From: Clostridia bacterium
GTDB lineage: Bacteria > Bacillota > Clostridia > Oscillospirales > CAG-272
Direction: 5' to 3'
NCBI GenBank assembly: GCA_017621695.1
Contig: JAGASP010000127.1
Location: 2,681 to 66,680, forward strand
DNA length: 64,000 nucleotides
In this document: positions 1-64,000 of the stretch, piece by piece
How positions within the stretch are numbered: position 1 is the stretch's first letter
Layout: each line of letters opens with the position of its first letter
Program-made: the position numbers and the translations under genes
The notes under the pieces: generated by a model
The model's input: only the letters and a program-made list of their open reading frames with translations
Told to the model about the DNA's origin: nothing
Databases searched by the model: none

Positions 1-2170
1 TGGTCACGTCGGTGGTCACGGGCTTGTCGGAGCGGTTTTTCAATGTTACCTGTACCTGCACCGTTCCCTTGTCGAGATTGGGGTTGGTCTGGACAGCCTG
101 CACCTCGGGGGCGGCGTTGAAGATGAGGGAGACCGAATCGGTGATGCCGGGCTCGTCCTCGGTGGATTCGCCGTCGTAGAGCACGTGGGCGGGGGTGTTG
201 GAGTTGCCGAACTGAGCCGTCCACGCCCCCAGCATGATGACGATCTCGTTCTCTCCCTTCTTTAAGAAGTCGGAGATGTCGGTATAGGAATGGGAATAAT
301 TGTACTCATAGCTCCCCGCGTACTGCCCGTTGACGTAGATATGGCGGCCGTACTGGGCAGAGCCGACGTAGAGGAGCGCTTGACCTACGGGTGCCTCCTC
401 CAGCACCACGGACTTTCTGTACCAGGTCAGAGCGCCGCTGTACTCACCCAGATCAAAGGCGGCGGAGTGCCACAGACCGGGGACGGGGATGGAGTTGATG
501 AAGTCCACGCCCTCGGGGATGGTCTTGGGAGCCGTTACGCCGCCCGTGGAGCGGGAAGTACCGATCCCCCAGATGCCGTCCAAGGAAACGGTCAGTCTTT
601 CCCCCGTCTCAGGCATGGTCTGCACCGTCACCACCTCGGGGTCGGGAGCAAAGTTCACCGCTACGTAGTCCAGCCAAAGCTCGCCCTGAGTGACGGTCAG
701 AGTCAGCTCGTCCCCCTTGGCATACGGCTCGGTGCGCAGACCCGCCCCCGCGTAGGTGCGGAGGGTGGTGGCGCACACCGACAGAGTACCGACGGTGGAG
801 CTTCCCTTCTTGACCGCAATGGCCACGTCAGCCTCGGCGCGGTAGGACAGGCTCAATACGTTGTAGGTGTCACGGACGGCAGGAACCTTGAAGGTCACGC
901 TCTGCCCCTTGGTGAGCTTGACGCTTTTGGCGTAGGTGGCCATGATATCGTCCTCGGCCGTCTCCGAGAGAGCGGCGGCGGTGATAGTATTGGCGGGGGC
1001 GTCGGCCACCGTCCCCGAGGCCTCGTTGGTCAGCCACAGGCAGTCCAGGTTGCAGTCCACGTTGGGACGGATCTTGATGTCCGACCCCTCGGGAATGTAA
1101 ACCATGGGGGACACAGCGATGTAAGAGGATTTCATTTCCCAAGAATTAGACGTGGAAAAGGGGATCAGACCCACATCGTGGAAATCCTCCTCCCAGGGAT
1201 AGCGGACGTAAAGGTTCATGTTGTTGGTGTTGGTGGAGGCGTAGGCAATGTGAATACAGTTGGACTCCACCACGTTCTCGAAGATGAAGTATTTTCCTCC
1301 CGTGCCGCCCGCGACCTTACCGCCCGACGCGTCGGGATCGGCCAATTTCGTGATATTGTAGGGGGATACTCCGTCGGGACCCAGCACCACGGCATCCTCG
1401 CACTCGTAGCGGTCAGCAGGGGCGACCACGAAGGAAGCAGAAACCGTAACGTCACCCGTCACGCTAAAGGTGGCCTTGCCGTCGGTGACGGGCACAGGTT
1501 GGCCGTTCACGAAAATATTTTCTACGGCGTTGTTGCCGTTGGGGATGGCGGTGACGGTCACTTCGGTGCCGTCAGCCACGAAGCCGCTGTGGGACAGGGC
1601 GATGCTACCGCCCGAGGGGGTCTCGGCAGCCAGTTGATGATAGGTTTTTTCGGTCACACCGCTCACTTCCTTTCCGTAAACTTCAAATTCCCACATGGAC
1701 ATACCATAAGGAGCCAATGCACGGGTTACTTCCTGAATGCGGATGAATCGGCCGCGACCCGAAACGGAGGTTTCCTTCCACCCCGCGTCGGGGGCGTTTT
1801 CATCCTTCATTTTGGTAAAGGCTTGACCGTCACCGGATATTTCGATGGTGTATGCGGAAGGGTGAGCCGCTTCCCAGTTGATACGGATGCGAGACACGTC
1901 ATAGGTTGCCCCCAGATCAAGGACGTACCACGCCTTGTCGGAACAGCCGCCGCCCGCCGCAAAACGGCTGTTTGTATTGCCGTCGAGTGCGTTGGCCGGT
2001 GTCAGGGATGCGCTCTCGCTGTGACAGGCGATGGCGGTCTTGCCTTGGGCAATGTTGGTGCTGTCCGCCGCGTGAACCGTAAAGGTCATAAAGAGGCAGG
2101 GAAGAAGCATACAAACGGCAAGGAGGATTGCAAGCAAACGGTGGGATGAGTGATTTTTAAAATGTGTCAT
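1..2170 (-). CDS. Secreted multidomain glycoside hydrolase, truncated by the window edge (signal peptide, F5/8 type C/CBM32-like, CBM6/35-like, start of GH2-type sugar-binding domain)
   Basis: Absent from the supplied ORF track because the frame stays open to position 1. ATG at 2170-2168 with GGAGG 6 nt upstream (plus-strand cctcc 2177-2181). My translation gives MTHFKNHSSHRLLAILLAVCMLLPCLFMTFTVHAADST (signal peptide). Then ALDGNTNSRFAAGGG...RIRINWEAAHPSAYTIEISGDG...MWEFEVYG (discoidin pattern) and RYECEDAVVLG...GGKYFIFENV...IHIAYAS (CBM6/35-like). Near the edge, PGLWHSAAFDL...LLYVGSAQYGRHIYVNGQYAGSYEY...YTDISDFLKKGENEIVIML matches the GH2 N-terminal jelly-roll pattern. The 619-aa plus-strand ORF 290-2149 is its antisense shadow. 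Confidence 0.8.
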   Translation of the reverse strand, partial: MTHFKNHSSHRLLAILLAVCMLLPCLFMTFTVHAADSTNIAQGKTAIACHSESASLTPANALDGNTNSRFAAGGGCSDKAWYVLDLGATYDVSRIRINWEAAHPSAYTIEISGDGQAFTKMKDENAPDAGWKETSVSGRGRFIRIQEVTRALAPYGMSMWEFEVYGKEVSGVTEKTYHQLAAETPSGGSIALSHSGFVADGTEVTVTAIPNGNNAVENIFVNGQPVPVTDGKATFSVTGDVTVSASFVVAPADRYECEDAVVLGPDGVSPYNITKLADPDASGGKVAGGTGGKYFIFENVVESNCIHIAYASTNTNNMNLYVRYPWEEDFHDVGLIPFSTSNSWEMKSSYIAVSPMVYIPEGSDIKIRPNVDCNLDCLWLTNEASGTVADAPANTITAAALSETAEDDIMATYAKSVKLTKGQSVTFKVPAVRDTYNVLSLSYRAEADVAIAVKKGSSTVGTLSVCATTLRTYAGAGLRTEPYAKGDELTLTVTQGELWLDYVAVNFAPDPEVVTVQTMPETGERLTVSLDGIWGIGTSRSTGGVTAPKTIPEGVDFINSIPVPGLWHSAAFDLGEYSGALTWYRKSVVLEEAPVGQALLYVGSAQYGRHIYVNGQYAGSYEYNYSHSYTDISDFLKKGENEIVIMLGAWTAQFGNSNTPAHVLYDGESTEDEPGITDSVSLIFNAAPEVQAVQTNPNLDKGTVQVQVTLKNRSDKPVTTDVT

Positions 2171-2240
2171 GAAAAACCTCCATTCCGTCGTCATGTGGCG
2201 ACGTAAGTATTCTTGAAACTTGACTATGATGTTGCACTCC

Positions 2241-4319
2241 TTAGGTAAGTGGGAGGACATATTCAGCAAATGACAATCGAGGAACAATTGTTTTGACAGA
2301 TTGCGCGGTTACTTTCACATGACCGGGGGTTTCGGTGATTTGCGTATCGTGTAGCAGGTTCATGGACAAAAGACTCTTGGCAGACAAGATCACGCCGCTG
2401 CAAGTACCGTCTTTGACCGAAAATGCGGAAAGATCCAACTCTAACTCTCCGTCCTCCTCGGTGCGGTTGAGGAGGTTCAGCACCAGTGCGCTGCCGTCCT
2501 TGTTGACCGAAAGCTGGACCTGGACGGGATCGGTGCGCTTTGCGTGATAGTCCTCCAGCACAAGCGTCCGGTAGGCTTCGGTGGTGGCGAAGCGGTGCAT
2601 CATCATGCCCGCCGAGGTGATGTACGCCCCTTCCTTGGGGGTCTCGATGACCGACTGGGAATGGGTGTTGGCCAGATTGTTGAAATTGATAAAGTCGATG
2701 TCCTGTCCGTATCTCTGCCACATCATGAGGGTAGCGGCGGCATCCAGAGCGTAGGACCACTTGGAGAACATGAAGCACTTGTTCTGCCTTGTCTCGGAGC
2801 GGGGGACCATGTTGTAGACGTCCGCGCCGTTGAGGGGGAGCCACTCGGTGTTGCAGTAGCGGATGGAGGTGCCGTGGGCCTTATTGAACTTGCGGAGGAT
2901 ATCCAGCTTGCGGATCAGATCCCCCTCCTCAAAACCTCTGTCGGCCAGGAAGTCGATATCCATGCCCGCGATCTCCACCATGCGCTCCAGCGCCTCCATG
3001 CTCGAGCAATAGGAGATCATACCGATCTTGATGGTGGGATCAACCGCTTTCATGGTGCGGGAATACAGCACGCAGGTCTCGGCGTATTCCTCGTCGGTGA
3101 ACCAGCGGTGCATCTCGTTGTCCATTTCCCAGTACTTGATATTGTAGGGCTTGACCCGACCGTTTTTGATGCGGGCGCGGCCCCCCTCGGTAGTCTCGTC
3201 GCCGTTGCAGTATTCTACCCATGCGGCGGCCTCCCGCGCTCCCTCCTCCTTGTCCATGAAGTGGGGCAGATCACGGCCGTGGTAAGCGGCGTAGAGGGTA
3301 TTGTCGTTGGGGTCTCCGTTCAAAGACTCGGGGGGCACGTAGTCGAAGAAGCGCTTGAAGGGGTGGAACATATTGACGCAGATCATAGACTCGGCTCCCA
3401 CAGCCTCGGCGTAGGTGGCCAACTCGTCGGTGCCGATATCGTTGTACTGGTAGCCGCCCCAGAAGTAGGAGTACATGGGAGGACGGTAGTCGCCCACGCC
3501 GTCCCGCCAGTTGTAGAAGGAGGCAAAGCACCCGCCCGGCCAGCGGATGACCTTAGGAGACACGTATCTGCCCGCTTCTACCGCGCTCTTTTTGAAGCCG
3601 CGGACTGAATCTGAGGGGATCAGGGTGAAATCGTCGCAGATGACGGTGGTGTGGGGAGGCAGGAGGAGGGCAAAGGTGTAGCGGCCCTCTGCGGGGACTT
3701 CAAATTTGGCCGTTACCTCGGTATAGGTGTCGCCCACCTCACAAAGCGCGCAGGTCACCACGGGATCTTTGGTGGTGCCTTCCTCATAAATAGCGACCGT
3801 CAAGCATCCACTGCCTGTGATCCGTTTGATCTTACCCTTGAAGGTATAGGTGACGGCGGGGAAGCAGTGCTTGCCGTCCTGGGCGAGGCCGCCGAGGGCG
3901 TCGCTGTGGTTCTCCACCTTCATGGCGTGGTCGCCGTGGCAGGCGTCGCCGCAGTAGCCGATGGAGACGTCGGCGAAGGGGGACTTTTCAATGACGAAGG
4001 TGGCGTCGTCGGTGATGGGCTGATAGCCGGCCGTGCCGGGAAAGGCAAACCATGCATTATGCTCATAGCCCGAGTGGTACCAGTCGAACACACGCCAGTC
4101 TGTCTCACAGCGGGATGAGTGGTCGTTCTCGTCCTCCAGGAGATCGTACCAGAGCTTGTTGATCATGCGGTAGGGATAGAAGGGCTCGAAGCTGCGGTTG
4201 AAGAACATTTCGGCGGCCATACCTTCCACCTGGAGGCCGTAGCCCAGCTCGATGAAGTTGGAGGAAAGCTTTTCGCTGATGGGGGTGGAATGGAACCGCG
4301 TGGTTGCTTTTAATTTCAT
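2241..4319 (-). CDS. GH51-like alpha-L-arabinofuranosidase family protein, cytoplasmic
   Basis: 692-aa ORF with GGAGG SD (plus-strand cctcc 4326-4330). IRWPGGCFASFYNWRDGVG, NDIGTDELATYAEAVGAESMICVN and AAAWVEYCNG...KPYNIKYWEMDNEM fit the GH51 catalytic-barrel pattern (GGNF..Y.W.DGIG / WVEYCN / YW.IGNE). No signal peptide. Confidence 0.65.
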   Translation of the reverse strand: MKLKATTRFHSTPISEKLSSNFIELGYGLQVEGMAAEMFFNRSFEPFYPYRMINKLWYDLLEDENDHSSRCETDWRVFDWYHSGYEHNAWFAFPGTAGYQPITDDATFVIEKSPFADVSIGYCGDACHGDHAMKVENHSDALGGLAQDGKHCFPAVTYTFKGKIKRITGSGCLTVAIYEEGTTKDPVVTCALCEVGDTYTEVTAKFEVPAEGRYTFALLLPPHTTVICDDFTLIPSDSVRGFKKSAVEAGRYVSPKVIRWPGGCFASFYNWRDGVGDYRPPMYSYFWGGYQYNDIGTDELATYAEAVGAESMICVNMFHPFKRFFDYVPPESLNGDPNDNTLYAAYHGRDLPHFMDKEEGAREAAAWVEYCNGDETTEGGRARIKNGRVKPYNIKYWEMDNEMHRWFTDEEYAETCVLYSRTMKAVDPTIKIGMISYCSSMEALERMVEIAGMDIDFLADRGFEEGDLIRKLDILRKFNKAHGTSIRYCNTEWLPLNGADVYNMVPRSETRQNKCFMFSKWSYALDAAATLMMWQRYGQDIDFINFNNLANTHSQSVIETPKEGAYITSAGMMMHRFATTEAYRTLVLEDYHAKRTDPVQVQLSVNKDGSALVLNLLNRTEEDGELELDLSAFSVKDGTCSGVILSAKSLLSMNLLHDTQITETPGHVKVTAQSVKTIVPRLSFAEYVLPLT

Positions 4320-4348
4320 AATACGCCTCCGTTTGGGTTGATATAAAC

Positions 4349-4377
4349 ATTATAACATATATAAACAAATTTGTAAA
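4349..4377 (-). promoter_or_regulatory. Sigma-A-type promoter for the GH51-like gene
   Basis: Minus strand reads TTTACA (4377-4372), a 17-nt spacer, then TATAAT (4354-4349), about 30 nt upstream of the ATG at 4319. Confidence 0.65.
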
Positions 4378-4440
4378 GAGTCAAACATACGATGGCTTGT
4401 AACGGTGTAACGGTGGATTTGTCAAATTCCGTCGCAACTC

Positions 4441-4469
4441 TTGACTTTTTTTAGATGTTGTGCTATAAT
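4441..4469 (+). promoter_or_regulatory. Sigma-A-type promoter of the MoxR/vWA operon
   Basis: TTGACT (4441-4446), a 17-nt spacer, then TATAAT (4464-4469). It is followed by a ~135-nt leader before the ATG at 4612. Confidence 0.7.
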
Positions 4470-4611
4470 AAAAAACAGAGTATTGCATGATGGGGATTTT
4501 TTGGCATTTTGACATTTTTTTGTGCTTTTTGCTGACATATCCGCATGTTGTATTGTGACATTTGTATAACGTCAAGTAATTTTTAAGATTTTAAGAAAGA
4601 GGCTGAACGCA

Positions 4612-6093
4612 ATGAGTACCGCCAACAAAAAAAATGACGGCTTTGGCCGTTTCAAAAAGAAACTGCGAAGGAATGCATGGATCAAGAGCCTGCTTTTCGG
4701 TGTTTCTTGCGGTCTGCTGGCCGCGGCAGGCATCATCATCTATCAAAAGATGACAACCGTTTCACCACAACTTCTCCTGTATTTGCCCATCGGCGCGGGA
4801 GTTGCCCTCTTTACGGGACTATTGGCGTTCCTTGTCCTGCGCCCTTCCATCAAAAAGATCGCGCGCAGACTGGATGACGAGTTGATGCTCGGAGAAAAGG
4901 TGCAGACCATGCTGGAGTATCAGGACAGTCAAGAGGATATGCTGGTTTTGCAGCGAGAGGATGCCAATGAAAAGCTGATGAATAAGCCCCTGCGCTCCGT
5001 GCGGGACAGATATTTCTGGCTTTCTGTGATTTTGCCTGTGCTGGCCTGTGTATGTATCACAACGGCGGTGATCCTTCCTGTCAAAGCAGTAGAGCCTCCT
5101 CCGCCCGTCGAGGAAGAACCCGAAACGCCGTTTGAGCTCTCTTCCTGGCAGGAATCCGCTCTGTTGGAGCTGATCGAGCAGGTCAAGAGCTCCGACATGG
5201 AAGCCGCTCCCAAGGCAGCAACCGTTGCCGAGCTGGAAGGACTTCTGGAGACCTTGCGCGTGACAACCGTCGAAAAAGAGATGAAATCCCATGTCATTGA
5301 CACCATTCGCGTGCTCAATCAGATCATACGGGATCACAACTCTGCGGTCATGTTTTATAAATATTTGGCTGTTTCCGAATACGAGCCCGTGAAGGGAATT
5401 GCCATGTCGATGGATATGATCAGCGGTCTTGAAGCAAAGGAAGCCTTGAATCATGCCCGAGAGACTCTCCGTGTTGACGACATCAACGCGCCCATGACAG
5501 CCTTTATTTCGGCGGTCAGCGAAGCGCTCGCCATAATTCAGGAGGAAGGTCTGTCTAAGGAAGAGCCCATTTATCGGGCGTTCCTCACCCTGACGGCACA
5601 GCTCGCCGACATCGGAGCACAGGCCGACGATTATACCCGCGATTGGGTACAGGCGCGTTTTGATGAAGCCTTTGCGGAGGCCTCCGATGAAATCAGCGAT
5701 GCGCTCTATGTCCAACATATCAACCGTGAGGTAAAAAATACCACGGTGAAGCGCCTGATGGAAATTTTCGGCATCTCCGAGGATGAGCTTCCCCGTGAGG
5801 AGCAGGTACAGCTTCCCTCGGGTGATGACGAGCCGGATGATGAAGAGGGCGACGAGGAGGACAAAGGTAGCGAAGGCGGTATCGGCAACATGGAAGTGCT
5901 GTACGGTAGCGACGACGTGATCTATGATCCCGTACAAAATACATACGTCAAATACGGTGATGTCATCAATGGCTACTACGCCGCTGTTTCCGAAAAGATT
6001 CTGGTCGGAAAGATTCCCGACACTCTGCAGGAGTATATAACAAATTATTTCGATACCCTCTACGACGGCTCGGAAAAAGAGACCGAATCGTAA
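4612..6093 (+). CDS. Membrane protein with long acidic helical ectodomain (first gene of the MoxR/vWA operon)
   Basis: 493-aa ORF with SD AAGAAAGAGG upstream. TM helices at WIKSLLFGVSCGLLAAAGIIIY, LLLYLPIGAGVALFTGLLAFLVL and YFWLSVILPVLACVCITTAVILPV. An acidic helical region follows, ending ...IPDTLQEYITNYFDTLYDG. I recognised no catalytic motif. Confidence 0.7.
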   Translation: MSTANKKNDGFGRFKKKLRRNAWIKSLLFGVSCGLLAAAGIIIYQKMTTVSPQLLLYLPIGAGVALFTGLLAFLVLRPSIKKIARRLDDELMLGEKVQTMLEYQDSQEDMLVLQREDANEKLMNKPLRSVRDRYFWLSVILPVLACVCITTAVILPVKAVEPPPPVEEEPETPFELSSWQESALLELIEQVKSSDMEAAPKAATVAELEGLLETLRVTTVEKEMKSHVIDTIRVLNQIIRDHNSAVMFYKYLAVSEYEPVKGIAMSMDMISGLEAKEALNHARETLRVDDINAPMTAFISAVSEALAIIQEEGLSKEEPIYRAFLTLTAQLADIGAQADDYTRDWVQARFDEAFAEASDEISDALYVQHINREVKNTTVKRLMEIFGISEDELPREEQVQLPSGDDEPDDEEGDEEDKGSEGGIGNMEVLYGSDDVIYDPVQNTYVKYGDVINGYYAAVSEKILVGKIPDTLQEYITNYFDTLYDGSEKETES

Positions 6094-6156
6094 TTCCGTT
6101 TACCGTTTAATCTGTTAACATATCACTTACACAAAATGAGGAAGGAAATAACCACC

Positions 6157-7140
6157 ATGGAAAACATCGAAAAGGTAAAGAATTTCAGCCAAGTCGTCTC
6201 TAACATCAAGACCGAGCTCCGCCGTGACGTCGTCGGTCAGGAAGACATCGTGGATAACGTCATCATCGCCATCATTGCAGGAGGTAACGTCCTGCTCGAG
6301 GGCGTACCCGGTGTCGGTAAGACCCGTCTTGTCCGTTCTCTCAGCCACGTTTTGAACCTCCCCTTCTCCCGTATTCAGTTCACTCCCGACCTGATGCCCT
6401 CCGACGTAACGGGTAGCAACGTCATCGTCCGTGACGAGAACGGTAACATGAAGAGCGAATTCCGCAAGGGCCCGATCTTTGCAAACCTTGTGCTCGCCGA
6501 TGAGATCAACCGTGCAACCCCTAAGACCCAGTCCGCAATGCTGGAGGTCATGCAGGAGCATAAGATCACCGTGGGTAATGAAACATACGCTCTTGCTGAG
6601 CCCTTCTTCGTGCTGGCTACCGAGAACCCCATCGAGCAGGACGGTACCTACCCTCTGCCCGAAGCACAGATGGACCGCTTCATCTTCAAGCTCATCATGA
6701 AATTCCCCGGCAACGACGAGCTGGCTGATATCGTTAAGATGACCCAGATCACCATGGCAGAGACTGCCGGAACTGTCGTTGACGGTGCTACCATTCTGGA
6801 GATGCGTGCCCTTGCTTCCTCTGTTCCCGTGATCGACGAGGTCTTGGATTACGCTGTCCGTCTGGTTTCCGGTACGCATCCCGAGCTGGACAAGACCTCC
6901 GATACCGCCAAGAAGTACATCAAATACGGTGCATCTCCCCGTGCTGCCCAGGCACTCATCACCTGTGCCAAGGTTCGCGCTCTCATCAACGGTAATTTCA
7001 ACGTCTCTTACGCAGATGTCGAAGCACTGGCATATCCCGTTCTTCGTCACAGAATCAAGGTCAGCTATGCCGCCATCAACGAGCATCTGTCTGTAGATGA
7101 CGTGATCGGTATGCTCATCAAGGAAACCAAGAAAAAGTAA
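6157..7140 (+). CDS. moxR: MoxR-family AAA+ ATPase
   Basis: VVGQEDIVDNVIIAIIAGGNVLLEGVPGVGKT (Walker A), LVLADEINRATPKTQSAMLEVMQE (Walker B/sensor), and the overall AAA_3/MoxR layout. ATG 6157 lies 10 nt after GAGGAAGGA. The in-frame upstream ATG 6136 (track start) has no SD, so either start is possible. Confidence 0.93.
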   Translation: MENIEKVKNFSQVVSNIKTELRRDVVGQEDIVDNVIIAIIAGGNVLLEGVPGVGKTRLVRSLSHVLNLPFSRIQFTPDLMPSDVTGSNVIVRDENGNMKSEFRKGPIFANLVLADEINRATPKTQSAMLEVMQEHKITVGNETYALAEPFFVLATENPIEQDGTYPLPEAQMDRFIFKLIMKFPGNDELADIVKMTQITMAETAGTVVDGATILEMRALASSVPVIDEVLDYAVRLVSGTHPELDKTSDTAKKYIKYGASPRAAQALITCAKVRALINGNFNVSYADVEALAYPVLRHRIKVSYAAINEHLSVDDVIGMLIKETKKK

Positions 7141-7155
7141 TTTTGGTGTTGCTCA

Positions 7156-8040
7156 ATGGGAAAACAAATCATCAACGAGGCATTTTTGCAGGAGATCGAG
7201 ACCCTGCAAATGCTGATCAAGAACAACGTAGCGGGTCTGTTCGGTGGAAATCACCAGAGTAAGACCTACGGTTCTTCCTGTGAGTTCGCGGATTACCGCG
7301 ACTATATTGAGGGAGACGACGTGACGAAGATCGACTGGAATGCCCTCGCACGCTTTGATAAGCTGTATCTCAAGCTCTATTTGGACGAGCGTCAGATGCA
7401 TACGCGCATCTATATAGATGCCAGCCGCTCCATGGCCTATGGCAGTGCCGAAAAGGCCGAGCAGGCATTGCGTATTGCCGCGACCATCGCCTATCTTTCG
7501 GTAAATGAAATGGACAAGGTGTCTATTTACATCATCCGTGAAGGACAGGTGCATGACGTGATCCTCGGTATGGTGGGAAAGGAGGCTTATTACGCCTCTA
7601 TCAACCGCCTCAATGAGATCGAGTTCGACGGAGACAGCTATATCAGTGATGCGCTGTTGCCCGAAAACGTCGGCTACGGTGACGGTATGTCTGTCATCAT
7701 TTCCGACTTTTTGACAGACAACAATTATGAGGATGCCATCGACCATCTGGTAGGGAAGCGCAGACACGCATTTTGTGTTCAGGTTCTTTCCAAGGAGGAA
7801 TTGAACCCCATGACGCGCGGACGTGTACACTTCTTCGATTCCGAAAACGCCGCAAGAACCTACAGAAAGAACATCGACCGCGACATTGCCAAGGCCTATA
7901 AGGCCGCTCTGGCATATGTCAAGGATCGTATCTCGGGCTACTGCGCCGCCAGAGGCGCAGACTATATGCTGGTATCGGCGGATGACTCCATGGGTAAGAT
8001 CTTCTTTGAAAATATGGTAGATATGGGGGTACTGAAATGA
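7156..8040 (+). CDS. DUF58 domain protein (MoxR partner)
   Basis: FADYRDYIEGDDVTKIDWNALARFDKLYLKLYLDE is the DUF58 signature (R.Y..GD....IDW...AR). It sits directly after moxR, and its stop overlaps the next start (ATGA at 8037-8040). Confidence 0.88.
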   Translation: MGKQIINEAFLQEIETLQMLIKNNVAGLFGGNHQSKTYGSSCEFADYRDYIEGDDVTKIDWNALARFDKLYLKLYLDERQMHTRIYIDASRSMAYGSAEKAEQALRIAATIAYLSVNEMDKVSIYIIREGQVHDVILGMVGKEAYYASINRLNEIEFDGDSYISDALLPENVGYGDGMSVIISDFLTDNNYEDAIDHLVGKRRHAFCVQVLSKEELNPMTRGRVHFFDSENAARTYRKNIDRDIAKAYKAALAYVKDRISGYCAARGADYMLVSADDSMGKIFFENMVDMGVLK

Positions 8041-9902
8041 GCTTTTTATATCCCCTTGGCCTCTTGGGCCTTTTGGGCATTCCTGTCCTGATTATCATCT
8101 ACATTATCAAAAGTAAATACACCGAGCAAACGGTGTCGTCTACTTATCTCTGGATCCTCAGCGAAAAGTTCTTAAAGCGCCGCAATCCGCTGAATCGCCT
8201 GACGGGTATCATCAGTTTGATTTTGCAGATTCTGGCCGTTACCGCCATTTCTCTCGCCATCGCACATCCCATGATCACGCTTCCCGATTCCGCAGGAGAC
8301 TACTTCTTTGTCCTTGACGGCTCGGGCAGTATGCGTATGGATTATGCAACAGATGAAGAGGGAAATACCCGAACCCGCTTTGATGAGGGTAAAGCGCAGA
8401 TCGCAGATATCATCGAAAACGCAATGGACGGTAGCGTGTTCTCTCTCGCCTATGCGGGAGACCGTACCTCTATGGTTTTTGAAGGTATCGAGAATAAAGA
8501 GCAGGCATTGTATCTCCTCTCGGAATTGACCCCTGCCCACGGTGCTGTTTCCATGAATGATGCCATTGGCCAGGCACAGCGTTATTTCAACGAGAATACC
8601 TCGGCACTTGTACATCTTGTCACAGACAAGGATTACGAAGCTGTCGAAAATATGACTCTGCTCAACGTGGGCAGCGACGTAGAAAACTATGCCATTTCCA
8701 ACGTGACCTATACCTATGTCGATAAGATGCTGACGGTCAACGGTTACGTCACATCCTACGTCAGCGATGAAATGCTCACCACCGAGCTGTATGTCAACGG
8801 CGGTGAGTCCCCTGTAGCTGTCGGTGCAGTTGTCGTGATTCAGGGCATGGAAACTCCCTTCCAGTTGACTGCCCGCGTGGAAAACTTTACCGATCTCTCG
8901 GTCAGAATTCCCGACGAAGACGGCTTTATGCACGATAACCGCTGGGATGTCTACGACGTGCAAAGCGAAAATTCCTACAATACGCTCATTGTCAGCGAGC
9001 GTCCTTTCTTCATCGAATCCATGCTGGATGCTCTGTTGAACGCCCACATGGACGTTGTGACCCCCGAGGAGTATGATGGAAGAACAGGATACGGTCTTTA
9101 TGTGTTCGACAGCTATACCCCCGAGACCATGCCCACGGACGGTGCGGTCTGGCTGATGAACCAGCAGGGAAGCCTTGCAGATTCGGGCTTTAGCGTACAA
9201 AGCGAGCTCACCTTTAGCCAGGCACAGGTTTTGGAGCCCTCCAAATCCACATCCTCCGCACTGGAGCCGTTTGTCAAGGATCTGACAGGTGACGATATTT
9301 ATGTCTCTGCGTATGTCAAGTACGGTCTCTACCGTAATTTTACGACGCTGATGTCCCATAACGGCAATCCCGTGATCTTTGCGGGTACCAATGCCTTTGG
9401 AAACCGCGAGGTCGTCTTTGCGTTCGATCTCCACAACTCAAATTTGCCACTGCTTTCTGACTATACCGTGCTCATGCACAATCTGGTGGAATATTCTTTC
9501 CCCGAGATCATTGAGACGACGGCATATTACTGCGGTGACGAGGTTACCATCAATATCCCTGCCAATTGTGAAAGCGTTCGTATCGACGCACCCTCAGGGG
9601 ATAGCTCCTACCTCAGTACGGAGACTGCCGCTGTGCGCTTTGTTCCAACCGAAGTGGGCGAATATACGGTGACCATGAACGTATCCAACACCCAGAGACA
9701 GTTCAAGCTGTACTCTGCGGTCAACCCCCAAGAGCGCAATCCCATGGAAGAACCCGGGGCGGCGTTCGGCCTGCAAGGTGAAGCCACAACCGGCGGGCGT
9801 GACGGACAGTTTGATGCCTTGATGGCAGTTCTCATTGCCCTTGCTGTGATTTTTGTGGCAGATTGGATGGTGTATTGCTATGAGAAATATCAGCTTCGAT
9901 AA
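8037..9902 (+). CDS. Membrane vWA protein with BatA-like N-terminal domain
   Basis: The N-terminus MSFLYPLGLLGLLGIPVLIIIYIIK...VSSTYLW resembles the aerotolerance-regulator (BatA) N-terminal membrane domain. It carries a MIDAS-type motif FFVLDGSGSM and a C-terminal TM helix (ALMAVLIALAVIFVADWMVY). Translationally coupled to the DUF58 gene. Confidence 0.8.
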   Translation: MSFLYPLGLLGLLGIPVLIIIYIIKSKYTEQTVSSTYLWILSEKFLKRRNPLNRLTGIISLILQILAVTAISLAIAHPMITLPDSAGDYFFVLDGSGSMRMDYATDEEGNTRTRFDEGKAQIADIIENAMDGSVFSLAYAGDRTSMVFEGIENKEQALYLLSELTPAHGAVSMNDAIGQAQRYFNENTSALVHLVTDKDYEAVENMTLLNVGSDVENYAISNVTYTYVDKMLTVNGYVTSYVSDEMLTTELYVNGGESPVAVGAVVVIQGMETPFQLTARVENFTDLSVRIPDEDGFMHDNRWDVYDVQSENSYNTLIVSERPFFIESMLDALLNAHMDVVTPEEYDGRTGYGLYVFDSYTPETMPTDGAVWLMNQQGSLADSGFSVQSELTFSQAQVLEPSKSTSSALEPFVKDLTGDDIYVSAYVKYGLYRNFTTLMSHNGNPVIFAGTNAFGNREVVFAFDLHNSNLPLLSDYTVLMHNLVEYSFPEIIETTAYYCGDEVTINIPANCESVRIDAPSGDSSYLSTETAAVRFVPTEVGEYTVTMNVSNTQRQFKLYSAVNPQERNPMEEPGAAFGLQGEATTGGRDGQFDALMAVLIALAVIFVADWMVYCYEKYQLR

Positions 9903-12489
9903 TCCCTATCTCTTGCTTGTTGCCATCCCTGTCCTGCTTCTTCTGGTTATTCCTTTCATCATTGCCATCCGCAAGGAAAACAAAAGCAAGAGTGCCGTTG
10001 TTTCTCTGATCCTGCATATCGCGATCATGGCGCTTGTCGTGTTGGCCGCCGCAGGTATGATCGCTACCACCGTCATCACCGAGACCCACGTCTACGTGGT
10101 TGCCGACGTGTCTTATTCTGCACACGAAAACCTGGATAAGGTGGACGAATATATCAGGGATCTGCAGGATAAGCTGCCCAAAAACTCTAAGGTGGGTGTG
10201 ATTTGCTTCGGCAAGGATTATACCGTTCTGACGCCCATGGGCGGCACGGTTCAGCCTGTCAGCTCAGCCAAGGTAGATGACAGCGCCACCAATATCTCCG
10301 CCGCGCTCAATTATACCTCAACGCTTTTTAAAAACGACGTAATCAAACGCATCGTATTGATCACCGACGGTAAAGAGACCGACGATGACGCTACGGCAGA
10401 ATTCGTACAGGCCGTGGAGAATCTCCACAGCAAAAATATTTATCTCGATGCTGTCTATCTGGATGATAATCTTCCCGAAGGCGCACCCGAGGTACAGGTG
10501 TCGGGGGTGGATTTCACGCATTCCACTTACCTCCATCACGAATCCATTGCCAATGTCAAGCTGCAGTCCGGCTTTGAGGGCCAGGCCATCGTGACTTTGA
10601 AAAAAGACGGCGTTGAGCATTCTTACACGGCTGTCTCTCTTTCTCAGGGATACAACATTGTCAACTTTACGTTGGATACCTCTGAGGCCGGGACGTACGA
10701 CTATGAGGTTTCGGTCAACGCCGAAGGTGACCAATCCCCCTACAACAATGCATATCGCTTTACCCAAACCGTTGCGGGGCGTTTGAACATCCTGTTGGTT
10801 TCCTCTGCTCCCGAGGATCTGGAAAAAGCACAGGAGCTCTATGGAGATTCTGCAGAGATCCATGCCTTTATCAATGACCCGAATGTCCCTTATACCATTG
10901 AAGAGATCTGTCAGTACGACGAGATCATTCTTTCGAGCGTGGATGTCCGTACCCTGAACAACTATACCTCCTTCATTACGTCTGTGGACAAGGCTGTATC
11001 CCAGTTTGGCAAGAGTCTTGTCACCATGGGCGATCTGCTTCTCCAAAACAAGGATGAGGAGGTTCTGGATCAGCTTGCGGATATGCTTCCTGTGAAATTC
11101 GGAAATTCGGATCAGGATGCCAAGCTTTACGGTATCGTTCTGGATACCTCCAGAAGTATGCAGAACGCATCCCGTCTGGCTATTGCCAAATCTGCAGCCA
11201 TTCATCTTCTGGATCTTTTGAACGACGATGACCACGTGATGATCATCTCCTTCTCAGGTGACGTGTCCGTCATTCAAGCACCTACGCCCGCATACAACAG
11301 GGAAGAGATTTCCCGTATGATCATGGATATCCAGCCGACGCAGGGTACCTATATCGGTCTTGCCATGCGTCAGGCCTACGATCTTATGGCACTTCTGCCG
11401 TACTCCGAGCGCCAGGTCATGCTGATCTCCGACGGTATGTCACACTCCTTCGAGCCGGACGATCCTGCCGAAGTAGCCGCGCTTTTGCGTGACGTTGATA
11501 TTTATACTTCCGTATTGAATACGGCCTCTACCTTTGGTGAAACCCCCATGAAGGCAATTGCAGCCGCAGGCGGCGGTTACTACTATAGCGTAGATGACGA
11601 ACGCGACCTCGAGGAGCTGATGTTCACCAAGATCGCGGATGATCTGACGGAATCCGTGATCGAAGTGGAATCCCCCGTCAACATTGTTCTGAAAAACAAT
11701 GAAATTTTGGACGGCATTCCCTCGTTGCCTCCCATTGGAGGTTTCGTCTACGCCAAAGCCAAGGCCAGTGCTACGACGGTACTTACCACCGACTATAAGA
11801 AAGCCGAAGGAAAAACGACCAATCCTCCCGTGTATGCATACTGGGAATACGGTAACGGACGTGTTGCTTCCTTTACCGCAACCTTTACCGGAAAATGGAT
11901 GCAGGCTTGGGAAAATGCGGAAGGTCAAAGATTCTTTGAAAATCTTTTAGAGGTCAATACCCCCGAAGAAAGAATCGACTATCCCTTTACCCTGAATATT
12001 CATTTCGACGGTACGTATTCTCAAGTAGAAATCATTCCCGTCACTTTGAATCCCCATGCAACCACAACGGTCAAGCTGTGGCTGCCAGGCTCTGCTACCC
12101 CCGTTGAAGAAGTGCTTACCTTCGACTCCGCCCGCTATTTCTATGATTTCAATACGCCGGATCTGGGTAAATACGACATTGAGATCACCTATGCCTACGA
12201 TGATAAGGTCTTTACCGCACGCACGGCATATAATATCTCGTATTCTCCCGAATATGACCGCTTCGTCATTTTTGACGCAGGATCCTTGCATGAATGCATC
12301 CGTAACCGAGGAACCGTGACCGAGGGGGCTGTTCCGGAGATCGTCAACGACGAAAACGAAGTGGCGACCTACGAGGTCTCTTATGCGATCCCCATGCTCA
12401 TCGCGGCCGTAGTTATTTTCGTGATCGATATCTTTATCCGCAAGATCAAATGGAAAGATATCCTCAGCCTGTTTGGCAAAAAAGCGTAA
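9880..12489 (+). CDS. Membrane protein with two vWA domains
   Basis: BatA-like N-terminus NPYLLLVAIPVLLLLVIPFIIAI, two MIDAS-type motifs (YVVADVSYS and IVLDTSRSM), and a C-terminal TM anchor (IPMLIAAVVIFVIDIFI). I prefer ATG 9880 (MRNISFDNPYLL) over the TTG track start at 9853. It overlaps the upstream gene by 23 nt. Confidence 0.8.
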   Translation: MRNISFDNPYLLLVAIPVLLLLVIPFIIAIRKENKSKSAVVSLILHIAIMALVVLAAAGMIATTVITETHVYVVADVSYSAHENLDKVDEYIRDLQDKLPKNSKVGVICFGKDYTVLTPMGGTVQPVSSAKVDDSATNISAALNYTSTLFKNDVIKRIVLITDGKETDDDATAEFVQAVENLHSKNIYLDAVYLDDNLPEGAPEVQVSGVDFTHSTYLHHESIANVKLQSGFEGQAIVTLKKDGVEHSYTAVSLSQGYNIVNFTLDTSEAGTYDYEVSVNAEGDQSPYNNAYRFTQTVAGRLNILLVSSAPEDLEKAQELYGDSAEIHAFINDPNVPYTIEEICQYDEIILSSVDVRTLNNYTSFITSVDKAVSQFGKSLVTMGDLLLQNKDEEVLDQLADMLPVKFGNSDQDAKLYGIVLDTSRSMQNASRLAIAKSAAIHLLDLLNDDDHVMIISFSGDVSVIQAPTPAYNREEISRMIMDIQPTQGTYIGLAMRQAYDLMALLPYSERQVMLISDGMSHSFEPDDPAEVAALLRDVDIYTSVLNTASTFGETPMKAIAAAGGGYYYSVDDERDLEELMFTKIADDLTESVIEVESPVNIVLKNNEILDGIPSLPPIGGFVYAKAKASATTVLTTDYKKAEGKTTNPPVYAYWEYGNGRVASFTATFTGKWMQAWENAEGQRFFENLLEVNTPEERIDYPFTLNIHFDGTYSQVEIIPVTLNPHATTTVKLWLPGSATPVEEVLTFDSARYFYDFNTPDLGKYDIEITYAYDDKVFTARTAYNISYSPEYDRFVIFDAGSLHECIRNRGTVTEGAVPEIVNDENEVATYEVSYAIPMLIAAVVIFVIDIFIRKIKWKDILSLFGKKA

Positions 12490-12502
12490 GGAGGACAGTT
12501 GC

Positions 12503-14029
12503 ATGAAAATTTTAAAGCATATGACCATCACCCTCCTGGCTATTTGCCTGCTTTGGGGAGGTGTTGCGTGCGGGGAATTCAAGGATGCCTTGGATCCCAA
12601 TCGCCAAAACGAAATTTCTACCGATACCGCTGCGGAGAATGAAACTTCCGATGCGCCTTCGGATGAAGCTTTTACTGTAACACTTAAGCTCAATGGCCAG
12701 CCGTATGCCCCTAAGTCCGAGCAACCCATCCAAGCACAGTGGACGGACGGATTTTCCTTCCATACCGCAGCATTTGATGAAAACGGTGTGGCCGCCCTGG
12801 AGGGGCTGGACGGCGACTATCAAGTGACCCTTTCCGCTGTCCCCGCAGGCCTTGCTTACAATCCCAACGTGCATACGGCAGATAACGTCAATCGCCATAT
12901 CGTCATTGACCTCTACGAGATCACCAAAACCCGCGGAAAAGGCGATGATCTCTACCGTTGCATCTCGCTATCCGATCCCGGGGTATATCAAGTGACCCTG
13001 AATAGTGCCGATCATGTTGTACTGTATGAGTTTATCCCCAGACAAAACGGTCAGTATTCCGTAGAGTCTTGGGTGGACGTGACCGCCAACGATATCAATC
13101 CGCTGTTGGATGTGTATACGGGGACGACCGCGTGGAAGCAGTTTGCATACGTTCAGGATGACGGTGGTGCAGTTTCCCACTATACCAAAAACTTCAAGTA
13201 CGAGGTAAAGGTTGCTGATGAAAATATCGGTAACGCCTTTACCTTCGGCGTCAAATGTGATACCAAAAACGGCAAATATCCCGTGACTGTGACCTTTGTT
13301 GTGCAGTTCAATGGCGGTTTTTCTTGGGACCGCACCAAGGCAACCCTCATGCTTCCCGAGGAGGATCTTCGCCATGCACCGTATCCTCCCGATGACGGCA
13401 CCCCCTATCAATTTGTCGGTGCCGAGGTGAATCGCGACGGAAGAAACGTCTTTGACGGCGATATGTACGCCATCAATCCGGAAGACGGCTTCTATCATCT
13501 CATTGATGAGGCAACGGGACAGCCGACAGGTCCGATCCTCTTTGCAAAAATTTCTCAGCCCTGCCGCTTCTTTGACGATGCTTTTACAACCATCGAATAT
13601 CACGGAAATAAGGCGCTGACGCTTTCCAACGGTACCGAAAACTACAAGCTTTTCATTGAAGGCTGGGGGGCTATGATGTCTACCGGTCAAAGTATGGGGA
13701 TGGGTTATTTCTGCGCTGCGGATTGCCCCTGCTGGGTGGATAAAATTTGCCCCGGTGCGTGCACCGAGGGATGCGAAAACTGCACCGAGCAGTGCACACC
13801 CTGCCCCGAAGAAGCCATTGGAAAACCCGGATACGCCTCCTATTGTAACGCGGACGGATGCTATCCCGTGACTGCTGAACTCAAGGACTTCTTACAGAAG
13901 TACAGCATCAGCCAGCTTTTGTTCCGCGACGGACAAGGCTTTGTGGAGACCCATGAAACCATCAAGGTTTTTGCAACCGAGGATGATCAGTGGCTCTTTG
14001 CCTGCGGTTACTACAAGCCCATCAACTAA
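12503..14029 (+). CDS. Lipoprotein with Cys-rich C-terminal segment, function unknown
   Basis: Start moved to ATG 12503, 7 nt after AAGGAGGA (12488-12495). Signal/lipobox MKILKHMTITLLAICLLWGGVAC. 11 Cys fall in 50 residues (FCAADCPCWVDKICPGACTEGCENCTEQCTPCPEE...YCNADGC). Confidence 0.75.
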   Translation: MKILKHMTITLLAICLLWGGVACGEFKDALDPNRQNEISTDTAAENETSDAPSDEAFTVTLKLNGQPYAPKSEQPIQAQWTDGFSFHTAAFDENGVAALEGLDGDYQVTLSAVPAGLAYNPNVHTADNVNRHIVIDLYEITKTRGKGDDLYRCISLSDPGVYQVTLNSADHVVLYEFIPRQNGQYSVESWVDVTANDINPLLDVYTGTTAWKQFAYVQDDGGAVSHYTKNFKYEVKVADENIGNAFTFGVKCDTKNGKYPVTVTFVVQFNGGFSWDRTKATLMLPEEDLRHAPYPPDDGTPYQFVGAEVNRDGRNVFDGDMYAINPEDGFYHLIDEATGQPTGPILFAKISQPCRFFDDAFTTIEYHGNKALTLSNGTENYKLFIEGWGAMMSTGQSMGMGYFCAADCPCWVDKICPGACTEGCENCTEQCTPCPEEAIGKPGYASYCNADGCYPVTAELKDFLQKYSISQLLFRDGQGFVETHETIKVFATEDDQWLFACGYYKPIN

Positions 14030-14052
14030 CCCATCTCAAGGAGATAAAGATC

Positions 14053-16902
14053 ATGAAAAAGCTTTTGATCCTGCTTTCATCTGCAATCCTCTTGACAGGC
14101 CTTTTGACGGCTTGTCAAAGCGGAGACGAGCAGCAGACGGAAGGGGAAACCAAACATAAGCATACCTTCGAGACCGAATGGTCTACCGATGAAGACAGCC
14201 ATTGGTACGAGGCTACCTGCGGGTGTCCCAATCTGCAGGGTAATTTCGCGACCCACACCGATGCGGACAAGGACGGCGCCTGTGATATCTGTCTTTACGA
14301 TGGCAACCATGAGCACACCTTCAAGGAAGAGTGGACTTATGATGAAACGAACCACTGGCATGCGGCCGATTGTCAGCACGCTGTCAAAAAAGACGAAGCG
14401 CCTCACGCCGACACCAATAACGACGGCCTCTGCGACGGCTGTGCGTGGAATTTTGGCCATGAGCATACCTATGCCAAGGAATGGAATCATGACGCAGAAT
14501 TCCATTGGCACGATGCTACCTGTGGACATATCGTTGAAGGTAGCGGAAAATCTGCACATAGGGATGCTGACAACAACGGCATCTGTGACGGATGTAAGTG
14601 GAATTATGACCATACCCATACCTTTGCCGAGACATGGTCGCATGACGCAGAGAAGCACTGGAAGGATACAACCTGCGAGCATTCTGTCGTCGCAGAAGAA
14701 GCGCCTCACATCGATGCAGATAACAACGGTGTTTGCGACGGCTGTGCATGGGACTATGACCACACGCACACCTATGAAACGGATCGGTGGACCCAGAATG
14801 ATACCCACCACTGGCACAAAGCAAACTGTGGCCATGATGTCGAGGGTATTGACGTAGAAGCCCATGTGGATGCTGACGAAAACCGCTCCTGCGATGTCTG
14901 TGCGTACGATTATGACCACGTCCACACCTACAATACCGATGCGTGGAGTTGGGACAAAAACAGTCACTTCCACGAGGCGACCTGCGGCCACGCAGTCAGA
15001 GCCGACGAGGAAGCCCATAAGGACGCGAATAATGACGGTGTTTGTGATGTCTGTAAATGGAACTATGACCATGCGCATTCCTTTGATTCGAATTGGACGT
15101 ATGACAAGACCAACCATTGGCGCGCAGCTACCTGCGGACATGACGTTAAGGATAAGGTCATGCCTCATGAGGATCTTAATAACGATAAGTCGTGCGACGT
15201 GTGTGCATGGGACTATGACCACACCCATTCGTTTGATAAATCCAAGCTGACGATCGGTACGGACACCCACTACTACGCACCCTCTTGCGGTTGTAATCCT
15301 CAGTACGTTCGCGGAGAGGAAATTCCTCACGAGGATGCGGACTACGATGACAAGTGCGATATCTGTGGCGGCTTCGTTTCCTTGGAGATCGTTGTTGATA
15401 ACGCGACGGCCGAGGAAACCGCCGGACTCATCAAAGAGGGTACGATTGACCTTACGTTCAATGCATCCAATTATAAGGGTAACGTAGCTTACGAATTCGG
15501 CAGCGGATATCTGCACATTCTGGATAACCAGACCTACGGAAACGAGACCAATCAGTATAATAACAGTTACGAGTATTGGTACGATTTGTCTGAAAATGGC
15601 ACGATCTTTGCCATTGCCAAGGAGGATGGAGATCCCTTCCGCAATCTGGGTGCCGAGGCCATCTTTATGCAGGGATATTACTTCTCGGGTGAATTCATTT
15701 CCTACGCATTCAATTGCTACGGTGTGGAAGAGCTTCTGTACCAGCTTTACGGTATGCATATCTCGGTGGATTTTGCCGCTGCCTGCACCCAGTATATGGA
15801 ATTCTATGACCAGTCCTCCGATACCTACAGCTTCTCCTTCCTCTACGGCGGTCTTTACGTCGGCGTTGATTTCCGTGTCAATGCCCAGGGCGCTGTGACA
15901 TATTTGAAGCTGATTACAGGGCCGAGTGCAGATGCCCCCCAGAGCACGGTCATCATCAATCAGAAGGCCGGTGAGAGAAGTGCCATCAACCCCTACGATC
16001 CCGATACCATTCTCATCAATTCTTACGATATTGTGGATATCAACGGCAAGCAGATCAAGGATGGAGACGTGATCCATATGATCACAGGCGCAGATTACAA
16101 GCTGGATCTCCGGATTGAGAATATGTTGCCTACGACCGCCAATTCCGCTTTTGACCGCGTTCGTATTTCTTGTAGCGATCCCGAAGCAGTGCTGACTTTT
16201 GCGGGAACTGCAGGCAATATGATCGTTAACGCGCAGAAGGAGGGCACTTACACGGTTTCCTTCATAACTGAAAAGATGGTGAAGAATATTACCATTGTTG
16301 TGAAGTATCCTGCACCTAAGTCTATCAAGGGTCAGGTATACGATGCAAACGGCGCTTACGCAACCTATGATGAATACACCATGTATCTCGGCAATGTCAT
16401 GCACTTTGTCGCAGGCGTTGCGGATCATACGGACGGACGCTATACAGCGGTTATTACAGAAAACGGTGCTAACGCCACGCTCTCCGATGCAACCATTGAA
16501 GTGCTCAGAGAACCCGTGAACGTTACCGCATTTACGCCTACAAAGGTCGGTAAATACGTGATCACCATCACCTCTGTGGCGGATCCTTCCGTGACCTGCA
16601 CGCTGACGGTCAACGTCACCGAAAAGATTGAGGTCAGTGATATCCTGAATGGCACATGGGTCTTCTCGACGACCTATAAGATTGTATTTACGCCTGAAGC
16701 ACCCGGCGCTACCAAGGGTACGTTTGAAGTGACTCATACGCCGAAGAACGGTGACCCCAAATCCGCTGTTTACCGCTACGAATACAAAACTGACGGCTTG
16801 GATATCACTTACGTATCGGGCGACGAATTTACCGTCAAGCTCAGTATCACAGCAAAATTCCAGTTGAAGTATGGTGCATATACCATGAAACGCCCCGAAT
16901 AA
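14053..16902 (+). CDS. Lipoprotein with eight tandem His/Cys-rich repeats and C-terminal Ig-like domains, function unknown
   Basis: Start moved to ATG 14053 (AAGGAG upstream). Signal/lipobox MKKLLILLSSAILLTGLLTAC. Eight ~50-aa repeats follow (see the repeat feature). The C-terminal half has beta-rich segments such as DVIHMITGADYKLDLRIEN...NAQKEGTYTVSFITE (Big_2-like by eye). Confidence 0.8.
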   Translation: MKKLLILLSSAILLTGLLTACQSGDEQQTEGETKHKHTFETEWSTDEDSHWYEATCGCPNLQGNFATHTDADKDGACDICLYDGNHEHTFKEEWTYDETNHWHAADCQHAVKKDEAPHADTNNDGLCDGCAWNFGHEHTYAKEWNHDAEFHWHDATCGHIVEGSGKSAHRDADNNGICDGCKWNYDHTHTFAETWSHDAEKHWKDTTCEHSVVAEEAPHIDADNNGVCDGCAWDYDHTHTYETDRWTQNDTHHWHKANCGHDVEGIDVEAHVDADENRSCDVCAYDYDHVHTYNTDAWSWDKNSHFHEATCGHAVRADEEAHKDANNDGVCDVCKWNYDHAHSFDSNWTYDKTNHWRAATCGHDVKDKVMPHEDLNNDKSCDVCAWDYDHTHSFDKSKLTIGTDTHYYAPSCGCNPQYVRGEEIPHEDADYDDKCDICGGFVSLEIVVDNATAEETAGLIKEGTIDLTFNASNYKGNVAYEFGSGYLHILDNQTYGNETNQYNNSYEYWYDLSENGTIFAIAKEDGDPFRNLGAEAIFMQGYYFSGEFISYAFNCYGVEELLYQLYGMHISVDFAAACTQYMEFYDQSSDTYSFSFLYGGLYVGVDFRVNAQGAVTYLKLITGPSADAPQSTVIINQKAGERSAINPYDPDTILINSYDIVDINGKQIKDGDVIHMITGADYKLDLRIENMLPTTANSAFDRVRISCSDPEAVLTFAGTAGNMIVNAQKEGTYTVSFITEKMVKNITIVVKYPAPKSIKGQVYDANGAYATYDEYTMYLGNVMHFVAGVADHTDGRYTAVITENGANATLSDATIEVLREPVNVTAFTPTKVGKYVITITSVADPSVTCTLTVNVTEKIEVSDILNGTWVFSTTYKIVFTPEAPGATKGTFEVTHTPKNGDPKSAVYRYEYKTDGLDITYVSGDEFTVKLSITAKFQLKYGAYTMKRPE
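14155..15372 (+). repeat. Eight in-frame tandem coding repeats, period 150-156 nt
   Basis: Units start at 14155, 14308, 14458, 14611, 14761, 14917, 15070 and 15220. Consensus by eye: H-x-H-[TS]-[FY]-x3-4-W-x2-D-x3-H-[WFY]-x3-C-x-[HC]-x8-10-H-x-D-x2-[ND]-[DN]-x2-C-D-x-C, e.g. HTHTFAETWSHDAEKHWKDTTCEHSVVAEEAPHIDADNNGVCDGCAWDYD. Confidence 0.9.
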
Positions 16903-16983
16903 GAGTTCGGATATTTTGAAAATTCAATCAGCCTCTTCGTGGCATCTGTCCGAAGAGGCTGACCCATGAAAGAAGGAATCATC

Positions 16984-18318
16984 ATGAATTTTAAAAAACT
17001 GATTGCAGGCTTATTGCTTATGAGCTTGCTGACCGCCTCTGCTGTAGCATTCTCCTCTTGTAGCAGCAACGAGGCAGAAAAAACAACCGAAGCTCCCGCA
17101 ACCGAGGCTTCCACACCTGCTGAAACGCAACCCGAGGAAACAGAGCCTGCAACCGAAGCTACTGTGGAGCTTGCCTGTAACCTTACCGTGACGGATCAGG
17201 ACGGAACGCCCATTCCTAACGCTACTGCATATCTTTCTCACAAAAACGGTCAGCTTGCACAGATTGCCGTGCAGCTGGATGAAAACGGTAAAGCGACCGT
17301 AACGCTTGCCACAGGTGCCTATACGGTGACCTATGAAAATCTTCCCGAGGGCCATCTTCCCGACGATACCACGCTGACTGTCGCATACGGAACCGCCGAC
17401 TATACTCTGAAGGTTCTCAACAATATCCCCAACGGTACGGCAGAAAGACCCTTTACCGTTACGGATGAAACGACCGAGGTGAAGATCCCCGCCAAAACCT
17501 CCTATACCTATGTGATGTTCAATGCCATGGACAGAACCATCGTCATTGAAAATACGACCCTAAAGGTAAGTTATAAGTCTGTAGAATATGCTCCCGATGA
17601 AAACGGAACGGTCAGCGTTCTTCTGACCAATGAATCTCCCCGTGATCCTGGTTATTTTACCCTCGTGAATGAGGGGGATGCCGAGGTGTCGGCAACCGTC
17701 AACATTCAGGCAACCGCAGGCTCCATGAACAATCCTTACGTCATCGAAGCCCTGGGCGAAAACGTTGTGGCTACGGTTCCGAAGAGTGCAACCGTATACT
17801 ACAAGTGGACGGCAACCCAAACGGGAGTTCTGATGCTTACCTCTCTTACGCCCAATAACTATATTGCCATGAGCAATTTGGCCAACTCTACGGTATCTTA
17901 CTTTACCAACGGCGAAGTTGCAACATACCTGAACGTCACGGCGGGAGATGAAATTCTCATCTCGGTTGCCAGCACCAAAACCGATGTGGACAGTATGGAA
18001 ATCACCTTCAAGCTGACCGAGCATACGGCTACGGTTGAGGATAGTATTCCTGTTTGGGAAGGTGAATTCGCCTTTACACTGACTGCGGGCGCTTCCTATA
18101 GCTTTACGACAGCAGAGGGCGTTTCTGTCGGTGCCTTGCAGGTAAAGGGACAAGGGATCAAGGTGACCTTCAACGGCGAGATCCTTGAACCCGATGAAAA
18201 GGGGATTGTCGATATTCTAGTAACCGGTGAAGGGAAAAATCTGAACCTCACGGTTGAAAATCAAAGCTCCGAGCGTCAGGAAATTACCGTTTCGATCATA
18301 GGCGCTCTCCAGCCTTAA
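16984..18318 (+). CDS. Lipoprotein, function unknown (last gene of the MoxR/vWA operon)
   Basis: Start moved to ATG 16984 (GAAAGAAGGA upstream). Signal/lipobox MNFKKLIAGLLLMSLLTASAVAFSSC. A Thr/Pro/Glu-rich linker follows, then a prealbumin/CarboxypepD_reg-like segment (LTVTDQDGTPIPNATAYL...GKATVTLATGAYTVTYENLPEG). Confidence 0.7.
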   Translation: MNFKKLIAGLLLMSLLTASAVAFSSCSSNEAEKTTEAPATEASTPAETQPEETEPATEATVELACNLTVTDQDGTPIPNATAYLSHKNGQLAQIAVQLDENGKATVTLATGAYTVTYENLPEGHLPDDTTLTVAYGTADYTLKVLNNIPNGTAERPFTVTDETTEVKIPAKTSYTYVMFNAMDRTIVIENTTLKVSYKSVEYAPDENGTVSVLLTNESPRDPGYFTLVNEGDAEVSATVNIQATAGSMNNPYVIEALGENVVATVPKSATVYYKWTATQTGVLMLTSLTPNNYIAMSNLANSTVSYFTNGEVATYLNVTAGDEILISVASTKTDVDSMEITFKLTEHTATVEDSIPVWEGEFAFTLTAGASYSFTTAEGVSVGALQVKGQGIKVTFNGEILEPDEKGIVDILVTGEGKNLNLTVENQSSERQEITVSIIGALQP

Positions 18319-18343
18319 GTCCTGTCGGTTTTTAAAGCCAGCC

Positions 18344-18380
18344 AAAAGCGCAGACGGCATATGGTCGCCTGCGCTTTTTC
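18344..18380 (+). terminator. Rho-independent terminator ending the nine-gene operon
   Basis: Stem AGCGCAG (18347-18353) pairs with CTGCGCT (18369-18375), followed by a T-run. Confidence 0.7.
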
Positions 18381-18429
18381 TGTTGAAAAAAGAATTCAGC
18401 GCAAAAATGCCCAAAAATCATTTTCCCTC

Positions 18430-18458
18430 TTGAAACTATTGGCAAAATGCGATATAAT
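18430..18458 (+). promoter_or_regulatory. Sigma-A-type promoter of the two-component system
   Basis: TTGAAA (18430-18435), a 17-nt spacer, then TATAAT (18453-18458). Confidence 0.65.
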
Positions 18459-18488
18459 AAATATATTCCAGCACACGGAGGTTTCACT

Positions 18489-19241
18489 ATGCCCGAGCAA
18501 ATGATGTATCCACCCGCCGATATACCCACAAATGAATGGATCCTTGTTGTGGATGACGAACAGGACATCCGCACACTTTTGCGCATTCTGTTTGAAAAAG
18601 AAGGATGGAAGGTCGCTGAAGCCGCAAACGGCAGGGAAGCACTCAGTTTTGCGGAAACTGCATCTGCGGACATTTCTTTGATCGTTATGGATATTATGAT
18701 GCCTGTGATGAACGGCATAGAGGCTGCGCAAAAACTGCGTTCCCTCACAGGAGCGCCGATTCTGTTCCTGACAGCGCGCTCATCGGATGCTGACAAAACA
18801 GTAGCTTATCGAAGTGGTGCAGACGACTATATCGTCAAGCCCTTTCACGCGACCGATCTGCGCCTCAAGGCGCATGCCATGATCTCGCGGTATCGCCGTT
18901 ACCGTGATACGCTCGTTCGTCTGGAATTGAACGAGAATGAGGACGTGTATTCTCCTGCTCCCGGAATTGAAGTCCGATTCCATGAAAAAATCGTGACAAA
19001 AAACGGTAAAAGAATCATGTTGACCGACAGAGAATACGCGCTTTTGAGTTTCTTTTGCCGAAATAGGCAAAAAACCTTGTCACCGGCAGAGATCTATGAA
19101 GCTGTTTGGGAAGAGCCATATTTAAATACTTCCTCCAATACCGTCATCGTCCACATCGCCAATTTGCGCAAAAAAATAGAGCAGGACGGAGGCACCTCCT
19201 TTATCCGCACCGTATGGGGAAAGGGGTATCGTATTGACTAA
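18489..19241 (+). CDS. OmpR-family response regulator
   Basis: Receiver motifs ILVVDDEQDIR, LIVMDIMMPVMNG and DDYIVKPF, plus a winged-helix C-terminus (LTDREYALLSFF...IRTVWGKGYRI). Start moved to ATG 18489 (GGAGG 7 nt upstream) because the track start at 18447 lies inside the promoter. Confidence 0.9.
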   Translation: MPEQMMYPPADIPTNEWILVVDDEQDIRTLLRILFEKEGWKVAEAANGREALSFAETASADISLIVMDIMMPVMNGIEAAQKLRSLTGAPILFLTARSSDADKTVAYRSGADDYIVKPFHATDLRLKAHAMISRYRRYRDTLVRLELNENEDVYSPAPGIEVRFHEKIVTKNGKRIMLTDREYALLSFFCRNRQKTLSPAEIYEAVWEEPYLNTSSNTVIVHIANLRKKIEQDGGTSFIRTVWGKGYRID

Positions 19242-20667
19242 AAAGAGTAATGTACAGGTAAGAAAAATTTCCAAACGGCGCATGATGCTTTATACACGTA
19301 GCGGCATCAAAGGAGAGAAGCCGTTTGTTTCGCTGCGTATTAAATTTGCTGCCGTGATGATCATCGGCGCGATCATAACCGTATGTGGAGCGCTGTTGGT
19401 GATTCCTCCGACCGCAACACTTTTGACAAGAGTGTATATGAATCCTGCGCGGATGGACGAGCGTTTGGACCGATATATTCAAAATTTCAACGATTTTGTA
19501 ACCGAAAATCAAATTTCTTCTGAAGACGCGGCATCCGTTGCACAATGGTCACTCTATCACAGAAACGTGCACCTTGTTGTATTTGGCGGTGAAAACAAGC
19601 AATTCGGCGTAGTAGACGGAGAAATCCTTGACGGAAGCACGCCTGTTTTGGATACACCTGTTTTTACAGAAAACTTTGAAATGAATGAGAGTGCGGGTTC
19701 CTCTTTGGGGAGCACCTATTTTGTTCGTTTCTCAAACGGTGTATATACGGTCTCTGTCGTTGATTATTCAGGCCAGGCGTTTTATAACGGTCTGCATTGG
19801 GCAGGCGTGATTCTTGCGATTATTATGTTTTTTTTGGTTCTGTTGGTATATTACCATTTACAAATCAAGGCGCTTCTCAAACTATCGGTCGAGGTTGAGG
19901 AAGTCAGCAGTGGTGATCTGACAGCTTTGATCCATGCTGAGCGAAATGATGAGATCGGCGGCTTGGCACGCGATGTGGACAATATGCGCGCAACCATCCT
20001 GAAAAAAATGGAGGAGGAAAAAGCCACGCGTGAAGCAAACGGCGAGCTGATCACCTCCATGTCTCACGATATCCGCACACCGTTGACAACCTTACTGGGT
20101 TATATGGAGCTTTTACAAAACGACTGCGAGAACATGAAAGAAGAACAAAAGGCATATGTCAGACTGTGTGCCGAAAAAGCAGAACAGATCAAGGAGCTTT
20201 CAGATAAGCTTTTCTTATATTTCTGGGCGTATAACGCAAGAGAAGACAAGGTGGATACAGAACCGTGTGACATGATGCTGCTTGGCGAACAAATGATCGG
20301 AGAATGGTTGCAACCCATGGAATACGAGGGACTGTCTTTAGATGTATTTTCCGATTCGCTTCCGGAAGGCACCTGCGTGGCAGTGAACACGGAATGCTTG
20401 CGCCGCATCATTGATAATCTCTTTGATAACATACGGAAATATGCAAGCAGGAAAGAGGCGGTCAGGATCATTTTGTCAGCAACCGAAAATAACGAGGTTT
20501 GTATGACATTTCAAAATGCGGTAACAACCTCCGAAACCCAAACGACGGGAACACATATCGGACATAAGACCTGCCAAAATATGGCCAAGCTGATGGGAGC
20601 CCGCTTTGAAACGACCTTGACGGACAGTCATTTTGAAGCAAGACTCTACGTGAAAATTGTCAAATAA
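19234..20667 (+). CDS. Sensor histidine kinase (two TM helices, HAMP, HisKA, HATPase)
   Basis: H-box ELITSMSHDIRTPLTTLLGYMELL, HAMP-like VEEVSSGDLTALIHAERNDEIGGLARDVDNMRATI and N-box IIDNLFDNIRKYA. TTG start at 19234 overlaps the regulator stop. An alternative ATG lies at 19282. Confidence 0.88.
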   Translation: MTKKSNVQVRKISKRRMMLYTRSGIKGEKPFVSLRIKFAAVMIIGAIITVCGALLVIPPTATLLTRVYMNPARMDERLDRYIQNFNDFVTENQISSEDAASVAQWSLYHRNVHLVVFGGENKQFGVVDGEILDGSTPVLDTPVFTENFEMNESAGSSLGSTYFVRFSNGVYTVSVVDYSGQAFYNGLHWAGVILAIIMFFLVLLVYYHLQIKALLKLSVEVEEVSSGDLTALIHAERNDEIGGLARDVDNMRATILKKMEEEKATREANGELITSMSHDIRTPLTTLLGYMELLQNDCENMKEEQKAYVRLCAEKAEQIKELSDKLFLYFWAYNAREDKVDTEPCDMMLLGEQMIGEWLQPMEYEGLSLDVFSDSLPEGTCVAVNTECLRRIIDNLFDNIRKYASRKEAVRIILSATENNEVCMTFQNAVTTSETQTTGTHIGHKTCQNMAKLMGARFETTLTDSHFEARLYVKIVK

Positions 20668-20676
20668 AAAGGCAAA

Positions 20677-20705
20677 CCGACTCGCAAAAACGCGGGTCGG
20701 TTTTG
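20677..20705. terminator. Bidirectional hairpin terminator
   Basis: CCGACTCGC, loop aaaaa, GCGGGTCGG (one G-U pair), with an A-run before and a T-run after. It lies after the kinase gene and immediately downstream (minus sense) of the orphan rumA-like 3' fragment. Confidence 0.65.
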
Positions 20706-20725
20706 ACTTTTATGAAATTATACCT

Positions 20726-20747
20726 TGGAAAGCAGAACAACCGTCTC
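20726..20747 (-). repeat. 22-bp direct repeat, copy A (orphan 3' end of a RumA-type gene; att-like)
   Basis: The plus-strand sequence TGGAAAGCAGAACAACCGTCTC is identical to 37502-37523. On the minus strand it reads ...VETVVLLSKV-stop (stop at 20720-20718). Confidence 0.85.
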
Positions 20748-20778
20748 GACTGTTGTCCCTAAATGGCAGATAATTTCG

Positions 20779-20849
20779 AAAAGGTAAAATATCGACAAGT
20801 TTTTTGGAAGATAAACCGGATTGACGAGCCATGTTGGTCATGGTATAAT
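20779..20849 (+). promoter_or_regulatory. Promoter module A: upstream box plus TTGACG-N17-TATAAT
   Basis: AAAAGGTAAAATATCGACAA (20779-20798), then GGATTGACGAGC with -35 at 20821-20826, a 17-nt spacer, then GTCATGGTATAAT with -10 at 20844-20849. Box-to-promoter spacing (42 nt) is the same as in module B at 23643-23713. Confidence 0.65.
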
Positions 20850-21167
20850 ACAAATATATTTGTCATTCTAATCCCTTATTTGCAAGATACGTCTTGAAAT
20901 CAAGTCGAAAGTATGCTACAATGTGTAAGAGGAAGCTTGATTTGTACAGCAATACGTTTGATATTTGGTCACCTCTAAAAACGCTCTTGACGGAGAATCC
21001 GTGGTAACTTTTCCGTCATATTTCACATATTTTTCTTCGCGTAGCTCCACTACGCGTGCGAAAAATTGTATCATCTGACGAAAAACTTCCTCACGACTCT
21101 CTCGCCAATAGAGTTTTTAGAGGTTCCCATATTTTTTCAACAAATCCACCGCGAAAGGATTAAGCCT

Positions 21168-22724
21168 ATGAAATACCAAGTATTCTCTGAAAATCAATGG
21201 ATTTATCCCGACACTGAGCTGACATATCCCAATAGCGCCGAGCTGTACGCCCCTCGCGGCGCCGACGTCTGCTTTCAGGTATTGACAGATCATGCGCTGA
21301 AAGGCGGCGAGAACATCACCGCTGAATTTGCCATGGAGGGCTGTGAGGCCGTGGTCTACCAACTCCTGACCGCCACGGTCCCCCTGAACAGCGATGCCAA
21401 AATGCTCTGCACCACCGACTACGAGTCGGTCAAGCATTTCGTCACCCGCAAAGCCCCCTTCGAGGTCTACGAGATCACCCGTCCTCTGGACGAAGGGGAA
21501 ACAGAGGAGGGAAGAGCCGCCTTCTACGTCCGTATCAACGTGGCTGCCGATGCTCCTGTAGGCGTGCTTGAGAGTGACCTAACCATTACCGTAGGAGGCG
21601 AGACTCTGACCGTACCCGTGTCTATCAAGATCTACAGCGTCCAGGTTCCCGCCCTAAAGGACTCCGAATTCCACATGGTCAACTGGATCTACTACGGTCG
21701 CTTGGCAAATGACCACAAGGTGGAGGCCTACTCCGAAAAGTATATGGAAATCCTGGATCGCTATCTGGACAACCAGATCGATATGCGCAACGATTACCTC
21801 ATGATCCCCTCGGGTTCACCCATCCGAGATGATGAAGGGAAGGTCATCGACTTCGACTTTACCGCCGCCGAGTTGGTTGGCAACCGCGCGTTGAAGCATG
21901 GATTTAAGTATATCATGGGCGGTTTTGTGGCACGGTTCAAGGTTTGGGACGACCCCGATCACTTCCTTCTGTGGGACAGAGAGGTCACCGCCTCATCCAT
22001 CGAGGGCTACCGCCAGCTGAAGATCTACTTCACCCGCGCCTATGAATGCATCCGGCGCAACGGCTGGGAGAAGAACTATATGCAGTGCCTGGTAGACGAG
22101 CCCCAATTTCCCAACAGTCTGACCTACCGCGCCCTGTCGGGCATCTGCCGCAAGTGTATCCCCGGTGTTATCATCAACGACCCCGTGGAGTCCTCCGAGT
22201 TGGCGGGCGCCTGCGACATCTGGGTGGTCAAGCAGGCTGTGTTTGAGAAGTACATCGAGGACTATAAACGCCTTCAGGCCTGCGGCGAGACCATGTGGAT
22301 CTACACCTGCGGCTTCCCCGGGGGCTACTGTATGAACCGTATCATCGACCTGCCCCTGACGGCCAGCCGCCTGCCCATGTGGATGTGCTATAAGTACGAT
22401 GCCCCCGGCTTCCTCCATTGGGGTTACCATGTCCACAACCCCGAGGGCCGCTATGACACCAACTACCATCCCGATGGGCTTAACTACCCCGCGGGCAATG
22501 GCCATGTAGTCTACCCCATGGGAGATACCGTCTGGTACGGCGTCCGCGCCCACCTGCAACGAGCAGGTGCGATTGACTACGAACTGCTTCACATCCTGGG
22601 CAAAAAGGACAAGGCCAAGGCTCTTGAGCTGATCCATAAAGTCTGCCGTACCTTTGACGATTACGAGTTCTCCTCCGAGGTGTTGGACAGTGTTCGCCGC
22701 GAGTTGTTGGAGGCCATCGGTTGA
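21168..22724 (+). CDS. DUF4091-type (GH123-like) putative glycoside hydrolase, cytoplasmic
   Basis: Start moved to ATG 21168 (GAAAGGA upstream; MKYQVFSENQWIYPD). The C-terminal pattern PGFLHWGYHV...GNGHVVYPMGD...VRAHLQRAGAIDYELLHIL matches what I recall of DUF4091 (GDG.L.YP...SIR.E.LRDGIEDYEYL). No signal peptide. Confidence 0.55.
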   Translation: MKYQVFSENQWIYPDTELTYPNSAELYAPRGADVCFQVLTDHALKGGENITAEFAMEGCEAVVYQLLTATVPLNSDAKMLCTTDYESVKHFVTRKAPFEVYEITRPLDEGETEEGRAAFYVRINVAADAPVGVLESDLTITVGGETLTVPVSIKIYSVQVPALKDSEFHMVNWIYYGRLANDHKVEAYSEKYMEILDRYLDNQIDMRNDYLMIPSGSPIRDDEGKVIDFDFTAAELVGNRALKHGFKYIMGGFVARFKVWDDPDHFLLWDREVTASSIEGYRQLKIYFTRAYECIRRNGWEKNYMQCLVDEPQFPNSLTYRALSGICRKCIPGVIINDPVESSELAGACDIWVVKQAVFEKYIEDYKRLQACGETMWIYTCGFPGGYCMNRIIDLPLTASRLPMWMCYKYDAPGFLHWGYHVHNPEGRYDTNYHPDGLNYPAGNGHVVYPMGDTVWYGVRAHLQRAGAIDYELLHILGKKDKAKALELIHKVCRTFDDYEFSSEVLDSVRRELLEAIG

Positions 22725-22739
22725 GAAAAGGAGAATGTC

Positions 22740-23528
22740 ATGCATAATTTCTTTTACGATTGGGAACATGATAATGGGCCGGAGTATTTTTCCGTGGATT
22801 CGTATCGTGACCTGACAAGTCCTTTGCATATGCACCGCACCTTTGAACTGATTGCGGTTTCTGATGGTACTTTGAAGGTGCATATTGAAAAGCAGGAATA
22901 TGAGATGTGCGGGGGAGATATGCTTCTTGTCAAGTCCAATTTCGTACACGGTATCAAAACGGACGGAGCAAGCGATGCCACAATTTGCATTTTCTCCCCC
23001 GAGTTGATCGGGGCAAGCTCTCCCTATTTCATGAAGCATCCTTTAACTTCTCCTGTAGTTCGAAACGCCCCCGTAGTATATTGGGAGCTTTTGCGGGGCA
23101 TTGACTCATCCTCGACCACCGGCAAGATAAAGGGCTTTCTGTATAGCGTCTGTGAGATCTTCTACGAGCAACTAGATCTGACTCGGGCGGATTCTCCCAT
23201 GGGACGGAACCGCTTTATCCGAGAGGTTTTACAGTATATAGAGCATAACCTCCAAAAGCCCTGCGCGTTGACCTTGGCAGCAGAAGAACTGGGTTGCTCT
23301 GCCTCCTATTTATCAAGGCTTTTCAGTACTACAGTGGGGATCTCCTTCGCTTCCTACGTGCGCAGCAGAAGAATCAACCTTGCCTGCAACCTTTTAAAGA
23401 ATACCAATGAAAAGATATCTGAAATTATGAATCGGTGTGGGTATACGTCGATTGCAACCTTCAATCATAATTTCAAGGAGCAGATCGGATGCAATCCAAC
23501 CGAATACCGAAAGCAGTGCCATACGTAA
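22740..23528 (+). CDS. AraC-family transcriptional regulator (cupin sensor plus HTH_18)
   Basis: Cupin-like N-terminus (LHMHRTFELIAVSDGTLKVHIEKQEYEMCGGDMLLV). C-terminal double HTH (LTLAAEELGCSASYLSRLFSTTVGISFASYVRSRRINLACNLLKNTNEKISEIMNRCGYTSIATFNHNFKEQIGCNPTEYRK). SD AAAAGGAGA. Confidence 0.9.
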   Translation: MHNFFYDWEHDNGPEYFSVDSYRDLTSPLHMHRTFELIAVSDGTLKVHIEKQEYEMCGGDMLLVKSNFVHGIKTDGASDATICIFSPELIGASSPYFMKHPLTSPVVRNAPVVYWELLRGIDSSSTTGKIKGFLYSVCEIFYEQLDLTRADSPMGRNRFIREVLQYIEHNLQKPCALTLAAEELGCSASYLSRLFSTTVGISFASYVRSRRINLACNLLKNTNEKISEIMNRCGYTSIATFNHNFKEQIGCNPTEYRKQCHT

Positions 23529-23555
23529 CGGTACAGCATGTGAAATCAAACACAC

Positions 23556-23612
23556 AGATTCCCATCGGAAAGCTCGTAACGGACGGAGTTTTTCGATGGG
23601 AATCTTCATTTG
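23556..23612 (+). terminator. Terminator-like long hairpin after the AraC gene
   Basis: AGATTCCCATCG (23556-23567) pairs with CGATGGGAATCT (23594-23605). A T-rich tract follows, and the loop is large (26 nt). Confidence 0.5.
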
Positions 23613-23642
23613 TTTGTACAGAAACAAAGAATTATTCGGTCA

Positions 23643-23713
23643 AAAAGGTAAAATAACGACAAATAAATGTCACATAAAACTGGATTGACGAGCAAATTGA
23701 GTCATGATATAAT
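23643..23713 (+). promoter_or_regulatory. Promoter module B: upstream box plus TTGACG-N17-TATAAT
   Basis: AAAAGGTAAAATAACGACAA (23643-23662), GGATTGACGAGC with -35 at 23685-23690, a 17-nt spacer, then GTCATGATATAAT with -10 at 23708-23713 (TG-extended). Confidence 0.7.
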
Positions 23714-23830
23714 ATATATAGGCTAAAGCTTTTCCTGCTGCATATCGCAGAAGTATTTTGGTCAGAGGAAGCGATACGATAAGCGGTAGGCGTAAGCTGA
23801 AGCTAAAAAATCAAGAAAGGAAATCCCCCC

Positions 23831-26398
23831 ATGAAGAAGCTGCTTTTGATCGCAATTCTCATGCTCGCTCTGGTGATTACCGTTGTGGCTTGTACCGGTG
23901 ACAAAAACCCCGAAGACACCACGATTGGCGATACCACCGTCGAGACTCCTACCGAGACTCCTACCGAGACGCCCACAGAGGCTCCTACCGTAGAGCCTGA
24001 CGATCCCACCGAGGCTCCCACCTCAGAACCTGATGATCCCACCGAGGCTCCCACTATTGAGCCTGAGGATCCCACCGAGGCTCCTACTGCTGAGCCCGAC
24101 GATCCCACCGAGGCTCCTACTGTTGAGCCTGAGGATCCCACTGAGGCTCCTACTGAAGAACCCACCGAGGCTCCTACTGCCGATCCTGCTGATCCTGTGC
24201 TGATGCTGGAGCCCGAGGATCTCAACACGCTGGCCGGTGCCGCCGCGCCTAACGTGAACCAGATTGCCTCCTCTGAGGTCATCACCGAGGGTGACTACAC
24301 CTTCGCACGTCTGACCGCTGCTGCGGGTGGCGACCCCTACTTCGCATTCATTCCTCTGAACAGCAACTACATGCTGCCCCAGTACATGGCAATCTCCTAC
24401 CGTACCAATTCCACCACCGACGGTCAGGTCTTCCTGGGCTCCGGCACCGGTTGGAACGGTCAGGGAGACGTATTCAACGTTGCTTGGAATGAAGGCGATT
24501 GGAACTATATCGTGATCGATCTGTCCGCTCAGGGTTTGACCTCCATCACCGACGGTCTGCTCACCTACGCTCGTCTGGACTTTTTCGCGGGCGATTCTGC
24601 TGAGGGCGACTACTTCGATATTGAGTACATCGCATTCTTCAACACGGCCGAATACGCTGAGGCTTATGCTTTTGCCAAGCATCCTCCTTACATTGATGCC
24701 GACAACCCTGACGCAGGCAAGAAGAATCACTCCTTCGACACCTTCTACGTCAACGGCTCCATGTATTTCCCCGTGGACGGTGGTGCGGGCGATAAGCTGA
24801 CCGCGCAGAATAACACCCTTACCTTCGGTGCGGAGGATGCCCATGATTCTCTTGCTCTCCGCGGCTGGATCGGTTTTGATCAAGCAATCGACAGTTTTGG
24901 TTACTTTATTGATAACTACACCATGGTATACGGTGAGTTCAAGGCCGCTACCGAGGACGGTGTTCTGGCAGCCGGTGGCGCTAATGCTTCCCGTTTCCAG
25001 ATCGATGTTCCTCTTGCTGATCTGGAGGCCGGCGTGCATATGATCGGCTTTGTTGCAAAGCTGGCTGATGGTACCGTCGTTCGTCTCCGTGAAAATCTTA
25101 CCGTCATCATCGTTCCTTATACTGTTGATGAGACTGTTTCTTTGGCAACCGGTCACGGCGCACCCTTCAGCGGCGCTCCCAATAACTACTTTGGTCAGAG
25201 ATTTAACATCGGCGAGAATATCCTGAAGCAGATCACCATCACCGACATGGCCACTTATGCCGATGGCAACGTCAACACCTGGGTTGTTAAGATCTGGAAC
25301 TGGAATACCGACTATGCCACCACAACCGCAGGCGAGCCTCTGTATGTGGCAAACGGCGAAAATCATACTGACAACGCCCCCTTCGTTCTGAACGTTCCCG
25401 TAGAGGCGCTTATCACCGGCGACATCTACTACGAGATCACCTACGTGACCGGTAGCGGATGCTTTACCGGCTGGACTGCCGATAACGTCACCGAGGGCGT
25501 GGAAACCTATGTGGGTGGCGTGATTGCTAACGGAAGCTACAGTTCCTCCATCGTTGTGGGCGTCCCCACAGATGAGTCCGAAAAAGAGACCGTCATCTCT
25601 GTTGTGTTCGGTGAGATCTACACCGATGCGGATAAGGGCACTAAATTTGATGGCAATCTGATCCTTGAAAAGAATCTCGGCCCCACCTACTTCGACGGTG
25701 TTCGTACCGGCGACTGGATGGAGTTTAAGATCAACGTAGAGACTGCAGGCGACTACAACGTTTGCATGGTTTTCGGTTGGCTGGATCACACCGGCGTGTA
25801 TACCATTTTCGTAGATGGCGCAGAGGTCGGTAAGATCGAAAACAAGATCCCCGGTACCGATTGGAGAGCCTGGACGGATTCCTCCTCCATTAAGATCAAT
25901 CTGACCGAGGGTGAGCATACCGTTCGCGTGGTCATGGGCTCTGACGGCCCCAACGTGTATGGCGTCAAGTTTACATACGTTGAGCCCATGCCCGAAAGCA
26001 TTGCTTTGAATAAGCCCATTTCCGCCGACAGCGTTGAGAAGCCCCAGCACGAGGCAATCTACGCCAACGACGGTGATGAGAACACCCGTTGGTGCGGTCT
26101 GCCCAAGGGCGAAGCAAACCTGATTCTTGACCTTGAGGCGGTTTATACACTGGATAAAATTTATCTCCTGCTGGAGAATGCTATGGGCGACTTCACGATT
26201 TCCGTTTCCGAAAATGGTGAGGATTATACCGAGGTTTGCGCCTGCGAGGGCAAGCCTATGTCTCCTGTTGCGTTCACGCTGGAATTTGATATGAACGGTG
26301 CTACCGGCCGCTATATCAAGATTACTCGCAGTGCCGTCGACGATAACGTTGACTACTGGTTCTCCATTTACGAATTGTACGTATATCCCGTTCAGTAA
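23831..26398 (+). CDS. Surface lipoprotein with Pro/Thr/Glu linker, uncharacterised beta-rich modules, CBM6/35-like module and C-terminal F5/8 type C (CBM32-like) domain
   Basis: Signal/lipobox MKKLLLIAILMLALVITVVAC. CBM-like VVFGEIYTDADKGTKFDGNL...GDWMEFKINVETAGDYNV...GEHTVRVVMGSDGPNVYGVKFTYV. Discoidin-like end YANDGDENTRWCG...YIKITRSAVDDNVDYWFSIYELYVYP. Confidence 0.8.
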   Translation: MKKLLLIAILMLALVITVVACTGDKNPEDTTIGDTTVETPTETPTETPTEAPTVEPDDPTEAPTSEPDDPTEAPTIEPEDPTEAPTAEPDDPTEAPTVEPEDPTEAPTEEPTEAPTADPADPVLMLEPEDLNTLAGAAAPNVNQIASSEVITEGDYTFARLTAAAGGDPYFAFIPLNSNYMLPQYMAISYRTNSTTDGQVFLGSGTGWNGQGDVFNVAWNEGDWNYIVIDLSAQGLTSITDGLLTYARLDFFAGDSAEGDYFDIEYIAFFNTAEYAEAYAFAKHPPYIDADNPDAGKKNHSFDTFYVNGSMYFPVDGGAGDKLTAQNNTLTFGAEDAHDSLALRGWIGFDQAIDSFGYFIDNYTMVYGEFKAATEDGVLAAGGANASRFQIDVPLADLEAGVHMIGFVAKLADGTVVRLRENLTVIIVPYTVDETVSLATGHGAPFSGAPNNYFGQRFNIGENILKQITITDMATYADGNVNTWVVKIWNWNTDYATTTAGEPLYVANGENHTDNAPFVLNVPVEALITGDIYYEITYVTGSGCFTGWTADNVTEGVETYVGGVIANGSYSSSIVVGVPTDESEKETVISVVFGEIYTDADKGTKFDGNLILEKNLGPTYFDGVRTGDWMEFKINVETAGDYNVCMVFGWLDHTGVYTIFVDGAEVGKIENKIPGTDWRAWTDSSSIKINLTEGEHTVRVVMGSDGPNVYGVKFTYVEPMPESIALNKPISADSVEKPQHEAIYANDGDENTRWCGLPKGEANLILDLEAVYTLDKIYLLLENAMGDFTISVSENGEDYTEVCACEGKPMSPVAFTLEFDMNGATGRYIKITRSAVDDNVDYWFSIYELYVYPVQ
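23990..24154 (+). repeat. Five tandem 33-nt coding repeats (x-EP-[DE]-DPTEAPT linker)
   Basis: VEPDDPTEAPT / SEPDDPTEAPT / IEPEDPTEAPT / AEPDDPTEAPT / VEPEDPTEAPT. They are preceded by ETPT units and followed by a partial EEPTEAPT. Confidence 0.9.
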
Positions 26399-26469
26399 CG
26401 TCCATCTCCTTAAATGGAAATGTTTGGAGAATTTATTTCTTCCGACGCTCCATTTGACATTCATTTTCG

Positions 26470-26505
26470 GAGGGGGACGCTTGTCCCCCTTCTTTGCCTT
26501 TTTTC
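26470..26505 (+). terminator. Rho-independent terminator
   Basis: GGGGGAC (26472-26478), loop GCTT, GTCCCCC (26483-26489), then a T-rich tract. Confidence 0.7.
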
Positions 26506-26561
26506 GCCGTATTACCCATACCTTGTACGCTCAAGGTTGTCTTTCATCATAAGGAGCGCAT

Positions 26562-29500
26562 ATGAAAAAGCTAAATTTTAAACGAATTCTGGCAGCAACT
26601 CTGGCCGTTTTGCTCATCATGAGCAATTTCGCCGTTCTGCCCGTCATCGCGGAAGACGCGACTTCGGTCAGCGACTCACAAGTAACCGAAATCGTCTTTG
26701 GCGAGATCTTTACCGATGCCGACAAGGGTACCGCCTTCGGCGGCAACCTTTACCTTGAAAAAACCATGGGACCCGTTTATTTCGACGGTGTACGCAACGG
26801 GGACTTCTTTGAATTTGATATCAACATTGAGAAGGCAGGGAACTACGACCTGTGTTTCTCCTTCGGTTGGCTGGACGATACGGGCACCTATAACATTTCG
26901 CTGGATGGCGGTGATCCCGTTACCCTACGCAATACCGTGACGGGTCGCGGTTGGCGAACCTGGTGCGATTCCTCACGTGTGAAGGTCAATTTCACCCAGG
27001 GAAAGCACACCGTCCGTGTCACCATGGGCGGCGACGGCCCCAACCTGTATTCTATGAAACTGATCCCCGAGGGCGTGAATGCCGGGAGTAACGCCCAAAA
27101 TGACGCCGCTTTGCAGGATGAGAATTCTTCTGCCGGAGCCAAGGTGATCTCCTCCAGCGCGGCCATCCAGTTCAATTGCACCGCTACCTTTTTCGCGTTG
27201 GATCTTGCCTCCGCCAGCTGGAACAACAATCTCGGCTCTCTCCGTTTATCCCTGTATAAGTGGGACACTTCCTATGACAAGACCCTGAAGGGCGAGCCTC
27301 TCGCCTCCAAGGACTATATAGATTTCCCCGATAATACAGTCTTGACTTTTAGTTTTGACGATATGGAAGCAGGTGAATATCTGTTGTACATCAAGAATAT
27401 TTCCGAAAATCCCGCCGAGGAGGTGGGCTCTTGGGGTAATGAAAAGCCCCGTGAGAACGTCAGAAGCTACCACGCCGACGCGATCTCGGATTTCTGCCCC
27501 GCTGTGTGGCTGAAGTACAGATCCGACGCGGAAGCACCCTTCGGTCCCATCAGCGACGTGGATCCCAATGCCGTAGAACTGGCTCCCTCCGAGTCCGATC
27601 TCTATCCTTGGGGAGACACGGTGGAATACAAGATGAACGCCGACGCTCTGTACGGTGTGCAGTTCAACGCTACCGCCGACTTCGGAGGCGTTGAAGTCTA
27701 TATCCCCACCGTTCCCGTGGGCGACAACACCTTGACCCTGTCCCTTTATAAGTGGGATGGCAATTACAGTCAAACTGTCAAGGGTGAGCCCTTGACCACC
27801 ACGACTCTCAAAAACGTGAACAGAAGCAGTTGGGCACGTTTGCCATACTCGAAAGCCACCGTGGGTGAATATCTGCTTGTTGTATCCAATGGCACCGAGG
27901 GTATGACCGTCGGCTTTGTGGAGCAGGTCTCCGACAAGGCCAACCATTATCTCTACACTTCCAAAGCTGGCATCAGCCTTGTTGCCCGTACTGTGGGTAA
28001 CGCGGAGGTCACAGTTCCCACCGCCCCCACCGCCCAGGATTTCATCACAAATGATTCTGTTTACTGGGTGGGTACCGACGGTCTTGACCGTGTGCTACCC
28101 AATGCCTCAGAAACGGGTGAGAAGCGCGAAGGGAAGTATGTGGGTATTTTCTACCACACCTGGCACTCTGCCTTCGCCTACCGCGACGTTATCAACGTCA
28201 CCGAGCTGCTCAAGCAGTACCCCGAGGCAAAGAACGATTTCTATCATTCCGCATGGAACGGTCAGACCAACTGCTTCTGGAATGAACCTCTGTGGGGCTA
28301 CTACAACAACGGCATTGACCGCTGGGTACTCCGCAAGCAGGCCGAGCTTCTGGCCGACGCGGGGGTGGACGTGGTGTTCTTCGATAACACCAACGGCACC
28401 ATGAACTTCATCGACGCCATCCTCACCCTCTGCGAGGTCTGGGCAGAAGCCAGAGCCGATGGTGTGAGAACACCGCAGATCTCTGCCATGCTGAATATGT
28501 ATGCCTACAATGAGACGGCCATACAGATCAAGGAGCTGTACGATCGGATCTACTCCAAGGGCCTGTATCAGGATCTGTGGTTCTACTGGGATGAAAAGCC
28601 TTTGTTGCTTGCCTATCCCGAGGAGGTCAAGCGTCTGGAGAACGGCAAGGATATTTACAACTTCTTCTCCTACCGTCCCATCAACACCTCCTACAACGAA
28701 GATCAGGAGCTCATCAAGCAGAGCGAAGTATCCAACCGCATTACCTTCGCGCCTCCCGCAGGCTTCCGTAAGTATACCCAATGGAAGTGGATCTCGGTCT
28801 ATCCTCAGGAGAAGATGTACCTGAAAGGAACGAAGCAGGTCGAGGAGATGTGCGTATGCGTGGCGCAGAATTGGTCGGATAAGCAGGGACTGACCCCCAT
28901 GAACGCGGGCGATATGGTCTTTGGCCGTGGATATACCAACAAGTACGGCGTCAACACCTCGGATGAGGCTGTGATGGCGGGTCTGAACATTGCCGAGCAA
29001 TGGGAATACGTACTCGAAGTTGATCCTACCTTTGTGTATATCACCGGCTGGAACGAGTGGCAGGTGGGCCGCACCACTGAGATGTGGGGCTATCCCAACG
29101 CCTTGCCCGACAACGCCACCGACGGTTATTCCCGTGACATCGAGCCCTCCACGGGTATGTTGAAGGATCATTTCTACAATCAGATGGTGTCCTACATCCG
29201 CAAGTTCAAGGGCATGAATACCCAGCCCGTGTCCTCAGGGGCTGTCAAGGTGGATGCCGCCGCAGACATTGATTGGTCTGCCGTGACCCCCGTCTACCGC
29301 GCCTATGAAGGCAACACCCTCCACCGCGACTATGACGGCTACAAGGATTACCATTACACCAACACCACGGGTCGGAACGACTTCGTGGAGTCCCGAGTGA
29401 CCTATGACACCGAAAACCTTTACTTTATGGTCAAGACCGCCGAGGCTATCACGCCCCACACTGACAAGGCGTGGATGCGTCTCTTCATCGATGTGGTCGG

Positions 29501-30071
29501 AGTGGAGGATGACAAGAACTGGGAGACCTTTGAGTATATGCTCAACCGCGAAAATCCCACCGCCGACAAGGCCACGCTGGAGAGATCCACGGGCGGCTGG
29601 AACTGGGAGAAGGTGGCTGAGGTGGCCTATACCGTGGATAGTGATACCATGGTGGTGACCATCCCTCGCGCCGCGCTGGGAATTGGTGAAGATGACTTCA
29701 CCGTGAACTTCAAGTGGAGTGACAATATGCAGAAGGACGGCGACATCATGGAGTTCTACGTCAGCGGTGACGTGGCGCCCGGTGCGCGCTTCAAGTACAG
29801 CTTTACCTCTTTGAGCGCATCCGTAGAGGATCCTGAAACAAGCGCACCCTCCGAGACCGAAACCGTCCGTGAGCCTGAGTCTGTCGTTATAGGGACAGAT
29901 GACGAGACCGAAACCGTCCGTGAACCGGGTTCTTTCGTTGCAGAGACAGGCATTGAGACCCATCCTTCGGAGGATGAGGGCTGCCGTTCTGCCGTTGGTG
30001 CTACCTGCGTCGGTACTATGGTGGCTGCCGCTGCAGCCGTTGCACTGCGAAAAAAGAAAGAAGAAGAATAA
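26562..30071 (+). CDS. Giant secreted putative glycoside hydrolase: signal peptide, CBM6/35-like module, beta-rich modules, WNEW-type TIM-barrel-like domain, C-terminal beta-sandwich, GC-x-SA/TM/RKKK tail
   Basis: Signal peptide MKKLNFKRILAATLAVLLIMSNFAVLPVIAED. CBM-like IVFGEIFTDADKGTAFGGNL...GKHTVRVTMGGDGPNLYSMKLIP. Barrel-like YVGIFYHTWHS...WNEPLWGYYNNGIDRWVLRKQAELLADAGVDVVFFDNTNG...YITGWNEWQVG. Tail EDEGCRSAVGATCVGTMVAAAAAVALRKKKEEE. The enzyme family was not identified. Confidence 0.75.
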   Translation: MKKLNFKRILAATLAVLLIMSNFAVLPVIAEDATSVSDSQVTEIVFGEIFTDADKGTAFGGNLYLEKTMGPVYFDGVRNGDFFEFDINIEKAGNYDLCFSFGWLDDTGTYNISLDGGDPVTLRNTVTGRGWRTWCDSSRVKVNFTQGKHTVRVTMGGDGPNLYSMKLIPEGVNAGSNAQNDAALQDENSSAGAKVISSSAAIQFNCTATFFALDLASASWNNNLGSLRLSLYKWDTSYDKTLKGEPLASKDYIDFPDNTVLTFSFDDMEAGEYLLYIKNISENPAEEVGSWGNEKPRENVRSYHADAISDFCPAVWLKYRSDAEAPFGPISDVDPNAVELAPSESDLYPWGDTVEYKMNADALYGVQFNATADFGGVEVYIPTVPVGDNTLTLSLYKWDGNYSQTVKGEPLTTTTLKNVNRSSWARLPYSKATVGEYLLVVSNGTEGMTVGFVEQVSDKANHYLYTSKAGISLVARTVGNAEVTVPTAPTAQDFITNDSVYWVGTDGLDRVLPNASETGEKREGKYVGIFYHTWHSAFAYRDVINVTELLKQYPEAKNDFYHSAWNGQTNCFWNEPLWGYYNNGIDRWVLRKQAELLADAGVDVVFFDNTNGTMNFIDAILTLCEVWAEARADGVRTPQISAMLNMYAYNETAIQIKELYDRIYSKGLYQDLWFYWDEKPLLLAYPEEVKRLENGKDIYNFFSYRPINTSYNEDQELIKQSEVSNRITFAPPAGFRKYTQWKWISVYPQEKMYLKGTKQVEEMCVCVAQNWSDKQGLTPMNAGDMVFGRGYTNKYGVNTSDEAVMAGLNIAEQWEYVLEVDPTFVYITGWNEWQVGRTTEMWGYPNALPDNATDGYSRDIEPSTGMLKDHFYNQMVSYIRKFKGMNTQPVSSGAVKVDAAADIDWSAVTPVYRAYEGNTLHRDYDGYKDYHYTNTTGRNDFVESRVTYDTENLYFMVKTAEAITPHTDKAWMRLFIDVVGVEDDKNWETFEYMLNRENPTADKATLERSTGGWNWEKVAEVAYTVDSDTMVVTIPRAALGIGEDDFTVNFKWSDNMQKDGDIMEFYVSGDVAPGARFKYSFTSLSASVEDPETSAPSETETVREPESVVIGTDDETETVREPGSFVAETGIETHPSEDEGCRSAVGATCVGTMVAAAAAVALRKKKEEE

Positions 30072-30122
30072 CTCGAGAGTCTTTCTTTGAAACGTTCCAA
30101 TGCTTATGTGAACCCTTTCTAA

Positions 30123-30156
30123 ATGGGAGCTGCTCCCCCGCCCGTAAGGGTGGGGG
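30123..30156 (+). repeat. 34-nt intergenic repeat/hairpin, copy 1
   Basis: ATGGGAGCTGCTCCCCCGCCCGTAAGGGTGGGGG, identical to 34776-34809. It contains CCCCCGCCC, loop GTAA, GGGTGGGGG (a GNRA-type loop, one G-U pair) and an overlapping GGGAGC-T-GCTCCC palindrome. Confidence 0.9.
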
Positions 30157-30207
30157 CGTAAGCATTGCAAATGAAAAACAGCAAATTTATCGAAAGGAGA
30201 ATTCGTT

Positions 30208-31674
30208 ATGAAACGATGGCTTTCTTTTTTTATGGCATTTTTAATGCTTTTCTCCTTTGTTTCTTGTGCTACGGTTCAAGAGCCGGAGGATACCCAGGCC
30301 CAAACGGCAGAGGGAAACGTTTCTGCATCGGATGAGACAGAAGAGGAGGAAACTGATTTTTTCCCGGATATAGAGCGTAACGATTATAAGAAAGAGGTAT
30401 TCCGCATGATCGGTTTTGATGCCCCGGGTTACTGGTATTATTCCGAGGAATACAGTACGCAGCAGGGAAGTAGCCATATTCTTAACAATACCATCTACGA
30501 AATGAACACGCTTGTTGAGGAATACCTCAACGTAGAGCTCGAGTATGAGCAAATATCGCACGTCTCTACCGGCGGCGAGGTTTTTGATACGGTTCAAACC
30601 ACCATTATGTCGGGGGATGATGTTTATCAAATGTGTATTCTGCATCCGTATTACAGCTACACGAATTTTATTAATAAAAATTATGTGCTGGATTTTTACG
30701 AGCTTCCGGATGTGAATGTAGAACAGCCCTACTGGAATAAGGATGTGATGGAGAAGCTCTCCATCAACGATCACGCTTATATCGGTCTTGGCGATATTTG
30801 CAAATACACTGTTGGAATTATCTATTGTAACAAGGATATGCTGAATCATGCAGGACTTGCGGTTCCATATGATAAAGTTCGCAACGGCGATTGGACGCTG
30901 GATGAGTTCTTTTCCATGACGACAGGACTTTATTCCGATAACGGAGACGGCAACCGAGACAATAAGGACATTTATGGATTTGCCTCCTTGTGGGATGCCA
31001 ACGCTTCGTCTTTTATGCAGGCATGCGACATTTATATTGCCACACGGAATGAAGAGGGAATATTTGAGCTTTCCATGTACGGAGATCGGTTGGTCAATAT
31101 GTACGATAAGCTTTATAACTGGACCCAAAATGAAAGCACATATATTTGGAACTTTGCGAATAAGTACAACGATAGCGTAAATATTGATTTTTTAAACAGT
31201 CAAGCCTATTTTACTCATGCTGATCTGGGAACGCAATATCTATCCGCAGAGTTTGATGTGGGTATGTTACCTATGCCTAAATACGACAAGCAGCAAGAGG
31301 AATATGCTCATGTGAACTGGGGTAACAACATCGTCCTGCCCAGTACCATTAAGAATACGGAAATGGTCGGTCAAGTGTTGGAGCTCATGGGGTACTACTC
31401 AAAGACCATGGTACAACAGAAGTATTATGATGAAGTTCTTAAACTGCGTGTATCCGATGCGCCCGATGATCGCGACATGGTAGAGCTTATTTACAATACC
31501 ATTGTATATGATCCCGGTATTGCATTCTGCGACGGTAATACCGCACTTTGGAATCTTGTCTACTTGCCTTGTTTTGCGGTCCATAACAACTCAGAGAGTA
31601 TCGCATCCTATTACAAGGGCAATTCGAGAAGTGCTGAACGCTGGCTTACGAATCTTTTTAAAGAAAAAAATTAA
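30208..31674 (+). CDS. Extracellular solute-binding lipoprotein (family-1 ABC SBP-like), no cognate permease genes nearby
   Basis: Signal/lipobox MKRWLSFFMAFLMLFSFVSC. Size (~490 aa), the acidic linker and the overall pattern resemble the large sugar-binding lipoproteins of Firmicutes polysaccharide loci. The assignment is by resemblance only. Confidence 0.5.
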   Translation: MKRWLSFFMAFLMLFSFVSCATVQEPEDTQAQTAEGNVSASDETEEEETDFFPDIERNDYKKEVFRMIGFDAPGYWYYSEEYSTQQGSSHILNNTIYEMNTLVEEYLNVELEYEQISHVSTGGEVFDTVQTTIMSGDDVYQMCILHPYYSYTNFINKNYVLDFYELPDVNVEQPYWNKDVMEKLSINDHAYIGLGDICKYTVGIIYCNKDMLNHAGLAVPYDKVRNGDWTLDEFFSMTTGLYSDNGDGNRDNKDIYGFASLWDANASSFMQACDIYIATRNEEGIFELSMYGDRLVNMYDKLYNWTQNESTYIWNFANKYNDSVNIDFLNSQAYFTHADLGTQYLSAEFDVGMLPMPKYDKQQEEYAHVNWGNNIVLPSTIKNTEMVGQVLELMGYYSKTMVQQKYYDEVLKLRVSDAPDDRDMVELIYNTIVYDPGIAFCDGNTALWNLVYLPCFAVHNNSESIASYYKGNSRSAERWLTNLFKEKN

Positions 31675-31691
31675 GGAATACAAAATAACGT

Positions 31692-34688
31692 ATGAAACAT
31701 CCAAAAAAACGTGGGTGGCGTTCTGCCGTCTGCTATCTTGTTGTTGGGGTTATGATTATGTCTACTGTGATACCCGCTATTTTGCCTCCTCTTAGGAGCT
31801 TTGCAGAGGAAAACAGTTACGAGGCTAAGAAAGCCGCGTATCGCGCAAAGCTCAAAAACGATGACGTGACTACCGATGATCTGCTCATAGGTTCATGGGT
31901 ATCCTTCTATTCTTTTGAGAAGGACAGTTATGAATATCAGTTGGATCAGATGGCTGCGGCCGGTATTAATTTCAATATGTTCCCCCGTGATTTTGGTGCG
32001 GGTGCTATGTATGATGCGGAATATTGGAACAACGTAGAAGAGCAGTATGCCAAACGAAACATGATTTATCTTATGAACGGTAACATGGATGCGGCAAATA
32101 TTGCTATTGGCGTAAAATATGCTGCCGGCAAGGAACATTGCGTCGGTTATCATGTCGTAGATGAGCCCGGCGGTGCAGCTTTACAAGGCGTTGCGGATAT
32201 TATGCGTGAGTACCGCAAAGCAGATCCTGCCCGCTATCCCTATACCAATCTCCTCCCCAGCTATGCGGGAAGCGCTTGGTTAGGAGGATCATATCGAGAG
32301 CACGTTGAGCGTTACGTGGCATTGGTGGGTGCAGAGAACATGGAATACCTGTCCCACGACTTCTATCCCTTCCAATCAAGGGGGAATAACACCGGCATTT
32401 TTGCCGACATGGAAGTGCTTCGCTCGGTAGCCTATGAAAACGGCAAACTTAAAACCCATGCTTTTCCGCAATCGACAGCATGGAACGGTATGCGAATGCC
32501 TAACATTGATGAAATGCGCTGGAACGTTTATGCTTATCTTTCTTATGGCTTCAAGGCGCTTTCTTGGTTCAATCTTGTCTGCCCCGGAAATTCTGACACC
32601 GAGGGTGAGGGATTCCGAGATAGTTTGATCTACAGAGACGGTACCATTCGCGATCCCGAGCTTTTCGCCGCATGGAGCGAATTGAACTGGGAAATCCGAG
32701 GTCTGTCCGATGCGCTCATGAATTTGGATACAGTTCACGCATATCATACAGACAACGCCGTGTCAGGTGTGGAATATTTACCCGCTGACTTCTTTATCGT
32801 CCCCGACGGACGAGCAGACTTTGTCATTAGCTATATGGTAGCCAAAGACGGTACCGAACCCTATATGATGCTTTTCAATAAGTCCCTGCGACGTGGCGCC
32901 GATATGGAGTTCTTTGTGGATCTGTCTACGGGGATTGAAACGATAGAATATCTGGATCCGTATACGGGCGAGTACATTCCCATGGATATTTCGGAGGGAA
33001 AGCTCAGCGATTCTTTTGAGATCGGTCAAGGTAAGCTTTATCGTCTGAAGGGTGACTTCGCGTTGAGCGAAACGCCTCCCGAGGTACCTTCGGTTGATCT
33101 TGCGAGCGGTCTTTACGATGGGCCTCAAAGCGTGACGATCACTCCACCTGTTGAGGGCGCAAAGGTCTATTATACGTTGGACGGTTCGTATCCCACAGCA
33201 GAGTCTACTCTTTATGAAGGTCCCATCACCATCGGTAACACCGGTGAAGCTTCCTTCCACACGCTCCGTGTGGCGACCGTCAGAGGTGCTTCTATTAGTA
33301 AGGTTCTGACTCGCCACTACGTCATCAGCAATATTTCCACAGACGGTTCAGAGGCACATTCTCTTGCCAAAGTACCCATTGATAAGGTGCTTTCTGTGGG
33401 TAATTGGAGTACCTCAGACGGGAAAATTTCACTCAAGGGCGGCGCTGACGATGCATTGTTGAATTTCTTTATAGACACGTCTGTGACCTACGAAAATTTT
33501 CATGCTACAGGCCATTTCCGCTTTAACGAGGGATGCGGTTCAAATGCCTCTGCCGGCTTTTTCATAAAAGCCTCCGAGGGAGATGCTCATCTCTATGTCG
33601 GCATTACGCGAGGAGGTAATCTTAACGTATATTGCAACGGTAAACGGATCCAGCTTCCGGATGTTCAAGGTAAGACCGTAAATGTGTTGGATGGATTCAC
33701 TCTATGTGTAACGCTCGCAGGGAAGCGTCTGCGAATTGAAGCCAACGGACAACTGCTCAGCGAAACCGTATCGGATCAGTTCGCCATCCAAGGTTGTGTA
33801 GGGGTCAATGCTACGGAGAACGGTGTTTTTACCGCCGAATCGGTCTATTTTACACCTTTGGCATCTGCCGCTCCCGAGATACAACTCGCGATGACCAAGG
33901 TACAAGACGATCCCTTGACTCTCGTTGTGAATCGCGGTATCTCCAAAGAGGAACTCCTCGAAAAACTGCCCGAAACGGCCAAGTTTTCAGACGAGGAAGG
34001 AAAAACGGCGGGATATACCTTGACATGGGAAATGGAGGAACTTGATACATCTTCGGGTGGAACGTATGTTCTGAAGGGCTATCCTGACATTCCCGATGGA
34101 AGCTTGACAGTAAATCCTTTACAACTGTCTCTCCGTTGCACGCTTATCATTCTCCATAACCCTGATCGTACTGAGTTAAATGATGCCATTTATCTCATGG
34201 CATCCCTCAGAGAAGAGGATTATTCTCCCGAAACGTGGGCTGAGGCCGAACAAGCTTATGAAAATGCCTTGGGGCTTATGGATGCCGATGTTCCGCAAAA
34301 TGCAGTAACCGTGGCAACCGTGTTCCTAATGGAAAAAATAAACGCCTTAAATCCCACGGGTATTGACTTTACTGCATTGGATGTTGTCATTGCTTCTCTC
34401 AAGGCCTATGATCTGTCGGGGATAAACAACGAAACACGAAACGCTGTTGAACAGATTCTTGCTGAAGCTGAAGCTTTCAGTCGTACAGGTCCCGTGACCC
34501 AGAACGCAGTCAATGATCTGGTCGCCCAATTGACCGCTACCGAGGAAGCTTTGAAAACAGCGGAAACGGTTACCGAAAATAACGTAGAGGAATCTGGTTG
34601 TTCTTCTGCCATGGGGACTACTTGCGCTGGAATTATTCTGACGACAGGTGCCGCTGTGGCGCTTAGGAAAAAGAAAGAAACCCAATAG
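31692..34688 (+). CDS. Giant secreted putative glycoside hydrolase: TIM-barrel-like N-domain, CHB_HEX_C-like, LamG/DUF1080-like, FIVAR-like helices, GC-x-SA/TM/RKKK tail
   Basis: Signal/TM MKHPKKRGWRSAVCYLVVGVMIMSTVIPAILPPLRSFAEE. GYHVVDEPGG and YPYTNLLPSYA...LSHDFYPF (clan GH-A-like by eye). SGLYDGPQSVTITPPVEGAKVYYTLDGSYPT (chitobiase C-terminal-like). PDRTELNDAIYLMASLREEDYSPETWAEAEQAYENA (FIVAR-like). Tail VEESGCSSAMGTTCAGIILTTGAAVALRKKKETQ. Confidence 0.7.
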   Translation: MKHPKKRGWRSAVCYLVVGVMIMSTVIPAILPPLRSFAEENSYEAKKAAYRAKLKNDDVTTDDLLIGSWVSFYSFEKDSYEYQLDQMAAAGINFNMFPRDFGAGAMYDAEYWNNVEEQYAKRNMIYLMNGNMDAANIAIGVKYAAGKEHCVGYHVVDEPGGAALQGVADIMREYRKADPARYPYTNLLPSYAGSAWLGGSYREHVERYVALVGAENMEYLSHDFYPFQSRGNNTGIFADMEVLRSVAYENGKLKTHAFPQSTAWNGMRMPNIDEMRWNVYAYLSYGFKALSWFNLVCPGNSDTEGEGFRDSLIYRDGTIRDPELFAAWSELNWEIRGLSDALMNLDTVHAYHTDNAVSGVEYLPADFFIVPDGRADFVISYMVAKDGTEPYMMLFNKSLRRGADMEFFVDLSTGIETIEYLDPYTGEYIPMDISEGKLSDSFEIGQGKLYRLKGDFALSETPPEVPSVDLASGLYDGPQSVTITPPVEGAKVYYTLDGSYPTAESTLYEGPITIGNTGEASFHTLRVATVRGASISKVLTRHYVISNISTDGSEAHSLAKVPIDKVLSVGNWSTSDGKISLKGGADDALLNFFIDTSVTYENFHATGHFRFNEGCGSNASAGFFIKASEGDAHLYVGITRGGNLNVYCNGKRIQLPDVQGKTVNVLDGFTLCVTLAGKRLRIEANGQLLSETVSDQFAIQGCVGVNATENGVFTAESVYFTPLASAAPEIQLAMTKVQDDPLTLVVNRGISKEELLEKLPETAKFSDEEGKTAGYTLTWEMEELDTSSGGTYVLKGYPDIPDGSLTVNPLQLSLRCTLIILHNPDRTELNDAIYLMASLREEDYSPETWAEAEQAYENALGLMDADVPQNAVTVATVFLMEKINALNPTGIDFTALDVVIASLKAYDLSGINNETRNAVEQILAEAEAFSRTGPVTQNAVNDLVAQLTATEEALKTAETVTENNVEESGCSSAMGTTCAGIILTTGAAVALRKKKETQ

Positions 34689-34775
34689 TCATTTATTTGA
34701 TGAATAAAACAAATTCATCGCACCATTTTGTTGTCTTTTGGAACTTTTGATTTTGTTCATGTCTCTCCTTTTCAT

Positions 34776-34809
34776 ATGGGAGCTGCTCCCCCGCCCGTAA
34801 GGGTGGGGG
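34776..34809 (+). repeat. 34-nt intergenic repeat/hairpin, copy 2 (terminator-like)
   Basis: Identical to 30123-30156. Here the stem extends to CTCCCCCGCCC/GGGTGGGGGAG and is followed by TTTTC. Confidence 0.9.
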
Positions 34810-34929
34810 AGTTTTCAAAAAAGACATCTCAAATATGTGCTGCGATATACGCTATCCCGTTGTTTTAGTTATATGGTATAAATATAAAAATAATAGGCGG
34901 AAAATGATTTTCGTTCAAAAAGGAGACCT

Positions 34930-37194
34930 ATGAAAAAAACTTGTATTTCGAAGGGCTGGAGTATTCATTCCCCCCATTATCAGGGCCCGATTGATTTGCC
35001 CAACGACTATTCCGTAACTGCTCCGCGTGATAAAAATGCCCCGGGAGGCGGTGATAACGGCTACTTCGTGGGTGGTACGGGACGATATCAAAAGGAACTG
35101 ACAGTGGACGCCCTCTCAAGCCACTATATTTTAGACGTGGACGGCGCGTATATGTGTGCCACGGTCTACTGCAACGGGTACGCCCTGGTCACCCACCCCC
35201 ACGGCTATGCCCCCATTCTGGTAGATCTCACCTCGTATATCCGATCGGGGGAGAACAACACTTTGGACATCGTGACACGAGGGCTTCAGCCCTCCACCCG
35301 CTGGTATTCGGGGGCGGGGGTCTACCGCGATGTGTTCCTGTGGCAGGGAAGCGATATTCGTATCGAGCCTTGGGATAAATTCATCTGCACTCCCACCACC
35401 GACACCGTAAAGGCGTCCTACGAGATCAGCGCGGATCGGGATGCCGAGGTAACGGTCTCGGTGACGGTCTGCGATGGAGATGATGCCATTGTGTGCGATG
35501 CCAAGAACGTTCGCGTTGTTGCCGAGAGGAAAACGAGTGTTGCATTTGAACTGTTCTTACCTGACGTACGTCTGTGGGATACGGAGGATCCCTACCTCTA
35601 TACCCTGCGTACGACGGTCACCGAGAACGGTATCGAAAAGGATACCGACGAGACGGCCTTTGGTGTGCGTGTCTTTACCGTGGACGCAGAGAATGGCCTC
35701 CGCCTCAATGGCAAACCTATGAAGCTCCGCGGCGGTTGCATCCATCACGATCACGGTGTTTTAGGTGCGGCTGATTATCCTGCCGCTTGTCGCCGCAAAA
35801 TATCTTTACTGAAAAAAGCGGGATTCAACGCGGTACGCATAGCGCACAATCCTCCCTCCTTGAACTTGCTGGAAATTTGTGACGAGCTTGGTATGATCGT
35901 GATGGACGAGGCGTTTGATTGTTGGCGGAGAGAAAAGGGCGGTGTGCTCAACTATCACGTATGGTTCGACGATTGGTGGGCGAGAGATATTGCCGCTATG
36001 GTGTTGCGTGACAGGAATCATCCCTGCGTGCTGTTTTATTCGATTGGTAACGAGATTCCCGAAAGCGATGGATTGACAGACGGGGATATTTGGTCAGCTC
36101 GATTGGTCAATGAGGTACGGAAATATGATGCTACCCGTCCTGTGACAGCGGCGGTGTTTCCCAACATAGATCAAGGCGTGTGGGGAGAGCGCACAGAAAG
36201 TTATTTGGCTCCCTTGGATATTTGCGGGTATAATTATCTCTTCTTCCGCTATGCCAAGGATCATGAATTATACCCAAAACGAGTGATCTGGGGTTCAGAG
36301 ACTCAGGTCTTGAATTTCTATCAATCTTGGAAGGCTACTTTGGAGAACAACCATGTGATTGGAGATTTTACTTGGACTGCTTACGATAATCTTGGTGAGG
36401 CGGGAATGGGTAAATATCTTTGGGAACGTGACGGCAAAGTTGAAGGAATCGGTATTGCAGAGTATCCTTGGCGAGCTTGCTATCAAGGGGACTTTGATCT
36501 TTGCGGCTACCGTAGACCCCAGTCTTACTTTAGAGAAGCGGTTTGGATCGGTGGTATTGAGCCTCGCATTTTCACAACACATCCCGAGCATTACGGAGAA
36601 GGGTTTACAGGTACCGGTTGGCATTGGCATGACGTACAGGATACATGGACTTTCGAGGATCATTATATTGGAAAACCCGTTACGTGCGAGGTATATACCG
36701 ATGCAGATGAAATTGTTTGGTTCCTTAATGGTCGGGAGATTGGAAGAAGTACTCCTATTGAGGCTATCGCCACTTTGGATATTCTTTATGAAAAGGGGGA
36801 GTTGGCGGTTGTTGCCTACAAGAACAATGAGATTTGCGGTACTTCTTGCCTTCATACTGCCGGCAAGCCCACCCAAGTGCTTATGAAGGCTGAATCCTCT
36901 ACTTTTAAGGCGGATGCTAGAGATCTATGCTATTTCGATATTACCATAGCAGATGAAAACGGTCATCGTGTGCCAGATGCAAAATCTTTGCTTTATGCCA
37001 CGGTGGAAGGCGGAAAGCTCTTGGGACTTTTCAGCGGTGATCCGGCCAACGAAGATCAATATGGGTCTGATAGCTGTCATGCTTATGAAGGTCGCGCCAT
37101 TGCCATCGTTATGACTGATCAGCCCGGAAACATAAAACTTACTGTCACGAGCCAAGGGCTTTTGGATGGATCTCATATGATCAAGTCAGAATAG
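34930..37194 (+). CDS. GH2-family glycoside hydrolase (beta-galactosidase-like), cytoplasmic
   Basis: SD AAAAGGAGA. Sugar-binding domain (YILDVDGAYMCATVYCNGYALVTHPHGYAPILVDLTSYIRSGENNTLDIV...GVYRDVFL). LWDTEDPYLYTL. Catalytic barrel (LNGKPMKLRGGCIHHDHGVLGAA..., GFNAVRIAHNPPS, HPCVLFYSIGNEIPE). Confidence 0.9.
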   Translation: MKKTCISKGWSIHSPHYQGPIDLPNDYSVTAPRDKNAPGGGDNGYFVGGTGRYQKELTVDALSSHYILDVDGAYMCATVYCNGYALVTHPHGYAPILVDLTSYIRSGENNTLDIVTRGLQPSTRWYSGAGVYRDVFLWQGSDIRIEPWDKFICTPTTDTVKASYEISADRDAEVTVSVTVCDGDDAIVCDAKNVRVVAERKTSVAFELFLPDVRLWDTEDPYLYTLRTTVTENGIEKDTDETAFGVRVFTVDAENGLRLNGKPMKLRGGCIHHDHGVLGAADYPAACRRKISLLKKAGFNAVRIAHNPPSLNLLEICDELGMIVMDEAFDCWRREKGGVLNYHVWFDDWWARDIAAMVLRDRNHPCVLFYSIGNEIPESDGLTDGDIWSARLVNEVRKYDATRPVTAAVFPNIDQGVWGERTESYLAPLDICGYNYLFFRYAKDHELYPKRVIWGSETQVLNFYQSWKATLENNHVIGDFTWTAYDNLGEAGMGKYLWERDGKVEGIGIAEYPWRACYQGDFDLCGYRRPQSYFREAVWIGGIEPRIFTTHPEHYGEGFTGTGWHWHDVQDTWTFEDHYIGKPVTCEVYTDADEIVWFLNGREIGRSTPIEAIATLDILYEKGELAVVAYKNNEICGTSCLHTAGKPTQVLMKAESSTFKADARDLCYFDITIADENGHRVPDAKSLLYATVEGGKLLGLFSGDPANEDQYGSDSCHAYEGRAIAIVMTDQPGNIKLTVTSQGLLDGSHMIKSE

Positions 37195-37371
37195 TATACA
37201 TTATTTCATCATCGAAGTTATCCCCACCGATGAAGGTGGGGAATTATAAACGTTTATTCGCGAAAATCGTTGATTCATATCAGAAAAGAAAGGACTTTGA
37301 AGGTTGACCCAAAATGCGATGGACTAACAGTTTTATTCCGCTACTTATTTCAACCAGCGGCTATACAAAGG

Positions 37372-37417
37372 CAAAAAACGGGCTTGTTCAACCTCGAAAG
37401 CATGGAAGAACAAGCCC
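37372..37417 (-). terminator. Rho-independent terminator downstream of the rumA-type gene
   Basis: GGGCTTGTTC (37380-37389) pairs with GAACAAGCCC (37408-37417). A plus-strand A-run at 37373-37378 gives a T-run after the hairpin on the minus strand. Confidence 0.65.
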
Positions 37418-37478
37418 AATATTTATATCACGCAAAAACGAGCATTTGCGAGAAAAAGAAATTTTCTAACTCCAACAT

Positions 37479-38630
37479 TTAAAAGTAAGAATTTAGACTT
37501 CTGGAAAGCAGAACAACCGTCTCAACATGCCCCGTCCACGGAAACATATCCACCGGCTGTATCTTCCTCACCTTATACCCACCCTTGGTAAGCGTATACA
37601 GGTCCCGCGCCAACGTTTCGGGATTGCAAGAAACGTATACGACCCGTGCGGGTGCCAAGGACAAGAGACTCCGCAGAAACCTCCCACTACACCCCGCTCT
37701 GGGCGGGTCGGTGATGACCACGTCGGCAGACTCGCCGCGCTCGGCCATCTCGGACATGAAATCCCCCGCGTCGGCGGCGGTGAAGGTGGCGTTTGCGATG
37801 CAGTTTCGTTTCGCGTTTTCCGCAGCGTCGGCCACAGCGTCGCGGTTCACCTCCACGCCAATCACCTCTTTTGCACCCGAGGCCATGATCAAACCGATGG
37901 TACCAGTTCCGCAGTAAGCGTCAATGACAGTCTCCTTGCCTGTCAGCGCGGCAAACTCACGCGCCTTGCCGTAAAGGATCTCGGTCTGCACAGGGTTGAC
38001 CTGATAGAAGGAACGGGGGCTGATGCGGAACTCCAAACCGCACAGACGGTCGGTGATGTATCCTTCGCCAAAGAGGACGTGGCTCTCATTTCCTAAAAAC
38101 AGAGGGGTGTCGGTGGGATTGGTATTCCACACCACCGTGGTGATCTCGGGATGGCGGCGGATCAGCTCGTTAGTCATGGACCCCGCCTGCTTGAATTCAC
38201 CCTTGGCGGTCACCAGCACCACCATGATCTGTCCCGACGAAAATCCGCGACGGATCAGTACGTGGCGCAAAAAGCCTTGTCCTGTTTGGAGATCAAAGGG
38301 GCGGATCTTGAAATTCACACACAGCTTGCGGATGGTACCCAGGATAGGCGCGGCGCACTCGTCCTCCAGCATACAGGACTCCACCTCTACGATGCGGCGG
38401 GAGGCAGACTGATACACGCCTGACACCACCTTGCCGCTTTGTGAGCGGAAGGCTGCCTGGATCTTATTGCGATAGTGGGTGGGATCCTCCATGCCGATGA
38501 TCTCGTCCACGTGACTGTATCTGCCAAGGAGCTTGATCAGCTTGGCCTGTTTCAGATGTAATTGTTCTTCATAAGGGAGGTTCTGCAGGGAACAGCCTCC
38601 GCATTTTTTTGCGTAAGGGCAGGGGAGCAT
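37479..38630 (-). CDS. 23S rRNA (uracil-5-)-methyltransferase, RumA/TrmA family
   Basis: N-terminal Fe-S Cys cluster CPYAKKCGGCSLQNLPYEEQL. SAM-binding VIDAYCGTGTIGLIMASGAKEVIGVEVN. VVITDPPRAGC. C-terminus VYVSCNPETLARDL...PVDMFPWTGHVETVVLLSR. Start moved to ATG 38630 (MLPCPYAKK), which avoids overlap with the upstream gene. Confidence 0.88.
   Translation of the reverse strand: MLPCPYAKKCGGCSLQNLPYEEQLHLKQAKLIKLLGRYSHVDEIIGMEDPTHYRNKIQAAFRSQSGKVVSGVYQSASRRIVEVESCMLEDECAAPILGTIRKLCVNFKIRPFDLQTGQGFLRHVLIRRGFSSGQIMVVLVTAKGEFKQAGSMTNELIRRHPEITTVVWNTNPTDTPLFLGNESHVLFGEGYITDRLCGLEFRISPRSFYQVNPVQTEILYGKAREFAALTGKETVIDAYCGTGTIGLIMASGAKEVIGVEVNRDAVADAAENAKRNCIANATFTAADAGDFMSEMAERGESADVVITDPPRAGCSGRFLRSLLSLAPARVVYVSCNPETLARDLYTLTKGGYKVRKIQPVDMFPWTGHVETVVLLSRSLNSYF
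37502..37523 (-). repeat. 22-bp direct repeat, copy B (inside the rumA-type gene 3' end; att-like)
   Basis: Plus-strand TGGAAAGCAGAACAACCGTCTC encodes ETVVLLS(R) on the minus strand and is identical to 20726-20747. Confidence 0.85.
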
Positions 38631-38661
38631 GGTGGGGATCCTTTCGTTTGTGTCGTTATAT

Positions 38662-39366
38662 TCAGTCAATTTCGATATGCCAAAGGATCCTTTGGCACAT
38701 AACGTAAGCGTTTTCAACGGGGATATCGAACTCCGGCCTGTCGATCCATCCGCCGTATCCGTTCAGGACGGTAAAGGTGAAGCCGTTCTCTGTCTTTTCA
38801 ATTTGGGAATCCAGAATCACGCCAACCTTTTCTTTGAAGGTATCCTCTGTGACACCGCAGAAGCGCACCGTGATGATACACCCCCAAGTGGTGTCCAGAG
38901 TGACCGTAAGGTCCGTATCCGTCTCGGTGCAAGCGATGGGCTCAGCATCATGAAAGTGAAAGGATACGGTTTCCAGAGACGCGGCATCGGTTTGGGTCTT
39001 CAGTTCAAACCAATCCGGCAGAGTGATGGGGGCGGTGTAGGGGGCAAAGCGGTTGTCCTCGGTCAAGGGGAGCTTGTCCCCGGCGAGAAACCTCTCCATG
39101 AGGTCTTGGTCATTCAGCAACCAATCCAAACCGCTCCATTTCTTTTGGGCATCGCCGTACTCGTTGGAAACAATGTACAGACTGCGGATCGACCTGGGAT
39201 GCGGATATCCCTCCTCCCACACGCGCAACCAAAGATCCAGCCTTTGCACGTAGGAAAGGGAAGGATCCAATCCGATGGCGGCGGATTCTCCTCCCGCAAA
39301 CTTGATGGCAAAGAGGGGGGATATGTAGGTGGTGTTATCGGCGGTCTTGACAATGGCGTAGGTCAT
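38662..39366 (-). CDS. Hypothetical protein
   Basis: Start moved to ATG 39366 (MTYAIVKTADN; AAAGGAG upstream), downstream of the stop of the preceding gene at 39399. No recognisable motif. Confidence 0.6.
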   Translation of the reverse strand: MTYAIVKTADNTTYISPLFAIKFAGGESAAIGLDPSLSYVQRLDLWLRVWEEGYPHPRSIRSLYIVSNEYGDAQKKWSGLDWLLNDQDLMERFLAGDKLPLTEDNRFAPYTAPITLPDWFELKTQTDAASLETVSFHFHDAEPIACTETDTDLTVTLDTTWGCIITVRFCGVTEDTFKEKVGVILDSQIEKTENGFTFTVLNGYGGWIDRPEFDIPVENAYVMCQRILWHIEID

Positions 39367-39398
39367 GGTAAGGCTCCTTTCTCTGAATTCAATCTCCG

Positions 39399-40727
39399 TC
39401 AATTTTCCTCTTTGGCTTCCCACAGATTCTTTTCCACCCAGCAAGTCTCGCACCTGTTCCGCTGACAGAGGCATCCCTCCCAGACGCGGAAGTCCTTGTC
39501 CAACTCAGATCGGGGCGTTTGTAGGATGGGACGGATGTAGGTCTCAATGGCTCTTGCCATGATCTCACGGAATCGTTCGTCGGTGAGGATCTGCCAGTTG
39601 TGGGTCTGCTTTCCGTCGGTGGTCAGCCGCGTGCTGAAGCAGGCGGGGTAGGGCTGACCCACAGGGTACAGCGAGATATTGAAGTAATACACGTCCGAAT
39701 AGGCCGACTTCTGCGCCTCAAATTCCAGCACAAAGTCATCGGGGAGCTTTTTCGTCCATTTGGAGGCCTTTTTGGCAAATCCCAAGGGCTTGAGATAGGC
39801 GTGGATGCGGGACAGAAACTCCTTCTGACGCTCCTTTTTCAGCGCGAGGATATCGTCCTTGGCCGTGTGTCGGTACTGCTCGAACACCGCCTGTATGGCG
39901 CGGGTGGCCTCGGCTTCATCTTCATCGCTCCGTATGATGGCGGCATGGCGGAGCTTGATATCCTCGTCATCCTCTCCCCAATGGGTGAAATGCTCTTCCT
40001 CGGGAATGGAGGTGAATCCGTAGACCACCCGAATGCGGGTACCGTAGTCCCGAATATTGACAACAAAAGCTGCCTTTTCGGTTGTGTAGCGGTAGAAGTG
40101 AAAATGCTTCCACTCTGCCTCCTTCATACCGCCCTTCAAGGCGTCATCCCGATAGGCCAGCATACGCTCGGTGTTTCGTCTTGTCAGGCAGTCCTCTTCG
40201 GGATGCTCCGCGAAATAGGCACGGATGCGCGCCAGCTCGTCGTGAGAGGGAAGCTGGTAACATTTCAGATCGGTGATCTCCAAATGGAAATAGGGCTGAT
40301 CCCGTACCTGATCCCGCAGATAGACCAGGCCACGGGTAAAAATCTCCTTGACAACGGCACTATTGGGCTTTCTGTCCTCTACGCGGTAGTAGAGAAAATC
40401 ATCTCCCAACGAGCATTTGACCCAATCCCCTGCGCGAACCGTGGCCATTTCTTTTTCATTGTAGCAGAGACTCACCAATCTTTCATAGATACGGCGGTCT
40501 GTTTCGGTCTCGCAATCACCGGCAAAATGGCGCAACTCGCCGTAATAGGCATCGTAGAGCCGATGGTCCAACAGCAACTGCAGTCCCTTCGCGAAGCTGA
40601 CCTTTCTGCCGTAGTCTTCTCCAAAAAGCTCGTCCAGATCATTCCCGAAGGCGGCCTTGTAGGTTATCCATTTCTTTTGAAAATCGCTGGACTCAAAAAA
40701 CTGCTTGTAGGTATCCTGTGTGAGCAT
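39399..40727 (-). CDS. Hypothetical protein with DUF4304-like C-terminal region
   Basis: 442-aa ORF with SD AAGGAG. The segment LKPLGFAKKASKWTKKLPDDFVLEFEAQKSAYSDVYYFNISLYP resembles the DUF4304 pattern. The C-terminus carries CLCQRNRCETC. Confidence 0.55.
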   Translation of the reverse strand: MLTQDTYKQFFESSDFQKKWITYKAAFGNDLDELFGEDYGRKVSFAKGLQLLLDHRLYDAYYGELRHFAGDCETETDRRIYERLVSLCYNEKEMATVRAGDWVKCSLGDDFLYYRVEDRKPNSAVVKEIFTRGLVYLRDQVRDQPYFHLEITDLKCYQLPSHDELARIRAYFAEHPEEDCLTRRNTERMLAYRDDALKGGMKEAEWKHFHFYRYTTEKAAFVVNIRDYGTRIRVVYGFTSIPEEEHFTHWGEDDEDIKLRHAAIIRSDEDEAEATRAIQAVFEQYRHTAKDDILALKKERQKEFLSRIHAYLKPLGFAKKASKWTKKLPDDFVLEFEAQKSAYSDVYYFNISLYPVGQPYPACFSTRLTTDGKQTHNWQILTDERFREIMARAIETYIRPILQTPRSELDKDFRVWEGCLCQRNRCETCWVEKNLWEAKEEN

Positions 40728-40738
40728 AGCGGTCTCCT

Positions 40739-41563
40739 TTATATAAACTCAATCACCCTCGCCGTCTCCTTCCCGGTCTCGATCTGGGGGATCCTCTCGG
40801 CGTACATACTCTCAAAATCGAAATGCTGATGCCCTGTCAGGATATACTTGATCAGAGGCTCCTTTGCGATGTACTCCATCATCTCCAGAGTCACCTCATC
40901 CGCCTTCTGCTGGATATACCGATCGGGGGGATAACCCTGCATCAGCTCCTCGGGCACCCCCATGAGGTAAGCGCAGGGACAGTAGCTCATCATGCGCTCG
41001 TAGAACTTGGGATCGTACAGCGGGGTGTGCATCATCAGCACGATGGGCAGACCTTTGGCCACCTCTCCCTTCAAAAACTCAAACTGCTCGGGCTCAAAAA
41101 GGTAGTACCCGTTATCCAATGACACGAAGTTGACCCCGTTCACCACACGGGAGTCCATGCGGATGTTGTTCTTAAAGCAGGCCTGCACTGCGGGAAGGCT
41201 CTGATTGCGGTAGTCCGCGTCCTCCTTGGCCTCCCCCACGTAGAGGGAGAACTCGTGGTTGCCCGTGGCCATGTAGACGTCGTGGGTGTCGGTAAAGGCC
41301 TTCACCGCCTCCAGATTGGCCAGAGACACGAAGTCGATGAGATCCCCCGTGTGGAAGATGGGGGCGTTCAGCTCACGGGACAGCTCCCCCGCCTCGGCCA
41401 ACACCTTTTCGGCGTTAGGGAAGGAGGGAAGCCGCCAGTCCACGAGATCCACCTTGCGCTGACCGTCGCGCAGATCGGCATAGGTCAGGTGGGTGTCGGA
41501 GAGGTGGATGATCTTGAAGGGCGCGGTGGCGCCGACGGGGAGGGTGGTGTGGATGATATTCAT
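40739..41563 (-). CDS. Calcineurin-like metallophosphoesterase
   Basis: Start moved to ATG 41563 (MNIIHTTLP; AAAGGA upstream). Motifs IIHLSDTHL, FHTGDLID and ATGNHEF. Confidence 0.8.
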   Translation of the reverse strand: MNIIHTTLPVGATAPFKIIHLSDTHLTYADLRDGQRKVDLVDWRLPSFPNAEKVLAEAGELSRELNAPIFHTGDLIDFVSLANLEAVKAFTDTHDVYMATGNHEFSLYVGEAKEDADYRNQSLPAVQACFKNNIRMDSRVVNGVNFVSLDNGYYLFEPEQFEFLKGEVAKGLPIVLMMHTPLYDPKFYERMMSYCPCAYLMGVPEELMQGYPPDRYIQQKADEVTLEMMEYIAKEPLIKYILTGHQHFDFESMYAERIPQIETGKETARVIEFI

Positions 41564-41591
41564 GGTTGGGTTCCTTTCAGAAACGCGGATC

Positions 41592-42287
41592 TTACTTGTG
41601 TGTAAACTCCGTAATAAACAGGACAGATTCTTCCGTGTCCAATGCCATATAGATATAATTGTACTGTGCTTCAGACACCGCCTCGTTAAAGCTGTCGGTC
41701 TCATAACAGTACAGCAGGAAGTACTCGCAGTCATTCGTCTGGAGGGCGGTGATGGTGGGGATACCTTCCGTAATGGATGCCTTGTCGGTCAGCCACGCTT
41801 CGGTGTCCATTCCTTCCAAAAAGGCCTCCGCGTCAGAAGGGCTTGCAAACCGTGCCACGGAATCGTAGCGAAGCAGATACTCGTCCGAGGAGGTCTGCTT
41901 GCCGCCCGTCCAGTCTTGGGTAATGACCGTCATATCCTCGGGAAACGCGATACCCAACTCGGTTTTCAGACCGTCCAGGTACTCTGCATCAGTAGAGTAC
42001 TGGGTAAGAGACACCGACAAAAGCCCGCCGTATATCAGAAGAAGAGCAGAGAACACGATCCCGATAACAAGATTCTTCTTGATCTTCAACCCGATCCCAA
42101 AGGCCAGGCAACCCAGAGGGATCAGCATGAACAAAAAGGCGAGCCAGGCAAATCGAGCGGTGTGGTACATAGCCTCCGAGGCGGAGGCGGTGGGGGAGCG
42201 GTCGCTCAGCATGACGATGAGCGCAAAGCTGACGATAAAGCTTGCGGCCGAGAGTATGACGAGAAGAACAGACAGAAATTTTTTCAT
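41592..42287 (-). CDS. Membrane protein (about 4 TM helices plus soluble C-terminal domain), function unknown
   Basis: The track ORF starts at GTG 42308. ATG 42287 (MKKFLSVLLVILSAASFIV) follows AAAGGAG and is preferred. Confidence 0.6.
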   Translation of the reverse strand: MKKFLSVLLVILSAASFIVSFALIVMLSDRSPTASASEAMYHTARFAWLAFLFMLIPLGCLAFGIGLKIKKNLVIGIVFSALLLIYGGLLSVSLTQYSTDAEYLDGLKTELGIAFPEDMTVITQDWTGGKQTSSDEYLLRYDSVARFASPSDAEAFLEGMDTEAWLTDKASITEGIPTITALQTNDCEYFLLYCYETDSFNEAVSEAQYNYIYMALDTEESVLFITEFTHK

Positions 42288-42371
42288 GAAGGGTACACTC
42301 CTTTTCACACTGCGATGGGGCGGGAGGCGAACTGAAAGCAGATGCGCCCGCCCTACGGAGACCGAATGAGC

Positions 42372-43697
42372 TTACAAAAGCCCCCAGAAGATCCAAATAA
42401 ACAAATACCCCGAAAGCACTGCCGTCAAGGTAAACGGCACGCTGATCTTCATGAAGTCCTTCGCCTTGACCTCGTAACCCTCCTTGCGGAGAATACCGAT
42501 GCCCGTGATGTTCGCGCTGGCACCGATGGGGGTAATGTTGCCGCCAAGCGTCGCGCCAACCAGCAGACCGAAGTACAGAACGTAAGGCTCCACGCCCATA
42601 CCCGCCGCAACGCTTGTCACCACGGGGAGCATGGTCAGCACGTAGGGGATGTTGTCAACTACGGCGGAGATCAGCACCGAGGCGAAGACAATAACGGTAT
42701 ACATGAGGAACAGATTGCCGCCGCCCAGCTTCACCAGAAGCTCGGCCAGCTTGTCGATGACCCCCGCCGAGGTGATACCCTGGATAACTACGAACAGGGA
42801 AGCCAGCAGGAGCAAAGTCTGATAGTCCATCTCCTTGAACACGTTTTTGGTGGACTCAAACTTCTTGGTACGGCAGAGATTGACCACGATACCCACCACG
42901 AGCAGTACCATGCAGATGATACCGTTGCGGAGGTTGTAGAGGGTCAGAAGCACGCCCTCAGAAGGTTTGGGGATGAAGGAAGCAAGGATCAGCGCAAGCA
43001 CGACGCCCACCATGAGGAAGGAGGGGACGTAATCCTTGACCTCTGTACGGTCAGTCAGCTTCAGAGGGCTGGTCTCCTTGTGGAAAAGGAACAGAAGGAT
43101 CACCACGGTCAAAGCTGCGCCCAGCTCCACCGCCCAGAAGATACCGGGACGGCCGCGGAACCAGAAGAAATCAAAGAAGGTCATGTCGGCGTAGCCACCC
43201 AGGAGAATGGAGGTGGTGTCGCCTACCAGGGTCGCCGCGCCCTGCAGATTCGACGAGACCGCAATGGAGATGATGGCGGGCACGGGGGACATATTCTGCT
43301 TTTTGCACACCGCCAAAGCGATGGGTGCGATCATCAAAACGGTGGCCACGTTGTCCACGAAGGCCGATACCACGCCCGACAGCACCGCCATAGCCACGAT
43401 GGCCATTTTGACGTTTCCAAACTTGGACAGCATCACGTCGGCAATGCGCATAGGCATTTTGGACTCAATGAACAAAGTCACGATGCCCATGGTGCCCGTG
43501 ATCATCATGAGGATGTTGAAGTCGATAGCACCTACAACGGTACCGAGACCAAACTCAATATCGGCGCAGAAGAAGGTCAGCCACACCGAGAAGACCACCG
43601 CCGAAGCAAGGGCTATATAGGAGCGGTATTTAGGGAGCGCAAACAGGAGAACGTACGTGATAACGAAAAGAATGATAGCGATCAGGAAGGGGGACAT
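42372..43697 (-). CDS. ArsB/NhaD-superfamily (ion-transporter superfamily) permease
   Basis: 441-aa polytopic membrane protein with SD AAAGGAG. Segments such as SAFVDNVATVLMIAPIALAV and AVSSNLQGAATLVGDTTSILLG resemble the CitMHS/ArsB/NhaD anion-permease pattern. The substrate is unknown. Confidence 0.7.
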   Translation of the reverse strand: MSPFLIAIILFVITYVLLFALPKYRSYIALASAVVFSVWLTFFCADIEFGLGTVVGAIDFNILMMITGTMGIVTLFIESKMPMRIADVMLSKFGNVKMAIVAMAVLSGVVSAFVDNVATVLMIAPIALAVCKKQNMSPVPAIISIAVSSNLQGAATLVGDTTSILLGGYADMTFFDFFWFRGRPGIFWAVELGAALTVVILLFLFHKETSPLKLTDRTEVKDYVPSFLMVGVVLALILASFIPKPSEGVLLTLYNLRNGIICMVLLVVGIVVNLCRTKKFESTKNVFKEMDYQTLLLLASLFVVIQGITSAGVIDKLAELLVKLGGGNLFLMYTVIVFASVLISAVVDNIPYVLTMLPVVTSVAAGMGVEPYVLYFGLLVGATLGGNITPIGASANITGIGILRKEGYEVKAKDFMKISVPFTLTAVLSGYLFIWIFWGLL

Positions 43698-43835
43698 GGT
43701 TAGGGCTCCTTTGTGTATATTGTTCTTTGTGCTGTGACCATCCGACAGGTGGTTTTGCAGACAGGCAACACATCATGGTTATTCAGATGCGTGCAGTCAT
43801 GCTCTTAAAGCGAAAACGCATGGCAACACAGCATT

Positions 43836-43864
43836 ATTATACCACTTTTGAATGCTTCCGTCAA
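43836..43864 (-). promoter_or_regulatory. Sigma-A-type promoter of the permease gene
   Basis: Minus strand reads TTGACG (43864-43859), a 17-nt spacer, then TATAAT (43841-43836). A ~130-nt leader follows. Confidence 0.65.
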
Positions 43865-44037
43865 TCCGTTGATGGGATTTTAGGGGTAGGTGCGTGCCAA
43901 AAAGCGAATGCTTTTTTTGGTAATTATTACAAACCGGGAGAATCGATGAAGAGAACTAAAGAAAAAGATTTTTGGATCTGACCATCATAAATGCCCCCAT
44001 GTTTCGCATGGGGGCATAAAATGAAGAGATCGGATGA

Positions 44038-47000
44038 TTAACTCTGTACCTCAACGTTACGAATCACGGCCATAATGCAAAGGCCGTCGGAATCCTCGTT
44101 GGGAACGAGAGCAAAGACCACGTCTATTGTCTTTCCGCTGTAAGCGGAGAGATCGGCGCAGACACCCGAGGGAGCGCCCTCGGTGCCTTGAAAAACGATC
44201 TTGTCGGGATGGGTGGCCACGTCATAGCCCGTGGAGGAGAAGAAGTGCTTGGCGGAATCATGAATGCCGGGATTGCCCGTCACGTCCGAGAAGCCGCCTC
44301 GGTTGTACAGGGTGCACTCGTTCCAGGTCTTGCCGCCGTCGGCCGTCCACATATACTTGTCGATACCGCCCTCGGCGATGGCCCAGCCCGCCAGGGCCAG
44401 CTTGCCACCGTCCACGGTGGCGTTCTTGTAGTCGATGAAGTCCAGGGGCTTATCCGAGTTGGTGCCGCGGGAGTTATAAGGGCCGTCCCCGTCGCCGTTG
44501 CCGTTGATGAAGTCGATCATGGAGGCGTAGCGCACGTCGGAGACCGTCCAGCCCGAGTTGGGATCCACGTAGTAGCCGGGGCTGGTGCTGTCGTCGGCCT
44601 CGGGAGCCTCCCCCGTGGAGAAGTCGATGGTGCCCGCAATGGCGCCGCCCTTGTAGATCTCACCCACACCCTTGGTGTTGAGTCGGCAGATATCCTCCAG
44701 GCTGTCGGCCAGACCCAGGTAGGCAATATCCACGTAGGTCTCGGGGGAGGTGGTGACGTTGAAGACGTCGAAGCGGACGTGGAGAGCGGTGTAGGAGCCC
44801 GAGGAGTCGGGAGCGAAGGTAGGGAGATGCTGATCCGCCACGTCCACCAAAAGCACGTGCCAGTTCCCATCAGCGATCAGCTCGTTGACGTGGAAGCTGT
44901 CCCCCGCGTGGGCATCGGAATGCTCAGTGCTGGTGAAGAACTCGAACTGCACCGCCTCGGCGTTCTCCTTGGGCAGACGGTACTTCACCGCCAGGTACTG
45001 ACCCGTGGGGCTTATATCCGAGTTGGAGTAGGCCTGGAAGAAGGCCTCGCTCGCGGCGTCCCCGGGACCGTAGAGACGGACGTAGGTCTTGTCCTCGGAA
45101 AGCTCGGCCTTGCCGGGGAAGTTGGAGGTTTTGGCAGCCTGATACAGCACCTCGGCCTCGTGATAGACGTTCATGGAGTTGGTCAGAATGTCCTCCTCGG
45201 AGCTTGGCCAGCCTGCAAAGTCGGCGTCGGCCACGATCTTGAAGGTGCGGCTCTCGACACCGTCCATATTGAAGGCGAAGGCGTAGGAGTAGGTGCCGTT
45301 CCGATCGTAATAGACGGTATAGCCGTCGTAGTAGTGGGCGTGGCCCTTCTTGTCGGGGGTCTTGGAGGAGTTGACCATCAGCTCTATCCACTTGCCGTCC
45401 ACCTTCTCGTAGACCGTAGGCGCGGTCAACTTCTCAAAGCCGTACACGCGGACGGCCTTGTAACTTACGCCGCCCGATACGGTGAACTCAGCGGACTTGC
45501 CGTTTAAGGACTTGACCTTGGGCAGATACACGCTCTCCATAGCCTCGCCGTCCTGCACCGTCAGCTTCAGACCGTTCAGACAGGTGTTTTCGCGTATCTT
45601 CTGCATATTGCTGTCATCGGTGGAATCATAGAAGCCCCAGGGGGAGATGACGAGGCAGAGCTTCATGGTGTCGCCCTTCTTGAGGGTGACGGCGTCCAGA
45701 TCCAGGGACAGGCTGTATTTGGCGTTGGCGCCCACCATGACGAAGTCCGCGTCGCACTTCTGACCGCCGATGGTGAAGTCGGAGTCGTAGATCATGAAGC
45801 CCAGGTTGACGTTGTTCTTCTCCCAGCCCGAGGCGGCGTTGCCCAGATCGTACAGCGCCACGTAGGGGAAGAGATCGCCCAGCTTGAGCACCTCGGGGAC
45901 AGCCTTCATGTTGGTGTTGCCGTGGATGATCTGATTGCCCTCGCCCAGGTAGCCGATCTTCTGATATTTGCCCGCGTAGCCCTCCAGGGAGTAGAAGGAG
46001 AAATCGTGGGAGAAGTCGGCGATGGAGATATCCTCCAGCACCTCGTAGTGGATCTCGTAGTAGGCGCGAAGCTCGTCAGTCTCGGGCATCTCCAGATGGT
46101 TGTAACTCACCTTGATGCGGCCGTCGTCCGAGATATAGTCCATCTTGACGTCGGTGTAGACGGGACCCGAGGAGAGGATGGTGTTTTGGTAGTTCTCGGT
46201 GGCGGCGTAACCTCCGTCCTTGTCGGTGTACTGGAGGAAGTACTGGTAGCCGCCGTGGGTATGCTGGGGCTGGTTGCTGTAGCCCTCGCCTTCGGGAAGC
46301 TCGAACCAGTAGGGCATGGACATGGAGCGGAAGTCGGGGAGGGTCCAGAGGTCACGGGCACCGTACAGCGGGCTGATACAGCTGGTCTCGGTGGTGCCCA
46401 GAGACAGGTGGTAGTAGGGCCAGAAGAACTGGATGGAGGAGAGCTGCTTCAGCGGCACAAGACCCCAGTTCATGTAAAGGTTGAGTACCGTCAGCTCGGT
46501 GGTGGAGCCCGCCTTCACCGAAACGGGGAAGTAGGACTCGGAGTAGGAGGGATCCCCGGGATCGAAGACGGGCTCCTCGTTCTCGCCCTTGAAGTTCTTG
46601 TAGATCATGACGGGGATGGGCAGGAGCATATCGTTCTTGTCCAGGATCAGGGCGTTCTCACAGCATCCGCTGGTGGCGTAGGTGTAAGCGTAAATGGTGC
46701 GGTCGCTCTCTCCGCCCTGGACGGTCACGTCCGAAGTGTAGTGGCGGTTCTGCTCGGTGAAGAAGGGCTCGTTGAAGCCGGTGCCGCCGATGTTGAACCT
46801 GTAGGCACCGCGGAGTACATCATAACCCGCGTAGGAGCTACCGCTGACCGTCTCCAGAGGATGCCGCTCAAACTCGGCCTCGCGGAGGAAGTCGGTAAAG
46901 TCGTGGGTCTGATCCGTGTAGAGGCGATGACCCATGTAGAAGTCGTCGGCGGTGGTATTGGGATCGAAATGGATCACACCGCCCTCGGGCTTCGCGGTCT

Positions 47001-48330
47001 GGGTGACGGTATAGATACCGTCCGCGAGAGTCACCTCTAGCCTGCCGCTGTTCTCGTGGGGCAGGAGGATGAAGCCCAGGATACCCGCGTCTTTTACGTC
47101 AAAGGCCAAATACTCGCAGGTGGCGAAGTCCACGTCCTCAAGGGAATCGTGCGTCCCCTTGGCGTCCTTGACTACCAGCTTGGCCACCTTGTCGGCGGGG
47201 ATATCGGTCACCATACCCAGGGCTTCGATGCCCGAGACCTCCTGGGTGGCAACGAAGTGAAGCACCTGGTTCATCTTGTCGGAGTAGGTGTGGAAGGTGC
47301 GGTCCAAAAGGAGCGCGGGCGCCTCGGTGTTGAGCTTGACGGCCTTGATGTCCTTGATCTGGATCTGCTCGCCGTCACTGCCGATGTCGAAGCGCAGGGA
47401 GGTGACTACACCATAGTAGTCCTCCACGGTGTTGACAGCCACGGTGTAGGTGTTCCACTCGCCGTTGGCCTCCAGATCGAAGCGCACCTGCTGCTCGGAG
47501 CTGTGGCCGTTGCGGTCGCCCGCGATGAAGTAGAGGTAGCCCTCGCTGGAGGAGGCGGCCTTCACCGAGAACTGCACGGCGTTGTACTCCTCGGCGGGGA
47601 AGCTGTAGCCCTCCCGCCCCTTGTTGAGAGGGGTATAGACATAGGGATCGACGCCCGTGGCGGTGTAGGTGATGACCCCATCTTTGACCGAGAACTCTCT
47701 CACGTCGTGATTCTTGATGGAGGCTTTATTGATAATGAAATCCATCTCCTTGACCACGCTGGAGCCGCCCATGAAGTTCTGCCCCATGATATGGGTGTCG
47801 TAGTAGTAGTAGCCCATGCGGTAAACGTTGGTATGGGGAGCGGCGGTGGACTGGGAGGCCATGTAGGTCTTGCCGTTCTCCATGCGGATGAAAACGTCCA
47901 TGGTGTTCTCCAGATAGACCTTACCGTCGGGGGTGGTCAGGGAGGTCACCAGATTATCCTTGGAGGAGGAGAGGGCGTACTCCAGGGACATATTTTGGTT
48001 CTCGATGCGGTAATGTGTACGGCGGGGGTTCCCGTAGTAGGCCTGCACGCCGTTTGAAAGGCGGTTTGACAGCATGATGGTGTCGGCGTAGGGGCCGGTA
48101 ATCACAGGCTCAACGTACGTATCGTTACCTTCGGTTTCTTTCTCGGTTTCAGCAGAAGTTTCTCCTTCGGGTACCTCGTTGGTATCTGTGATGCCCTCGC
48201 TATTGGGGGAAGTCGTGTCGGGCGTGCTTGTTTGTTCGGAAGACGCATCTTCGCTCTTGCAAGATGTGAGCAAACCGCACATCATGAGAGAAAGGCAAAG
48301 TGTTGTCAGTAAAAAATGCTTCAGCTTCAT
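44038..48330 (-). CDS. 1430-aa surface lipoprotein, function unknown
   Basis: Signal/lipobox MKLKHFLLTTLCLSLMMCGLLTSC with SD AAAGGAA. A Ser/Thr/Glu-rich linker is followed by beta-rich sequence with no catalytic motif I recognise. It contains modules similar to one in the 23831-26398 lipoprotein. Confidence 0.75.
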   Translation of the reverse strand: MKLKHFLLTTLCLSLMMCGLLTSCKSEDASSEQTSTPDTTSPNSEGITDTNEVPEGETSAETEKETEGNDTYVEPVITGPYADTIMLSNRLSNGVQAYYGNPRRTHYRIENQNMSLEYALSSSKDNLVTSLTTPDGKVYLENTMDVFIRMENGKTYMASQSTAAPHTNVYRMGYYYYDTHIMGQNFMGGSSVVKEMDFIINKASIKNHDVREFSVKDGVITYTATGVDPYVYTPLNKGREGYSFPAEEYNAVQFSVKAASSSEGYLYFIAGDRNGHSSEQQVRFDLEANGEWNTYTVAVNTVEDYYGVVTSLRFDIGSDGEQIQIKDIKAVKLNTEAPALLLDRTFHTYSDKMNQVLHFVATQEVSGIEALGMVTDIPADKVAKLVVKDAKGTHDSLEDVDFATCEYLAFDVKDAGILGFILLPHENSGRLEVTLADGIYTVTQTAKPEGGVIHFDPNTTADDFYMGHRLYTDQTHDFTDFLREAEFERHPLETVSGSSYAGYDVLRGAYRFNIGGTGFNEPFFTEQNRHYTSDVTVQGGESDRTIYAYTYATSGCCENALILDKNDMLLPIPVMIYKNFKGENEEPVFDPGDPSYSESYFPVSVKAGSTTELTVLNLYMNWGLVPLKQLSSIQFFWPYYHLSLGTTETSCISPLYGARDLWTLPDFRSMSMPYWFELPEGEGYSNQPQHTHGGYQYFLQYTDKDGGYAATENYQNTILSSGPVYTDVKMDYISDDGRIKVSYNHLEMPETDELRAYYEIHYEVLEDISIADFSHDFSFYSLEGYAGKYQKIGYLGEGNQIIHGNTNMKAVPEVLKLGDLFPYVALYDLGNAASGWEKNNVNLGFMIYDSDFTIGGQKCDADFVMVGANAKYSLSLDLDAVTLKKGDTMKLCLVISPWGFYDSTDDSNMQKIRENTCLNGLKLTVQDGEAMESVYLPKVKSLNGKSAEFTVSGGVSYKAVRVYGFEKLTAPTVYEKVDGKWIELMVNSSKTPDKKGHAHYYDGYTVYYDRNGTYSYAFAFNMDGVESRTFKIVADADFAGWPSSEEDILTNSMNVYHEAEVLYQAAKTSNFPGKAELSEDKTYVRLYGPGDAASEAFFQAYSNSDISPTGQYLAVKYRLPKENAEAVQFEFFTSTEHSDAHAGDSFHVNELIADGNWHVLLVDVADQHLPTFAPDSSGSYTALHVRFDVFNVTTSPETYVDIAYLGLADSLEDICRLNTKGVGEIYKGGAIAGTIDFSTGEAPEADDSTSPGYYVDPNSGWTVSDVRYASMIDFINGNGDGDGPYNSRGTNSDKPLDFIDYKNATVDGGKLALAGWAIAEGGIDKYMWTADGGKTWNECTLYNRGGFSDVTGNPGIHDSAKHFFSSTGYDVATHPDKIVFQGTEGAPSGVCADLSAYSGKTIDVVFALVPNEDSDGLCIMAVIRNVEVQS

Positions 48331-48406
48331 AATGGTAAATTCCTTTACAGAATAATAAATTTTACATGTAACTTTCAGATTTATGGATATACAAGGTACA
48401 CCATTT

Positions 48407-50986
48407 TCAGCTTAGCGATCCGTCGCCGCGCTTTACGGTCAGATCATCAAATATTGCGGTGCAATCATGTGTACGAACGCCCACCATCCCCTGCATGAAG
48501 GGCTCGGGGTCGGTATAGGTTATGTAAAGCGTTTCGTTCACAAAAACACGGATCGTCGCACCCTGACATTCGACCTTGAGCGTGTATGTCTCGTCGGAGA
48601 GGAAGCTTCCTTTGGCGCGTGCAACCTCACGGTAGCTATAGCTCTGCTTGCCAATGATCACACCATCGGAAGAAAGCCCAATGAAGTAACCCATGACCCA
48701 ATCCGTAGCGGCCCTGGCATCCGCATCGGTTGCTACCGTACCCAAAAAATTGGGTGAGCCGGGATTGGTGGCGCGTACCAGAAGACCGCAGTTGGGGGAG
48801 GATTGGGGTGTGATCTTAACCTCTGCGGTGTAGTCACCCATGTTGGGAGAGCCGTACAGACGCTTACCGAAGGCGGTGTTGGAAGACATGGACAAAGCAC
48901 CGTCTTTGATCTGCCATGCTCCGTCCGAGTAACGGTGGCCGTCTCTGCCGCTTTCGTAATCCCGTGAAATTTCTTCAAAGGCAGCGGCTTTCAGCATACA
49001 CAGCCGTTCTACCGACACGCTTCCATTCCATTTGAGCGAAAGGAGGTGCTGTCCCTCGGTCAACTCAATGTTGCGGAGGATCAGGGTGGCCGTACCGTTT
49101 TCTGTCGGGGAGAGCGCACCTGTAGCAACTTGCTTTCCGTCCACCAGCAATTCCATAGTCATTCCATCGGAGGGGATGCCGTGACAAAGGACGGACAAAT
49201 CATATGCGCCGTTTTGCGCTGCCAGTATGCGGTAAGTAAGGGTGTCGCCATCCTTGACTTCTACGGATTTTCTTCCCCCACGCAGCGTGACGGTTTCAAA
49301 TGCTTCCATGGCGTCGGTCGCGGGGATCACGCTTACCTGTTCAGACACGGTCTTGAACTGATTTGCTCCGCCGTGGCCGCCTACGGCCTGTGTTCCGCCA
49401 ATGAATCCGAAGGATGCCTCAGCGCCCTTTGTGATATAGCCGATAGAGCCGCCTGTGAGTGCGCTGTCTCGGATGACACACAGGAGGCGGTCATTCATAT
49501 AGAAGGTGTAGTCTCTGCCGCTGCGCTCGATCTGGAGGGCTTGGAGACAGTCAAAGCGAGTGTCCTCACCGAAGGAGCGGATGGTATCTACCTCGGTACG
49601 GGTGGTTTGTCCCGATACCGTGATCTCGATGATGACCTTCTGATCGTAGGGAGAGAAGTAACACGCGCCGAAGTTTTGGGGATCGGTATATGCGAAAAGC
49701 GCTCCTGCCTCTCCGCCTTCGGCAATCGATGTGACATTATATTCTGCGGTGAAGTTGCCTTCGAAAGGCGTTTTGGCATACAGCATACTGTCGGCACTCA
49801 GAGAAAGCCCGTTTCTCCCCGTACCCAGCGAGCCCTGCAAGGACCAGCCTTTCAGTGATGCGCTCGGCTCAAAGCGGTGGTACACATCGGGAAGATCCGG
49901 AACCTGCTGCGGATCCGTCGTAGGGCCGAGGATCTCCATGCGGTCACCGTTGAACCAGATGCGGTCGATGTTCATATTTCTGTTGGGCAATGTATCGACC
50001 AGAGAGTGATACACAATATAATAGCTATCCAAGTCGGGCCCCTTGACCGTAGAGCTGTGACCGATACCGAATACAGTGTCTTCGGTGCTGATGAGCAGAG
50101 GATTATGGTCGGATGCCCGATCAAAGTCCAGGGGAGAATGGTTTGAGACTCCGTAGAGGATGCGGTAGGAGGGGCTGAGCACGTGGTTACCTGTGTAGGT
50201 CATGTAGTAGTAGCCGTCATGGTAGACAACCATCCCGCCTTCGGTCCAACCGCCGTTTACTGAGATCGAAGGAAGGGAGCGTCCGTTTCGCATCTGCGTG
50301 GGCTTGGCCATGTCATAGACCTGCATGGCACCGCCGCCCGCATTGTAGAAGTACCATTTACCGTCGTTATCCACGAAAACCGAGCCGTCTATGGTCATAC
50401 CCATATTGGGGGTTACTACCTTAAAGCCTTTGGTGGGGGAGGTGCTGCGCAGGACGTAATGTCCGTTGCCCGCAGGGGAGGTATACATATAAAAATAACC
50501 GTTGTAGTAGTAGACCTCAGGCGCGTAGGCGCCACGGGTGAGGGGATCTCCTGTGCAGAAGCCTTCGTATTCCCAATTCACGAGATCCAAGGAGGACCAA
50601 CACTTGATGCCTGTACTGCCGTCCTTGGTGCTGCAATACAGGTAGTAGACTCCGTTGTGTCGCATGACAAAAGGATCACCAAAGCCGTAGCTCGGCCATG
50701 CTTGCTCGGTCGCGGCTGATAGAATGGGATTTTGGTAAGTAGATATAGGCTCTATCATAGATTCTCCTTCGGTTTCATATGAGGGAGGGGAGGGAACTGT
50801 CTCGACTTCACGGGTGTCCGTTTCTGTAAACGTATCAGGCTCGGTTATCATTTCTGATTCGGAGACGGTTTGTTGCTCGATGGCGGATTGTGTTTCGGTG
50901 TTTATGTTTGATGCTTCCGATCGGCAAGATGCCAAAGCAGAAAGCAACAGAAAAAAGGCAGAAAGAAAGCATAGTCGTTTTACCAT
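48407..50986 (-). CDS. GH43-family glycoside hydrolase lipoprotein with C-terminal LamG-like domains
   Basis: Start moved to ATG 50986 (MVKRLCFLSAFFLLLSALASC lipobox). Five-bladed-propeller motifs: GFGDPFVMRHNGVYYLYCST, GAYAPEVYYYNGYFYMYTS, TIDGSVFVDNDGKWYFY and GWTEGGMVVYHDGYYYMTYTG. The C-terminus ...TYTLKVECQGATIRVFVNETLYITYTD... is LamG-like. Confidence 0.85.
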   Translation of the reverse strand: MVKRLCFLSAFFLLLSALASCRSEASNINTETQSAIEQQTVSESEMITEPDTFTETDTREVETVPSPPSYETEGESMIEPISTYQNPILSAATEQAWPSYGFGDPFVMRHNGVYYLYCSTKDGSTGIKCWSSLDLVNWEYEGFCTGDPLTRGAYAPEVYYYNGYFYMYTSPAGNGHYVLRSTSPTKGFKVVTPNMGMTIDGSVFVDNDGKWYFYNAGGGAMQVYDMAKPTQMRNGRSLPSISVNGGWTEGGMVVYHDGYYYMTYTGNHVLSPSYRILYGVSNHSPLDFDRASDHNPLLISTEDTVFGIGHSSTVKGPDLDSYYIVYHSLVDTLPNRNMNIDRIWFNGDRMEILGPTTDPQQVPDLPDVYHRFEPSASLKGWSLQGSLGTGRNGLSLSADSMLYAKTPFEGNFTAEYNVTSIAEGGEAGALFAYTDPQNFGACYFSPYDQKVIIEITVSGQTTRTEVDTIRSFGEDTRFDCLQALQIERSGRDYTFYMNDRLLCVIRDSALTGGSIGYITKGAEASFGFIGGTQAVGGHGGANQFKTVSEQVSVIPATDAMEAFETVTLRGGRKSVEVKDGDTLTYRILAAQNGAYDLSVLCHGIPSDGMTMELLVDGKQVATGALSPTENGTATLILRNIELTEGQHLLSLKWNGSVSVERLCMLKAAAFEEISRDYESGRDGHRYSDGAWQIKDGALSMSSNTAFGKRLYGSPNMGDYTAEVKITPQSSPNCGLLVRATNPGSPNFLGTVATDADARAATDWVMGYFIGLSSDGVIIGKQSYSYREVARAKGSFLSDETYTLKVECQGATIRVFVNETLYITYTDPEPFMQGMVGVRTHDCTAIFDDLTVKRGDGSLS

Positions 50987-51026
50987 ATAAAATACCAAAC
51001 CTTTCTGTTGGTGAAGCTTTTTATTT

Positions 51027-51055
51027 ATTATACCATATTTACCAAAAATAAGCAA
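51027..51055 (-). promoter_or_regulatory. Sigma-A-type promoter of the GH43 gene
   Basis: Minus strand reads TTGCTT (51055-51050), a 17-nt spacer, then TATAAT (51032-51027). Confidence 0.55.
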
Positions 51056-51074
51056 CTGTTTTTAATAATTTTGG

Positions 51075-51103
51075 TTGACATAAACATGGTTTTATGGTAT
51101 AAT
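51075..51103 (+). promoter_or_regulatory. Sigma-A-type promoter of the LamG-like lipoprotein gene
   Basis: TTGACA (51075-51080), a 17-nt spacer, then TATAAT (51098-51103). It is divergent from the GH43 promoter. Confidence 0.7.
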
Positions 51104-51182
51104 ATCCCTGTTCCAACGGAAAATCTCCCTTTTCCTGTTTGTACATTTCAAAAATTAACCCACACGATTATGGAGGAAAACT

Positions 51183-52067
51183 ATGAAACGAATTCTCTTT
51201 TTGATGCTGACTCTGCTTTTGATTACGGTTGTTGCTGTTTCCTGCGACTCCAAGGCTCCCGCTTCTGAAACCACCGGCGGAACCGATACGGTTGCAACGG
51301 CTGCACCCGAAACTGAAAGCTCCACAAAGGCTCCCGCTGAAACCCCCACCGAAGCTGATACCGAAGCTATCACCGAGGTGGTTACTGATGCTTTCACCGA
51401 AGCTTCTTCCGAGTCCGTAGAAGAAGAGATCACGCTTCCTCCGGCCGATGAAGAAACCGAGCCCGAATGGGGTGATCCCGAGGATGCTCCTTATGAGTCT
51501 GTTGTCAATCCCGTCATCAGCAACGGGACGAATACCCCCCTCAAGGGCTATAATGCTTCGGGAGAATTCAGCTTTGACAAAGGTGACGCATGGTCTACCA
51601 AAGATAATAATATGTTCATCGTTACCAACGACAGATTGCCCAAGGGCAAGATCACCGCCACCTTCGTAGCGCCCGAACAGTATGTCAACGATAACGGTAT
51701 CATTTTCGGAATGATGGAGGATGAGTACGAGCAGTACTATTTCTGGGAGGATGGCCCGACCTACTATTTCCTGTTTGTATCCGATGATGCTAACCTCTAT
51801 TTGGCCAAAGCCTCCAATAACGGTAATCCTTGGACGGAATTGTATATTTCCGAGCCGATCCCCAATTACAAGCACGGGGATGTGATCACCATTTCTGTGG
51901 AGTTTGACGGAGAAGGCTTTATAGATTGCTATGCCAACGGCGAATGGATGATCACCTACTATGACGATGCATGGACGGGCGGTTCTCGTTACGGTATCCG
52001 TTGCGAGGTTCCCGACGTTTGTTACACCGAGGTAGTCGTTGATCCTGATTTCGTATATGAGGAATAA
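51183..52067 (+). CDS. Lipoprotein with concanavalin/LamG-like domain, function unknown
   Basis: SD GGAGGA. Signal/lipobox MKRILFLMLTLLLITVVAVSC. An acidic Thr/Glu/Pro linker follows, then a beta-sandwich-like C-terminus (GIIFGMMEDEYEQYYFWEDGPTYYFLFVSDDANLYLAK...ITISVEFDGEGFIDCYANGEWM). Confidence 0.7.
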   Translation: MKRILFLMLTLLLITVVAVSCDSKAPASETTGGTDTVATAAPETESSTKAPAETPTEADTEAITEVVTDAFTEASSESVEEEITLPPADEETEPEWGDPEDAPYESVVNPVISNGTNTPLKGYNASGEFSFDKGDAWSTKDNNMFIVTNDRLPKGKITATFVAPEQYVNDNGIIFGMMEDEYEQYYFWEDGPTYYFLFVSDDANLYLAKASNNGNPWTELYISEPIPNYKHGDVITISVEFDGEGFIDCYANGEWMITYYDDAWTGGSRYGIRCEVPDVCYTEVVVDPDFVYEE

Positions 52068-52083
52068 TGAAATTACCTAACTG

Positions 52084-52127
52084 AAAAGGGTATTCCGTGT
52101 ACAATGTGTACGCGGAATACCCTTTTT
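52084..52127. terminator. Bidirectional terminator hairpin
   Basis: GGGTATTCCGTGTAC (52088-52102) pairs with GTACGCGGAATACCC (52108-52122) in 14 of 15 positions, flanked by an A-run and a T-run. Confidence 0.7.
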
Positions 52128-52132
52128 ATGTT

Positions 52133-52373
52133 TCAGGATTCGATTTCGATGGGAAACCACACCTCTGACTCAGGTCGGCCAAAGTAGGGAGTTCCGTCGT
52201 CTTCAAAGATCACAGGAGCGATCCAGACGGAGCGTCCGTCCCACCCCGTGTCAGAGACTTGATTACCGTGATAGATCCATAGGTGCGTCCGATGACGTTG
52301 CGTTCTGACAGGCAACGGTGGCGCCTAACAGAAGAAAAAGACAGAGAAGTAAAGTAAGTCGCTTATGAGTCAT
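52133..52373 (-). pseudogene. Remnant of a GH43-like lipoprotein gene (signal peptide fused out of frame to the last ~45 codons)
   Basis: ATG 52373 (AGGAGA upstream) opens MTHKRLTLLLCLFLLLGATVACQNATSSDAPMDLSR-stop (52373-52263). In another frame, ORF 52315-52133 ends ...YHGNQVSDTGWDGRSVWIAPVIFEDDGTPYFGRPESEVWFPIEIES, which matches the final-blade pattern of GH43 proteins. Confidence 0.6.
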
Positions 52374-52435
52374 GCGTGGTCTCCTGATTTATGCACATCG
52401 TAAGGGAATTGCAGAACAGACAGACCGTGCAAGTA

Positions 52436-54412
52436 TTATTCTGCATCTGCGGAAGTAAACCCATCTACCACGGCATTGGCCATGACTTCTTCAGGCGTCA
52501 ACGCACGCTCATAGAAGCGCACAGAACGGTAGGTGGTGTCGAACTGCTTATTGGCAGCGGCGTGTCCGATGAAGAGGTCCGACGCGCCCAAGGAGCCGTT
52601 GATGGTGGGCGTCTCTCCCTTCAGCTCACCGTTGACGTACAGGCGAACCACGTCATTCTGGGCGTAGGTAATGGTGATCAGACTGTTCTGCAGCAGATTC
52701 AGGCAGTCCTTGACCTTGATGCGGACACCGGCGTTGATCTGGAACTTCAGCTCCAGCTCATCCACGGAATTGCGGCGGAACAGGGCGATCTCATCGCCCG
52801 AGCCGTTGATGAAGGTGTTGAACTCATTGCCTACCGAAACAAAATCACCCAACAGGATCTCAATGGTGAAGGCCTGGCCGTTGACTGTGTCCACGATGGC
52901 ATCGGGGAAGTTATGCTTGGAGCCCTTGGTCCGCAGACCCGTATCGGAGAAGTAGTTGTCGTTGTTCTTGGTAATGGTCATGTCGTGACCACCTACCAGA
53001 TCCTCCCATTCGGCGGAATCCTTGTTGTGACCGTCGCGAGTGTTCTGTTTTCCGCTGTAATAAGCTACCAGACCGTCCTTTACGTAGTCATGCTCCACGG
53101 GAATGATCTCCTCGGGATCATCGGTTTCCTCAGGAGGAAGATCAGGGCGTTCGGGAACGATATAGGGAAATTCGATTTTCATACCGTCAATCATACGATC
53201 CCATGCCTTTACACTGGTGTTGGCACCGGGATATCTGGCGTACAGGCAGGATACGATGTCGTATTCGCTGGCCGTCAGGAAGCTTTCGCCGTACAGCCAT
53301 GTTCTGACCTCGTCGATCTGATAAGTCTGATTGGCGTTTTTCCATACCCAGATAGGTGTGGGCCACAGGTGTACGTCGGCATCGATGGCATAGTACACGT
53401 CCTTATTGACTCCCGCCTGTCCGTGATGTGCCATCTGCACAATATCGCTCTTCAGTTTTTCACCGTAGGTTTTCAGCAAGCGGCGACCGCCGATGCTACC
53501 CAAGTCGTTGAGGAACAGCACACTTTGCTCACCGATCCACGCACGCAGGACAAGGGAGGTGTCGTTGAGGTTAGACGTACCGTCTGCCGGATCCCATGTC
53601 TGCAAAACTTCGATTTTTACCCCGTCGATCTCAAAAGAAAGACCCTTGGAAACGGCCTCTGCATTGATGACCGCGCCGTTGATATCATCGTAGTAGGTGG
53701 AGCCGTCCTTGATTTCAGCACCGATGGCTGCGCCGTATTTGTTGATGTTTTCTTTGATTTGAGAGATCTCCATATCGCCGTTCTGAGCAGAGTATTCCGC
53801 ACTACCGAACTCGGGGAAATCGAAGTAGATATGATTGATCTTGTAATTGGAGTCAGCGGAGTAGTCCCGTAGCATTTTGGACAGCTCGTACATATGATCC
53901 TTGTGGGCATGGGAGAGGAACCAGGCCTCTACCTCAAAATATTCCCCATCTTCAAGGCCCAGAATGGCGCGCAGGGCAGAGGGCATATAGGGATCGCGAT
54001 CCTTACCTTCGCCGTCAATACCGCCGTCAATGACGATGAGCTTGCCATTTGTGGTCTTTATGACGTAGGACTGCATCAAGCTGTTGACCTCAGGTGCAAG
54101 CTGATACAGGGCAACAGCCGCAGGCTCGGTGGGCTCTTCCGGTGCCTCCGTCGTAGCTTCCTCGGTGGGAGGTGTGGATGCTTCTGTTTCCGCAAGGCTC
54201 GTTACTTCTTCGGAATCCGATTCAGACGGATCTGTGTCGGCAGGAATCGTTTCTTTATCAGCCGTTTCCGTGGGCTCCGATTCGGAAATCTGTGTCTCGC
54301 CGGCTTGGGTCGAAGTGTCCGCAGATGATTCGAGCGGTTCGTTTTGTGTGCAAGCAAACAGGAGCACACACATCAAAATGGGCAGGAGGGCAATCAATAA
54401 TTTTCTCATCAT
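52436..54412 (-). CDS. Lipoprotein fusing a metallo-beta-lactamase-fold domain to a C-terminal LamG (Laminin_G_3-like) domain
   Basis: Signal/lipobox MMRKLLIALLPILMCVLLFAC. MBL motif WFLSHAHKDH, later MAHHGQ. C-terminal pattern AFTIEILLGDF...DEIALFRRNSVDELELKFQ...LITITYAQNDVVRLYVNGELKGE...DLFIGH...RSVRFYERALTPEEV. Confidence 0.75.
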   Translation of the reverse strand: MMRKLLIALLPILMCVLLFACTQNEPLESSADTSTQAGETQISESEPTETADKETIPADTDPSESDSEEVTSLAETEASTPPTEEATTEAPEEPTEPAAVALYQLAPEVNSLMQSYVIKTTNGKLIVIDGGIDGEGKDRDPYMPSALRAILGLEDGEYFEVEAWFLSHAHKDHMYELSKMLRDYSADSNYKINHIYFDFPEFGSAEYSAQNGDMEISQIKENINKYGAAIGAEIKDGSTYYDDINGAVINAEAVSKGLSFEIDGVKIEVLQTWDPADGTSNLNDTSLVLRAWIGEQSVLFLNDLGSIGGRRLLKTYGEKLKSDIVQMAHHGQAGVNKDVYYAIDADVHLWPTPIWVWKNANQTYQIDEVRTWLYGESFLTASEYDIVSCLYARYPGANTSVKAWDRMIDGMKIEFPYIVPERPDLPPEETDDPEEIIPVEHDYVKDGLVAYYSGKQNTRDGHNKDSAEWEDLVGGHDMTITKNNDNYFSDTGLRTKGSKHNFPDAIVDTVNGQAFTIEILLGDFVSVGNEFNTFINGSGDEIALFRRNSVDELELKFQINAGVRIKVKDCLNLLQNSLITITYAQNDVVRLYVNGELKGETPTINGSLGASDLFIGHAAANKQFDTTYRSVRFYERALTPEEVMANAVVDGFTSADAE

Positions 54413-54567
54413 TTGTCCATGACCTCTTTTCTTTTCAAACTCGTCTATCCAAAGGGAAGACTACTGATTGTGTCCATTGTACCATAGATTCGAAGTTGAT
54501 CTGTGAATAAGTTGTTAATTTTGAACAATCGGTCAAAGAAACATCCAGCAAATTATCAAATAATTTG

Positions 54568-54596
54568 TTGACAAGCATATGGCGATGTGCTATAAT
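54568..54596 (+). promoter_or_regulatory. Sigma-A-type promoter
   Basis: TTGACA (54568-54573), a 17-nt spacer, then TATAAT (54591-54596). Confidence 0.7.
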
Positions 54597-54651
54597 TGAC
54601 ACGTAGTCACAATGTATTGTACCGTCGCATGACGGTGGAATGGAGATGAAA

Positions 54652-57042
54652 ATGATGAAAAAATTGCTTTGCGGCATCCTGCTCGCCTTCTTGCTCCTGT
54701 CTGTCGCAGCTTGTACGAACAATTCGGGAGACGCCGAAACCGACATGGGTACAGCTACCTCTGCGCCCCAATCTGCAACCGAAGCTCCCACCGAGGAGAG
54801 CGACGAATTCCAAATCGAGACAGAGGCTGATACTTATGTGGAAACCGAGACCGAAACCGAAACCGAGACGGAGACCGATCTTGAAACCGAACCCGAGACC
54901 GAGCCTCCCATTGCGATTGAGGTTCCTGCTTACAAGGATATCGGACTGACTGCTCTCATGGCAGGCACGGATGATCGACTGAACCTCAACTATCATTTTG
55001 CTGATTACACCTACAGCCAGCTCCGCAGTGATAATGCGCTTGTCTTTACTTCTAACAAGGATTATGTGGTAGATAAGGACGGGCTTACGCTCACGACCGA
55101 CGGCTGGAACAGCGTAGGCTTTGCGCATACACTGACAAAAGCGTATACCGCGAAGGCATCCATCGTCAATCGCGGCGGAGTGAGCGACGTTCGCACCATA
55201 ATGATGGGATGCCGTATTACAAGGTCCGATCATCTTTACATAGATAGTGGCCTTTGGTTCACCTTTTCCGGCAATTCAGTATACGCCCACGTCAAGAATG
55301 GCTTTACCAAATTGATTCGAAATGATTATACCTTCAATGCTAAGGACGGCTTGAACGTTACCATCAAGGATGACGGTACCACCATCGAATGCTATGTCAA
55401 CGGCGCTCTCATTGCCACGGCTGTGGTGGAAGGGGATACCCTCGCTGTATACGGTACCAATGGTACGGAGATCGCCCGCACCTCCGATCTGGCTCGTATC
55501 GCCCACGGAGATACCTTGGGATATGTCCGTACCATGTCTCACTTTGCAGATTCCACGACCAAGGCTATGAGTTTGGAAACGGGTGTAATCATTCCGTATG
55601 CAACAGATGACATTTGCGCAGAACTGAAGGATGGCTATGCATACTTCCTGTGTGATAAGACGCAGATCAAGGCCAAATACCCCATCACGCTCCACGAGGG
55701 CGTAACCCTCATGGACGCAAAGGCTGCCGCTACACTCTTTGGCTATCAATGTGTGATCTCCGAGGACGGTACCACGGCCACCCTCACCCGTGACGGAGCT
55801 ACCTTGACCTACACCGTGGGTTCGCCTAAGGTCGATCTCAATGGGAAATCCTACGATTGCCCCACAACTGTTTCCCGTGGCGATACCATCCTGATCTCTG
55901 CTGACTATCTGGCTCGTTGGATGGGATATACCGTAACATCCGCCGACACCTCGGTTTATGTGACCACCTCGGCCGCCGCCCTCACTGAGGAGCGCAAACA
56001 GGCCATGACCGAGCGGTATCAGCTCTATAAGGACGTCATCTACAACTACGACGACGTGGAGATCGAGCAGATCGGCGTGGGCAAGTACGAGACTACGCCC
56101 TACGAAGACCGCCTGGTGGGCATCGCTTACTCTACCTGGCTCTGCACCAAGATCATCACCTGGGGCAAGAACACCTGGGATACACCCCTGTATGGCAACT
56201 ACTATTCCGACGACCGCGAGATGATCGCCAAGCACGCCGAGCTGCTCCGCGACGCGGGTGTGGACTTCGTCTTCGTGGACTGGACCAACAATACCGGTTA
56301 TGACCCTGCCACTATGAGTGACTCCCGCTCTGATTTCCGCATGATCGAGGAAGCTACCGAGTTGCTCTTTGAGATCTGGTCCCAGATCGAGGGTGCTCCC
56401 AAGATCTGCATCTTCGCGGGCCCCGGCCACTCGGGCATCGAGAACGTCAACAACGGTAAGCACCAGAAGAAGGTGGATCAGATCTATTCTTCCTTCGTGG
56501 AGAAGTACCCCGATATGTACTTCCAGTATGAAGGAAAGCCCCTGCTCATGTGCTATGGGGCCACACCCAACCAGTACGGCGCCCGCCCCAGATGGAAGGA
56601 TGACCGCTTCACCATCCGCTGGGTCACGGGCTATGTTGGCCAGCAGGGTGATCTGCACAGCGATAAGGATATGTCCAGCCGCTCCCGCTGGTGGAGCTGG
56701 GAGGAGAGAGGGCTTCAGGCCTATTCCATTTCGGACGGTCGGGTGGAGTGTGTTACCTGCACCGCCGCCTCGCGCGCCCAGGGCAAGGAGGGTGAGTCCG
56801 GTTACATCCCCGCCTATGGTAGAGAGAACGGTTTGACCCTAAAAAAACAGTTCCAGCGAGCCAACGATTTGGGAGCAGGCATGGTCATCCTTGTCTCATG
56901 GAACGAGTGGACCACAGGCGAACAGCCCTCCCCCGAAATCTCCAAGGATCTGGAGCCCTCGGTGATCCACGGCACCTTCTACTACGACCTGCTGTGCGAG
57001 CAGATCAAGAAGTTCAAGGGGCAGATCCAAATCGAGGATTGA
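54652..57042 (+). CDS. Surface lipoprotein: beta-rich N-domain, copper-amine-oxidase-N-like stalk, C-terminal WNEW-type TIM-barrel-like domain
   Basis: Four clustered ATGs (54640-54655). ATG 54652 lies 6 nt after GGAG. Lipobox LLLSVAAC. (ET)n linker. Stalk-like GVTLMDAKAAATLFGYQCVISEDGTTATLTRDGATLTYTVGSPKVDLNGKSYDC...ISADYLARWMGYTV. Barrel-like VGIAYSTW...AELLRDAGVDFVFVDWTNNTGYDP...KICIFAGPGHS...VSWNEWTTGEQ. Confidence 0.75.
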   Translation: MMKKLLCGILLAFLLLSVAACTNNSGDAETDMGTATSAPQSATEAPTEESDEFQIETEADTYVETETETETETETDLETEPETEPPIAIEVPAYKDIGLTALMAGTDDRLNLNYHFADYTYSQLRSDNALVFTSNKDYVVDKDGLTLTTDGWNSVGFAHTLTKAYTAKASIVNRGGVSDVRTIMMGCRITRSDHLYIDSGLWFTFSGNSVYAHVKNGFTKLIRNDYTFNAKDGLNVTIKDDGTTIECYVNGALIATAVVEGDTLAVYGTNGTEIARTSDLARIAHGDTLGYVRTMSHFADSTTKAMSLETGVIIPYATDDICAELKDGYAYFLCDKTQIKAKYPITLHEGVTLMDAKAAATLFGYQCVISEDGTTATLTRDGATLTYTVGSPKVDLNGKSYDCPTTVSRGDTILISADYLARWMGYTVTSADTSVYVTTSAAALTEERKQAMTERYQLYKDVIYNYDDVEIEQIGVGKYETTPYEDRLVGIAYSTWLCTKIITWGKNTWDTPLYGNYYSDDREMIAKHAELLRDAGVDFVFVDWTNNTGYDPATMSDSRSDFRMIEEATELLFEIWSQIEGAPKICIFAGPGHSGIENVNNGKHQKKVDQIYSSFVEKYPDMYFQYEGKPLLMCYGATPNQYGARPRWKDDRFTIRWVTGYVGQQGDLHSDKDMSSRSRWWSWEERGLQAYSISDGRVECVTCTAASRAQGKEGESGYIPAYGRENGLTLKKQFQRANDLGAGMVILVSWNEWTTGEQPSPEISKDLEPSVIHGTFYYDLLCEQIKKFKGQIQIED

Positions 57043-57059
57043 TTCGGCCACGGGCTTGG

Positions 57060-57189
57060 AAGATACCAAGATACACGCCGAGCAAGCTCGGCCGATACAA
57101 GATACACGCCGAGCAAGCTCGGCCGATACAAGATAACCTCCCCGTTTCCATCTCGTATCTTGTATCTCGTATCTTGTATCTCATATCTC
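57060..57189 (+). repeat. Composite intergenic repeat: 31-nt unit x2.2 with GC hairpins, followed by inverted heptamer repeats
   Basis: CAAGATACACGCCGAGCAAGCTCGGCCGATA occurs at 57067-57097 and 57098-57128, each with GCCGAG-CAAG-CTCGGC. The left arm repeats AAGATAC. TCGTATCTTGTATC x2 (57153-57180) plus TCATATCTC is its reverse complement. Confidence 0.85.
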
Positions 57190-57234
57190 ACACCTGCACT
57201 CAATATTTCTCATTCCAAATACGGAGGAACCACC

Positions 57235-58221
57235 ATGTCAAACCGTTACGCATCCGTCCTGCCCATCGGCGTAGGACTCTACGACAAAACCCCGGCGGCT
57301 GACCGCAAGGTTGGCATCGCCTACACCACCTGGAACACCGCTACTCATCCCCGTTGGGGGACCGGGACTTGGGATCTCCCTATGGATGGCCCCTACATCT
57401 CCGAGGATCCCGCCATCATCCGTAAGCACGGCATCCTGCTCCGTGACGCAGGCATCGACTTTGTCTTCGTTGACTGGACCAACAACACCTGCTACGATCC
57501 CGCGACCCAAAGAGACAAGCTGGAGACCTTCCGCATGATCGAGGAGGCTACCGATGTGCTGTTTGAGGAGTGGTCCCGTCTGGAGGGCGCGCCCAAGATC
57601 TGCATATTCGCAGGCCCAGGCCACAGTATGCCCGAGAATCTGGAGAACGGCAACCACCAGAAGAAGGTGGATCAGATCTGGCGAGACTACGCCTCCAAGT
57701 ACCCCGAGCTCTACTATCAGTACGACGGCAAGCCACTGCTCATGTGCTACGGTGCCACCCCCAACTTCTACGGCGCGGATCCCGTCTGGACCGACGACCG
57801 CTTCACGGTTCGCTGGGTCACGGGTTACGTAGGCCAGCAGGAGGGTCTGTATGATCCTGAGACCATGCGCTCCTACCACTTCTGGAGCTGGGAGGAGCGA
57901 GGCACCCAGACCTATACCGTCAAAGAGGGAAGGGTAGAGTGCATCTCGGTCACCGCCTCCAGTCGCGCTCAGGGCAAGGAAGGAACTCGTGGCTACATCC
58001 CTGCGAGAGGTCGACGGAACGGCGAGACCTTCCGTGAGCAGTTCGGTCGAGCCACCCAACTGGGCGCGGGTATGGTGCTTCTGATTTCCTGGAACGAGTG
58101 GACTACGGGCGAACAACTCTCGTTGGAGATTTCCAAGGATCTGGAGCCCTCCCAAACCTTGGGTACCTTCTACTACGACCTCATGAAGGAGCAGATCAAA
58201 CTGTATAAGACGCTTGAGTGA
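57235..58221 (+). CDS. Cytoplasmic stand-alone WNEW-type TIM-barrel-like protein, paralog of the C-terminal domain of the upstream lipoprotein
   Basis: Start moved to ATG 57235 (ACGGAGGA upstream; MSNRYASVLPIG). No signal peptide. It is collinear with 56110-57042 (VGIAYTTW, LLRDAGIDFVFVDWTNNTCYDPAT, KICIFAGPGHS, GKPLLMCYGATPN, DDRFTVRWVTGYVGQQ, ISWNEWTTGEQ), and roughly two-thirds of positions are identical by eye. Confidence 0.8.
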   Translation: MSNRYASVLPIGVGLYDKTPAADRKVGIAYTTWNTATHPRWGTGTWDLPMDGPYISEDPAIIRKHGILLRDAGIDFVFVDWTNNTCYDPATQRDKLETFRMIEEATDVLFEEWSRLEGAPKICIFAGPGHSMPENLENGNHQKKVDQIWRDYASKYPELYYQYDGKPLLMCYGATPNFYGADPVWTDDRFTVRWVTGYVGQQEGLYDPETMRSYHFWSWEERGTQTYTVKEGRVECISVTASSRAQGKEGTRGYIPARGRRNGETFREQFGRATQLGAGMVLLISWNEWTTGEQLSLEISKDLEPSQTLGTFYYDLMKEQIKLYKTLE

Positions 58222-58262
58222 TCCAACCGGGGGCGAAGGAGTTAAAAATAAGCTATTTTCGC

Positions 58263-58310
58263 AAAAAACAAAATTCCATAGTCGAAATTGTATCGACTAT
58301 GGAATTTTTT
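58263..58310. terminator. Bidirectional terminator hairpin
   Basis: AAAATTCCATAGTCGA (58270-58285), loop aattgta, TCGACTATGGAATTTT (58293-58308): a 16-bp stem with an A-run before and a T-run after. It lies between convergent genes. Confidence 0.8.
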
Positions 58311-58334
58311 GTGCTGTGCTTCCGAAATAGATGC

Positions 58335-58784
58335 CTATTGCTCAAGGATTCTTCTTACACATTCTATCAATTCATTTTCTTCCTTGATTTTTGACATAAA
58401 TAATACAGCGCACACAACGGAAATTAAGATAAATGCCAGTATATCTTGAACAAAAATAATTTCTAACAAGCCATTCAACAAACCGATTATCAATAAAGGG
58501 CAGTAATATGTATATCCTTTGACAATGCGTTTCCCGTTTTTCTCTTTTATTTTAATGTGCATCCAAGCTTTCGCTCTCTGCAAATCGTCTTGTCTGTTAC
58601 GTTCTCCAGTTTCGTAATAACCGGTAAAACCATTTTCATCGGGATATAGATGCAAACCTTTTCTAGGAGAGGTGTATTCCTTAAATATATTCCACGAAGA
58701 ATGCTTTTCCCATTCATAATAAGATGACATGCGGTGTTGGATCTCGTCACTAGTCAAATAAGTTTCAAATTCAAAAAAGCGCAT
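58335..58784 (-). CDS. Small membrane protein, function unknown
   Basis: 149-aa ORF in the AT-richer segment. C-terminal TM helices (YYCPLLIIGLLNGLLEIIFV, ILAFILISVVCAVLFM). It is preceded by regulatory module copy 1. Confidence 0.6.
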   Translation of the reverse strand: MRFFEFETYLTSDEIQHRMSSYYEWEKHSSWNIFKEYTSPRKGLHLYPDENGFTGYYETGERNRQDDLQRAKAWMHIKIKEKNGKRIVKGYTYYCPLLIIGLLNGLLEIIFVQDILAFILISVVCAVLFMSKIKEENELIECVRRILEQ

Positions 58785-58883
58785 TTGTTCACCGCCTTTT
58801 TTTATGCATGTGCGTATTTCTGTCCTCGGTTGGAGGATTATAGAGGAAGTAAATTTTACATCTGAGCAATGTTAATTTTACTT

Positions 58884-59023
58884 GATAATATGGTTTTAAG
58901 TCTATCATTTCCGCGCTCCTTTCGGGTGGTAATACAGATTGTACCGAAAGTTTGCGAGGAGTCCAGAGGTTTTGGAAAATTATTTGTTGAAATAATTATA
59001 TCACAAATTCCATGCTTTGTCAA
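58884..59023 (-). promoter_or_regulatory. Promoter-operator-leader module, copy 1
   Basis: Minus strand reads TTGACA (59023-59018), a 17-nt spacer, then a TG-extended TATAAT (59000-58995). An 18-bp palindrome ATTATTTGTTGAAATAAT (58979-58996) overlaps the -10/start region. About 95 nt of conserved leader (58884-58978) is shared with 61489-61580. Confidence 0.7.
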
Positions 59024-59190
59024 TGAAGCATTCGCTACGCGAATATGAAGCAGAAGCCTTGCGGCTTCTGTGAAGCGGCGGCGTTGCCGTCATGAAGCGA
59101 AGCGCACGCTAACCTCTCCGTGAGCCGAAGGCTCGCTTCACAGGACGAAGTCCTGCTTCATTTTTCATGCACCATCGGTGCGCTTCATTG
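59021..59190. repeat. Hairpin-ladder array 1 (three nested 9-bp helices built from ATGAAGC/GCTTCAT arms, with six side hairpins)
   Basis: Helices: 59021-59029/59182-59190, 59045-59053/59153-59161 and 59069-59077/59134-59142. Side hairpins: ATTCGC-tac-GCGAAT, AAGCC-ttgc-GGCTT, GGCGGC-gtt-GCCGTC, GAGCC-gaa-GGCTC, GGAC-gaa-GTCC and GCACC-atc-GGTGC. Confidence 0.8.
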
Positions 59191-59195
59191 CAACC

Positions 59196-59235
59196 AAAAA
59201 CGAAAAAGCAGTCCATTGGACTGCTTTCGTTTTTG
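59196..59235. terminator. Bidirectional terminator hairpin
   Basis: GCAGTCC (59208-59214), loop att, GGACTGC (59218-59224), extended by CGAAA/TTTCG, with an A-run before and a T-run after. It lies downstream (minus sense) of gene 59314-61410. Confidence 0.75.
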
Positions 59236-59313
59236 TGTTGCACTATCTAAATAGATGCCGAACTGAAAAGTCAATAAAATCAGGTGGCGAGTTCGGTCAA
59301 TTCAAAGCTTCGC

Positions 59314-61410
59314 CTAAACAGATTCTTTTTCCTTTTCTGTAAAGACCTCAACTATGTAGTTACAGTTTATTATCTTTTCAGCAAGCTGCCCCTTGGAATA
59401 ATAATAGTGGTTTGCCGCTTCATATCCGATTGCCGCGTTTTTGTTCATCAGCGCTAACATTCTTTTTGCGGTGAGCAATTCTTCCTTTGCGGCAAAGACG
59501 GCATCTGAATAGAACCCTTCGTCTCTGGCGCGAATAAATCTGATTTGATTCAAAGAAGATTTAAAAAGGCAATAGGTTGCTCTTGCCATAATAGCGGTCT
59601 CACTTTCATCTTCTTCATCCAGCATATCCAAGCCGATCTCCCATTTTTTACATAGCTTTGAAAATTGCTCCTCAAAGGTGTTAAGCGGATATATCGACCT
59701 CCAGCCTTTAAGATCATCATAGGCAAAGCAGGTCATAGATGTTTTGTATCCCGTCGGCTTTTCAAACAGAAGATTAGAGGGACCCGCATTTTGCGGCCCG
59801 AAATAGAGAACATCGATATGGAACGGAAACTCTCTGAATGCCTCAACGAATTGCTTTTCCGCTTCATATGGCGCAGGGCCTTTGGATTGATCACTACATT
59901 CTTCGTAAAAATATTTTGCCGCAGCGGCAATATTACGGCAGGGATATCCTCCAAGCGTCCAACTGAGCAAAAGATGCTGAACCCCCTCCTCTTGCAACGT
60001 TTTAATATGCTTCTCTATGGAGGGGCGTACAGGAATAGCCGGAACAGTTGATGCTTCCCACGTGGTGTTTATCTGCACCTTTGCGCCGACCTCCAAGCCG
60101 CGATCCTTTGCCAGCTTCCATTCGCGGCGCGCACGTTCTCCCGGTCCGACAATGCTCATAGAATAGTCCAGGACATTACCCTTAATTCCGCTTATATCAA
60201 ACGGAATATCCAATTCGCTCTGTGATAAAAGTATAATGTCTTTGGGAAGACGTCGTATGATATCTTCGTTGAACTCATCCCATCTCCAGCTCCACGCAAA
60301 CACCTTGATATCCCGGCTTACGCGGTACGCTCCATTTAAGATGCAATCGATTGTTTCGGCAACAACCTCGCCAACACCTCGGTTTTTGCATCTGGGACAG
60401 TTGCAGGGATTCCAAGCGAAACCCGAATGTGAGTAGCAATTTGTCAGATTTTCAGATCTTGTTATAGTAAAAAAGCCGCCGATCAAGGGCACAGCGCGGC
60501 ATATTGACTCCACAGCATCCGTAAGATAATCGCGCACTTGAGGCGTTGAGATGCAAAGGCAGGCGTCTTCACCCTGCACGTGACCGCGCAGTTCAGAGTG
60601 CTTTTCAAAGAAGGAAAGAGGCATTGAGCGTGGCTCGTTGAGATAAAGATAAAGCTTGATACCGTAGCGAGCAAGGCGCTCGGTCATCGCTATCATCTTT
60701 TCAATGCGCTTTTCATATCCTACTGAAACGCTAGGATCAAACGGAAAGGGGGTAAGCTGCGAGAGCACGCCCTGTGTCCAGATACCATTTATGCCAAGCG
60801 CCTGATACGCCTTTAGCTGCTCATCGGGCAAAAATTCTTCGCTATCGACGTCGAATGCGTGCTGATATAATCCGGAAAACGCATAGATCATTCGTGTGGA
60901 AAAGCGTTCCTTGCCGGTAAATTGCAGTTTTGGAACATCATATTCAAATGCAAACGGTTGCTTGCCGGAAAAATCGAGCGATTGCATCAGCTTTTGAATT
61001 TGGCGAGTCCTTATTCTTTCTTCTTCAGTAAGCTCACGCCACGAAATTCTTTCACAGTATGGCTTATCCGATAGCTTGACATCGAGAAAATCATCCTCAC
61101 GCATAATACGCGCAAGCGTCTGTTCATCCATATCCAGCAGCTCTAATAACTGCTCGTACGGCAAAATGTGCCACATTCTGCGAATGATCGTAATATAACC
61201 GCGTCGGAGCCACAAATCACCGGGATTGTAGTCCGGCAATCCCATCTCATCGGCGGCGCGTCTTACCGTGTTAACGTCCGTCCTCAAGAGGTTTGCTATT
61301 CTTTCTATCGGTACGTATTCGTACGCACGAAAAATAAATGCTTGGTGCTTTGTCGGAAAATGCAACAAATCCAGCGCATTATTTCCTACCGGCGGCAATG
61401 AATAAATCAT
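59314..61410 (-). CDS. 698-aa cytoplasmic protein, putative clan GH-A-like glycoside hydrolase
   Basis: SD GGAGGA. Central barrel-like region GINGIWTQGVLSQLTPFPFDP...YGIKLYLYLNEPRSMP (NEP-type motif) and FFTITRSENLTNCYSH...CNCPRC. No signal peptide. The family was not identified. Confidence 0.6.
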   Translation of the reverse strand: MIYSLPPVGNNALDLLHFPTKHQAFIFRAYEYVPIERIANLLRTDVNTVRRAADEMGLPDYNPGDLWLRRGYITIIRRMWHILPYEQLLELLDMDEQTLARIMREDDFLDVKLSDKPYCERISWRELTEEERIRTRQIQKLMQSLDFSGKQPFAFEYDVPKLQFTGKERFSTRMIYAFSGLYQHAFDVDSEEFLPDEQLKAYQALGINGIWTQGVLSQLTPFPFDPSVSVGYEKRIEKMIAMTERLARYGIKLYLYLNEPRSMPLSFFEKHSELRGHVQGEDACLCISTPQVRDYLTDAVESICRAVPLIGGFFTITRSENLTNCYSHSGFAWNPCNCPRCKNRGVGEVVAETIDCILNGAYRVSRDIKVFAWSWRWDEFNEDIIRRLPKDIILLSQSELDIPFDISGIKGNVLDYSMSIVGPGERARREWKLAKDRGLEVGAKVQINTTWEASTVPAIPVRPSIEKHIKTLQEEGVQHLLLSWTLGGYPCRNIAAAAKYFYEECSDQSKGPAPYEAEKQFVEAFREFPFHIDVLYFGPQNAGPSNLLFEKPTGYKTSMTCFAYDDLKGWRSIYPLNTFEEQFSKLCKKWEIGLDMLDEEDESETAIMARATYCLFKSSLNQIRFIRARDEGFYSDAVFAAKEELLTAKRMLALMNKNAAIGYEAANHYYYSKGQLAEKIINCNYIVEVFTEKEKESV

Positions 61411-61488
61411 AATATTCCTCCATTTTTACAAAGTCAATGCTTGGTTATGGTTTTATCACAATACAAACAAAAAAACAAAAACGAATTA

Positions 61489-61625
61489 GATAATATGGCT
61501 TCAGGTCTATCATTTTCACTCTCCTTTCGGGTGGTAATACCATTATACCGAAAGACTCGGGAAAGTCCAGGGGTTTTATGATTATTTGTTGAAATAATTA
61601 TATCATACTTTCGACTAAAAATCAA
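61489..61625 (-). promoter_or_regulatory. Promoter-operator-leader module, copy 2
   Basis: Minus strand reads TTGATT (61625-61620), a 17-nt spacer, then a TG-extended TATAAT (61602-61597). The same palindrome ATTATTTGTTGAAATAAT lies at 61581-61598. The conserved leader at 61489-61580 is about 80% identical to copy 1 by eye. Confidence 0.7.
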
Positions 61626-61634
61626 CTATAATTT

Positions 61635-61826
61635 CAGCGCACTGAGCGAACGGCTCAATTCCGTTTGCGCGAAGCGCAACATCGTTGGGCGTAGCCCGCA
61701 TCATTTGCCGAAGGCAACTTCATTTGAGGCAATGCCTCAACATCGTTCATTTGTGCCACGAGCGGCAATGATGTTCTCGCTTTGCTCGAAATGATGTTGC
61801 GTGCGTTGCACGCAACTGATGTTGTA
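61635..61826. repeat. Hairpin-ladder array 2 (nested helices built from AACATCRTT/AAYGATGTT arms, with side hairpins)
   Basis: Left arms at 61678-61686, 61698-61706 and 61739-61747. Right arms at 61767-61775, 61790-61798 and 61814-61823. Side hairpins: AACGG-ctcaatt-CCGTT, TTGCGC-gaa-GCGCAA, GGGC-gta-GCCC, TTGCC-gaa-GGCAA, TTGAGGC-aat-GCCTCAA and GTTGCGTGC-gtt-GCACGCAAC. Confidence 0.8.
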
Positions 61827-61912
61827 GTTATTATATCACACCATTTCCGTCATGTCAAGGTGCTTCCATTTTTGAAGAGACCGAATAATTTCAAAAATAT
61901 TTGCAAAAACTA

Positions 61913-61941
61913 TTGACAAAAGCCAAATGATATGGTATAAT
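61913..61941 (+). promoter_or_regulatory. Consensus sigma-A promoter of the tRNA pair
   Basis: TTGACA (61913-61918), a 17-nt spacer, then TATAAT (61936-61941). Confidence 0.75.
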
Positions 61942-61988
61942 AACAAAGTCATCGGGACAGTAAAGCCTCGGTAACAGTTTGAAGTTCT

Positions 61989-62077
61989 GCCGGTGTGGCG
62001 GAATTGGCAGACGCCCGGGACTTAAAATCCCGTGATACGAGAGTATCGTACCGGTTCGAGACCGGTCACCGGCACCA
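61989..62077 (+). tRNA. tRNA-Leu (anticodon UAA), class II with long variable arm, CCA encoded
   Basis: Acceptor GCCGGTG/CACCGGC. Anticodon stem-loop CGGGA-CTTAAAA-TCCCG. Variable arm GATAC-gaga-GTATC. T-arm ACCGG-TTCGAGA-CCGGT. 3' ACCA. Confidence 0.92.
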
Positions 62078-62094
62078 CACCAAATTTCATATAT

Positions 62095-62171
<77 letters not shown>

Positions 62172-62200
62172 TATTGTGCATCCTTAATGGATGCCACCCC

Positions 62201-62237
62201 AAAAAACCCAGATGTCGTAAGGCTTCTGGGCTTTTTT
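62201..62237 (+). terminator. Terminator after the tRNA pair (A-run/T-run on both sides)
   Basis: CCCAGA (62207-62212) pairs with TCTGGG (62225-62230), followed by CTTTTTT. Confidence 0.7.
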
Positions 62238-62326
62238 GTACCCATTTTTCATAGTGCGATTTTAATAGATGCCAAACGCCAAAAACGCCGTGTGGATGGG
62301 ATTTGAACTTAAATAATCCACTTTTT

Positions 62327-62371
62327 AGGGGAGATTTTGCGATTTTTCAGTCGCACAATCTCCCCTTTTTT
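62327..62371 (+). terminator. Strong orphan Rho-independent terminator
   Basis: AGGGGAGATTTTGCGA (62327-62342) pairs with TCGCACAATCTCCCCT (62351-62366) with one mismatch, followed by TTTTTT. No obvious upstream plus-strand gene. Confidence 0.65.
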
Positions 62372-62556
62372 CGTTTATTTCAAAAAAATATTTGTAAACT
62401 ATTTGTGTCTAAAACGAGGATTGTAGAAAATATTACTGCAGTCCTCTTTTTTATTTTCAAGAAAGGAGATCAAAAATGAAGCATGTTATTCATTGCCGTA
62501 GCCCTACTCATTAAGAAGTACAGAAAAAGAAAAAACAAAAATCAGAAAGGAGATAC

Positions 62557-62835
62557 ATGAGCATCCAAGAAGTAAATCGTATCAAAAATCACTACCCTCC
62601 CGGAACTCGTATCGAGCTCATAGCGATGAACGATCCCTACGATCCCGTGCCATCAGGCACAAGAGGAACAGTCGAGCATGTTGACGATGACGGTCAACTG
62701 CATATGAAATGGGATAACGGTCGTACACTTGCCGCCGTTCCCGGCGTGGATAGTTTCCGCAAACTCACTCCCGAAGAAATCCAAGCTGAAAGTCATACGG
62801 AAGATATATCCGAAGACAATCCTATCAGCATGTAA
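62557..62835 (+). CDS. DUF4314-like small protein
   Basis: SD GAAAGGAGA. YPPGTRIELIAMNDPYDPVPSGTRGTVEHVDDDGQLHMKWDNGRTLAAVPGVDSFRKL matches my recollection of the DUF4314 pattern common in Firmicutes mobile elements. Confidence 0.55.
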   Translation: MSIQEVNRIKNHYPPGTRIELIAMNDPYDPVPSGTRGTVEHVDDDGQLHMKWDNGRTLAAVPGVDSFRKLTPEEIQAESHTEDISEDNPISM

Positions 62836-62868
62836 GGGGGTGGGATCATAACAATTAAATATATTGAC

Positions 62869-63951
62869 ATGTTCGCCGGCATTGGTGGATTCCGCACAGG
62901 ACTCGCTAATGTCGGCGATTTTTTTGTCCCCGTAGGTTTCTGTGAAATAGATAAATACGCACAGAGAGCCTACCGCGCATTATACAGAACAGGAGGTGAA
63001 TATTTCTGCGATGATGCCACACGAATTAACACCGATGAACTACCCGACATTGATCTCATTTGCGCAGGATTTCCTTGTCAGCCTTTCTCAGTCAGCGGAC
63101 GGCGACTTGGCTTTGCCGACACCCGAGGAACTCTCTTTCATGAAATCACAAGGGTGGCTGAAGCCAAACGGCCTAAGTATCTTCTCCTTGAAAACGTGCC
63201 GGGGATTCTCAATCACTCCCACGGGCAAACTTGGAGAACTATCCTCTATGAGATTTCAAAACTCGGGTATTGTGTTCAATATGGTGTGCTTAACTCAGCG
63301 TATTTCGGAGTCCCACAGCAACGAAAGCGCGTGTACGCTTTCGGATATCTTGATCCAAGACTGTCCGGAAAAATACTTCCTATCGGAGAAGGCAGTGCGG
63401 AAACTCTTAAACAACTCGTCGCAGGCAGCCAAGGTTGCCGAATCTACGGAATTGACGGAGTCAGCACCTGCATCACATCCCAAGGAGGTGGCTGGGGAGC
63501 CAAAACAGGACTCTACTTTGTTGACATGAATCCAAACCCCATGGTAACGCATCACGCAAGATGTATCACCGCAAGACAGGACTCGGGCATCAGCAAACAC
63601 AGAGGCGAGCACTCGGGCGTTATCATAACTGATGCAAGAGCTGTTATTACTCCCTTCAGGGAAAACATAAGGCAGCAAGGAAGGCGAATTAAGGAGCCTA
63701 ACGAGCCGATGTTCACTCTCACGGCACAAGACCGCATGGGAGTCGAGTACAACGGCTTGGTGCGCCGTTTAACGCCTCTTGAATGCTTCCGCTTACAAGG
63801 ATATTCTGACGAGCAATTCAATACGCTCGTAGATATCGGAATTCCCGAAAGTCAGTTATACAAGATGGCTGGTAATTCTGTAACCACCAATGTTGTAACG
63901 GCAATCGGCAACAGACTAATTCAAGTATTAAAGGAGATCGAAAATGGTTAA
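62869..63951 (+). CDS. dcm: DNA (cytosine-5)-methyltransferase
   Basis: Motif I (D)MFAGIGGF, motif IV GFPCQPFS, motif VI LLENVPG, motif VIII QQRKRVY and motif X GNSV. The open frame extends upstream to 62836 with no canonical start (see findings). Confidence 0.9.
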   Translation: MFAGIGGFRTGLANVGDFFVPVGFCEIDKYAQRAYRALYRTGGEYFCDDATRINTDELPDIDLICAGFPCQPFSVSGRRLGFADTRGTLFHEITRVAEAKRPKYLLLENVPGILNHSHGQTWRTILYEISKLGYCVQYGVLNSAYFGVPQQRKRVYAFGYLDPRLSGKILPIGEGSAETLKQLVAGSQGCRIYGIDGVSTCITSQGGGWGAKTGLYFVDMNPNPMVTHHARCITARQDSGISKHRGEHSGVIITDARAVITPFRENIRQQGRRIKEPNEPMFTLTAQDRMGVEYNGLVRRLTPLECFRLQGYSDEQFNTLVDIGIPESQLYKMAGNSVTTNVVTAIGNRLIQVLKEIENG

Positions 63952-64000
63952 AAAAATCACTACCACTGAACTCAGGCAAGGCAAGATCAACGGCGGTATT
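63944..64000 (+). CDS. Start of a further ORF (partial, 19 codons)
   Basis: ATG 63944 lies 7 nt after AAGGAG and overlaps the dcm stop (ATGGTTAA). It reads MVKKITTTELRQGKINGGI... and runs off the window. Confidence 0.4.
   Translation, partial: MVKKITTTELRQGKINGGI

Follow-up and report, generated by a model that had tools for sequence, protein, structure and literature searches.

The Gut-1 RNA motif (Rfam RF01706) was described by Weinberg et al. (2010, Genome Biol 11:R31; PMC2864571) without a function and with a distribution stated as 'human gut only'. The Rfam family, an orphan since 2010, has 43 members, a three-hairpin model and no named host. Its consensus, CAaUGAAAU-hp-GUGAAAU-hp-GUGAAAU-hp-gUGAAAU (hp, hairpin), alternates short, GC-rich tandem hairpins of variable sequence with a constant 7-nt linker starting RUGA.

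The REP, BIME and REPIN sequences of Proteobacteria are extragenic palindromes with a short conserved flanking motif, and occur in clusters of alternating orientation that can form larger hairpins. REP elements lie after the 3' ends of genes, and mRNA stabilisation, transcription attenuation and gyrase binding have all been proposed for them.

Anatomy of the arrays

Within the 64-kb stretch of DNA analysed here (the window), two arrays, neither of which is assigned a strand, share one grammar. Array 1 (59021-59190) is a dyad-symmetric ladder with six side hairpins. Direct reading gives three nested helices of 9 bp, in which caatgaagc (59021-29) pairs with gcttcattg (59182-90) on the outside, atgaagcag (59045-53) with ctgcttcat (59153-61) in the middle and tgtgaagcg (59069-77) with cgcttcaca (59134-42) on the inside. 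The arm motif RTGAAGC starts at 59023, 59045, 59070 and 59092 on the plus strand, the last of these left arms being unpaired, and occupies 59135-41, 59155-61 and 59182-88 on the minus strand; these seven occurrences fall in 166 bp (59023-59188), compared with 33 across the whole 64 kb on both strands. The first three side hairpins lie at 59030-44 (loop tac), 59051-70 (ttgc) and 59077-91 (gtt, with one G.T pair), and the last three at 59122-34 (gaa), 59141-55 (gaa) and 59169-81 (atc). This arrangement is 'outside-in', with arm-then-hairpin units aimed at the centre on both strands. The ladder was recovered in the minimum free energy (MFE) fold, so that both reading and folding bear out the helices and six side hairpins given in the preliminary description, and the RNA fold was far more stable than those of shuffled sequences (z = -5.5 on the plus strand and -4.6 on the minus strand, none of 200 shuffles folding as well; z = -6.9 under DNA parameters).

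Array 2 (61635-61826) has arms AACATCRTT and AAYGATGTT, and pairs AACATCGTT / GCATCATTT / AACATCGTT with AATGATGTT / AAATGATGTT / AACTGATGTT. The motif and its pairing with one G.T were as first reported, but the pairing also contains one bulge, and the six clean side hairpins claimed earlier proved to be five perfect (plus strand, 61665-79, 61687-97, 61705-17, 61724-40 and 61796-816) and two imperfect ones. Array 2 is 'inside-out', with hairpin-then-arm units preceding arm-then-hairpin units. Its folds are likewise stable (z = -4.6 on the plus and -2.9 on the minus strand; -3.7 under DNA parameters), shuffles folding much worse for both arrays. The constant arms and variable GC-rich hairpins recur with a period of 22-25 nt, within the ~19-27 nt first suggested, and do so twice, each time beside a repeated promoter module.

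A third array (57060-57189, no strand assigned), absent from the preliminary description, lies between an 800-aa gene and a GH99-like gene. Direct AAGATAC arms with two identical hairpins gccgagcaagctcggc form a 31-nt unit present 2.4 times, a recent and exact duplication, and are followed by 4-5 contiguous inverted GTATCTT arms without hairpins (RNA fold z = -8.2). One 5-kb stretch of one genome thus holds three different arms.

Unit grammar and comparison with known repeats

Scanning for an arm repeated at least twice directly and then at least twice inverted, together with at least three GC-rich hairpins, we found arrays 1 and 2 as the sole matches in the 64 kb. Among 33 loci of relatives (~3-10 kb each; labelled L), the arrays of close relatives aside, the scan returned a few weak matches (L028, L029 and L031), and the two of these that were inspected were not arrays.

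Each unit consists of an A/T-rich arm of 7-9 nt that starts RTGA(W) and, behind it, a GC-rich hairpin of 4-8 bp and arbitrary sequence, closed by 5'C-G3' around a loop rich in pyrimidines, of the form TNC or TNNC (read on the complement as GNA or GNNA). A half-array comprises three to five units, and opposite half-arrays with a common arm can zip into a four-way-junction ladder. In the array regions analysed, 15 of which contribute unambiguous triloops, C(TNC)G accounts for 26 of 48 triloops in the arm-to-hairpin orientation and C(GNA)G for none (0/48), with a C-G closing pair in 47 of the 48. Unit polarity is strict and is retained in the outside-in and inside-out arrangements alike. Six of the seven arm classes contain the RTGA core, as do four of the five that a GTGA pattern had not selected, and across at least six motif classes both halves of an array always carry the same arm motif. 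Stems are nearly all Watson-Crick, with at most one G.T in 458 pairs; both strands therefore fold equally, given the dyad symmetry, and we found neither a consistent bias between sense and antisense MFE nor a G.U asymmetry that would fix the strand.

Several known systems resemble the arrays in part. Bidirectional intrinsic terminators share with them dyad-symmetric GC-rich stems, stable loops, a place between transcription units and equal folding of both strands, but an array is an element of ~170-190 nt with many branches, and its GC-rich side hairpins carry no immediate U-tract, the true terminator being a separate hairpin at 59204-59228. The 8 nt after hairpin stems contain a mean of 2.7 T, against 2.4 in the opposite orientation; since these tails are not U-rich, the units are not weak intrinsic terminators. 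As in CRISPR, variable segments separate short constant repeats, and relatives have gained or lost units; here, however, the repeats measure 7-9 nt, against 23-47 nt in CRISPR, self-complementary hairpins of 11-20 nt take the place of 'spacers', and one repeat in two is inverted. No cas genes adjoin the arrays, and neither a Cas family nor a Y1 transposase was found among the 10 window ORFs (a minority) scanned against Pfam. The REP stem is one conserved sequence with copies genome-wide, tied to a RAYT transposase, whereas here every hairpin differs and the arm alone is constant within an array; no palindrome is repeated in many copies, and no other copies occur in the 64-kb window. Tandem Repeats Finder reported nothing on arrays 1 and 2. 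The earlier view that they are neither CRISPR, an ordinary terminator nor a simple tandem repeat therefore holds.

Relation to Gut-1

The earlier suggestion of an unrecognised element does not hold, as array 1 matches RF01706 over the full model. The matching half (59110-59190, minus strand; model positions 1-77) is the terminator-proximal one in gene orientation. It reaches 30.4 bits, short of the gathering score of 50 bits, with E values of 2.5e-4 when 261 nt were searched and 5e-3 when 5.4 kb were. Array 2 gave no match at E<=10. Positive controls scored 77.7 (L071), 77.5 (L098), 59 (L138) and 58 bits (L212), and lower scores came from the opposite-strand half of L098 (41.6 bits), from L179 (39 and 35 bits) and from L006 (26 bits), such that arrays with one grammar form a continuum from 78 to 26 bits.

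Array 1 has at least three variable tandem hairpins and a constant 7-nt linker of the RUGAWAU form: its linkers read AUGAAGC, AUGAAGC, GUGAAGC and AUGAAGC, and the hairpins between them are unrelated. Its loops in the linker-to-hairpin orientation (GAT, TTC and TTC, and TAC, TTGC and GTT in the other half on the other strand) correspond to the pyrimidine-rich, CUUCG-like loops closed by C-G of the family, and the stem covariation of Gut-1 is found in the arrays of the window and its relatives. Gut-1 and the arrays further have in common gut Clostridia as hosts and a location immediately behind a terminator, in many cases one belonging to a tRNA. They differ in their linkers, which are AUGAAGC and AACAUCRUU/AAYGAUGUU here and GUGAAAU/GUGAUAU in Gut-1; those of array 2 (AAYGAUGUU) keep a UGAUG/GAUG core, are more distant in sequence from the Gut-1 linker and belong to an inside-out arrangement that is itself a difference.

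The published model describes one half, with linkers unpaired, whereas here an inverted second half allows a nested four-way-junction ladder. This second half is already present in the flanks of the published seed alignment. In the sample of seeds with flanks (11 rows, representing at least six distinct loci), at least five loci run from a terminator through GUGAUAU/GUGAAAU arms with hairpins to AUAUCAC/AUUUCAC arms with hairpins, one of them after a tRNA; at one further locus (four rows) the inverted arms are distant and contiguous. Bona fide Gut-1 copies (58-78 bits) in gut phage contigs and among the seeds share with the arrays a layout of gene end or tRNA, terminator, arm-and-hairpin repeats, inverted arms with new hairpins, and promoter. 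The published motif is one half of a larger self-complementary ladder, and arrays 1 and 2 are very probably divergent double copies of a structure-selected Gut-1-type element that occurs in gut Clostridia (Oscillospiraceae / 'Eubacteriales' MAGs) and in their phages. Since Gut-1 has no assigned function, this kinship supplies no mechanism for the arrays.

Genomic context

The preliminary description had placed arrays upstream of twin promoters. The outermost arm of array 1 does overlap a -35 box, by 3 nt, but the genes and both promoters lie on the minus strand. Next to array 1, a perfect sigma-70-type promoter with TG (TTGACA-17-TATAAT; 58995-59023, read 59023->58995) is predicted to drive a small-ORF module and a 149-aa gene; just downstream of array 2, a second (TTGATT-17-TATAAT; 61597-61625, read 61625->61597) is predicted to drive a copy of this module and a 698-aa gene. 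A third minus-strand promoter, matching the consensus at 12/12 positions with TG (61830-61858, read 61858->61830), is aimed into array 2. Its predicted start (~61823) is the first arm, which would make array 2 the 5' end of the resulting transcript; because its beginning coincides with the start predicted for this perfect promoter, array 2 is probably transcribed. Array 1 in turn directly abuts the bidirectional intrinsic terminator of the 698-aa gene (59204-59228, strand unassigned), whose sequence also precedes arrays in L005, L006 and L041, there following a tRNA-Met. Lying between this efficient-looking terminator and a promoter, array 1 may hardly be transcribed. Beyond array 2, a plus-strand tRNA pair (61989-62168; 61989-62074 and 62095-62168) has its own perfect promoter (61913-61941), divergent from the one aimed into the array, and arrays of the Gut-1-type family repeatedly adjoin tRNA operons.

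What had been called a regulatory module is not a structured leader but a repeated fragment, in which a short ORF (MIDLKPYY...) is combined with a ribosome-binding site and a promoter-like site. Copy 1 (58884-59010, minus strand) encodes a 39-aa small ORF (MIDLKPYYQVKL...) and contains the final codons of a PF05635 gene that is otherwise lost, the promoter-like TGGACT-16-TACAAT and the ribosome-binding site GGAG; copy 2 (61489-61612, minus strand) is 88-95% identical, with a small ORF of 22 aa. In other contigs the fragment sits after a PF05635 four-helix-bundle gene, and fragments of genes form a mosaic in the region around the arrays. Of the products of genes adjoining the arrays, those of 698 aa and 149 aa had no Pfam match, and a 353-aa ORF matched only GH99, weakly.

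Selection on base pairing in relatives

Arrays of like architecture occur in the relatives L005, L006, L018 and L041. Neither of the refuting conditions set in the preliminary description, equally good folds of shuffled sequence and an architecture confined to this locus, therefore applies. ATGAAGC arrays flank the orthologous gene on both sides in L005 and occur once in L018, and GTGATG arrays are found in L006 (two copies) and L041. At the orthologous position, the window, L005 and L006 each have an array with a different arm motif. Unit content varies between close relatives, and at one place a whole hairpin is swapped for another between related arrays. In a small sample (alignments of 4 and 3 sequences from the window, L018, L005, L006 and L041), we found compensatory stem changes between the window and L018 (ggac/gtcc to gaac/gttc) and between L006 and L041 (gccc/gggc to gcgc/gcgc), along with a further change of tgtgc/gcaca to tatgc/gcata. 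The two copies in L005 have diverged in promoter spacer and loops, though not in arms and stems. These comparisons show arrays kept by selection on base pairing, purifying on arms and stems while loops drift, with compensatory stem changes and turnover of whole units.

The order of terminator, array and promoter is found in the window, L005, L006, L041, L098 and the Gut-1 seeds. In the phage structural operons of L138 and L212 the array is intercistronic, with halves 150-300 nt apart, a distance at which pairing could occur for RNA or single-stranded DNA only.

Discussion

The reading that we favour, at a probability of roughly 0.55, is that the arrays are Gut-1-type, structure-selected elements acting as an RNA boundary between transcription units. 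The folded single strand would mark the boundary, with the end of a gene or a terminator (in many cases of a tRNA operon) on its upstream side and a strong promoter or the next cistron immediately downstream. Any RNA crossing this gap, whether terminator read-through, the transcript of the promoter at 61858 or a polycistronic phage RNA, would adopt a very stable, branched fold. This fold would isolate the unit that follows, for instance by serving in RNA processing or stability or by blocking the effects of read-through, and dyad symmetry would let the array serve either direction of transcription. Taken by itself, this mechanism is tentative: near-pure Watson-Crick stems and the lack of strand bias in MFE fit a constraint at the DNA level, or use of both strands, as well as they fit RNA, and a trans-acting factor, not named in the RNA-boundary model, is hinted at by the conserved RTGA core and by the constant polarity of the units.

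A role as DNA structure is a close rival, and a real if lesser possibility. A negatively supercoiled or single-stranded array would extrude as a branched cruciform or hairpin ladder and act as a topological buffer or insulator, or offer binding sites to junction-binding proteins such as HU, with a heavily transcribed unit (often a tRNA operon) on one side and a strong promoter on the other. Read on one strand, all units show C(GNA)G or C(GNNA)G, the consensus of an unusually stable DNA mini-hairpin that needs its C-G closing pair (PMC3201870, PMC13037366), although GNRA and GNA loops are favourable in RNA too. The array fills the spacer from terminator to -35 box, where little RNA is expected, its strands fold equally, and array 1 has its lowest z score under DNA parameters; against this, array 2 probably is transcribed from its promoter, stems of 4-8 bp are very short for extrusion from duplex DNA, and a cruciform is impossible for single-orientation arrays and for the separated halves in the phage operons.

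It is unlikely that the arrays are sets of recognition units, in which a protein binds or cuts an RTGAW arm with an adjoining hairpin of any sequence while the inverted half masks or pairs the sites. A short single-stranded motif beside a hairpin is what HUH/RAYT enzymes read on REPs, relaxases at oriT, and RNA-binding or RNase proteins elsewhere. Such reading would suit an RTGA core kept across otherwise different arms, the strict arm-to-loop polarity in both arrangements and a likeness to REP doublets and BIMEs, which are also extragenic inverted pairs located behind 3' ends, but it sits poorly with three arms within 5 kb, with hairpins that all differ and so lack the copy-and-paste signature of a mobilised repeat, with array-adjacent genes that include no candidate protein, and with flanks that, read directly, show no target-site duplication. 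Nothing in the sequence analysis favoured the replication or recombination origin raised earlier. That the arrays are functionless, palindrome-rich by-products of slipped-strand unit duplication in a recombination-prone, tRNA-adjacent region is very improbable, for although the 31-nt duplication in array 3, the varying units and arm motifs of close relatives and the surrounding gene-fragment mosaic would suit it, anciently diverged copies keep arms and stems while loops and promoter spacer drift, several stem changes are compensatory, and one grammar and polarity recur in unrelated phage contigs and a 43-member Rfam family.

A broader proposal, which we consider doubtful, is that Gut-1-type ladders are widespread, half-described, dyad-symmetric boundary elements, each a register-degenerate stack of four-way junctions, whose RTGA-plus-hairpin unit would be read by a junction- or hairpin-binding factor or extruded in DNA to shield strong promoters from tRNA or mRNA transcription arriving from upstream; the 'ncRNA' label and strand of Gut-1 would then be incomplete or wrong.

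The locus and its relatives link Gut-1 to identifiable Oscillospiraceae/Eubacteriales MAGs and gut phage contigs. They also show the tolerance of varied arms around an RTGA core, the strict polarity of the units and the reproducible position relative to terminator or tRNA and promoter. The varied arms with their common core, the fixed polarity, the change of hairpins by compensation or by exchange of whole units, and the third array are new, and the grammar could serve to gather the whole Gut-1-type family from genomes. Testable hypotheses follow, namely an RNA boundary structure, a DNA cruciform and a factor-binding array. If the arrays are not insulators, they would be a family of structured intergenic repeats that is well defined yet ordinary; if they are a general insulator between transcription units, they would represent a new type of bacterial genome punctuation.

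Arrays 1 and 2 are non-random hairpin ladders

Direct reading of 58600-62400 bore out the anatomy of array 1 (59021-59190) as given in the preliminary description, with three nested, perfect 9-bp helices (59021-29/59182-90, 59045-53/59153-61 and 59069-77/59134-42) sharing the core ATGAAGC/GCTTCAT and six GC-rich hairpins of unrelated sequence at the junctions, and revealed an additional fourth left arm, unpaired, at 59092. ViennaRNA recovered this ladder on both strands, with a minimum free energy (MFE) of -80.0 kcal/mol on the + strand (z = -5.5) and -79.8 kcal/mol on the - strand (z = -4.6), 0/200 shuffles being as good in either case; under DNA parameters z was -6.9. RTGAAGC occurs 7 times in 166 bp of array 1, compared with 33 times in the whole window (both strands). 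Array 2 (61635-61826) follows the same grammar with arms AACATCRTT/AAYGATGTT, as had been described, while the six side hairpins ascribed to it proved to be five perfect and two imperfect ones; its pairing includes one G.T pair and one bulge, with RNA fold z-scores of -4.6 (+ strand) and -2.9 (- strand) and -3.7 under DNA parameters. A scan for this grammar (an arm at least twice direct, then at least twice inverted, plus at least three GC hairpins) picked these two arrays and nothing else in the 64 kb window; close relatives aside, it found next to nothing at the loci fetched from other relatives. Together, the fold z-scores, the clustering of arms and the specificity of the scan indicate that the arrays are real rather than chance structures, and that their architecture had been correctly described.

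A third array (57060-57189), absent from the preliminary description, lies between an 800-aa gene and a GH99-like gene. It has direct AAGATAC arms with two identical hairpins, which reflect the exact duplication of a 31-nt unit; then come 4-5 inverted arms (GTATCTT) set end to end. The RNA fold z of this array is -8.2. Tandem Repeats Finder reported array 3 alone and was silent on arrays 1 and 2, which are not simple tandem repeats. A further candidate at 43.9-44.2 kb, from a hairpin-density scan, turned out to be coding sequence plus a terminator.

The arrays lie between transcription units

The genes around the arrays are on the minus strand. Read in gene orientation, a perfect promoter (61858->61830, -) precedes array 2, which is followed by a second promoter (61625->61597, -), a first copy of a repeated module of about 125 bp, and a 698-aa gene (59314-61410, -). 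A bidirectional terminator (59204-59228) separates this gene from array 1, after which come another perfect promoter (59023->58995, -), with a -35 box reaching into the outer arm, the second module copy (-) and, last, a 149-aa gene (-). A perfect divergent promoter (61913-61941) drives two tRNAs, and no + strand promoter into array 1 scored at least 9/12. Pfam searches of the 698-aa and 149-aa proteins found no domain.

The two back-to-back promoters, both perfect (12/12) and TG-extended, one leading to the tRNA pair and the other to array 2, form a 41-nt imperfect inverted repeat (61818-61858 versus 61913-61953), and the -10 segment of what had been called the twin promoters recurs a third time in the -10 region at 61820-61840. 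A short motif, AAATAGATGCC (GGCATCTAWWT on the gene strand), closely follows the stop codons of the 149-aa and 698-aa genes (58325-58335 and 59249-59259); it matches the window 3 times where 0.13 matches would be expected, and recurs 3' of homologous genes and near tRNAs in five relatives' loci (L005, L006, L007, L010 and L018). G+C content falls from 54-60% in 55.5-58 kb to 36-48% in 58000-62500, as would fit a stretch beside the tRNAs that was acquired separately or is evolving fast. The tRNA-Met is followed by genes for DUF4314 and a C5 cytosine methylase (62169-64000), a pair typical of an integrated mobile element.

The module had been called regulatory. A riboswitch or structured leader RNA was rejected: it has no Rfam match and holds a promoter-like site, a ribosome binding site (RBS) and a short ORF (TGGACT-16-TATAAT and GGAG in the module regions 58780-59010 and 61385-61612, -). 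The ORF begins MIDLKPYYQVKL (MIDLKPYY) and spans 20-79 aa across contigs, with 22 and 39 aa in the window and up to 79 aa in metagenome contig L040. Across metagenome contigs L038-L041 the module follows a PF05635 ('23S rRNA intervening sequence protein') gene, and its start corresponds to the last codons (aacaaataa) of this four-helix-bundle gene, intact there and lost in the window. Both copies in the window resemble what is left of a cassette of four-helix-bundle gene and small ORF.

Relatives carry arrays with differing arms and conserved pairing

The window belongs to a metagenome scaffold. A search with the 698-aa protein found homologues at 33 loci in Oscillospiraceae/Eubacteriales MAGs, the closest of which bear arrays. 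ATGAAGC arrays flank the gene on both sides in L005 (94% aa identity), L018 has a single ATGAAGC array, and L006 (87% aa identity) has two arrays with another arm, GTGATG/CATCAC. Scanning metagenomes with the module sequence gave four contigs, one of them array-bearing (L041), with the order tRNA-Met, terminator, GTGATG array, promoter, PF05635 gene and module. One terminator sequence was found ahead of arrays with differing arms, and the orthologous site upstream of the 698-aa gene holds three arm motifs (window, L005 and L006) between conserved flanks; arrays have therefore been exchanged or rebuilt as units.

The main differences between homologous arrays lie in their loops, in gain or loss of whole units (arm plus GC-rich hairpin) and in compensatory stem changes (ggac/gtcc to gaac/gttc, gccc/gggc to gcgc/gcgc, and tgtgc/gcaca to tatgc/gcata), and in one instance a hairpin was swapped for another. 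Between the two copies of L005, promoter spacer and loops have diverged while arms and stems were kept, which argues for purifying selection on pairing and arm sequence. A purely mutational origin of the arrays is unlikely given this conservation pattern and the compensatory stem changes.

Several further features of these loci were observed. L005 carries an insert of about 240 nt between tRNA-Met and terminator plus array (3316-3595); the insert ends in a second copy of the tRNA 3' terminus (gtcccacccccgcaacca), resembling an att-site scar. The orientation of the tRNAs relative to the 698-aa gene is inverted between the window and L005. At the array 1 position of L007, 3' of the 698-aa homologue (about 6215-6325), a hairpin-less long inverted repeat stands between terminator and promoter, in which pyrimidine-rich repeats (CTCTTCAC/CTTTTCAC) lie opposite AGAGAAGAG; on the complement its arms read GTGAAGAG and share the RTGA core. 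L006, from a Clostridia MAG, has a strong match to RF02819 (Vibrio RNA AS7) at 7230-7398 (-), below the cut-off, with 71 bits (cut-off 90, E = 2e-11).

The arrays are kin to the Gut-1 motif

At gathering thresholds, Rfam returned the two tRNAs only. A permissive scan aligned the terminator-proximal half of array 1 (59110-59190, -) to the full model of Gut-1 (RF01706), with 30.4 bits against a gathering score of 50 and a local E of 2.5e-4, so that the suggestion of an unrecognised element is not supported. The Gut-1 consensus (CAaUGAAAU-hairpin-GUGAAAU-hairpin-GUGAAAU-hairpin-gUGAAAU) has the same grammar as array 1. Its discovery paper describes a probable non-coding RNA, 'found only in human gut', with 43 members and no function (Weinberg 2010, PMC2864571); this was the only paper in which our literature search found Gut-1 mentioned.

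We examined 11 sequences from the discovery paper's seed alignment with their flanks. At least five distinct loci have a terminator, then 3-4 GUGAUAU/GUGAAAU arms with hairpins, then 3-5 AUAUCAC/AUUUCAC arms with hairpins; a tRNA precedes one of these, and two are followed by a readable promoter-like site. The other five rows comprise one fragmentary sequence and four copies of a single locus, in which the inverted arms lie at a distance and are contiguous. The published Gut-1 motif is one half of a head-to-head pair.

Of 240 hits of triple-arm patterns in viral sequences, most are unrelated repeats, and six loci passed a hairpin filter. Inspection of five of these showed true arrays in every case; in the remaining one, L074, the spacers are nearly identical. 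A viral scan with the terminator sequence gave chance matches in coding DNA only. Bona fide Gut-1 copies occur in four of the array-bearing viral contigs (L071, 77.7 bits; L098, 77.5; L138, 59; L212, 58), and the other half matches the model on the opposite strand in L098 (41.6 bits) and L179 (39/35 bits), as does the right half of L006 (26 bits). These graded scores form a continuum from canonical Gut-1 to the window arrays. Array 2 has no Gut-1 match; its arms retain a UGAUG core and its units follow the same polarity. The arrays fall below the Gut-1 score threshold, yet share its grammar, polarity, context and hosts, and we infer that they are a new variant and extension of this known orphan family. 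A repeated hairpin, ggtacacgctaaagcgtgattgg, was also seen in the spacers adjoining the Gut-1 half-arrays (runs of same-orientation units) of L138 (about 1590-1615 and 2700-2725).

Regularities of the repeat units

Reading each unit from arm to hairpin, 26/48 unambiguous triloops were C(TNC)G (TTC 13, TGC 10, TAC 3) and 0/48 were C(GNA)G, with a 5'C-G3' closing pair in 47/48 hairpins. On the complement the loops therefore read C(GNA)G or C(GNNA)G, the consensus of a very stable DNA mini-hairpin that needs a C-G closing pair (PMC3201870, PMC13037366). Stems are nearly all Watson-Crick, G.T accounting for at most one of 458 pairs. The MFE gap between sense and antisense is 0-10 kcal/mol, antisense being stabler in most arrays, reversed in L018 and equal in array 1; this bias is too inconsistent for strand choice by folding energy, and choice by G.U pairs was rejected with essentially none present. 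The units are not weak intrinsic terminators, because the tails after the hairpins are not T-rich (U-rich).

The arm motif is always common to both halves of an array (at least six motif classes). RTGA occurs in 6/7 arm classes, against a probability of about 0.07-0.11 for a random 7-9-mer of the window; since GTGA patterns had been used to find the first two classes, the independent count is 4/5. The arrangement is outside-in in array 1 and most seeds and inside-out in arrays 2 and 3. Phage operons include single-orientation arrays (L212), and in L138 one half follows a stop codon and the other immediately precedes the next RBS, at a distance of 150-300 nt. Arrays repeatedly lie beside tRNA operons (window, L005, L041, L071, L098 and one seed).

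Possible modes of action

The arrays constitute a structure-selected, dyad-symmetric intergenic element at transcription-unit boundaries. Their function would be exerted by a folded single strand within RNA that crosses such a boundary, where the fold may mark the RNA for processing, stabilise it or shield the downstream promoter from the effects of read-through, and the symmetry would allow action on transcription from either side. This RNA role is favoured because single-orientation arrays and separated phage-operon halves can act or pair only as RNA (or ssDNA), because a perfect promoter has its predicted start where array 2 begins, and because the symmetry would fit transcription from either direction. 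Loops of the C(GNA)G/C(GNNA)G kind are favourable in RNA too.

For the cellular arrays, a role at the DNA level, as a cruciform or topological buffer, is nearly as good an explanation: they occupy the spacer between terminator and -35 box, their stems lack G.U pairs and they carry DNA mini-hairpin loops, although the stems are short and the phage cases speak against it. The conserved RTGA core and strict polarity suggest a trans-acting factor that would read 'motif plus hairpin'; a simple sequence-specific binder is disfavoured by arms that differ within one genome and by the lack of a candidate gene. Other identities were dropped on description: integron attC sites (units too short), a shufflon or invertible promoter (segments too short, promoter outside), a retron or DGR (no reverse transcriptase among the examined array-adjacent genes), miniature Tn7/Mu-like ends (no target duplication, arms of 7 nt only), and resemblances to C/D-boxes or k-turns and to CRP/Rex half-sites (sequence coincidences only). 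The window locus offers several handles on the function of the Gut-1 family.
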